A DNA stretch of 60,490 nt from Perkinsus olseni (lineage: Eukaryota): contig JABANN010000153.1 of the NCBI GenBank assembly GCA_013115125.1, positions 1-60,490 of the forward strand, read 5' to 3'. Shown in pieces: positions 1 to 60,490 of the stretch. Each line of letters begins with the position of its first letter. Position 1 is the first letter of the stretch. The position numbers were made by a program, and so were the translations under genes. Under the pieces are notes generated by a model. It searched no databases. It was not told the DNA's origin and was given only the letters and a program-made list of their open reading frames with translations.

Positions 1-1406
1 CCCGTAAAAGCTCCGTAGTAACGGAGAAAGCTCAATTTCTGCGATTTGCATATCAAAAGCGAACGCACTGTATTTCGGCAGGTCATATCTTTCGCCGAGG
101 CAGTGTACTCGCTGTCCTTCAACGCCCAAGGAGATCTCTTCGCCATCGGCCAGGGTGAAGGCCTCCTCACCGTTCTGCACTTCCCTAGCCTTTCACAGGT
201 TGGTCCTGGAAGAATCATTCTCATGCTACGCGATACTGTAGGTGTATTCCCGTCGCCTATCTGCGACTCGAGAGAGAATCTGTGATGTTCGTTTTTCGGG
301 CGACGGTATCTGGCTAGCGGCCGCCTGTTGGGACCAGAAGGTCTATCTCCTCCGCGTTCAATATGGGGCAACACTGAGGGTTGATGTCAACGACAGGGTA
401 GTAGGGTTGTTCAGTCATCTTGCCTGACTCCGATTTTATCGCTCATCGTAGCGGTTCTCGTGTGTACCTTCTTCGACGATTTAACGTTGTTATTTTCCCA
501 ACGAAGGCGAACTGATACGATTCATGAGTCAAGATAAGATTCTTTTCCATTAGTCATCGTTGTTTCAGGCGGTAAAAGGCATCACCGTTGCCCTGCACGC
601 TACGTTGAGGGGCAATTCGTCTTCGCCATTGAATGTGATGTTCACCAAGGATGGGTCGATCGTTATGAGTAACAGCAAGGACACCCAGATTCTCTTCTGG
701 CGGACCAAGGATGGAGCTCGCATGACCTCCGCTAGCATGTAAGATTTTCTGGGGATTCTCCGCCCGACTGCGATCTTAGGCTAATCCGTGGCATGTTTGT
801 GAGGTGGAAGTGAGAGATTATTTTCCAGGTTCCGGGATGCTCGATGGCAGGACAACTGGTCATGCGTGTTGGGGTGGCCAGTGATTGGAGTATGGGCCGA
901 CCCCGAGTACGACCAGACTGATGTCAACGCAGTCCACCAATCATCCGGCAATAATACCAGCCTGCTTGCTCTAGGAGATGACAATGGTAGAGTGAAGCTA
1001 TTGAGGTTCCCTTCACCCTACTTGAACGCCAGAGGGGCGGTGTACAGCGGTCATGCAAGCCACGTGACGAATGTGAGAACTGTAATAGACCTTCATAACC
1101 CTTCACCGCAATTCTCAGGTGCGCTTTAGTCCGATTAACACTCTCGTGTCCATCGGCGGGGGCGACCACTGTGTCATCCAGTGGAAGCTGGTCCCAAGGG
1201 CCCGACGTAGTGGCCGGCATGCTAGAGCGGCCAAGTGCGCCTGGCTCGAGGTCGACCCAGAAGCGGACTTGGAGGACCCGCTGGGCATCGGAAAGGTCGA
1301 GAGAGCGCGGTCACCAGAGGTCACTTCTGGCCGGGCTTATAATGAGGCCATGAGGCAGCATAGGAATAATTCATCATCTATCAGGAACATGTTGTCTTGG
1401 GACTAG
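1..1406 (+). CDS. Echinoderm microtubule-associated protein-like (EML/EMAP) WD40 protein, 3' part (multi-exon, 5' end outside window)
   Basis: Spliced exons read LGWPVIGVWADPEYDQTDVNAV...LALGDDNGRVKLLRFPS...YSGHASHVTN|VRFSPINTLVSIGGGDHCVIQWK, the characteristic EML C-terminal WD repeats. GT-AG intron at about 1072-1118. Stop position uncertain. Confidence 0.85.
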
Positions 1407-1510
1407 CGGTCTGTGTTCTTACGTTGTGCTCAGTCATCAGTCGAGTTGCGTTACGCAGGAGGGATACTGAAAGTGAGAGATCCTCAGTTACGATTGTACG
1501 GCTTGTGATA

Positions 1511-4500
1511 ATGCCGTATGAATCCGCGGGTTCAGCAGCGGGCGGATTGATCGATGCTCCCCATCCCGCCTTGCGTGAGCGTCTGATGTCGGGCGGAGCG
1601 GCAAATACCTTCACGATGCGGTCCAATTGCTCCAGGGTAATAGCGGTCGCCGAGGGCATGACGGTGTTCCTCATAAGGGCTTGGCGGGAAGAGTAGGAGG
1701 TCTATTAACATCGAGTGTCGTAGATATTCTTCGGGGTCAAAAGCGATTTTCTCTCCCTGTCTCTTTTGATAGAAACATTCTTTGCTGATGTTAGCCCTAG
1801 TCGATGTATTGATAACGGAATGCTCTTGGTAAAGCATCTTTGCTTCGAGGGCGTAACCCAGCGAGGCTCTGTCTCGTGTGCGGGCATTGGTCCAAGGAAG
1901 ACTGTGATGCTCTGTAGGCATACAAGCTGTTAGAATCGGATGGTGGCGACGGACTGAATCCATTAGGAGCCGGGGACTCCAGTGCAGAGGCGAGACCCGC
2001 TAAGAAGAAGAAAGGTAGTCCTGCTGCTGGCGGTAGTCTTCGCGGCTGGCATTGGTACAACAGTCTCTTGGCAGGTTCATTTATCGGAGTATTTGTTCCT
2101 ACCTGCGAGAACATGTGGGGAGTAAGTCGTTGAGCTTTTGGTGGCCGGCTCGGTATGTATGCTGTCCAGGTCCTCATCTTCCTCCGCTTCTTCACTATAG
2201 TCGGCAACGCAGGATTATTCCACTCCCTTTTGATCGTCCTATGCAGTTTCATTGTTGCCTTCTGTAAGCCCCCCCCCCGGTGGTCACCCTCCACACGCCT
2301 TTTCCTACTAGGTACCACGGCCTGTATGTCTGCCATGGCTAGTAGTGGTGGTCTGGTCTCTGAGGGAGGTCCCTATTATATGATTTCCCGTAGGTCTGGG
2401 AACGCGTTTCATCCATGAGGCTTAGCTCATAGCGTAGTTGACTTGTAGGCTCACTAAGACGTGTTATGCTTGTTGATGCTGCCGCTCGTTCCATCCTTGT
2501 GCAGGCACTATCGGAGCCTACCCTGGCGTGTCCATTGGTATAGCGTACTGGCTAGGCGGCACTCTCCTCGCGGTGATGGAGTCTGTCGGTGCTATCGATA
2601 CCCTCCTCATGTTGCTGCCCAAGGGTCCCAGCGGGGCTGTGATCCTGCCGGAATCAGCGTCGTGGCTGTCTCCTTTTCTGACACCCCTACCTTTATCATT
2701 CGCCCTCTTGTTCGTGCAGTTCCTCACGGTTTTCTTCGGCGGCATCGACGCGGTATCCAAGCTGGCTGTCCTCTTCATCGTCACTGTACTTGCCACCGTG
2801 GTTGCCTTCTTCGTCTCCCTAGCAGTTCCTGTATTCACAACAGGCGCCGACTTTCTCAGTGGCAACTTGTGGCCGCAGTACTCTGCCGGTACGAGCTTCA
2901 GTTCGATGCTCTCCCTCTTCTTCCCTTGCTTTACGGGGATACTTTCGGGAGCTAACCGTACGGATGTCCTCAAGGACCCACCGACCAACCTCAAGCGAGG
3001 GACCTTTGGTGCCATCTCCTTCTCCCTGGTCATGTACTCGTTATTCATGCTCCTCTGGGCATCTGCGGCGGACGCTGACAGTCTTCGAGGTAACATTGTT
3101 TTCTGCCAGTCTGTTGCGGTACGGTGGTTACGTTCAGGTGCTATGGACAACGGTCTGCTCTACAAGCTGCTGCTGCCGAATGCTCCAGTGGCCTTCGTAG
3201 GGGTCATGATCTCCTCGCTGTCTCAAAGCATGCAGTGTCTCGTAAGGTTGGCAGAGTTATTAGCCTCTCCGACCCACCTCCGGCTCAGGTTGTTGCCCCA
3301 AGGCTCCTATATTCCATAGCGTCTGATAACCTACTGCCACCACTCCGACCCATCGCTGTGCTGAGCGGGAAGTCGCAGGTAACCCTGGAGCGATATCTTG
3401 GCTCGGTGGTTACGCTTGCACGTTTTCAGGAACCTCATCGGGCGCTCGTGGTGACGATGATTCCTGCATGTCTTGCCCTAGGCATTCTCGGTTCCTCCCT
3501 GGACAGCATCGCTCCGCTGTTGACGATGTGTTTTCTGCTCTGCTATGCTTGCATCAACCTAAGCTGCCTCGTCCAGGTGAGTTCCTCGGGAACCCTGGTC
3601 CCCACTCACGCTCCGCTGTTTCAGACGGTCCTGAGCTCTGTCAACTGGCGTCCAGAGGGTATCCATACTTCCTACGGTCGAGCGTGGTACATATCCTCCA
3701 GCCTTCTGGGCTTCATCGCCTGCTGTGCTGTGATGCTCACGGTACACGTTGTGTTCGCCTTGGTTGTCTTTGCTATTTGTATTGCTGTCTACGTCTACAC
3801 CGACTACGTCAATGAGCGTGCGGCCTGGGGCTCAGGAATTGATGGCATCAGGTGGGCTGACGGAGCTATTTCGGGTAGCCGCACATCCGAAGTACGTTGT
3901 GTAGATACAACCTAGCACTGCAGACGCTGTTAGCCAAGGGGGACGAGCAACACCGCCGTGTCAATTGGCGTCCTCAGCCGCTGGTGGTCTATCAGGCTGG
4001 AAGGGAGGGGTAAGTCTATCACTATGAAATATCACATACCCGTTGGTTGTGTTAGAGAGTGTGACGTTCTGCTGAGCATCTGCAGCCAGATCAGAGGTGT
4101 CAGTAAGGGCATGTGCGTTGTCGCGGCCATCGCCGTTGGAGACCGAACGGACAGGGTAGGCAAGGCTCGCTTACAGAAGTGAATAGCACGGGTCCACCAT
4201 CAGCATCTGCAAGAAGCCCGAGGTGCCGAGGCTCATCTTCTCGAGCATAAGATGTCACAGCGTAAGGAAAGACCAACAGCGCTCATCAGTTGATCCGTGT
4301 TACCCCATCAGGGAAGCTTGATGGCTTTGCTACGGTGATACCTAGTCCGTCAATGTACGAGGGCGTCTCCAGTGCAGTGACCATCACCGGCCTCGGTGGT
4401 CTCAGACCTAACACTGTGAGCAGCTACTGCTAGAGCGAGGTGGGATGCCGTGGACGCAGGTCATTATTGCTTGGCCGGAGAAAGCGGACGGGTCGGAGCC

Positions 4501-7142
4501 GAGCAGCGGAGCGGCAGTTGAATTTGTGGGTTGGCGTTGGAAAAGATGTTCGAGTAAACTTGAGGCTTGGTGCAGGTCCGGACCCTCGAGGTCTGTCGAA
4601 TCGAGCAGAAAGCAGTGATTTGCGTCAAGGGTGCGTCTTCACGCTCTCTGTCCCGCTCCTTCTTGGACTACTTCGAGTACCCGGGCTACAGGGAGAGTCA
4701 GAAGGTCGGAACTCCGGCCAAATGCTACCAGTAATGAGAGTATTCCTGTCAGGTTGTTGATGTGTGGTGGATCATCCATGATGGCGGGCTGCTGGCGCTC
4801 CTTGCCTGGCTCTTCACAACACACGAGGTCTGGGTCTGGAAGACCACCCGGGTAGTACCGCATCTACCGCTAGCTCCATCGATCGTTGCTCTCCGCAGTT
4901 AGTCCCTGAGACCGTCACCCGAGGCTTCATATTGTCAGGTGCGAATCTTCGTAGTGATGGAGGAAATCACGGCGGAGCAGGCAGCAGCAGCCGGGCAGAA
5001 GCTAGAGAACACTCTCAGACGGAAGCGACTGTTCCAGACGGTTGAGGTGGAGGTCGTCGTTTTGGATGATAAGATGATCGAGCCGTACACCTACGATTGG
5101 ACTCTTCGCTACGAGAAGAGGGCGCAGTTCCAGCCCACGGTGGGTTGCATGCACGCTAGCGTCCCTTCGAGGAGGGATGGGGTCAGATTCACCAAGCACA
5201 CGCCAAGGAGAACGTCTTCCCGAGCCAGCTCGATGACCTCTTCTCTGATATGAACGCTAATAACGCTGCCGAGGACAGTGGTGACCACCCGGACAAGGCC
5301 AAGCCCAGTCGGGGATCGGTCGACGATCTTCCCGAGAAATCGGGGTCGAGGCCGTCAGCGATGGATTCGGATCAGCTACAGGTCAGTCACAGCCTCTCAG
5401 TGGGTGCAACTAAGGTTGATTCCTTCCAGATTGACGTGCCACGCTCGGCCGAGGCTGAACCCGCCGGTGTGCCGGGTATTAATATTCACGATGCGCAGAC
5501 GCACACCCCGAGGACGCCCCAAGACAGGCCCAGTGGGGATGATACCCGAGGCCTTGCTAGACGAACGTCCTTTTCAAGCATCGGTTCCCTCAGTTGCACG
5601 TACGGCCGAGATATCGGATTGCCGAGAGGAATCTCCCGTCCTTTCAGGGAGGGCCAGGCGGTTTATACGAATGATGGAAGGCGCAGAAGTCAAGTCTACA
5701 ACAGTCTTGGCTCGGTCGATGAAGCGGAGCTCCGGCAGAAGATAGCGGATTCCCTCCGGGCGCAGGGAGGTGAGGCGTCCCCGCGCGCGGCGTCTCGGAT
5801 GGGCTTCCTTACCTCAGTGTTGGTGAGCCCAGCGCGGGAGAAGCAGCTGCTGCGGAGTGTCGGCGCGCGCGTGCTGAACAGAAGGGCTGCTATGGAAAAT
5901 GCTGCAGGCAAGCCCGGATGGATTTTCGTGGCGCGCGAGATATTTCCTTCAGCCTGTGGTCTCAATAGCCCGTCGATGATGGGGTCTAGTATGGCGGCTA
6001 ACCCGGCCATGTTCGACCACCATGACACCAGTGGGGGGCGCTACAACTCAGGTCAGTCTTGGGCTCTCCTAGCCGGGAGCGTTTTCTGGCTCTTGTTATA
6101 GTCATCCTCCCGGGACTGGACGGATTGGGCCACGATAGTATGACGGTATGTTAGTCCTTTCAGGTCAGCTACTGGACCCCCTACTCCCGGGCTCTCGCCT
6201 GCCTAGTACGTGCTGAACGGAGATGGGCTTCGGTTTATCATCCTTCTCGCAGGTATGGTCGGTCAAACCCCTGTGCCGTCGTCAGCATTTGATGGAACGT
6301 CTCATGCGCCGAGCCGTCTCATGGCGCATAGGACGGGCCAGCCCAGCTTCACTAGGCTGCAGAGCCAGATGTTCTTGCAGCCGCCGCAGGCCACCGGTGC
6401 GGCTACCCAGCAAGAGCTGACTCCCACCGGCAACTTTGTTCCACACCCCGGCCCCGCTTCGTCTCGTGGCAAGGACCTGCCTTCTCCGCCCGCGTCCGGT
6501 TTGGAAGTGCCGCTCATGGTGAGTCCTGTCGAAGAGTTTAGATGCTGGTTCCATTCCCTACTATGGAAGTCGATCACTGCCCGCCAGGTGCCGGTGGAAG
6601 AGGGTTCAACGGAGTCAGTCGGACACGAGAACGATGGTTCGGAGCGGCCTCGCGATGTCTCCGCCAGCCACGATGACTGCGAGCAGTATTTCTACACGCT
6701 CAATCGGATCATCCTATCACGGTAAGGGACCCCTTTTTGGATTTAGATGGGACTCATTATCCCTACAGGTCCTCAGAGAGCTCCCTAGTCTTGATGAACA
6801 TGCCAAGCATCTGGTCGGTTGAAACAGATGATGACTGTGAAGCCTTCACTGCGTAAGTCTTTCCCGTCGTTTGTAAAGTGGTAATTCTTGCCTGACGTGA
6901 ACTAACTCTGCTGTTGTGGAATGCAAATCGCAGTTGTCTTAGTGTTTATGTCGTCCGACAGAGCCTCGCAGCCAACACATCGAATAGCGGGAGAGTCTTG
7001 AGAAGGGGGATTCTTTTCTTCCCAACTCGATCGACTTTGCATTTGCATCTTATGGCGCTTCAGGTACTGTGACTGCCTCACTGCGGGGCTCGAGAGGGTT
7101 CTTCTTGTAGCCGGCGGTCGAGACACCCTACTCGACTTCTGA
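1511..7142 (+). CDS. SLC12 cation-chloride cotransporter #1 (KCC/CCC-like), multi-exon
   Basis: Motifs GVFVPTCENMWGVLIFLR, GGPYYMISR, LFFPCFTGILSGANR, SIAPLLTMCFLLCYACINLSC, WGSGIDGIR, NWRPQ, GLGGLRPNT, VDVWWIIHDGGL and the C-terminal CLTAGLERVLLVAGGRDTLLDF* (TGA 7140-7142). Start codon tentative. Confidence 0.92.
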
Positions 7143-7440
7143 TACCGCCCGTGTATGCTGCCACTACTGCTACGTCCACCCAACTAGATTTTTTTCTAAG
7201 CCGGAAGCTACTCAGTGGGTCTCTGAATAACAGACAAACCTGAGTAGACTGCTGCCATCAAGCGAGGAGGTTGGTCCCCGCTGTGCCCTATTAACTCTTT
7301 ACTATCAGTAGCTATTGCATCCACTTATTTTCATACTAACAGGAGTCCTCTTTGGTTCAAATACGCCGGGCCTCCGAGTTGGGGTTTCCGCAGTAGAGCC
7401 TTTGTAATGTCAACGGCGGCCAAGTCTGAACTGAGGGACG

Positions 7441-8369
7441 ATGAGTAGGTATATGGGCGGTCATGGTGCGTGGGGTTGGTGCCCAGCTCGTGGTCACTGA
7501 GACTGGTTCCAAGTATTCTTGCTCAGTGATCGGACGACCTCGCCATCGCCGCCGCCCTCGACAGTGGACACCGACCAGAGCTTGTTCGAGGCCGATAGGT
7601 TCCGCCCTGCTAGGTTGTTCCCTATTGGTGGGTTGACGCCTGTGGAAAGGCATGGCCTATTGAGATCACGCACTGTCCTCAGGCCTGACTGTGGATGATC
7701 CGATAAAGGCAGGGCTGGCATGCAAGAAGAAGCCACGGTGGCGGCGGAGACCCGTGGTAAGTTTGTCGAGTTCTCAGCGCTTCAGGCTACTCGTTGACGC
7801 TTCGATAGCTATTGACCCGTACGCGGAGTAAGTAGCAAGCGGGTTCCTTGTGAGCTGCATCTCTCTTCTGAACACGCAGCCCCTCCGGTGCATTCGCCCG
7901 TCTGGCGATCTTGTCGAGTAATCGCGAGTATCACTTTGCTTCAGGTACAACCCAATGGCCTCACGACTTACCACTGGGAGAAGGTATCGGACATGGATGA
8001 TGGAGAGCAGCAATCAGACGGCTCCGAGCATCGACCAAATTCTGTGGCTACCACTTATCTCCCGGCGAGGAGGGCTAGGGTGTTCCAAGGGGAAGAGGGG
8101 CTCATCCCGGACGTCCTGGACCAGCGAGTGTGGGTGAAGATAAAGGACGAAATTGAGAAGCGATTCAAGTGTAATGACGCTGCTGTTGTCTGACTCGCGA
8201 AGCTCTATAGGAATTAGCTTCGAGCGGGTAGAGCTGTACCGGTGGTCTGTTCCGTCAGGTACCTGTTCAAACAGTGCGACTTCGAGTAAGTCCCTCTTCA
8301 CCCAAGGGGAGTGCCAATACCTCCTGGAGGCCGCGAAGGTCTATGGTGGTCACGAGCGGTGGCCAGTAG
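7441..8369 (+). CDS. Hypothetical protein, multi-exon
   Basis: Coding-like segments (e.g. ARVFQGEEGLIPDVLDQRVWVKIKDEIEKRFK) separated by short GT-AG introns. No recognisable domain; model uncertain. Confidence 0.35.
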
Positions 8370-8823
8370 TAGTCGATCGCTGGATTACCCGATGTGACTC
8401 CGACTTGAAGGCTAATCACTGTGAGCTAAGACCCTCCTCCTGCCACGGGCATCGGGGTCTCCTGTTGCCAGGCCCGTGTCGAGAACGTTTTTTGAAGAGC
8501 TTAATGTATGTTATGCTCGTCCATTTACTAGCGATTGAGAGGAAGGACGGCATTCACTCGATCAGCGATGCACAGCACAAGTCGTGCTCCTTGTTGGCGG
8601 CAAAGTAGGAGTGCGGCGCAGCTGTTGCGGCCGGACAGGCGCTGTCAGGTACCATAAGGATTATGATGATAATCGAAGGCAAATCTCGGAGAAACAGCTG
8701 AATCTTGACGAAGGCTCGAGGCTCCACTTCCGACTCAACTTTCGCAATTTACTAAGAGCGTGTCAAATACCGGTGGTAGGCGCCCTCTTCTGTCGGTTCC
8801 TGGTTATTGCGACTTCCCACTGG

Positions 8824-9675
8824 ATGTCTTCAGACCAGCAAGTACGCAGAGTTCGTGGATGGCGTCAAGGGCGAGCATGTTACGAAGTCATCGCGGAAGA
8901 AGCGCAAGCGTGAGGTAGGGTCCTTGTTAGGCGGTACCTCTCCTGGTAGAGCTAGTGCTTGCGGTGGTGTTATTCAGGCCGATCCCTCAGAGATCCGAGC
9001 AGCCAGGAGTTGTTCGCTGTTCCCGCCACCTGTGATCGGAGCCAGTTTGTCAAGTAAGCTTGCTCTGGCCCTGTACCCAGAGCTTGGGTGCATCTGAGTG
9101 CTCGATCGTCCCTCGTCTTCAGCTACTAATATCCGGCATCCATTCCACTACCATATTCTCATGGCCCAGAATGGGTCCCTCCCGAATGGGGTAAGCATGT
9201 GCCTGTCACCCGGCTGTGTATCTTTCCTCGGAATGTTGTGATTATTCACCGTCGCCTCAGACACCTCGTACGGGGCATTCCAAGCATGACAGCGCGGCGA
9301 CGTGTGTCCAGAGCGAAGTCAGCACCATCCTGTCGGCTATGGGCTTCCCGCAGTTGCAACCCCAGTGCCGGACCCCTAGAACTAGCCGATTGTAGGTCCC
9401 AACCGTACCCGCTCCCTCGACAATCGCGACTCTCAGGTACGCCGTGCTCTGCAAGAAGATCGAGATACTAGCTATGCTGCGTGAAATTCATGCTCAAAGT
9501 AAGCTCGACGGAAGCGAATTCTCGGAACTGTCTCTTCCTTGCAGGGCGGTTGCAAGTAGAGGACCTTCATGCTGAGTACACTAACCTTACTCAGCGGATA
9601 AAGCTCCTCTCGAGAGCTGGCACACTACAGCGATCTCAGGCAGCTCAGAGGGCGAGGCCGAGATCGGCAAGATGA
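8824..9675 (+). CDS. Hypothetical protein with basic NLS-like stretch and C-terminal coiled coil
   Basis: Exons give KSSRKKRKRE ... EVSTILSAMGFPQ|VPTVPAPST..LCKKIEILAMLREIHAQ|RLQVEDLHAEYTNLTQRIKLL. Start uncertain. Confidence 0.45.
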
Positions 9676-9882
9676 ACTATTGTATCATCAGTTGACGTCG
9701 ACCACTAGAGGGAGTTGTGTTGTGTGAATTATTGGGCGCTCGAGAATGGGGCTTTTGTACCCCAATGTACGTGAGGGGTTCATCTCTACGGCTTCTCGAG
9801 CCTCGCGGACTCTATTCTGACCACTGCTGCCGTCGTGTAAGAATCGCGATCGAACCTCTGCGCGATTCAGAGAGCGCTGAGG

Positions 9883-11046
9883 GTGATGACTGCGGCCTTT
9901 GCCTTATCGCGGCCCTTGGACGACAGCGGTATGTATCGCAGTTCTCTCAGTATGTTCGTCTCTCTGCTTGTGTTCTGCTGTCTCTTCACGACTCCATGGT
10001 GCTTCAATTGTTTCTCTGAGTATGAAGTGTCCTGGTGGGGAGCTCGAGGGGAAGAATTCAATTACACGTTCAGCGCGTCACACTTCCAGCTAAAAGCAAT
10101 CAACTTCTACGAAACTGGAAAGCGGCCTCCTCTGAAGGAAGCCTACGTGCTAGCCCGTTCGCCTAGAGACTTCGTTATGCGCATGATAGACGAGTGCCCG
10201 AGCACCATGGTCATCGCCTATGGTCTGCTAGCGGAGTCCCGCCTCTCCATCGACCCAGAGGATGCCGCCGGTCTGCGGTGGTTGGCGGTCTTCCAAGCTG
10301 TCTATGAGGGCATACCAGAGCCAAGAAGAGATTCTATGCTTTCTGGCTGGCCTCTCTACAGAGCCGTGGCCAACCTGAATGGGATATTGCAGTCGGACCC
10401 TATGACTGCCGAGGCCGTCTATGTAGGCTGCATGCCGGTAGAAACACTACTAAACGGCACTCGAATCACCACCTATGATACCTGTGCTGGTCCTTGGCAC
10501 GGCTGGTCATACTGTGAAGCTTACGCCGATTTCCTCCGGTCCGGCAAACCCGATGCCGGCTTCGTGCTCTTCCTCAATGGAAACTTCTCGGTAGAGTACG
10601 TCGAGCTCGTTATTCGCTCGATCCAAGCCGGAACGTTTCATGCGAGATTTGCGTATCTTGGAGAGGGTAGGCAGTTGAAGACCGCTGAGGCTGATGTCTG
10701 TGGTCTGCCGACAGGAGAGCGCCTGGCTGGTTACGATGGAGGCCTTTTCGTGACACGGAGGGACGCACTGCAATCCGTTGTCTCGTCCGGGATGCCTTCA
10801 TGTGACTGCGACTCTCTCGATCGAGTGTGGCATGTCCTGTTCGGCCAGCCGGAGGAGTATTCGCGAATCAGCGAGTCGCTCGAGATACCTATGGGGTTGA
10901 GGTTGAAGTACTTGGATACGCACACACGAGAATCTTGGCTCAATGCGGAGCTCGGACCAGTAGTTCCGAGCCGCCCGATGCCCATGCCTTGGGAGGAGGA
11001 TAGTGACATGGATTGGGGTGGCGGCAGAATCATGGACCCGTTGTAG
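9883..11046 (+). CDS. Single-exon membrane-anchored or secreted protein with DUF3431-like C-terminal domain
   Basis: 387-aa ORF with an N-terminal hydrophobic segment. CEAYADFL...FVLFLNG, GGLFVTRRDAL and SLDRVWHVLFG resemble the DUF3431 pattern (EA.AYL..I / F.V.R..I / ER.WH..FG). Confidence 0.6.
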   Translation: MMTAAFALSRPLDDSGMYRSSLSMFVSLLVFCCLFTTPWCFNCFSEYEVSWWGARGEEFNYTFSASHFQLKAINFYETGKRPPLKEAYVLARSPRDFVMRMIDECPSTMVIAYGLLAESRLSIDPEDAAGLRWLAVFQAVYEGIPEPRRDSMLSGWPLYRAVANLNGILQSDPMTAEAVYVGCMPVETLLNGTRITTYDTCAGPWHGWSYCEAYADFLRSGKPDAGFVLFLNGNFSVEYVELVIRSIQAGTFHARFAYLGEGRQLKTAEADVCGLPTGERLAGYDGGLFVTRRDALQSVVSSGMPSCDCDSLDRVWHVLFGQPEEYSRISESLEIPMGLRLKYLDTHTRESWLNAELGPVVPSRPMPMPWEEDSDMDWGGGRIMDPL

Positions 11047-11270
11047 CATTTCCTTGCTCATTCGAGTTGTGTTATTCCCTATGGGGTCCTGCAATTCAGT
11101 CTATCGTCGAGTCTCTGAATCGGGTCCGGTCGTTTTCTGATGTTCCGCATGAGGCAAGGTTGGCCTTTAATGGCGTATCTGGAAGTTAGTAGCTGCATAC
11201 CGTCGAGCTCGGCCGGGCCGGTGCTAACAGCTAGCACTGGAATTCAGTTTTTGAGAACTTATTAATCATA

Positions 11271-11859
11271 ATGAGCGAAGCGGAAGTTGATTCGCAGCAG
11301 CCTACGGTTGGTCATGCCCTCGATGGACTGGCTCATCCTCGGCACAGGCTCAGGAGGCTCACCTCTTCCGGATGGTACCGAGCCCTTATGATTACTTGTT
11401 AGACCTTTCCATGATGCTCAGGATCCCTACACCAGCTGGGTCTTCATTCGCCTCGGCGATTCCTCGGTCAATGTCTTCTGTGTCCTGCTTCGAGCCAAGC
11501 TTCATATTCGATTCATGTGACTACGACGCTATACCTGAGGATGTCGAGGCTGACCTGATTGGGGAAACTCCGACTGTCTCCGAAGGAGAGGAAGAACCAT
11601 CTTCACGAGGTGACCACTGTTACCTCGCCTACTCTTCGTGGGTCAAGGATACTAATAGTGCTGCGACGACTAGGGTCAGCTGCGACCGATCTATTTGTTC
11701 GGTCTAGATTCCGACGGGACGTCACCGGCAGAGGCCGCTGCTAGATCATCGGAGAACTGGGCGAAGGTGAAGGCCATTACAAGATGGCAGCGACAGCTAT
11801 CGGCCACCAGAAAACGCAGAGCGAAGATGGTGAGATCAAGTCGTCTCTTGAAGCGATGA
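11271..11859 (+). CDS. Small hypothetical protein (acidic middle, basic C-terminus), multi-exon
   Basis: MSEAEVDSQQPT|...FDSCDYDAIPEDVEADLIGETP...|...RWQRQLSATRKRRAKMVRSSRLLKR*, with plausible GT-AG introns. Confidence 0.45.
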
Positions 11860-11932
11860 TCTTGTTCCCGGTTCGTAGGCCACATCCTTCGCCCTTCTCT
11901 ACTTCCTGTGTGGGGTAGGGTCTCATATACCC

Positions 11933-13098
11933 ATGGAGCTGCTGGTCACCGAGGACAAGTCTGCAGCTTTCCTGTGTGCCATCTTGGTACGTCTCGTCGG
12001 CTCACCAATGGCCCCGTCCTCACTGCTGCCCCATGGTGTTCAGATTCATCTCTTCATCGTTGTGAGGCGGCTCCCCAGCATACCAGCGACAATTGGCGAT
12101 CATAGAATACCGATGAAGTGGCACTTTATGTTCAGCGTATGCGCTTTTGGATATGCTTACCTCAAAGCCCTCGGAATCACTATGCTCCCAATGACAGCTG
12201 TGGTGAGTATCTTGCTCCTCGGCCTCTCCTCCTGAATGTGTTTAATTGATCGGATAGCAATAGGCCGACGTTCCGGCCTCAGAGAGATGCCACGCTACGG
12301 GTCCTAATGCCTGGCTCAGGTCGTGGTGTCGAATCTTCAGCTGGCGACTGGAATGATCGTAGGGGCGTTGTGGCTGGATAAGAGGTACGCAGCTTTCAAA
12401 GCTGTCTTGCTCGGGAGGGACTCCGCCTCCCTAGCCGATCAGTCCAAGCATGCTAGATACACCTCGGTCCAGATCGGATCAGTCCTCCTCACAACCTCCG
12501 GCATCATCGTCTGCGCCCTTCTGTCATCGCACGGCTCTTCCCAGGCAACTGAGGGCAGCGACATGGCGCTTGGTTTGGCCCTGATGTTCACTGCCGTCCT
12601 CTGTGGGACTCTACAGACCTTCTTAGTGAACCGCTGCTTCTCTATCTACGGCCCCCACGTCGACGAGCAGTTGCTCATGCAGCATCTCATCGGCCTACCG
12701 CTACTGCTGGTATCACCCCGGGGAGCCGAATCCATTCGAAGAGTGTTGTTGTCCCAAAGTTCCGGTCGCGCAGCTCTAGTGACCATAGCCTACCTGACTG
12801 GTAAGCGGGCTCGCTGGAGTTTTGTACTCACGTCACGCTGTATTCAGGTAACATGGTGCTTGCCCAGCTCTGCCGGCGGTACATGCTGAGACTGTCGAGT
12901 ACTACACAACACGTGACCTGCGAGCTCATGGCCACCATCCAGCGATTCGCCTGCCTGCTCCTGTCGGCCTACGTCTTCCATGCCCCGCCTTACCCACCCA
13001 GGACGATGGCGCTGGGAGCAGCAGCGCTGCTGGTGGGCTCTCTGTGCTACGTGTCGGCTCCACAGTACGCGGAAGCCGGGAAGTCAAAAGAAGAATGA
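11933..13098 (+). CDS. Nucleotide-sugar transporter, UAA/SLC35B4 (YEA4)-like
   Basis: Multiple TM segments. IPMKWHFMFSV...ALGITMLPMT, NLQLATGMIVGALWLDKR|YTSVQIGSVLLTTSGII, EQLLMQHLIGLP and TIQRFACLLLSAYVF match the SLC35B4 layout. Ends KSKEE*. Confidence 0.8.
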
Positions 13099-13667
13099 CT
13101 GATACTGGTTGCTTTGGTCGTTCACTAGTGTCTATTTTAATGCGTGATCTGATCCAACAGAGTGGTTTCTAATATCTGGAGTACTTGTGTGACGAGCGGG
13201 CCTGATCGATCTTGCTAAGTTACCTGAAGGATTCACTTGGGTCACGGGTCACGCGCACCACGAGAGCGTTGGATTCAGGCAACTTGCCTGAGGCAAGTGC
13301 GTTATTGGTCGGTGGAGACGTGTTTGACTGATCGAGCGGCGATAGAGTTCCTGGCTTTCGACGCTGGCCTCAGGGCCTCTACTGCTGGTTTCCTTCTCAG
13401 TGCCTCGTATTTGACGCGGAGGCCGGAGGCTTCTCGGGCTACGACCGAGTTGATTATCTGTTTCAGCAATAGTTCATGTCATACGTCTGAAGTTAGCCCG
13501 AGCGATATATCCCCGCTTGCATGCCCAGGATGGGCTTCTGTCTGCCATACTGAGATGCCTCCGACTAGCACTCGGGACCGGACGTTGCGTTTCCATCGGC
13601 ATGTCGACCGCCCTGCGTTGGGTCCTTGCGTACGCGAGTGTCGACTTTCTCTCAGTCCACTCTTTCA

Positions 13668-14930
13668 ATGGTCAACAAATGCCAGTCAAGCCCTGGCACC
13701 ACGGACGAGTCTGAGAGTGCTCTCCAGCTGATCGCCAGCAAGTGTCACGGTACCGGTGCCAAGGACCTGCGTGACATCTTCCAGCACACGTTGAAGTCGT
13801 GTAAACAGAGAACCAAATGCTTCAGGGAAGTCTTCGTCCGCAAACTCACGGACGAGTTTCCTGTCTTGAGCCCGGGCCAAATAGAGGCTTTGGCGGAGCG
13901 ATACAAGTCGCTGTCGCACCCAGAGAAGGTCAACTACTGGGACTTCCAACGCGACGTGGATGCGCTGAAGGGAGAGAGGCCCAAGCAGGTTTGGGCGTGC
14001 AGGTCGTCTGATATTCCAGAGGCAGTCCGTATCCTCTTTCGTGCGGCCTTCGATCAGCGTGTCGACTTACGCGAGCTTTGTGCAGAGGCTGATGGGAGCC
14101 CGTGGAGAATCGCTCAACGGTTGAATGTCCACTTGTCAGGGGAAGACGCTCAGACGATGATGGACACCTTCGGGCTCCCTACTGCCGGTCAGGGCTTTAC
14201 CATGGACCCTTACCGTCTTCACGAGGCCTACAAGAGGTTCGTCTGGAACTTCTCCCACAATGATTTCAGAATTACCAAGCCGGCCACCGAGTCCGTGGCA
14301 CAGGACTGGGCACCTCAACCGTTGAATGTACAGGCTAAGAGCACTGAGGGAGTTGAGGAGGCTCTAGCCAGGCTCAAGCACCATATGGCTGCGTACATGA
14401 TATCTCCTGCGGCTCTGGCGGACTACTTCGAAGTCAATGTCCCATCGGCCGTTGACCGCATGCGTGGCGAGACCGCGACGATCGACCTGTTCCGCCGAGG
14501 CCTCTCGAACCTGCTCTCTGCGCTCACGCAGGATACGCCGCTGACACAGGCTGATGTCAATTGCCTCACCGCTCACTTCGCGCCATCTTACAGACGCCTT
14601 TGCACAGCAGCGGCAGGCGTCCCGACTCCGGTGCCGCAAATCGAGTTGGATTCCCTAGACCCGGGTTCAATTCTGCTGAAGGCCTCCGACGTTCACCTCA
14701 TGCCACACTGCAAGGCGTTCGACAACAATCGCTCCGGCTGCGTACGAGTTTGGGATCTCTCGCAAATTCTGGCACGCGCCAACATCCACGCCAGCCAGAC
14801 CGACGTGCAGGCCTTGGCCCAGGCCTTTGGTAGAGGCGATGGTTGGATCGACTACACTAGAATGTGTAAGGCGGCGGAGCGAAGCGCTGCAGCAGTACGA
14901 GGGGAGCGGGGGTGGAACAGGTCTGGCTGA
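13668..14930 (+). CDS. Protein with degenerate EF-hand pairs
   Basis: Long open ORF. C-terminal CKAFDNNRSGCVRVWDLSQIL...FGRGDGWIDYTRMC and N-terminal LAERYKS..PEKVNYWDF resemble EF-hand pairs. Confidence 0.65.
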   Translation: MVNKCQSSPGTTDESESALQLIASKCHGTGAKDLRDIFQHTLKSCKQRTKCFREVFVRKLTDEFPVLSPGQIEALAERYKSLSHPEKVNYWDFQRDVDALKGERPKQVWACRSSDIPEAVRILFRAAFDQRVDLRELCAEADGSPWRIAQRLNVHLSGEDAQTMMDTFGLPTAGQGFTMDPYRLHEAYKRFVWNFSHNDFRITKPATESVAQDWAPQPLNVQAKSTEGVEEALARLKHHMAAYMISPAALADYFEVNVPSAVDRMRGETATIDLFRRGLSNLLSALTQDTPLTQADVNCLTAHFAPSYRRLCTAAAGVPTPVPQIELDSLDPGSILLKASDVHLMPHCKAFDNNRSGCVRVWDLSQILARANIHASQTDVQALAQAFGRGDGWIDYTRMCKAAERSAAAVRGERGWNRSG

Positions 14931-15286
14931 GGTGCTCGTACATACCATGGAGTCGTGTAAGATGTTGTGTAAAACGAATGTTACGATGTTGCGCTGAATA
15001 TCGATCATCTGGGCGTGCGCGACTTGCATAAACTCGTGCCGACTCCGCTCTGCTCTGCCTAAGATATGGAGCTCTGTTATTGAGACGCTGTGTGGACGAG
15101 TTAAACTGGATAACGGAGCGAACGTGCCGGCAAGTCCTCTATGGCTAACCGTAAGTAGGAATGGGTGCTGCCAGTCGCGGCCAGAGAACGCGGCATCGGC
15201 GCGGTGTGCACCCTCTAGCTCCGGACTTCTGCAGCGTCAGCGTTCTAGGCCGTACGAGCTCTGTTCACAGTTTGAGTCATTTTATT

Positions 15287-18200
15287 ATGGACTACTCAGA
15301 GCAGGACAATCTCAACGGCATTCGTTTCAGCTGGAACGTTTGGCCGACGAATAAGCTCGACCATACCAGGATCGTCGTGCCCATGGGAGCACTGTAGTGG
15401 AGGGGGAGGGTCTACGCGTGTGTTGGCGCATTTATGGTACTCTTAGATACACTCCGCTGAAGCAGACCACTAACCTCAACTTTTTCGAATATGAGCCTGT
15501 CCAGTGCCGAACCCGGGACTGCAACGCCATCTTGAACCCCTACTGGTAATAGCCCCTGTTCTCTTCCGCCTTCCTCGCCCACCGGACGTCTTTCAGTGTG
15601 GTTGATCTGAGGTCTAAGACTTGGGCATGCCCCTTCTGTCTCCAGCGCAACTCCTTCCCGCAGATGTACGCTCAGGTTATCTCTGAGACTGTAATAACGG
15701 ATACGTTAGTCGCCCGTATTTTTACTTTCACCTCTTTCAGATGCTGCCTGCGGAGCTACAACCTCAGTACACTACGATCGAGTACATCCTCCCCAACCAA
15801 GCCGTCCAGCCGCCGGTAGTTCGGGTATTGAGTGGGTTAGTCGGTAACTGAGAACGTCTGCAGGTGTTTCTCTTCGTCGTGGATACGTCGATCTACGAGG
15901 AAGAGTTGGAGCAGTTGAAGGACTCCCTGCAGCAGTGTCTCTCTATGATGCCTCCGGACGCCCTCGTTGGCCTCATCACTTACGGCACGATGTGCTATGT
16001 CCATGAGCTCGGTAAGGGTGGTTTAAATTGAAGAGGGTAAAACCCGCGTGGTCAGGTAACCAGGATATGCCCAAGGCATATGCCTTCCGAGGCACCAAGG
16101 AGATATCGTCACAGCAGGTGGCTCAACAGCTGGGCTTTGCCGTCCGGAACGATCCTCGTGGGAGTACTGGGGGCCAAGGTTCAAGACGGTAAGTTGAAGC
16201 GCTGCTCAACTTCGCTGTGGAGCCGTTGTGGTAAGGTTCCTTCTGCCGATCGAGGACTGCGAGTACGCTATTAACAGCGTACTTGATGACTTACAGAAGG
16301 ACCCATGGCCGGTGGCATCGGGAAAAAGACCGCAGAAGTGCACAGGGGTGGCGATGTCGGTCGCTGTTGGTCTGATGGAGACCACTCATATGCAGCAGTC
16401 AGCTCGAGTGATGCTCTTCACTGGAGGTCCTTGGTAAAATTGTCATCTTCTGAGCTCGTTTTCCATCGGCCGTTTCCCGTTAGCACTATCGGACCCGGCA
16501 TGGTTGTTGGAACCGATATGTCGGAGCCGATCCGATCGCATGTCGATCTTCAGCGGGAAGAGAAGAATGCGAGGTAGCGCGGACTAGGAGAGGCATTCGC
16601 CACACTAGGAGTCCGGGCAGGTACACTAAACCCGCCATGAAGTACTACAACGCCATTGCTAATCGGGCTGTCCATGCGGGAATGGCGGTCGATATCCTGG
16701 CGTGTAACCTGGATCAAGTTGGCCTGTACGAGATGAAGGTCGTCAGTGAGAAGACTGGTGGTGCAGTGGTCCTCAGTGATAGTTTCTCGATGCACGTAAT
16801 GACTCACGCTCGGGAGCTGTTGACCGGAGTATGACTTTCTTCTTGGTCAGGTTTTTAAGGCTTCGTTCCAGAAGATGTTCGAGCTCGATCAAGACGGGTA
16901 CCTTCAGATGGGCTTCAATTCCAAGATGGATGTAATACTCCCTCGCCGCTCGTCCCCGGTTATTCTCGAACCAGTCTTACTCGTAATGGGAATGGCGAGA
17001 GTTTCCTTGCTTCCATATATGCTTGTGTGAGCCAACTAAGGGTTCTTCTTGGGGTAGGTTCTTACATCAAGAGAATTTAAGTGCTGTGGATGTATAGGAG
17101 CGTGTACGAGTGCAGCCAAGAAGACGTCATCTGTGGCGGAAACTGAGATTGGCGAATCAGGTAAGTAGCTACGTTGCCCTCCTACTTTCGCTGATGCGCT
17201 AGAACTCACACCGCATCTCCTGTCAGGCACTACTGAGTGGACTATGGGTGGACTGGACAGGGACACTACCTACGCATTCTACTTCGAGCCCACAGCGACC
17301 CAAGCGGCGTCGGGTGGTGGACCACGCCAGAGCTACTTGCAGTTCCAGACGCTGTACAACCATCCCAGTGGCAGGAAGCGCCTGCGGTAATAATGGATCA
17401 AAGAGCGATGAGCGCTCGAAGGGAATCCGGTATTGAGTAGTCAACCTCCCCGCATCTTTTCAGAGTCACTACGGTCTCCACGCGCTACGCTGATCAAATC
17501 TCCGACATCGCCACCGGGTTCGACCAAGAAGCAGCGGCAGTACTCATGACAAGGTATTTCCCTTCACTCACAGTCTTTCGCGTAGATTATTTTCCGACAG
17601 GTTCGCGGTGACGAAGTGCGAGACGGAAGATCCATTGGATGTTATGCGATGGGTTGATCGTATGCTCATTAGGCTCATCGCTCGGTTTGCGGACTATAGG
17701 AAGGTGAAGCGTTGTGGCCCCTGAAGCCAGTCCGCCATCGCCTGCTCTTGTTCAGGATGAACCCAACTCCTTCCGATTGGCGAAGGAGTTCACCATCTAT
17801 CCCCAGCTGATCTACCACCTCAGACGATCTTCGTTCCTTCAGACGTTCAATGCATCACCTGATGAGACTGCGTACGTGACGCGCTGATTCTCGCGGTCGT
17901 TTCCTCTTCACGTGGCGCTATGCTCGGTTTGATTCTTCTGCTTCCGCTAGGTACTACCGCACCATCCTCATGCGTGAAAATACCAACAACTCTCTGGTGA
18001 TGATCCAGCCAGCACTATTACAGTAATACCCGTATCAATCGCTTTCGCAGATGGGTAGCTCCCCTTAGGTATTCGTTCGAGGAAGGCCCGCCACAGCCAG
18101 TGCTGCTTGATGCTAGCTCATTGAAGCCCAATGTCATATTACTTTTGGATTCGTAAGTCGTGCTTCGTCTTTTCGTTTTTCCGCTATCTTCTCCGCAGTT

Positions 18201-18653
18201 ACTTCCATGTTGTGATTTGGCGAGGAGAGACCATCCAGGCTTGGTTCGAGGCAGGCTACCAGGACAAGGAGGAATATGCCAACTTCCGCCAGCTTCTGGC
18301 CGCTCCCGAACAGGATGCCAAGGCGATTCTCAACGACAGGTTCCCGGTGAGTGCCGATGCCCTGGTACGCGGAACCAGTGATTGCTCATTTCTCTGTTCT
18401 TCAGGTGCCTAAATTTGTTCAGACGAGCCAAGGAGGTTCCCAGGCACGTTTCCTCACATCAAAGGTGAACCCTTCGGTCACTCAGAACTCGACATCGGGA
18501 GGCTTTGGAGACGGAAACTACGATGGATCTGTGGTAGGATGCTATTATGTTGAAATGAACGTCGAGCTGATCTCTCTTGTTCAGGTTCTCACCGATGATG
18601 TGAGTTTGCAGAAGTTCATCGAGTGTTTGATCAAGCTTGCTGTACAGTCGTAG
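15287..18653 (+). CDS. SEC23: COPII coat protein Sec23, many exons
   Basis: [20 protein letters not shown], zinc finger ([17 protein letters not shown]...[10 protein letters not shown]), [45 protein letters not shown] and [21 protein letters not shown]. The introns checked are canonical. Confidence 0.97.
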
Positions 18654-19413
18654 ATGCGGCATTATGTGTTATCAACCTCACCGCTGCTACAACATTTTGT
18701 CGTATTGGTTTCCTTGCTGGGGAATGGGTAACGGGTTGCGCTAACAGTTTCGGCTCAAGCGGTGGGGGGAGGATGATAATAGAGGAAATATGAGTAGACG
18801 CCCAGGCTGTTGAACCAGTTGAATTGAAGTGGCTCCCGAATCTCTGATTCCACAGCACACATGAAGTCTTTTGTCGCACTTCGTTTGTCGCATTGTCGGT
18901 AGTTCGATGGATGGTCGCACTGAGGGGCACTACGTTCGATATGTATGAACATCTACTCGTCACCGATTTCTCTTGTCATATGGCCCATATGATCCAGCTG
19001 ATATGAGGTCTTGTCCTCTCAAGCACGTCCAGTAGTGGATGAAGAATCTTGACTCAAGATCGTTACGCATCAAAATCATCGAAATGTTGAGCCACACTCT
19101 GACTCCTATATCTACTCGTCACCGATATCTTCCAAGCGTTCGGCAGGCGATCATGACACATAGGTAACGCATTCGGAATGCGGCATTCCAAAGCAGGATT
19201 GCTTGGGATACAGCGTTCACGTGAATATCCTTGGCGAAGCAGATAGCTGTGCAACCTCGATTGCCAATGGTAAAACAGAGTTCACCCAGTTATCCCCTTT
19301 GGTTTGAAGACATAGCACGGAAAGTCACTTTCAATTCCTCCTGTCATCCTCCTACGTTCGATCTTCGGTCGCGTTTCGAACTCAAAAGACATGTGTGCTT
19401 GAAGCGGATCGCT

Positions 19414-20563
19414 TCAGGAGACCATTTGCTCCTTCAACAATGATACATAACTTCTTGCGAAGTTCACCAGGAACAATTGAACAGTCGCTACAGGGACATA
19501 ATCGTCCAAGTGCTCATCGTCGAGTGTCATGAGCTCCATGCCCTCGGACACCTCCTGCAGTAAATCCAGGAAGCCTGAGAAGCCCCCTCTCGCTCGTCGC
19601 TAACGCCTTCGAATTATCACATCACACCTTGTTGATCGCGAAAGTCTGCTATATGGTATTGTTGCAGAAACGTATGTAGATGGTACACAGCGTCTCGGGT
19701 CATGAATCTGAAATGCGGGAAGTTCCCGCCGGGAACTCTTGTAGAATTGGTAACCAGTATGAAAAAAGACCTACTTCACTCCGGGATAGGATGGGAAGGT
19801 TGTCGTCCGTTCGCCTTGTGCAACCAAGCGACATATCCAATCCGAGAAGAGGCTGTAGTCGGAGGACGCAAATACCTGCGTTATAGGTGAAGTTGAGGAG
19901 TGGTACGAGATGGTGACACGGCGGTACATCATTGTACATATCTACGACGCAATGAGCTTGAAGATACTCTTTGAAGTCGTAGCTGCCATAAGTTTTGAAG
20001 AGCCCATTGCAGTATCTGAGACAACCTGTGTCAGGCTCGCCGAGAAAGCGACCGCACTGCATGAGCCGCGCCTCATGAGCATCACTAATCAGACGGACTA
20101 CGGCACTTGTCCTCTTACTCTGCGAACCCCATCAGCTCTGTAGAGTCCACGACTCCGTCTCGTGCAGCATCCATTTTCCACAGTATCTGCCGGTTACTGA
20201 TAGTAGTGTCTCCACTGACGCGTCCCCGCCCCACAGCCATGTGGTTGAGGTCAATCGACACATCCTGAGGTGTTCGGAGATTCCGTATTTCATTTAGATA
20301 GAGGACCTGTCTGTCGGCCAGGTTGTTGGTAATCGCGCTTCTCGCATCCGCGTCCTGAATGCACGGTACCGTCGAACGTGAAAAAATAAGGTCACCTCAT
20401 CTAGGTCAGGGGACTTGACGGTTGTCAGAGAACCCGATTCCGCCTTCACCCGCTGGAACTCCTCTAGTATGTATCTAGTGAACAACAATCTCTCATGTAC
20501 CACTGCGTTCTTCGAGCCTTACTGACCGATGGGAGAATCAGCTACACTGGCATGAGCACCCAT
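19414..20563 (-). CDS. EF-hand-containing protein with putative N-myristoylation motif, multi-exon
   Basis: Spliced reading MGAHAS...RYILEEFQRVK...IDLNHMA|ILWKMDAARDGVVDSTELMGFAE|YCNGLFK...FSDWICRLV...GFLDLLQEVSEGMELMTLDDEHLDDYVPVATVQLFLVNFARSYVSLLKEQMVS*. First exon junction unresolved. Confidence 0.7.
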
Positions 20564-20678
20564 TTACTGTCACAGAGCCTGGACCGTACTCTCGCCCACC
20601 ATTGACATCAAGCGCAATGCTCAACTCAACAACGGGTGTTTCGGAAATGGCAATGCTCATGCAGTTCATGCACAATGC

Positions 20679-23600
20679 TCAAGAGGTCTGGATGACATCA
20701 TCCACGACGTTACCACGGATGAGCAACACTCGCTTGAGATCCGCACAGAAAAGCTCCACGAGCTGCATGTAGGCTAGAGAGCCTTCACCTGGGTCCAGGC
20801 TCCGTTATGATGGCCGGTGCCGGAGGACACACCTTCAGGAACATCGAAAAGGTTGGTAATCACGACTCCGGCATCTGAGCTATGGAGGACCATCTGCTCG
20901 TTCACGACTCTGATCCGAGAGATGTTCTCCGAACAAGCAGGTGACTTGCCTGAGTCGATACTGCGGCAACGACTTCGGTGATGATTCACCTTCGCACTTT
21001 CAAGTCTCTCCACTCCCAATGCGTACGCACTCTCCCCGCGCAGTTTTGCAGAGTGTAACTTCGGGTCCTGCGAAGATCGATTCTAACGAGGCGAACGTAG
21101 GAGAATACCACTTTTCCAGCTGATCCCCGAGTGAGGGAACCTGAGAAATGAGGGAATGTCGCCGTGGCATCGGCTTTTCCGCTCCATTCAAGAGGCAGGT
21201 GATCAGCAATGCTTGGTAGACCAAATGGTGAAACCCGACTCACGGTGCATGGTCGCTACTGCCCCTGGTGTCCCGATAGCCTGAGAAAGCAAAGGCTGAT
21301 CACGATAGGAAAGTGAACAATGATGAAACACTGAAGATCGGGTTGAGCAGTCGGTGTGGTCCTCTGAGGGAGTGACGACGACCGCAATGGGCTAAAGGGT
21401 AGATCTGAACTATTACCTCAGTAGACCTTCGCAAAACACTGGGTGAAGCTCCGAACCCTGAATTAAAGAAGGGACGACGTGCAAGTGACGGTCTAGAAAC
21501 TACGAGTCCTTCCAGACTTAGGGGAGAGTTGGTCATCAACACCATCGATTATCTGATGCGACAAGCAACGTGAGCGAAACATGTGAGCCGAGTTAGCCCA
21601 CGATGTCCACCGCGTGCTGGGATGCGGGAAAGAGTTCACTGTTGTTTACGGCAGACGGGCCAGAAGCTCCCCTCTGGGGACTTATATTCGGGGTCAGTTT
21701 CTGGAGAGGGGAACTTCGCCGGAGCAGCTACCTGCATCTTACCCTCCCTAGCCTTGGAGGCTCACTCGAAATATCATCGAACTCGATGTCCTCCATCACT
21801 AAGCGACCTCTTGGACGCCGGTGAGAGAATTTTGTGAACTGATCAGAACGACTTGAGCACTCCAGCAGGGCATGGAGTGCATAAATTCCGCAGAGCTCGT
21901 AACTGAACTATCGGATTCTCATAATCTATCTCTGAGATCGGTGACCCCTAGCATAGTTATTTACAGAGGGATCCTACGTCACTCACCCCGAGTGACATCG
22001 AAGATTTGTTGGTGAAGTCGCTCAGGGCCAAAGTGCGTCTCAATGTCTCTCCCTGAGAGGAACCGTTTCTGTCGCCTTCTTAACAGCGGCTTGGAGCTCA
22101 CCGCGTGCGATACTTTAACGCTGGCCTGATTCGTCCACTCGCCACCTTCGAATTCAACCTGACCGCTGACAATATCAGCCAACCAAATGTGGCACTGGCG
22201 TACGTTGATGACTTGAACTTCGGATATGAAATCATCGAGTCTGTGATGTTTCAGCCATTCCTGAATCGTCAAGCTCACTGCACCCAAGTCTGCCTCGGCC
22301 TCCTGCTTGGTGAGGCTATCGACTATGTGGAAGACCCTATACAAGGGCAGTGAGGGGCCGTCATTTAGCCTCCCCTCACCGTATTCTGCAGTCGCGCCAT
22401 ACCGGATGTTTCCGAAAGAGGTAGGCGAGCATGATACCCCAGCCGCCGTCGCCAATATTCCACCAGACGTCCATGGTAGTTCCTGACGGCTGGTTGGCCA
22501 TGTAGGCTCGCCTTTGACAGGCAATATCTACCTGTTTGTCATAGAGTTGGAGGTCTTCGAAGTTCTTAGCCAGGATAACCGTTTTCTTCAGGACTTCGGA
22601 GTTGAGCATGAAGTTCATAAAGGTGTATCTGCGGCCTTCTTGCAAAAGCGTTCAGAGGAGGACGGACCTAGTCTCAGTATCCACCAACCACAGTAGTGGC
22701 CAGCTCGCCATGACAGCGTTGGGTTCGAAGGCTCCAAGGCCTGAGGTCTGCAGTAAACACTGCAACGCTATGGAGCGAGATCCAGGACTGCAATGAAGAA
22801 CCTGGAGAGCTGGGTCAGCGAGGCCGGCGCTGCTGTTTTGACATACTTGGGCGAAACCGGGGATGCCACTTTCGTTGAGTCCTTGCTGGACCGCCGCGTT
22901 CCAGTTCCTATGGGTTTACAGGAGACAACAGAGTGAAGCCTTTCTGGGCGCGGCTTACGGTAACGGCGAGCAGTTCTTGCCATGCGGGCTGCCACCATGC
23001 GCCAGTTGAGGTGATTCGACTATGGCTCCGACGATGAACAGCCCACGACCATACTTCAACTGATCGGCGAGTTGAGAATTAGTGAGCGAGGTACATGAAG
23101 CTCAACCTGGTTGGCGAGGTGGACCAAGTGGATGTGATGGAGCTCGACGCCGGATCCTTCGGAGCCCGCTTCGGGATGATCCACGGTAACGCCGGTGAGG
23201 ACGAGTAGCTGAACACGAAGTGAACCCCTTCTGAGAAACCCTTGTTCGTAGGCTCAGCCTACGGCCTACTAGGCTACGGATCGTAGCATTCCTTTCAGAG
23301 AGCATGAGCGTTGGCGAGTTTGAGGAGCAGAAAAGAATCCCGCGCTCGCCAATACTTATTGCCTGCTTTCAAAACGGGCAATAAGTATTCTCCGAATGCT
23401 TCGAAAGCAGTGCTTTCAGAACACTTTATCGAAGGCACGTTTAGTTAGCTTGATGTCATTAAGTTGATGAGGTATGGGATGAGTGGGTTAAGCTAATCCG
23501 ATCAGCAGAAGGACGGAGGTCTTACGAACCGTAAGTTACGATCGTCTGATCGTTCTTCAGCAAGTTGGAGCTCGGCTGTGAGATCGAGGTTCAGTGAAAG

Positions 23601-26600
23601 TCCGAAATTCGAACTTTCACTAAACCTCGATCTGATAATCAGATTCTGATTCGAACTTCGAATTTACTTTCACTTTGTGTTTGGTAGGGAAGTTTGAAGT
23701 TAAACTTTGAACATCTACTCGTTTTGTCATGCTTTTGGACGGCGATCCAGGGGAACACGTATTCAAGTTGCATTTTTTTAAAAATGAGTCGGACAAGGTG
23801 CAAGGTGTGGATTGATAGAAGAAATGCGGCTTTTCTTCGCCGAACGAATTGGGCTCTGTCTCGTTTTCTAAGAAGCCATAGGCGGGCCGCTGCGGGTCAC
23901 CCGCATCTCCTGAACGACGCTGTATGGTTGTCCATTTCTCCACGTATAGTGGGACTTCTGGGTATGGAACCACCATTGACTACGGTGCGTTCTCGAGTGA
24001 CCGTGCCTTTAATGTAACGAAGCTTGTGATCCCGTATTCCGTAATTCTGGTAGCATACTACCAGAATTTGCCCCTTCCCTTCGGCTGCCTTTTTTCTTCC
24101 GAAAAAACGCGATGGGCCAGAGTCGTGATTGCGAGCTTCAACATCACAAGAATAGCGCCGTCATTCTACCTTGCCTTCAGTGGGAGCAATTTAGCGAACC
24201 GATTGGCCGCTGGGATACGGATGTTCTAGCGGTCCCGGGCCGATGAAGACGTGTGTCAATAGAACAAGATATTTTGGGAAAACGGCTGTCCGGCAGCCCG
24301 TTTGATGATATGGGGTTGATACAGCAGCTGAATGAATGTACAATAGTGCTGGCTCAATATCCAATCATCCGACCCTTCCGAAACGTCCCTCGAGTACCCC
24401 GGAACCGTCGACGAGTATTTCCTCTCTCAAAGATCCTAGTTGGCACTGCGACGCGCGATGACTTCAACGACTTCGTGGGGCAGTGAGCCAAGCCACAATT
24501 CGCCCTGCTATAGCTAAACCGACCAAACGTATGTGTTCGGCCGCACCTTCCTATGGAAGAGACTCCACTGGCAATTCTGAAAATTGATCTTCAGCAAGGC
24601 CCGTGGTCATTCGGGCTTACGAGTCGTAAGTTACGACGATCAGAGGTCAAGTTTCACACTTGAAGTGTGGTACACTCGAGGCTTTGCTGATCATTCAGAT
24701 CATCAAGGCTTTTGTTGATGAGTGGTGAATCGAGAGGTTGTGAGCAAAGGAGGAAAGACCAACAGAAGTATATAAGTTATATACTTATAAGACTTGTAAG
24801 GTAGCATGCTGCGCGGAGCTATTATAACTCAGTTATATCATACTGCATAAGCAGACCGCTGAAGCAGACCGCCGGTGGTGGCCGACCGGCGGGGCCCGAA
24901 CAGAGGCAATTTCTGAGCTCTTCCACCCACACAGTCCAGACAATGGGAGTCCGTCCCTCCGCATCATGGGAACTCAGCGCGCGGCGTACTTGTGGCCTCC
25001 ATGCTTGGCTATTTGAAGTATCGCTATTCATCCATCGAAGGGTATTTCGGGCGATGCGGTATCGCAGTCCCTGGATGATATCGCCGCCGCTTGAGTTCCG
25101 AGCATTGTGAGTGGCTAACCTAAGCACAATCACGTATCACGAAGACACGCGAGAGAGGTCAGCCCACATGAACACACATCCGGCAAAGGCGAACGCGATT
25201 ATAGCGGCCAGCCAGGAGATCGCCACCATCAATACCACACATTGTATCTAATAGAGGGCCCATGAAGCAATGGTCAATGACTAACGATCATTGGAAGAAT
25301 ATAGCTACGGCCCCGAGCAGCGAGATGGTCCAGTGATAGTATCGGAATGAAGGTCTCCAGTCTGGGTCACCGAGGAGATGTAGCAGACAGCAACCTGATG
25401 CTCAGCAGTGGCCGGCGTCTTGGTGACGCAGGAGAAGTGATAGCTCACTTATGTTCACACACAGGTAACACATTAGGAAGCACATTGTCAGAATGGGCGC
25501 TATCGCATTTATCTCGCCGATGAGTATCGCGCACGTACCTAAGCGAGAGCATCCGAGCTTACACCTCACAGTGCTGAGGCTTTTCACAGATTCTTACAGA
25601 TGACTGTGGCGAGTGCGAGGGACGGGTAGGGTTCTTTGCCATCGCGGTTGCGGAAACAGTTGAGAAAGGGGGCTAGCATACCTGAAGTTATACCAGATTC
25701 TACAGCAATTTCCAATAACTGGCTCACCGTCAGTAGCGATCGCTGTGAGGAGCCTTGTCGCTGACGTGAGAGATTGCAGAGCCGCGCCGAGAGAGCCTGT
25801 ACACTAATGATCTAACTCCACCGACGGAAGCAGCTCACTGGCTAGAACTCCATAAACAACAACTTCTCGAACTGGCCATGCGCTAGTGCCTGGCAGCAGC
25901 AACTCATACAGGGGCGTACGGGTAACGGAGATGCTCCGCCCAAGGGGCTACTCGCGAAGAATCGATCGTGTAGAAGGAGCTTTCGGTCTGCCGTGGATCC
26001 GTAGAGGAAGCAGAAGGATAGGTAGATAATGGACGTGCCTAGCCGTAAGACGACCACTATCAGCACACTGACAATAGGCTAGAGCTATGCCTCTCCGAAA
26101 GGCTACTCAGCTGTGCGAAGAGAGTCCCTGTAGGGATGGACCTCTTGGGATCCTTCAGCTCGCTGCTGCGGTTACTACCGGCCATGATACCGGTACCTGT
26201 TGCGCGGAAAGCTAGTGAATGGTAATCAAGTCGCGTGTAATACATGCTGGGAACCAAAGGGCCACCATAGCGAAAAAGTTCCAAGATGTGCCGCTGTCAA
26301 GTGGAAAGGCAGTCTGGATGGCATCGTACTGCGGATCGGCGTTCTGGCCGAAGTGCCTAGCAAGATAGGAAACTGAAGGCCCTCAAAACAACGGGGAATG
26401 AAACACCGGCTAGACACTCCTGTGAAGCCTTCTTCCACGACCCAGGTATGATTGAGAACCGTACCTGTAAGTACGGGAATAGAATGTCTCCTCCACTAGG
26501 GCTCTACGGACCTGACGCGCCTACGCCGTTCTGTTACAGGTAGATCTTACGGTGTAGGACTTACGCGTATGATACAATCTTGAACAGAATTTCAAGTGAG

Positions 26601-27966
26601 AATACAGATTATGGTGGCAATCCAGTGCAATAGATTCGGCAGCTCCGAAATCCAATGACCAAGTCAACATTTGCCGAACAGGACGGAGAGAGCATCTTAC
26701 TTAACAAGTCTGGAGTGACTGCTGCAGCGTTTGCCGGGTCGTTTAAATACGCAAACTCGATCTCGCTCGTCAAGCCGGTGGGGCCTATGAAGCAGCCCAG
26801 AGCCATACCTGACACAGCTCATGTGGCGTGTATAGGGAAGCACATGCGTAGAATTTGTAAGATAGTTGATTGGTTTTTGAGGGGATTCGTAACAAGTGAG
26901 GTATTTGTATCTTCTGAGAGTAGCGAGGCAAAGAACGGGGCGGGCACGTACAGAGTATGACGAGGAGAACGATGGCGAGGAACAGGGTGGCGGCCCTGAG
27001 AGGAATGGCAGTGACGAAGGGATGCACCGTGCGGGCGCACGGGTGCTCTCAGTGTGCCTACTTTGAGACGTATTTTAAGCCTGCCCCAACGACTAATGCG
27101 GAGGCTGCGAGAACGATGAGACCTACGACTCTGACATTGGCGACTGAACCTGTGGAAGAAATACCATGTGAGTCGTTCGCTAACCGAGTAACCACCCAAT
27201 CGTCCCCACTCACCTACATCAGCCGGCTGGGCGCCAGGGGCTCCCGTCTCGAAGGCCTCTACCGTCCCTGCCATGGACCAAGATGCCTCCGCTGGAGCTT
27301 CTCGGGGGCTCACCGATAATGTACATCGCTGCACCGATCCCATTGGCCAAGAAGAAATTGAGGCCAACAGCTGAGCCAATGGCCGGCCCAAGAGATCGCC
27401 TGATCGAAGCCACTCTCGCTCACTACCGGTGTGCAGGGAGTCCCTGCCAGGGACCTACGATATCAAGTAATAGCTGCCGCCGGCTTTGACCTTCCCGTTG
27501 GTAGCCACTGCTGATAGGGAGAGGCTCGTGATGAATGTACCTACACGTGCCTCCGTCGTAAGATGGGCGATATCCGTCATTCGGCTCACAGGTGCAGCCT
27601 AGAAGTACAGCGCCGAAGCTCTGCCACACCCCAGCCAGGCCGACTATCCATGGGAGTCTCAGGAAGAGTAGGACTCCTAGGATGTTGGCCATACATGGGA
27701 GCATCTGCAATGCTGGTGGTGGATGGGGCTAGCGAACCTTCAGAACCCACCACTCCCTGAATCGTTCCCTGCTGAGTGAGAGCAGTATCCCCCTTGCCTT
27801 CCTCATTTGCCTGAGTTCGACCACCATTCTTCAGGGCTACTCTATAGGTCCGTAGACCCATAGGGAGAAGCATGCGTTGCCCCGGCATTGCTGTCAGCCT
27901 ACTCACCACAAGATCGATCTTGGCGGCGTCTGTGGTCTTCAGCTTGTCCTCCGTCGAATCACTCAT
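20679..27966 (-). CDS. SLC12 cation-chloride cotransporter #2 (KCC-like), multi-exon, with a 1781-bp intron
   Basis: [115 protein letters not shown] and the C-terminal [32 protein letters not shown] (stop 20679-20681). Confidence 0.93.
23236..24910. mobile_element. Unclassified palindrome-rich insertion inside SLC12 #2 intron (intron 23209-24989)
   Basis: The intron is about 30-fold longer than its neighbours. TTCTGAG occurs at 23229-23235 and 24911-24917 (candidate TSD). There are more than 15 short inverted repeats and a central decayed ORF. Element class unknown. Confidence 0.55.
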
Positions 27967-28325
27967 GCGTAATGAGCACGTGACTATGCCGAAGGATGCC
28001 CCTCTTCGTCAGACTCTAGTCGGGTCACATACCCGGCGACCGAGTCTTGCACGAAATCTAATCTCATAGGCTATGTTCGCTCACTGAGGTACGATTGCTA
28101 GGAGTGATAGCAGTCGCAACGCAGTCAGCCAACTTCTCTCGAGCACAGCAAGGTTTCATCGAAATTACCCCCTGCCTGCCTGCCTGCCGGGCGGGGCGGG
28201 CACTGCCGCAGTGCCCGGAGCTGCAATCTGCATTGACCTACTCAACACCGCGTCGCGGGGCAAAATATCTTGCATAATACTAGGGTTGAAATGATATGGG
28301 ATGATTAGGGTACGTATGGCTGGAG

Positions 28326-29658
28326 TCACCTGGCCTGGGCAGCAGCGGCGGCGGCGTTCATCTTAGCTTGCTGTTCTTGCATTTCCGCAACGGCCTTCGC
28401 CGCTAGCTGGACAGCCTTGGCCATGGCGCTTTCTGTCAGCACCGATTCCGACTCCGGACACTCCCCGAAGGTTGCCGCGAATTCCAGCGCAGGCCTAAAG
28501 ATGCTGTCTTGTCCCTACGCAACTGTCATCCGCCCTCTTACTCTGGGCCCTCGGGCATTCCCATCCGACGTCGCCTGGCTATCTGTGTTTTCAAGTTCAC
28601 CACTTCCGCATTCACCAGGAGAATCTGCAATACAAGACGCGGTTGAGATACTTGTGTAAAAAGTTCTCAACCAAAGCTGGAGCAGACCATGTAGCCTCGG
28701 CCTACTTTTTCGGACAGCAGTTCGCATTCCAAGCGAGCGAGCTCTTTCCGGAGACTCACCACGGTGGCCTCGACACCGTCGCCGGGAGTGTTGATTGTCG
28801 GACTAAGGCGCACAGGAGGACTGCGCGAGAGATTGTTTCCATTGTCCACTCACCCTCTTGGAGGCGTACCGGGTGCCTGTGTATCCCGAAAGGTGGGGTG
28901 AACAAGGGCCGTGGGAGACAAATTGTAGGTTCCATTAGGACCTGTCAACTCATGCTAACAGCTCAATCCCGGACCACCGTAGATCTTGCAATCTTACTCA
29001 AACTTACAGTTCCTCAAAAACCTACCTTGCACTGTATTATCGTGCTCTTGCCATGGTAAGAACTCTGAGTACCTCGGCCAGTGCTTTTGCGACCACAGCA
29101 CATACTCATTGGCCAGCTTCATCAACGGTGGAGGGACCTTCTGTCGTATAAAGCCGACCTCCTGGTGCTCGTCCAACAGCTTCCTCGCCTTCGATATCAT
29201 CTGGTCTAGCTTCTTCCGTATCTGCCCTGCCGTCTTCGGGACGGCCTTCGGGTTCAGACCGGACATCGCAGCAGCTATGTTCTGGTACAGCTGGTCGCGT
29301 AGTGCTGAACACAACAACGGATGTCCGAGCGACCAGGCTTGCGGTACGTACTGACGCTGCCCTCCTCCCGGGAGCGGAGAATCTCTCTGTTGTCAATAGC
29401 CATGTCAACGAGGAGCCGAGTTTCTGCATCCGAGAAGTGCTGGCGCGTAGGGCGTACAAGTTGCTGAGGATTAACCGTCATACTTCCCGAAGCGGAAGAG
29501 GATGGCTCCACCTGAAGAGTATCCTGTGAGCAGCACGAGGAGCAACCTAAGATACTCACCCCGGTGTTGATGCCAGCGCTGGTCATGGGAACCACCGAAG
29601 CCTCGTCCACATAGACCACTGAGTCAATCGGTGGTATCAGTCCTCCTGGACCCGACAT
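28326..29658 (-). CDS. Myb/SANT-like (trihelix-type) DNA-binding protein with C-terminal coiled coil, multi-exon
   Basis: RQHFSDAETRLLVDMAIDNREIL...LRDQLYQNIAAAMSGLNPKAVPKTAGQIRKKLDQMISKARK fits the Myb/SANT-like fold. Later SLRKELARLECELLSEK; Ala-rich end. Confidence 0.75.
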
Positions 29659-29744
29659 CAAGTCTCATCACTGAGATCACCGATAAGGCAATAATTACTC
29701 AAACCAAAACAATCTGTGTATAGAAGAAACGATTTGCACTATTA

Positions 29745-32700
29745 TTAGTAGTAATACAGTAACGATGCAGTGGACAGTCCTTTAGTCGACCTCGGGTTCG
29801 CTCTTAGGGGCCTCCAAAGGAGGTGTCACAGTAGGGCCATGAGCGTAGCACTTCCACGCGTACCTGAAGTTTGGAACGATGGCCCACTGGAAGCAGACGG
29901 TGAGGCTTCTTCCCATCACTACTCCTTATGCCAAGGTTTCAGCATGGCCGGGTGACTGCAGAGCAGCTCGGAGTGTATCCTGACGTCTGCGACGCCCTGC
30001 TCACCCACCTTAGCGTCTATAATAGCGTTACCGCCGACGGCTACGCAGGAGCGGCCTGGGGACCTGAGACCAAGAGAGTATCTCTTTCAACGCGCAATAC
30101 CAGGAGTTGAAGCGGTGAATTGATGGTATGCATCGTCTACGCAAACTAGTGCGCGCAGTTCGGAGCAAAAGAACTCTTGGATTGACCACGTCCAAGTAGG
30201 AGCTCGGTATGACTCGCGACTATGCGAAATCCACATCCGTTGCGGGCATGTGCCGAAATTAGAGGGCCCCAGTTAGCGAGAAAATCGAGAGGCTCGGAAG
30301 GCCTTCGTCGAGTATATTGTTCGTGTACTACAAGGAGTACTGCTTGAAACGGTACGAGCCATCGACCGAGCTAGCTGACTCACTTGTAGGCATATCCACT
30401 GTGAATAATCCTGCCCCTCCTTTGGGTAACCCCATCGTCCTCTATAGTGTCGACCTTCAGCATACCTCCGCCCATCACCTCCTTCACTATCGCCGGCCTG
30501 GGCGCTTCCGCTGGCCTGTTCAGTGTAACCTCGAGAAGAGCTGCTGTCCCTATCACCTCCTGATCTCAATCACCCTACCCCGTCCCCGGGCCGGCACGTC
30601 GAAGTCGCTTTCACGTCAGCACTGCGGAAAGTCTCATCGCACACGAAGGCGATGCGCGTTCGTATTTTGTCGTCAGGAGGTCCAGGCTTGGTGAGGATAA
30701 TCTGCTGCGGGTCGCTAACCGAGAAGTCGCTGGCGGCCGCGTCGTTCATGCTCATCAGCGACTCCCCTTCGTACCTGCAGAGCAGCTCAACCTGCCGCCT
30801 ACAAAACAGCCCCTACTACCCAACCAATGCCGTTGGAATGAGTGGCATCTCAGCATCAGGCATGCCGTCCATCCATCGTACCATAGCGGATGATTTGGAG
30901 TTAATAACGATAAGGCCGGAAGCGCCCGAAGCCTGGGCGTTAACGGTCTTGTTCTGGAAGAAGCAATTGCCGCGCCGGGCGACTGCTATCCATGGGATGC
31001 CCTGAGGAGGGATGATGAGATCGAGTTCATGAAGGCGATTTAACGCGCGCCAGACGCGTACATACCAGCTTTTAGTGAACGGGCAGAAGAATAACTGATA
31101 CAGCAGCGTAGTGATAGTACCCTAGCAGTCTCTAATGAAGTCAACATGAACCCCCAGAGTTTCTGGACGTACTACCCTTCTCTCGGCAATCCTGGCGGCT
31201 GCTGGGGCCTCAAAAGCTTTGCAACCGTCGCTCGATCCTTGCGGGACAGCAACAGGCGCCGCAGTGAGGTTAAAAAACCAGGGGGGATTGAAGATGCCCC
31301 CCGCGGCCTTCAGGGGTTGTCTATGGCCGGGTAGCTTCACCAGCAAATCCATCTGTATGGCACTAAGGGCATCACCCACGCCCTCCACCAGCACTTCTCG
31401 ACGCTCAGGATTGTACTTGACGTCATCAACCGAGCTCAGCAGGTCCACTGCCCGTGCTGTATCAGGCGTGAGGCCAAGCATCATTCGAAGATTGAAAGGA
31501 TGGCAGTACTCCCACACCTGCTCCCCCGAAGCGTAGTGCAGGCATGTGCCGGTCAGAGGCGCCAGCAGCTTGGTGAGGGCCTCGTCCGGCGGTCCGAGCT
31601 CAGAGGTCGGGCAGCAGGCCACGGACTCGACAGTGACTCCAGTGGCTCCCTTATCGAGAGCAACGTCGGAGATCTCGAAGAATCTCCGAGGCATGCCATT
31701 GCCCGAGCACCTTACTCCCAGTCCGGCGAGTTCACGGTAGGTTACAGTGTATTTCTTCTTCTCGCCATCTTCTGTCTCCTCAGCAACTTCGTACCGGTCT
31801 TTAGCGGGATAGGTACGTAGAATGGTGATAACACTGCCGTCGTCCAACTGCTCTCTTCGGCCAGGAACGCAGAGGCTTTCGAAGTCGAAGTCCTCCTTGT
31901 TGACAGAAGTCACATTCCGATCGCACTGGCAAGATTCTCTAACTTCCATACCGGGAGTCTCGTACTCCCTCTGGACGCTCCCATCACTCCTGAGCTCAGC
32001 CTTCCCCACAGGCTCCGCGCGGAGGAAATCCACTGTCACCGATTTACCCGGACAAAACTGAGAAGCGTGGAAGTCAATCGCCGAGCCGTCCGTACCCTGC
32101 ACTACCTCCCCGCCACCCTGCATGCCCGTACACCATCCAGACAGTTCGTGGCTGTAGGCGGCTGATAGCCGAGCCTCGGCAGCACGCTGCAAAGTATTTC
32201 CGTCATCATCCGATTGCTCGTCCCAGGTGCAAACGAACTGACCACCGGCGTCGGACCTGGCATCGATAGAATTATTATCAGCATCAAATCACTCCTGTCA
32301 CTGCAGAGCACAACGAAGGGCGCAATCTGGATGGGCGCGAGACGTCTAACGTGAGAGTCCCTGTGGCATACGGGACGACACGAATTTTGCATTTGACCTT
32401 CACGTCAGCAATCGAATACACAATAACGTCGAGCACAATCTAGTCGGATACAGAGAAGCTGCCAGAAAATAGAAATTTCGCAGTTTATTCTGTTCCCCAG
32501 GCCAATGACAGTCCGCTGGTCCCCAGCGCCCTATACTACGCTCCACCGAGCCGCAAGGTGACGAGGTCCTTGTCCGCTTTCTCGGGCGGTAAGCTGCCCC
32601 TGTATACAACCTGAAGGAACTCCTGATTGCCAGCACAGCTTGATGCCCCACCCGTCTCCTTACAACTCTGTTTTCTCCAATAGCTGGGTTGATCAATGCC

Positions 32701-32771
32701 CGCTCGGCGGCGTGGGACCGAGGTCCAAGAAGGCCCCCTAGGGCTGCAGAGACGATTACCTTAATATTCAT
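29745..32771 (-). CDS. Secreted/ER OS-9/erlectin-like protein: MRH-like domains with an inserted PA (protease-associated) domain
   Basis: Signal-like MNIKVIVSAALGGLLG. MRH-type segments WC...SQFCPGKSV, LTGTCLHYASGEQVWEYCHP, RTRIAFVCDE and VRIHSELLCSHP. PA motif DGCKAF...VARRGNCFFQNKTVNAQASGASGLIVIN...IPTALV. Confidence 0.7.
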
Positions 32772-33021
32772 TAACGCCAATAAAGGAGCATAAGAACGGC
32801 AAGGCATCAACGGCCATGCCAAAACTTACCAACTGACGACGAGACTCCCATCGAGACCGCACCTCTGGCCACCCTAGCGCCCCCGGCAAGACTATGGGGA
32901 TATTAAATAAACTCACTCTGAGTCTCAGCATGGATTTTCGGAACGTTTGCCTTGTTCAAACGGCATTTCCAACATAAGTGAGTCGTATGGGGGCCTTTCT
33001 TGACCATAGGAATCGCGAAGA

Positions 33022-33043
33022 GCAACGCAACGCAACGCAACGC
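33022..33043. repeat. (GCAAC)4 microsatellite in divergent intergenic region
   Basis: gcaacgcaacgcaacgcaacgc read directly. Confidence 0.9.
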
Positions 33044-33626
33044 CTATTACCGGGGCATTACACGCCTGAGGCGTATCGCCCATACTACGACCAATGCACT
33101 CAGGGGCAGTAACCAGTGGCAGCATCATCCCTCAACCCCATAGTATGAAGTACACACGGTGAAACATGATCGAAACGCTAAAACAAAAGAAACGTGGGAA
33201 GGAATGAGTACAACGACTAATCCGCAACTACACTATAGACGACTATGAGTATCAGCTAACCTCGTCGAGCAGCAATATGACCCATGCACAAGACAAACAG
33301 TACCGCAGCCTCGGTGATAATCATAGCGGCCAATCGACAGCGCTGAGACGAGAAGGGGGAATGGATAGTTGGAAAAATGGAGGGAGGGGGAGGAACTTTT
33401 GCCGCCACTCAGTCACCACCCGCTGGGTGATTGTCGAGCGCGGTAGGTTCGGTTTAGCTTTGTGTTAACACTCCCACGCCACGATGAGGCGCTAAACCTA
33501 TGGGAGTCGCGAAGAGCCTCACCCCTCAGACCGCGGTATGTGCGCAGTAACCGAAGAAAGTTTTCTTGCAAACTGCACGAAAGACACTTTTCCTCGTCGG
33601 CGGTAGTAGCAACGTTTTACTTTGGA

Positions 33627-35198
33627 ATGTTTTACACCACCCCTCATTTCAACACTCGCATTTCTCATAGGGGCCGCCCCGGCAACGCGGAGGGCAGAAG
33701 GCCGCTGGGCACCTCCCTTTCGCCCAGTAAAACACTGAAGGCGATCTTCGGCCGATTCGCGGGGTCCAGTGGGATGTCGGGCACTCAGTGGGCGAAGATG
33801 TGCTGCCAGGCAGGGCTTGCAGACTCGGACGGAGCGCCTCTTGCCCTTGCGGATGCTGACCTGGTCTATGTAGATGTAATGCGGGGGAGTCTGAGGGGTG
33901 GGCATATCTTGTTTATGTGTTCGAACCCATGGTGAACCTCGGATATCTTGAATTAGCTACTTCTGTTGGCGTGCTCTGAGAGGTCGTTAATTTCAGGTAC
34001 AGCGGCGGGAGCTCGGAGTGAAGGGGATGAAGCTTCCCTACGAGACGTTTGCCCAGCAGGCCATCCCAGCACTGGCTGAGAAGGCCGGCCTGTCAGTGCA
34101 CGAAGTCCTAGCGCGGCTAGACACTCTCAATCAGAGGCTACAAGATGGTACAAGCTCGAGCCTGGCGGCCGGTGTCAGCCGGAGGAGAAAGGAGGAAAAG
34201 TGAGGGCGTTAGTGGGGCCTTGCATTCAGTAGTGGCGTCCTTTCAGTCTGGTCGAACGCGGAAGCTCTGGTCCGCAACGGTTGTACTATCAACATCGTAG
34301 ACGGTCCGGTGACCAAGAAGGAAGGATCTTCAGAAGGCGCTCCCAAGCTGCTGGGCTAGAGGCGCAGCCGAGCACGGGCGTCCTCGACCTCTCACAAGTT
34401 TGCGACCGGACTGCGGCGGACGTCCGAGGCTCTAAGAAAGAGAAAAACTACGTACCCGGCGTGACCACTCATAGCGTCAGAGTGACGGACAGGCTATCGC
34501 AGTCCACCCGTAGCCTGAGGAGCCTCGACCGTCGACTGTCATCCTCCTCTGCTGCTAGCCTCCATAGTGAGAGTGATGTCGTTGGGCCAGAGAGATTTTA
34601 TTATGACAAAACCTCTTACACGGGCACTGCCAAGCGGTCTTTGAGAGCAGTGCCGCGATATAGCACTCGGGGGGTGGGCGGAAGGAGGGGCTCTCTGGAT
34701 GGCATTGCTGAGGCTACTGAGGAGGAGGAGCTCAGAGCCATGCTGACTGGCCGGAATAAGCAGGCAACTGCGAGGAGAGTCGAGGGTAGAATCAACAGGC
34801 CGGTCCTGTCCGGAGTATCCTCGTCGGTTACCGTGCTGCCCCCAGCGACACAACTTGCATCACCGTCGCAACAAGAGAGAAGGGTCATAGTGCGTCCTCC
34901 GTCGGGGGGCTCTCTCGTTGCCCCGCCTCCTTCGGTGCCATACCCCGTTCAGGTTGGCGGGACACCTCAAGTTCCCTTGACCCGAGTCTTCACTCCCTTC
35001 ACGCCTGCGTACAAGCTCGGTCAGGCTCCGCTGCCACAGCCGTCTGCCATGCCTAAGCAGCAGCGGACCTCGGTGGTATACTCCTCGGTGTCCCCTCTTC
35101 CGCAACAAATGCCGGCCTTAACGGCGCCTACTGCTGTTACCTCGATGTTTGCGCTCTCCTCACCGTTGGACTTCCGACCGGGTCCGAGGGTCGGATGA
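33627..35198 (+). CDS. TPPP/p25-alpha domain protein with long disordered C-terminus
   Basis: LKAIFGRFA..MSGTQWAKMCCQAGL...ADADLVY...KLPYETFAQQAIPALAEK is p25-alpha-like. GPERFYYDKTSYTGT resembles the TPPP C-terminal motif. Confidence 0.75.
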
Positions 35199-35531
35199 CC
35201 ATCAGTAGCCGATGATTGGAGGTTACTATCAAGTGACCCTATTACCTACCGTCCATTGCCATGACTGTGCTGAATGACTGCCGTCGTGCATCAACGACCG
35301 TCGTGTTGGGTTGTTAGAATAGTGGGGGCAGGAAGGCGTTACAGCCCGCGCTAAACTCACCACGGCAAGGGAACCTCGTCGTGCATCTGCCCGGGAGTGA
35401 ATCGCGCGTAGCTATCGAAGGCTCGGCTTCTGTAGGCGCTTGAGCTCGGGTTTGGGCTGCGTACGGCCCTCGATTGTGGAGTGTTGAATTCCTCTCTATA
35501 GTCGTTTCAACAATGAGTTCACGCCTTGACG

Positions 35532-37574
35532 ATGTTCCTTCTGATCGGTATCATCATCACTAGCACCGTGTTGGCCCAGTACACCCTGAACGATTGCGTG
35601 GCAGCCGGGTGTCCGACCTCTACTGCCGCTGCTGTCCAGTGCATCATCAACGGCGACATCTCCCTGAGCTCCTGCCAGTCTCAAGTCTGCGACGGTCAGG
35701 CGGTCTCCGACTTCACCCTTTTCTGTACGCCCATGATCCCCGCCTGCGCTGATCTTTACTCCAACACTTACGCTGCCGAGTTCAACTCTGTCGTCTCGGT
35801 CTGTGCTACCGGGACGTCCACAACCCCGAGCCCAACCGCCGAGGCATCGCCCTTGTCAGCGTGTCGTGACGCTGGCTGTCCAGCTGAGGTGACCGCCGCT
35901 CTCGAGTGTGCAATCCAAGGAGAGATCTACACGGAGGCCTGTCGAAGTAGCGCGTGCGCCGAAGGTGTTTGGAGTCGCTTCCGAGACGACTGCGTGGACC
36001 GGCTCGAGCCGTGCACCACGGCTTACTCTGATACGTACCGCAGTGAGCTTGCCGACGTGGAGATGGTCTGTGTGTTCTCGGCCCAACCAGTCACGACATC
36101 AACCACAACCACCGCCCCGAGGGATGTGATACCGCCCCAACTGGTATCAGTGTCGCCGCCGCCGGGCGGGGTCGTTGGTCAGCGGGCGACGCTTATAATG
36201 GAGTTTGATGAGGACGTGCAGAAGGGCCCGAATAACCTGGTCCTCGTGAGGTCTGCGTCTAACGATCATGTTATCCTGGAGGAGGGGTCCTGGCTGCGCC
36301 TCTCTGGCCGCTACGTTCACATAAGCCCTCCGCAGTACAGCAAGCTGGGAGACGGCAAAGACTGCTTCTACGTACAAGTTGAGTTTGGTGCTCTACTGGA
36401 CATGGCCCGGAACGCTTTCAGCGGGCTGCCCAGGATCGACTACTGGACGCTGTGTGTGGTTGATCGTGAAGGCCCTCGAGTGGAGAACGTCAGAGAAGAG
36501 ATCATTGATGATGACAGCATTCGTGTGGTCTTTGAGTTCGACGAGGTTGTTGAAGCGGTCATGGCTACCTTAACGGCTACTCTCACAACCAAGGGCAACG
36601 GCGTACAGGAATCAATACCCGCCCAACTAGGAAGTGACCAGCGATCGGTATCGGTTGTCTTGGGCGGACTGCTCTTGGGGGAGCGCTACCGGATCGACCT
36701 CACGGACGGCTTTGTGCAGGATGCTTTCGGTAACGTCTTCTCAGGAGCCTCGTTCAACGGCTACTCACTGCAGCTGCCGGACCCAACGACGACGCCGGTG
36801 TTCCCGACTGTAGTGGTTGACCCGATGGACGGTCCCAATACAGTAGCCATAGTCCTTTGCGTCATGGGTGGACTTCTCCTGGGTGGAGCGGCGGCTTTTT
36901 GGTTTTGGCAATCTCGCCGGAAGAAGGTCTACGTCTCCCCCTCTGCGGAGGCTCCCACCAAGGTCAGTCGTCACTGGGAGCCGAGCGCTGTGAGGGCCGG
37001 TGAGGGAGCGGGCTTTGCAAGAGAGGCCCATCTGAAGGCGGAGGACTCCAAGGCTGCAGGAGGGGGTCCCCCGCCATGGGGTGGGTTCGTAGCTGCTGCT
37101 TTGTTCTTTTTACTGTAGCTGGTCTCAGGTGCTGATGCGACCAATGAGGAGGACCTGATCAAGATAAAGCAAGAAGCGGTGGACACTAGTCTGATGGAGC
37201 AACAGGAGGCTAAGGAGGTTGTCGCTGAGCTGTTGAAACAGCTGGAGGCCCTGCCAGAGGATAATGCAGAACGAAGAAAGGCGCATAAGAAGATGTGCTT
37301 CACATGGTAGGCGGCGAGGTTGAGCATCGGCCTTCCACTGTGTCCTTCAGGCACCCCGACAAGAACCCTGAGAACTTGCCGGTTGCTACAGAAGTGTTCC
37401 AGTGGCTCCAACGGCAGAAACGATGGCTGCTCGAGATGGACGACACTCAGCCCAGCCCACGCCCGGCCGAGGTAACCTGCCCATCTGCGTGTTGCTACTG
37501 GGGAGCGTTCTTCGCCTTAGGCGGAGCGACCCTCGAACGCTTCGGAGCAGTCCGGTCAAGATCCCCCTGTTTAG
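35532..37574 (+). CDS. Type I membrane protein: signal peptide, two Cys-rich repeats, bacterial-type Ig-like domains, TM helix, cytoplasmic J-domain-like HPD segment
   Basis: MFLLIGIIITSTVLA; repeats LNDCVAAGCP / LSACRDAGCP; DVIPPQLVSVSP..FDEDV..LLDMARN and DREGPRV..FDEVV..VQDAFGN (Big_5/SbsA-like); TM VAIVLCVMGGLLLGGAAAFWFW; KKMCFTW|HPDKNPENLPVATEVFQWL. Confidence 0.8.
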
Positions 37575-37728
37575 CTACCGCATGTCATTGGTCTTTTAAT
37601 GGTGTTGAGATTTACCAATCGAGCACGCATTGTTTTGTGCCCGCTACGGCTGGTCATAGGCCGTCCTCGTCCGCAGTAAGGGCCCACAGCTTCTTGATAT
37701 TCAACCACGCATCCGCTGCTTGTCGAGA

Positions 37729-39801
37729 ATGCTCCAACAACAGCAGCAGCATCGGCCATCATCAGGCAGGCCCAACTACTCTCGTGGGTCAATGGTCGGC
37801 CGTGGTCGTGGTGGCAACGGCCGGGGCCCGAACGGCTACCGGTCCTTCCCGGGCAATCAACGGTCGCCGATTCTTCCTATACCGCAGGTGAAGCCTCGTT
37901 GATGCACGACTGGGCCTGTCATTGAGGCCTCCTTCCGCTTCATTTCTGCCACCTGTTCGGAGTTCGGCCTCCCCCACAAGTGTCTGGTGGGAGTGATTCT
38001 TCGGGGTTAAGTGCCCGACGTATTTGTTCATGTTATTCGATAGATCGCTCCGCGTGGAGTAATAATATATAGATATCGGTGTTGTAACCCACAGCAGAAC
38101 CGAATTACTGCACCACCCACTTTTACGGGTGGCTTCTAATGGCACCGTCTCTCAGGCGAGGCCTCGCCTTGTTGTCTTACTTCAGGCTGGCACGTCGGCT
38201 GGTAGCATTCCGGCGAACAACGTCCAGCATGCAGCTGCAGGGGGTCTCCTTCCGTCTCCTGCCGTGCCAGCAGCTGCCACTCCGCAACGGCGGACCCCCC
38301 ATAAACAGGCGTTACCGCCACCCTCCTGCCTCCTGACCCCTGAGGAACAAGTCATGTGGGCCAATGCACCGTGAGAGGGCCACGAGTGCTACCCGTTGCT
38401 TCGGTTTCGCTCGGTGCCCAGGTACGCCTGTCCAGGTTGTGGCAGCCCCTTCATGAAGTGGTCTCAGTGTGACACGCACGTTGTCTCGTCAGCTCCTTGC
38501 CAGGCCGCGGTAGTCGGTAAGGACGTGAAGGGGTAGGAGTGAACGGCGCCGTGGTTCTCCATTGTTGGCACTTCAGACAATGCGAGGCCTTTGCGGCCGC
38601 CCATGCCGGGACGCTACGGCCTCCCACAGCCCCGCCCCTGCCGAAGCCGCCTCGCAAGGTCTCAGCCTCTGGCAGAGGTGCTAATGGCAGAGGAAGGGAA
38701 GGCCGACAGAGGGTGGAGACTGAACGGGAAATTCAGGTCAGGCTGGAGGGGTATGCGACCCGTTTTTCAAGACTTCTTCGCTTCTTCAATACCACGCGGC
38801 ACAGGCTCGGGCCTCGTGAGGAAGCGCGATCAGCAGTGCTATTGGCCGGTGAGGCTAACCGAACCTTGAACTTCGTCAGTTTTCCGGAGGCATCGGCCCG
38901 AGTTTGCTGTAGAGGTCGAGAGGAGTTGCTCCTACTAGCAGCCTCCTAAAACCTGTTTGACGCCTCTCCGAGATGAATGCTGCTTCCAGCTTTTGAGTGC
39001 AGTGGAACACTACTGCACGCGCCACGAAATTGCTGCGCATCCCGAAACGTTCGTTTGCAGGCCATCAAAGACGAGTACGAGAAGGCGATCTTTGGAGGCC
39101 GCCGCGGATCGATGTCCACCGTGAGCGGCATGAGTCCGAGTCATGGAGCACCCTTCAGCGACACCACCGACCCTCCACACTCTGGGCCCAATGGGGGTTC
39201 AATGGACTACCACGACATGATGGGTGCTGAGTACGGCTCCTCTGGGTGAGACCTGCCTCGGTCAACTCGGCGGCATTCGACTTGCAGGTTCGGGCGGGTG
39301 TGTCTGATCTGCCAGATGGGGGAGTCCAGCTGTGCCCTGGCTCCCTGCGGTCACATGCTGGCCTGCTACAGCTGTAGGGCAAGAGGGCATCTCATCGCCA
39401 TCGTGAAGCACTGAGGCTGGCGTCAGGCACTCTAGCGCTGCAGCTTCAGGAGTGTCCGTGTTGCGGATCTCAAATCCATCAACTCATCCAAGTGCGCCCA
39501 GTCGACATCAGGTGCTCTAAAGCCGCGGCAACCCTGATGGGATCCGGTCTCTCTAGGCACTACCATCTCAACATCTTCAACGGGAATGGCCTGCAGATGA
39601 ACGGCGCTGGCGGAAGCGTGACCATACCCCGCGTGCAGGTGGGGTTTTCCGGAGGTCAAAGCAATATTTACTAGCGTGACTCATCAGGACTACACTCCGA
39701 GTGCCGCTAGCGGGCTGAGCTCGGCCGAAGGGGTCGTCCTGTCGGGTATGGACCCCCTCGAGGCCAATACAGATGCCTCCTGGATGCCGCCACCTACCTG
39801 A
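37729..39801 (+). CDS. Hypothetical low-complexity protein with RGG-like stretch and CxxC zinc-finger-like motif, multi-exon
   Basis: MLQQQQQHRPSSGRPNYSRGSMVGRGRGGNGRG...; YACPGCGSPFMKWSQ|C. GT-AG introns; model approximate. Confidence 0.5.
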
Positions 39802-40431
39802 TTGCGCTGACCAGCGCTGACTTCGCTAACAGGGAACTCAGTTGCTGCTGGTTGTTATTCCAATTAAAACAACGGCGTTTCGTATTAGACGAAGTAGTGT
39901 CGACGGTACTGCCTCTCGCGATGGCTTCTGTTGTTTCTGAAGCCGTCGGCGGCGGTCGCTGGTCGTGCATGGCGTCCAGTCCCTTTTGGCGATCGTTGTT
40001 TCAGTGGACTGTGTAATATTAGTTTTTTAAACGAAGCTGTAATGCTCCTCATTTTCACGTATTCATCTTCGACATGTTTCCCAGAAATCTGCGGGCTGCA
40101 TTATATCCGAGTCCGTACTGAACTGTGTAGGAGTTCTGAAGGCCGAGTTTCGTGGCGCGTGAAGAAGCTTACCCCAGGCTGGTGACATGTCCTCCCGTGT
40201 GCAGCATGGTTCCTGCTGATGCTACTGCCGATCCTACGCTAATATGACGCCTTGTGTTCAGTAGTTTGATAAGGGTCTAGCAGGCCTGCTTCGTTTGGGT
40301 ACTCCCGGGAGTCGCTGTCCCGGGGTACTCTTGCACGCACGGAGATACTTGAATATACAGAAATCACAGCGCAGCGCCTTACCTTGATTAATTATCGCTA
40401 GGCGGGAGTGCATATCTTGTTCCATCTCGCC

Positions 40432-42120
40432 ATGGATTTGTCGCCAGCACCTGACGGGGACGAGTTCGCGTCTGATGCCATCTGTGAGGATGCTGGTAGC
40501 GCGGGTGACTTCGAGGCGCAGCTCGAGGATGCTGTTGCCGCGGGTGAGCAGCGTGGACGCTTCCAATTAGTGATCCGTTCGAAGTGTCGTCAGGCCGAGA
40601 GCGATTACTGCGCCAGAGTAGGTCCCGCGGCCGGCCGACAACGGCCAGCTTGATCGGAGGGAGCAGCAGCAGCCGGTAGACACACTTTATCGGTATTCAC
40701 CTTCAGCCTCGCACTCTAGGCTTAACCTATCCTACGGGACCTCTGGGCTGACAAGGCCGCATGCATAGGATCGTTTTCAGCCCGACCACTGCCGCTCTCA
40801 TTGGCGATCACCACCACGCTAATGGCGAGTCGAACAAGTCGCTGAGAGGAAGTCATTCTGCCAGTACCAACACTTTCGAGGATGTGCTTGGATATTACGT
40901 AAATAGACCATGGTCCACCGTCTCCTGGGCGAGGGCAGCAGTCGATCTACTTAGTGCTCAGAACTCGGCAAAACGAGTGTCATCCCGGGGGAGGATGCGC
41001 TCTGGCTTCCCCACTTCCAAGAGGATGCCTCGCCCAGCTAGCGCTGGCTGCTTGCGAGGTGTGAAGGGCCAGTTGATGGCGTCAATGCCTCTGTATGCTT
41101 CCCAGTCGGATCCGCCAAGAACCTCCGTCGGCCAGTCAGTGCATTTTCGAGAGGGTTCGGGGTGGGTCTGAACACAGGCAGCGTGTCGGCTGCTGGCAGT
41201 GAGGCCAAGTTGGTCGGCGATGCCGTCAGGGGGAAAAGCATATCTAAAGGTCAACAAGAAGCCTCTCGCAGGTGAGCTCATAACTTGTCTCGGAGGCTAC
41301 TCTCTTCATAGTAGACCGAAGTCCGTTGTAGAGTTCATGAGAATGCACGAGGCGAAGCATCGCAGAGATGAGCAGAGGCTAGCTGCCTTGGTAGGTTCCG
41401 GGGTTCAAGTCACTAAGCTGTCGGCGAGTTGCTCAGATAGAGAGGACCAATCATGAAGCGGAGTTCGCCCTGCTGCGCAAGATGACCGAGCTTAATCAGG
41501 TTGTGGAGTCGGAGAGACAGAGTGGAGAGGCTATTGTATATAAGATGATCGATGGCTCTAGAAAGGTGGGCATGTGGATCGAACCTGGGACCTTTCGCAT
41601 GAGCAATAAGCGCTGCCACTACTGATCGTCATCACGGTGACACGCGGAGATGCTGATCAGTGGACAGGATGCGCTTGAGTATGCATACTCCAGGCTGATG
41701 TGCTCAGGGAGAGAGAGTTGGCTGCTACGTAGGCGCCGAGCTAGTGGGGAAGATGTCAGTCGAGGCCTTCGAGCGAAAGTGGGCGGTGTCGGCTGCTGTT
41801 AGCCAATTGCAACCCTGAGACAGATATAAAACCCTGATAAAGTCGAAGAGTGAGAAAAGCTTCCCGCAAGGCGGAACATCTCAGACCATTGGTGAGCACA
41901 CGCTGGTGGTGCTGACTTCCCTCGATGGGGGCGAACTCGAGAATCAGGAAACAAGTCAACGATGGCGAAGGCTCAAATGTCGGCGGCTGAGCAAGCCGAG
42001 CGGCAGAACGAGATTGGCAAGATCCTAGCCCACACTATGCGTCTCACTGCCAAGCTGCGGGAGCAACTCAGAGTGGGTGGAGGCGGAGGGACTCGTCGTT
42101 CCGGCTCTTCCGTGTCATAG
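40432..42120 (+). CDS. Hypothetical protein with coiled-coil segments, multi-exon
   Basis: MDLSPAPDGDEFASD...; VVEFMRMHEAKHRRDEQRLAAL; ...AERQNEIGKILAHTMRLTAKLREQL. No domain recognised. Confidence 0.45.
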
Positions 42121-42331
42121 AGGTGGGCGTGCTGTGGTTCCGCCTCAGATAATCAGACAGGGGAACCCTCATGCACGGAGGTTCTGTGAGAGTGAATCTG
42201 ACGGAATCGGGTTTGCTCCCTTTGTCGTGGAATAACAAGGTTGTCGTTCTCATCAAGCTTTGGTTTACCGCCGTTGCCGACTTTCGGGCGCTTTTTTGCT
42301 TCTCTATTTTCCCTCGCTTGGCTCGCTGCTG

Positions 42332-45300
42332 ATGGGACTCACGGCCTCGACTGTGGCTGCCGTGCGGCAATTTCTCCAGTCGCCGGCGATGGTGCCTCGG
42401 CGGGTGTCAGAATGGAGTGTTGCTGAGGTGTTGGTATTGATAAGCTCGGTGAAGAACCCCGCCAATGGCAGCTTCCAGGCGTCAAAGTGGGAGGTGAGCC
42501 CCCAGAACTAGAGCGTCGCCGGCGCCGACGCTGGGAGTGTCAGATGCTCCAGCGTCTCGGCACAGACCACCTGGTTGGATGGGATAGGCTGTTTACGCTG
42601 CTCAAGGACGAGCCGGACGGAACGACCGTGTCTACTCTTGAAGTTGCCTCCCTATGCATCCTAGCCAACCGTTCCATGGATGCCCACTCAAAGTAAAAAG
42701 CTAGCCATGCTCACTGCTCAGGGTGCCTCGAGCTTCTCCTCCTCCCGGTCGCGTCGTGCTTGGCCTTCAAGTCGCTAACATTCCTGAGCGGCAGGCATGC
42801 CTCATCCCGATCTGGGGTTGCAATTGGAGATACCACGACCTCATCCTAGGTTCAAGACTCTGCTGAGACTTTTCGATTGGAGTGATGCCGAGGTCTGCAC
42901 CGAAGCGGACCTGGTACGTCCAACTACTTCATGGGGCTGATCGCCGGGAGCAAACCCTCGCAGGTCCTCACCGCTCAGACCGTGTTTTCTGCGCTGCGTA
43001 AGGGTATGCGGAAGTTCGTCGCCGATGGAGGTGCTAAGGTCTGAACGGCCGCTGTGAGGCTGAATGATCAGCTTCCATCCAGGCGACGCTGCCGAGCCCG
43101 AGTGAGCTGAGGGAGGCGTGCCGCGAGCTACTCTTCGCGGCGACCGGCGGAAAATCTGCTGCCAGCTCACACGAGGCGCTGTTCACCAGTGTCAGCAATG
43201 GCCTTGAGAGCTTTTGTTATGTGAGTTGACGCTCTTCTCTTCTGTCCTCTCGACTGGATGAAGGTACTGGATGTTCTCTCCCTATCTAATGATCGTTCGA
43301 GCGGTTCCGACGACTGGGCTGGGACTGTTGTTGGCGGTCATGAGAGAGCGGCCTCTGAGGATAATGTGGAAGGAGGCCCTTCATTGACGCCGGAGTAGAC
43401 TAGGGCACACTGGAGGAGGATCAGGCGCGCTCCTGGCAGGAGTCGCGGCAACCACTGGCTAGTGACACGATCCACTGAAGCCTCGAGAAAGATCGACTTC
43501 TTCGAACGGTGGCTGTCATGGAGGAAACTAGAGATGCCGAAAACGCAGAGGAGCCCGACTCGGTAGCGAGTGGCCGGAACGTCTTTAGTAGCCTCTCTCA
43601 GCTGGCCCGCCGCAGGCTAGAGCGGGCACAGCTTGTGAGACCTGTCCGTCAGTGGCTTCAGTATGCACTAGACACGAAACGCTCGCCAGCCGTTGAGAAC
43701 GACGGTGATTACAAGTGGGCATCGACTCAGGCAGCCTCTCTTGCTGCCATCGAGGTGAGGCGATATCGGAGGATGCCCTCGATATCTTTGCAGGTTCAAC
43801 TTCGCCTGGCTTGGCTGCATCGCTCCGCCGCACTCTCCTCTTTGAGGGCTGCGTACGCTCAGAACCGGGTCGAGAATGCGATTGACTATCATCCCGGCGC
43901 AGCACTGGTGAGCAACGTGATCTCACTGAGCATAGACCACCACCGCCTCTCAGGTCTGCATCGAGGTCCTGAGATCGGTCTGTCGCGGTGTAGCCTCTTC
44001 GGGCGTTGAGGGAAAGACTGAAATGGTGCTTCGCGATGCCATAGCCGCCTTCTCAGAGGTGAGGCGTGGGGGGTCCTATTTCTGGTGCTTGCAGTCCCCC
44101 ATGAGATTTACGACGCTTCCATGCCTTTATGGCAGGAAGCAACATCTCTGTGGCGGCGTTTGGGGGAAACCTGTCGCGGAGGCCACCAGACTGAGGACAG
44201 GAAAATGGCCATGTTATTGGATGGTGTCATCGAGGCCTGTAAGGTACTCAAGCATCAACACTCTGTCGCCTTCGCGTACAGACCCTGCTTTCCTTCAGCT
44301 TGCGACAGCCGAGGGGGAGGAGCCAGCGGTGAGTTCGGCGACTCTGCGAATTCAAGTGCTATTGTCATACATACACCCGTTCTTGCTCGGTATTGTTATC
44401 AGTGAAGGCCTTCTACTCTTTCTCAGACTTTGGGTAGAGGAAATTGCTAGACACAATCTGCCTTCACTGAACAGATCGAAAGTAAAGCGCCTCTTCCCTT
44501 CCTGTGGTGCAGTTGAAGGAGGCCGCCCGAGCCATCAGGGATCAGCTTGCTCTGCACAATGCGGCAATTAAGAATCGAGGACAGTCTCGTGACGAGGCTG
44601 ACGGACATACTACTATAGAGTCGCGAGCACGAGGTCTCGAACTTGCCATTGCCAAGCTGGAAGATCTCTGCCGTAGGGCAACCGAAGATACGAGGGGACC
44701 GCACCTTAGCGAGTAGCGATTTACGCCTATACTCTGCTACCGGCAGATGAGGGTCACTTTTGGCCTCCTCGCGCTGCATGTGTTGCTGCTTCAGATGGAT
44801 CCAGGATGAGATTGAGGATATCCTGCCGCGTGTCGGTGGCCAGCAGTGTAATGTACGCGACAGAGTGCTGCAGACCTTCATTAGAATACGAGCTGATGAG
44901 AAGACGATGCTTGAAGGGGCACTCGCTTCGCTCTTGTAAGTTGGTTGAACTCACGTGGACCTGATTCCGGTGGGAGGGGTGCATCAGGGTGATCGGCGAG
45001 GAGGTACGGCGGATGACTGAGGGAGGGTCAGACCGCGTAGACCAGGAAGGGGGCTGCCTGATGCAGAAGGTTAGTCGGGGCCACCACCGGAACAGCAGCC
45101 TTGTCTGTCCCCGTCTCAGATTGAAGCGGCTTGCTCGAGAGTGGTCATAGAGTGTCCCCTCGACGCAGCGCTGGATGAAGCTCCGACCTCGAGCTTGCCC
45201 GTCTCGTCAGCGACCGCGTTCGGATTCGGCCCGGATGCGTTCTCTCTGAACCCCTTCAAAGTTGTCGCTGTTCTCGAAGAGATGCGGACTCGAATAGAAG

Positions 45301-47188
45301 GACTTTCTGGTCTCAAACTGGAGGATGCCATTGAGAAGTTGAAGTCGTTTGACATGGACGAAGGTCAATACGCTTCTGACAACGACAGCAGACGGAAACG
45401 ATTCGCCATACGAACCAAGCAATCGGCTTGCGCCAGCGGGTGGCCATCCTCCGAAGGGTTCGAGAAAGAGTTGGAAGAGCTTCGGCAGCTGCCAGCCAAG
45501 ATGGGAGATGTTTGGAAGACTGCTGTTGACGACCTAGCCAACGCCCTGAGGGAGAGCGCTGCACATTCATCCGAGGACCCTGCCCTACGAGCTCGACGAC
45601 ATGTGCGCGGTCGTCTCTGTAGAATCTACTGGGTGGTGTACGACTTGACGGCCAGTGGCGTCCTTACCGAGCCTTTATATCCCATCCAAGGTGAGAACAG
45701 CACTCTCACAGCACAGTAGCTTCGTCCCAGATCCTCGTCTCGATGCCTCCATCCCCCTTGCCCTGAGAGGCGCGGGCTCCCCGAGGGCCATCTTCGACTC
45801 GGAACGGCGACTACGATGTGGTCGCCACGCTCACATGGCTTGGTTCGTTGGCGCCCTCAATGTATCAGCCCTGCGAGAAAACGAGAGCCTCGACAACCCT
45901 CTGAGAGCTGACTCGGTTAGCTGTTGTGCTGGTGAGGCTAGAGTGTTACAAGCCTTGTGCGAGAGGAAGCTCATGGACCTATTAGCAAGCCATCGAGGGT
46001 CCGTTGAGGAAATGCAAGATAGCAAGATAACCGCGCTGCAACAGTTCATCCGTGATTGTATCGCAGAGGACCTTCGGAGGTCGGAAATCCTCCCTTCGAG
46101 TGCGAGAAAAACTCTCTCAAGGGGGGCCTCTGAGTCTGAGGCCTATGAGGTGGCGGCCCCGCCCGAATTGCACGAATGGGAACGAGAGGCAACACCAACA
46201 TCTGTCTTCAACACCATCGAGAGTCCGGATCGACGGTCGAGTATCTGGGCCTTGGCATTAGCATTGTACGGGAGTGATGATGATAGATTGGTGGGGGAGT
46301 TTGCTACTGCCTTACGGTGGTGGGTGATGGCGATCTCAAAGTAAGCTCGCGTGCAAGCTGGGTTTGCTGCCCTCAGCGAGGTTCAGGCAACTGGAGTTCT
46401 CTCTAGTCCTGGCAGCTGCTCGGCTTGAGACTGGCGGGAGTGAGAAGAATGGTGACTGGTCGGAGAGGGTCATCGCAGGGACAGTGGACGAGGCGGTCCT
46501 GCGGTACATGGAGGTGATGGCTCCGACTGAGTCCCCGTCGAAGCCCTTGATAGATAGCGACGCTACGGGGACCCGTCATGAAGGGAATCGCTGAGGCGAA
46601 TAGGGAGAGGCTTATGGAGGCCGCTCTCCTCGAGTGCCAGTACTCGCTTGAGTCGATATATACTCAAGTGAGCCGTCTTTCGACCTCTCGCCTCCTGATG
46701 GTCACTGGTTCTAGGATGCGGAGTATCTGGATATTGAAGAGATACAGCGACTGCAAGGGAAGATGCGGGACTCGTTCAAGGCTGGCGTGGAGCACCACCG
46801 CATGAAGCTCATACGAAGGATCGTTTCCGGCCAGAATCCCCGCCTCCCAGGCAAGTCACGATGTTGTTCCTTCTTAGAGTCATTCCCTCGCTTAGGGCCC
46901 TTCGTACCAGCCGATGTCGTCCAGCAAGTCCTAGACGGCACTCGGACCTCGGTTGTGAGTGCCGCAGACCGGACCAGCAGTACAGTCTCCTCTCAGGACT
47001 TCGCCATATTGCGCATCTTGGGCGACGTCGACGAAGTGCCCTGCGACCTGAGAGATGATCCCTTCGACGCCGAAGTGGCCCGATGGATAGGAAGCATGGC
47101 GGCGTTAGAGGCAGCGAAGGAGGCCTTGGGGGTCGCCACCCTGGACAGTTCCTCGCAGGCTCCCGCTGTTGCGGAAGGCATCGCATGA
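42332..47188 (+). CDS. Large helical hypothetical protein (possibly more than one gene), multi-exon
   Basis: Chain of + strand Leu/Ala/Glu/Arg-rich exons (e.g. 43509-, 45141-, 45655-, 46763-47188) joined by short GT-AG introns. No domain recognised. Confidence 0.55.
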
Positions 47189-47431
47189 TATACTGTTGTC
47201 GCTTTCCTTCTCTCTCGGCGAGAGTCTCCGTCCCAGCTTCTGCGTTCCAGTGTACCATCAATGATGGGTGGGTCCCTACAGACGACTCAGTAACAGCTGA
47301 GGTACAGCTTCGAATCATCGCAGCTTACCCAGGAAGGGCGAGGAAAAAGCTTCCCTCGACTTCACTCATGTCATGGGAAGCCGCTACTCGGTTTGTAGTG
47401 CGTTATGAAGCTTCGCCGCAATGACACAGTT

Positions 47432-58990: not shown

Positions 58991-60490
58991 GTGGGCTGGG
59001 CGTAGGCTGTGGTGAGGGGTGGTTGGGGTTGTCGTTGGCGTCGGCGTTAGCATCGATGCGAGCAGGAACAACGAAGCCGAGAGAGTAGAGGTCGTTCACG
59101 ACTTGATGGTAGCTTGAAGCCTCGGCGCTGTTGAGTCTGGCCATGACAGTAGAATCCCTCTTGATCGCAGCACCATTGTTGATGGGGGATGGCCTCGAGT
59201 CATCCCGCCACGGGACCTTGCAGTGCAACCTGCCGCGAGGAGCTGTCTCTGAGGGGGGGTCGATGGAGAAGTGAAAGAAGTCATCTTCAGACTTGGGAGA
59301 GTCCTCGCGACCGGCGAACTGTGCCCGAAAGGCGTCGATGGTTTGAGACCGGGTGAGACCCTTGATGATGCCGGAGCCTTCTTCCCGTGGTTCGGGAAAG
59401 AAGGATAGAGCCAGTGTTTCCCAAACATCGGTAGGGAGAGAAATGGTGTTGGGGTGAGTGTCGTCGTCATTAATGCTGGCAGCCGTGACCTCGCCGACCT
59501 TCGTCTGGGGAGCCATGATGTTGCAGAGCTCCGCGACAGCGCTATGGAGTATCGGTGACCGTGATGGATCGGCAAAAGGCTTGGGTACGCTCATCATTGG
59601 GATCGGTGGGCCGCTCTGATTGTCGCCGAAGGTGATGTAGTTATCGTGTAGGTGCCAGATGGCCTTTAGCCGACGAAGGAGTCCCACGGATAGTATCAGT
59701 CGATGAGCGCAGCCGTCAAGCACGTAGAGGTCTTCGGTGCAGTGAAAGCCATTGGAGGAGGATATAGGGACAGCCTTCGCCACACCACGAACAGTGGTCT
59801 CGGAGAGGTCGGCCAAGCGGATGCGAAGGTCGGCTTTGATGATGGTGAGGTTGAGAGATGCTGCTGCGCAACTGCTGACCACGGATACAGCTGCTCCAGA
59901 GTCGACAAGGGCCGGTATGTGGTTGACGGAGTGGTTGATGTGAAGATTGATGAAACTTAGTGGTGGAGTATCAGTGGCCGGTGACGAACTCGACGAGCAG
60001 GTGGCTGATACTGCGGCCGCGACAGGTGCGGCGCAGGGTCGAAAACGACGGCATGCTCGAGCAGCATGGTTCGCTTTGCCGCAACGCTCGCAGTTGCGAC
60101 CGCGGTAGTTGTCGTGACCAGTAGGGCAGTGCAATGAGTGGTGGTGGAGTAGACCGCAGTAGTAGCATCTCTCGTCTTTCCTTGTGAGATCCTCACAACA
60201 CGCTATGGTGTCATGGGACTCGGAAAGACATCGTTGGCACCGACTGGAGAGTATTTTGACATTGTATTCGTTGTTGAGGATGGCCGCGTCGTCTCTCACT
60301 CTTTGCCGGTAGGGCGTTGATGGCCTGGTGGGGCGGGTCTTCTTGTCGCTCTTCTGTCGAGATCCTTCAGTCGTAGTGGTGGATGATGTAGCGATTGCTT
60401 GTTGGGTGGAGAGCGCTGGGGATGGCGAGGTCGACAATGCAACGTTGTTGACGGCAGCTGTGTCACTGGTAGGAGGAGAGGATTGCCAGT
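58968..60490 (-). pseudogene. Retrotransposon gag (CCHC x3) + aspartic protease + RT N-terminus
   Basis: CQRCLSESHDTIAC, CYYCGLLHHHSLHC, CERCGKANHAARAC; ALVDSGAAVSVVS; HCKVPWRDD...YHQVVNDLYSLGFV. The frame is lost near 58980-59000. Confidence 0.9.

Follow-up and report, generated by a model that had tools for sequence, protein, structure and literature searches.

The long intron of an SLC12-type gene of Perkinsus olseni, like several stretches around it, carries short palindromes that resolve into a defined 22-nt unit built on an 8-mer. These palindromes are probably the excision scars of a cut-and-paste transposon that makes 8-bp target site duplications (TSDs) and closes its flanks into hairpins, most likely a member of the hAT superfamily. 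We refer to the 22-nt units below as scars.

A 22-nt unit built on an 8-mer

In the window, meaning the whole stretch of 60,490 nt that was analyzed, perfect palindromes with arms of at least 7 nt number 5, 28, 7, 12, 4, and 5 for central spacers of 0, 1, 2, 3, 4, and 5 nt, respectively, the spacer-3 count taking in spacer-1 palindromes with arms of at least 8 nt. The chance level was set by 100 dinucleotide shuffles, which gave means of 3.7 to 4.4 and maxima of 9 to 12 per spacer class. Palindromes listed in an initial annotation of the intron are all present, at or within 1 nt of where it had placed them, and the comparison with shuffled sequence that it proposed puts palindrome density clearly above chance, for the 1-nt-center class only (28 versus about 4). 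Arm lengths within this class are discrete: 20 palindromes have arms of 7 nt, five of 8 nt, two of 10 nt, and one of 17 nt. Arms of exactly 6 nt show no excess (12 versus about 11 expected). The center base is C or G in 26 of the 28. The long intron of SLC12 gene #2 holds 11 of them, and like structures lie outside it at 13.3, 19.0 to 19.7, 27.4, 28.2, 54.0 to 54.1, and 58.3 kb. The initial annotation had taken the palindromes for the ends of a 1.7-kb intronic element. They are indeed in the intron but are confined neither to it nor to its ends, and finding the same kinds of palindrome in other parts of the window means that they do not characterize element ends.

The palindromes resolve into a 22-nt unit on an 8-mer, T, which reads T1-7, then the reverse complement of T1-8, then T2-8, and so consists of two overlapping 7+1+7 palindromes with centers 7 nt apart. 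The window contains 16 such units, seven of them perfect, two with 13 of 14 pairs, and seven with 12 of 14 pairs, against 0, 0.03, and 0.37 expected from dinucleotide shuffles. All seven perfect units have the complement of T8 as the first center and the complement of T1 as the second. Among 14 seemingly lone palindromes, six retain a decayed third arm matching at 5 or more of 7 positions (0.36 expected); in eight the third arm is absent.

The specificity of the unit was tested by applying the same construction to word lengths of 5 to 12, either offset by 1 nt or not. Units that are perfect or have one mismatch stand clearly above expectation solely at length 8 with the offset, nine in all (seven perfect plus two) versus about 0.01 expected. 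The window scan returned no units for words of 7 or of 9 to 12 nt, and the even geometry, without the offset, gave none at word lengths 5 to 12. We also scanned spacings of 0 to 20 for direct copies of T with complement-of-neighbor centers. Only a spacing of 6 is enriched (11 versus 1.05 expected), and in 10 of these 11 cases the spacer is the inverted core (seven perfect, two at 5/6, and one at 4/6). Enrichment at this spacing only, together with the inverted-core spacers, requires T to have been directly duplicated, with a copy on each side, which a simple break plus fold-back would not yield. At the 16 sites the inferred targets have S (C/G) at positions 1 and 8 in 25 of 32 instances (p = 0.005) and T2/A7 in 15 of 32 (p = 0.002), a bias and not a rule. 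The scars concentrate where the GC content of the window is lowest, in stretches that we take to be non-coding, and 9 of the 16 fall within the SLC12 #2 intron, 2.9% of the window.

Outside that intron, perfect scars are found at 13276..13297, 19168..19189 (in a 131-nt stretch skipped by contigs of runs X7 and X8), 19715..19736, 27433..27454, and 54091..54112, and scars with 12 of 14 pairs at 19039..19060 and 53972..53993. Within the scar at 19715-19736, a contig of the diverged run X8 is missing 13 nt (2 + 11) where 14 are predicted, at this one site; the two gaps are not shown by run X7. The scar at 27433-27454 occupies positions 5 to 26 of a 59-nt intron in the same SLC12 gene. Minus the 14 extra nucleotides, this intron would measure 45 nt (with the frame as we read it), in keeping with a 14-nt gain, as spliced introns in a neighboring gene are mostly 44 to 55 nt. 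An odd palindrome of 10+1+10 lies at 28197..28217. The 5' portion of a Bel/Pao-like retroelement contains, at 58345..58403, a 17+1+17 odd palindrome together with a 7+1+7 palindrome and one 8-mer present in three direct copies.

Transposon excision as the probable source of the unit

Because no transposon is seen, the agent is one that we infer, as are the order of events and the part played by host nucleases. In the pathway we favor, an element would insert and duplicate its 8-bp target T. On excision, the transposase would close each flank into a hairpin whose tip is the complement of the base touching the transposon, T8 on the left and T1 on the right. Host nucleases would then open the two hairpins at a distance of several nucleotides from the tip, leaving 3' tails. 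Since both tails would carry the reverse complement of T, they would be mutually complementary over 8 nt, and could anneal over this length and be filled in. The product would always be T1-7, rc(T1-8), T2-8, that is, 22 nt with a net gain of 14 nt. Without tail annealing, longer odd palindromes, with arms of 10 to 26 nt, would stay behind.

The assignment to hAT is suggested by several properties of the units. They form for an 8-mer only, with copies of T at the spacing that fits an 8-bp TSD at the excision point; the palindromes are odd only and have complement centers, as expected of the 1-nt-center pivot of hAT excision; and the 16 sites display the target bias of Hermes (nTnnnnAn) and Tol2 (S-T....A-S). 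The 30 window ORFs scanned against Pfam include no hAT element or transposase domain, a scan of the window gave no pair of terminal inverted repeats (TIRs) with a TSD, and classical short hAT footprints are not enriched (0 to 2 for each gap of 0 to 5). A near-uniform repair product is unusual and counts against reading the units as hAT scars, as do the very high local density of at least nine events in 1.8 kb, the eight lone palindromes that lack a third arm, and the two scars 1,095 nt apart that have the same 7 letters.

The same mechanism might instead belong to a different superfamily that makes 8-bp duplications and flank hairpins, either Mutator-like (8 to 9 bp) or Zisupton/KDZ-type, although we judge this rather unlikely. 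Zisupton/KDZ-type elements make an 8-bp duplication. As described for the MULE Muta1, 8- or 9-bp duplications are made and the flank-hairpin pathway is the same as that of hAT (PMC5499845), and no transposase is seen that would tell the superfamilies apart. However, 9-mer units are absent from the window, more than 90% of the Muta1 excisions described are precise (PMC5499845), and it is for hAT that the 1-nt-offset pivot and the S-T....A-S bias are documented (PMC5873905, PMC10368747, PMC2753552).

We give little credence to a transposon-independent origin, in which synthesis switches to the complementary strand and back, as in quasi-palindrome or fold-back synthesis or the templated insertions of alternative end joining, and so adds inverted adjacent copies. 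Zigzag structures of the form A, A', A and multi-arm runs are what iterated snap-back synthesis would be expected to leave, but template switching offers no reason for exactly 8 nt with a 1-nt offset each time, when units exist at length 8 only, nor for the S-T....A-S preference or the avoidance of all other spacings. Fungi in general are not known to have polymerase theta, a further point against template switching. "A product of repeated fold-back synthesis," one of the origins suggested in the initial annotation, captures the form expected of repeated hairpin intermediates; these would arise, however, on the flanks of an excising transposon and not from the intron sequence.

Excision of DNA transposons seldom leaves a readable trace in genomes, as its footprints are short and vary; how often elements excise, where they once landed, and how much excision contributes to sequence change are therefore poorly known. 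If excision almost always left this one scar, the genome would keep a record that is normally lost. A uniform scar carrying its own target word would allow excisions to be counted and dated genome-wide and former landings to be mapped. It would also give access to how the host opens and joins hairpin-capped breaks. Dense short palindromes would have a simple origin, as would some of the length that long introns gain.

The long SLC12 #2 intron

The hot spot for scars is a 1,781-nt GT..AG interruption of SLC12-type gene #2 (23209..24989, minus strand), a putative spliceosomal intron identified from the sequence and a paralogue alignment. Its borders, 24989/23209 on the minus strand, are as first annotated. 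As judged from the sequence, the frame is restored across the WRPQ/LLVL exon junction, which aligns unbroken to NWRPQPLVV of the paralogue at 3900-4010, a weak match (E = 0.034 in a 12-kb database). An ORF downstream of it (22376-22651, same strand) matches the SLC12 family of Pfam (PF03522, E = 8e-7). No RNA contig of run X9 lies on the exons of the gene. The intron is relatively GC-poor.

The structures in the intron begin with a composite of 8+1+8, 5+1+5, and 6+3+6 palindromes, on one word and its complement in the sequence (23247..23287), which we read as several events at one site. The "13-bp stem" noted initially at 23351..23389 is a palindrome but of another size, namely an odd 19+1+19 with 2 mismatches. 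A four-arm zigzag at 23396..23424 consists of two overlapping 22-nt units, each with 12 of 14 pairs. Two further scars of 12/14, at 23449..23470 and 23521..23542, each carry one substitution in the middle (inverted) copy, which in the former accounts for both mismatches; the first 7 letters of T in the latter are those of the perfect scar at 24616..24637. At 23581..23633 is a 26+1+26 odd palindrome with 2 mismatches that was absent from the initial list. The perfect scar at 23630..23651 is the sole one with A/T centers, and a 7+1+7 palindrome (23649-23663) overlaps it to form a composite, 23630..23663. A 21-nt variant at 23692..23712 has two direct copies and the correct complement centers but 5, not 6, inverted letters between them. 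The remaining structures are a 12/14 scar at 23884..23905, 13/14 scars at 24648..24669 and 24816..24837, and a 10+1+10 odd palindrome at 24766..24786. The two scars of the same 7-mer, 1,095 nt apart, bracket a palindrome-free core of about 1.07 kb, and this sharing of 7 letters is not explained by independent events.

It is very unlikely that the 1.7-kb segment is an element in its own right, whether mobile or structured, with palindromic ends (a hairpin-ended replicon, a structured RNA, or an organelle-derived insert, for example). The palindromes are denser in the outer thirds of the intron (23247-23905 and 24616-24892), around a palindrome-poor core bracketed by the two same-7-mer scars, and the paralogue is without an intron at the corresponding position. 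In addition, contigs of runs X7 and X8 continue with unlike letters about 25 to 28 nt inside each intron end. All this would suit such an element. Against it, no inverted or direct repeat links the ends beyond a 24-nt scar, and the same units recur in unrelated places, each palindrome being of different sequence. We found no inverted repeat between the intron ends, the best reverse-complement alignment being 17 nt; scans around the intron gave no target duplication of 8 bp flanking terminal inverted repeats. There was no second copy of the segment in the window and no Pfam domain in the 5 internal ORFs tested, and a search of 22000-26500 against Rfam (both strands, E up to 1) returned no family at its gathering score, group I/II introns included. 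The discrete element and the structured RNA proposed initially are not supported. A TIR transposon or MITE does not fit the segment either (end match of 17 nt at best, with neither a TSD+TIR pair nor a window copy).

It is harder still to credit the palindromes with a function as pre-mRNA or DNA hairpins in splicing, small-RNA production, or protein binding. One hairpin, at 23584-23630 within the 26+1+26 palindrome, has weak miRNA-like Rfam matches, and there is faint RNA-like contig depth at 24222-24822. The matches are, however, far under threshold (29 bits versus a gathering score of 100 for MIR6459, and 22 versus 67.5 for mir-240), the palindromes all differ in sequence, a 1-nt loop cannot close without opening inner pairs, and the same units lie in stretches outside the SLC12 gene. 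Assembly or amplification artifacts, for which there is nothing specific, are extremely unlikely given that 99 to 100% of sampled words of 21500-28500 are present in six runs from two studies (possibly of the source strain), that a single 33-kb contig spans 11000-29000 with 3 differences, and that known chimeric artifacts give long palindromes, not 15- to 22-nt units with a target-site bias.

Read as the scars of hAT-type excision, the palindromes make the intron a much-used landing pad and no new class of mobile or structured element. The insertion-tolerant intron would have received and lost insertions many times over, perhaps of a locally hopping element, and part of its length would be accumulated scar. 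We propose more tentatively, as a possibility that may well prove wrong, that this host repairs flank hairpins almost always to T1-7, inverted T, T2-8, so that the uniform 22-nt scar forms a legible, datable excision record. Each scar would recreate three overlapping copies of the favored S-T....A-S target plus a small cruciform-prone palindrome and may therefore attract new insertions, in which case tolerated sites such as this intron would grow by scar accretion into palindrome-rich DNA. On the same tentative footing, the 1.07-kb core could be an older insertion overtaken by such accretion.

Comparison with known systems

Intron gain of the introner type by DNA transposons was reportedly described by Huff et al. 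in 2016. Like introners, the intron is a long interruption at a position that is intact in the paralogue, and the genome shows signs of DNA-transposon traffic; unlike introners, the interruption shows no repeated family, terminal repeats, or border duplication in scans of the window. Ascot-1 of Ascobolus, a Ds-like element, is said to be a fungal hAT-like element whose footprints Colot et al. linked in 1998 to V(D)J-type hairpins. Our literature search, with Yu 2004 and Colot 1998 outside its reach, found no paper describing the exact three-copy scar.

The scars share with hAT elements (Ac/Ds, Hermes, and Tol2) the odd palindromes, the 8-bp duplicated target, and the pivot on the complement of the transposon-adjacent base, which is described as a hallmark of hAT excision (PMC5873905). 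They also share the target bias: hAT 8-bp duplications are reported at 5'-nTnnnnAn-3' (PMC10368747), and a weak consensus given for Tol2 places C/G at the two ends of the 8-mer and then T..A (PMC2753552). Microhomology joining after hairpin opening has its counterpart in S. cerevisiae, where arms left by hAT excision are reported to reach 20 nt and joining to be mostly by microhomology (PMC5873905, PMC1978519). In contrast, hAT footprints in the published descriptions are heterogeneous and mostly short (a palindrome of up to 3 nt in Candida), whereas here one product dominates, with a full inverted 8-mer between direct copies. Short footprints are the common outcome in plants and Candida. Unlike those of hAT reporter studies, moreover, the scars described here come from a natural genome, where they are dense and no element is seen. 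The repair we propose resembles the TSD-microhomology repair described for mPing, in which the target copies on either side provide homology that renders the repair deterministic (PMC4561436). There, direct copies anneal and excision is precise (PMC4561436); here, the hairpin-derived inverted copies would anneal instead, so that 14 nt are added.

Palindromes with single-nucleotide centres and the 22-nt unit

A census of the 60,490-nt window covered every perfect palindrome whose arms reach 7 nt or more, grouped by spacer length, with 100 dinucleotide-preserving shuffles as the control. For spacers of 0, 1, 2, 3, 4 and 5 nt, the counts were 5, 28, 7, 12, 4 and 5 (spacer-1 palindromes whose arms reach 8 nt or more are counted again under spacer 3), compared with about 4 per spacer class in the shuffles (maxima 9-12). 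Among these spacers, the excess is confined to the class with a single-nucleotide centre. Of its 28 members, 20 have 7-nt arms, five 8-nt, two 10-nt and one 17-nt arms, and the centres are C (14), G (12), A (1) and T (1). Arms of exactly 6 nt show no excess (12, about 11 expected). Long palindromes with mismatches show the same preference: at a score of 10 or more, five have a 1-nt centre, compared with none in the shuffles, and one has no centre.

All the palindromes listed in the initial annotation are present in the sequence. They had been taken as a property of the ends of one element, an intron of the second SLC12-type gene (23209-24989, minus strand). Only 11 of the 28 spacer-1 palindromes lie inside that intron, however; the same class occurs outside it at 12.4, 13.3, 19.0-19.7, 27.4, 28.2, 54.0-54.1 and 58.3 kb, and is thus a feature of the region or genome rather than of the ends of one element.

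A Bel/Pao-like LTR retroelement occupies 55622-60488 (minus strand). Its 945-aa ORF has Peptidase_A17, Integrase_H2C2 and rve matches; aspartyl-protease matches fall in a further ORF, 506 aa long, which runs off the end of the window. The 5' part of this element (58345-58403) carries a palindrome with 17-nt arms around a 1-nt centre (17+1+17), together with three direct copies of one 8-mer.

Where palindromes are chained in pairs, their centres are always exactly 7 nt apart and the pairs share a common build on an 8-mer, T: T1-T7, the reverse complement of T1-T8, and T2-T8. The unit is 22 nt long and so exceeds T by 14 nt. When each position of the window was scored for the 14 base pairs that this build implies, seven units were perfect, two reached 13/14 and seven 12/14, compared with 0, 0.03 and 0.37 in 30 dinucleotide shuffles. 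In two decayed units, one substitution in the middle copy accounts for both mismatches. Word lengths of 5-12, with and without the 1-nt offset, gave clear matches at length 8 with the offset only (nine perfect or one-mismatch units, about 0.01 expected). A separate scan, over spacings of 0-20, looked for direct copies of T2-T7 in pairs in which each copy adjoins, on one side, the complement of the outer base of its partner. Enrichment appeared at spacing 6 only (11 versus 1.05), and 10 of the 11 pairs enclose the inverted core or a near match to it; the scan also returned a 21-nt variant with five inverted letters at 23692. Fourteen palindromes are "lone", having no obvious third arm. A decayed third arm (at least 5/7) was found for six of these, compared with 0.36 expected, and is missing in the other eight.

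Comparison with transposon excision

The exact 8-bp direct duplication, the inverted copy between the two direct copies, and the pivots complementing the outermost duplication bases need a joint explanation, and a hAT-type cut-and-paste transposon would supply all three together. In the excerpted text of the sources, hAT elements make 8-bp target-site duplications biased to 5'-nTnnnnAn-3' (PMC10368747), and their transposition leaves the flanking DNA as hairpins (PMC5499845). Palindromes pivoting on the complement of the base that adjoined the transposon are the published signature of hAT excision (PMC5873905). Excerpts on Saccharomyces cerevisiae describe hairpin-derived arms of up to 20 nt, with microhomology at most joints (PMC5873905; PMC1978519). 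Hairpin-opening activities known in yeast, acting at the tip or away from it, include MRX with Sae2, and Pso2.

To yield the unit, both flank hairpins would be opened at least 7 nt from the tip, on the 5'-ended strand, leaving on each flank a 3' overhang in which T is present as its reverse complement. These overhangs would be complementary to each other over 8 nt, and annealing and fill-in would then produce exactly 22 nt, a route that we infer ourselves. The long odd palindromes, with arms of 10-26 nt, would be consistent with opening at a greater distance from the tip and joining with no 8-nt annealing step. The first Hermes nick, by the account of Zhou et al. 2004, reportedly lies one nucleotide inside the flank. 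The palindromes are probably best read as the excision scars of a hAT-type transposon, one that duplicates 8 bp and leaves flank hairpins.

The target words from the 16 units have C or G at positions 1 and 8 in 25/32 cases (p 0.005), which accounts for the C/G centres of the palindromes, and T at position 2 or A at position 7 in 15/32 (p 0.002). They agree with the Hermes consensus and with the weak Tol2 consensus TNA(C/G)TTATAA(G/C)TNA (PMC2753552, in excerpt). The units are located in the lowest-GC kilobases of the window. The longest open frame does not separate coding from non-coding sequence in this GC-rich DNA. One perfect unit (27433-27454) lies in a 59-nt intron of the second SLC12-type gene, filling its positions 5-26, just after the GTAGGT donor; minus the 14 extra nt, that intron would measure 45 nt, inside the normal range. 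Within the unit at 19715-19736, 2+11 nt are missing from a contig of the diverged sequencing run X8, a total of 13 nt at this one site where 14 are predicted. A second diverged run, X7, is without those two gaps, though its contig has 20 gap letters over the same 570 nt. As polymorphism support for excision, the X8 gaps are suggestive only.

Contigs of both runs skip a 131-nt stretch, 19128-19258, that includes a perfect scar. The 14 letters between the two sides of the joint (19127>19273) equal 19259-19272, so the stretch is a presence/absence difference and is uninformative for the scar model; no terminal repeats of it were seen in the contig comparison. Candidate transposon ends were not significant, neither a 10-mer at 18951, 19110 and 23713 (6 matches, 3.2 expected) nor a 12-mer at 40 and 6921, and CTTACGA is no general motif (6 matches, 5.25 expected). 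Lone palindromes were also considered as open-and-shut joints beside a transposon end. By eye, their flanks share only "TC" in some cases and nothing longer; given this and the third-arm count, we prefer to read them as units with decayed third arms.

Several observations count against excision. The agent is unseen, with no hAT element or domain in the window (30 ORFs and a scan for terminal inverted repeats with target duplications). Short classical footprints are not enriched in the direct-copy scan of the window, so repair would need to be unusually uniform. Moreover, the local density of scars is very high, and eight lone palindromes have no third arm. A transposon-free template-switch process is a possible but unlikely origin of the palindromes; it leaves unexplained the exact 8-nt length and 1-nt offset, as well as the required direct duplication and the target bias. 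Excision by an agent from a related superfamily, instead of hAT, is unlikely.

The long intron of the second SLC12-type gene

The borders claimed for the 1,781-nt intron hold: the upstream exon ends in WRPQ before GTACGC, and the intron ends in TTCAG before LLVL, giving GT..AG on the minus strand. Downstream, the ORF at 22376-22651 has a Pfam SLC12 match (PF03522, E 8e-7). The joined WRPQ|LLVL reading aligns unbroken, with a weak E value, to NWRPQPLVV of the paralogue at 3900-4010 (plus strand). This first SLC12-type gene reads straight through the position of the interruption; the long intron is therefore a gain in the second gene or a loss in the first. The region of the first gene is flanked by a 20-nt inverted repeat (85%; 39-58 and 6914-6933, about 6.9 kb apart), which is not above chance in a motif test.

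The run X9 behaves like RNA: its contigs are spliced in the gene at 15.3-18.8 kb. Spliced introns of this neighbour are mostly 44-55 nt, the longest shown being 126 nt, and the 1,781-nt intron is thus exceptional in length. The gene at 15393-17951 (plus strand) is highly expressed in X9 (contig depth about 795) and is split by 15 or more GT..AG introns, 44-126 nt long, the normal size for the genome. X9 has zero cover on the exons of the second SLC12-type gene and is hence uninformative either way on splicing of its long intron; X9 contigs show faint depth (0.68) inside the intron at 24222-24822.

Nine of the 16 units fall in this intron, which makes up 2.9% of the window (P about 1e-10 by a binomial test versus a uniform spread, the contrast being smaller versus non-coding DNA only), as do a composite of palindromes (23247-87), the 21-nt variant and three long odd palindromes out of the five (19+1+19, 26+1+26 and 10+1+10). 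Counted from the listed positions, palindromes and scars take up roughly half of 23240-23720. The middle, about 23910-24610, is without them and has one hairpin with 11-nt arms and a 4-nt loop (24043-68).

In an end-to-end comparison, the only sequence common to the intron ends is a direct repeat of 24 nt, formed by two scars built on one 7-mer (23521-23542 and 24616-24637, 1,095 nt apart). These have a common upstream "GG", and each is self-consistent for its own eighth letter; the adjoining 8-mer lies in opposite orientation at the two places. The shared 7-mer is unexplained by independent excisions, and the two scars might be target copies of an older 1.07-kb insertion.

The proposal that the intron is itself a mobile or structured element did not survive: scans around it turned up no terminal inverted repeats paired with a target duplication, and there was no second copy elsewhere in the window, no Rfam family at threshold and no Pfam domain in the five internal ORFs tested. 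X7 and X8 contigs match the exons and continue for 25-28 nt into the intron from either side, then carry unlike letters (255 in X8), so the interior is very diverged or different in those strains; their lack of cover at 23621-24822 is by itself not proof of absence. In our reading, the intron is long, insertion-tolerant, and repeatedly used and vacated, and part of its length is accumulated scar. Local hops of a single element perhaps account for the repeated hits; reinsertion of Tol2 favours the donor chromosome and is often into introns (PMC2753552, in excerpt).

No description of the three-copy product was found in the literature searched, Yu et al. 2004 and Colot et al. 1998 lying outside that search. 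The excision event proposed here is of a known kind. Its variant form appears to be new: a uniform scar with three copies, dense in a natural genome and piled up in one intron, all of which merits a look across the genome.
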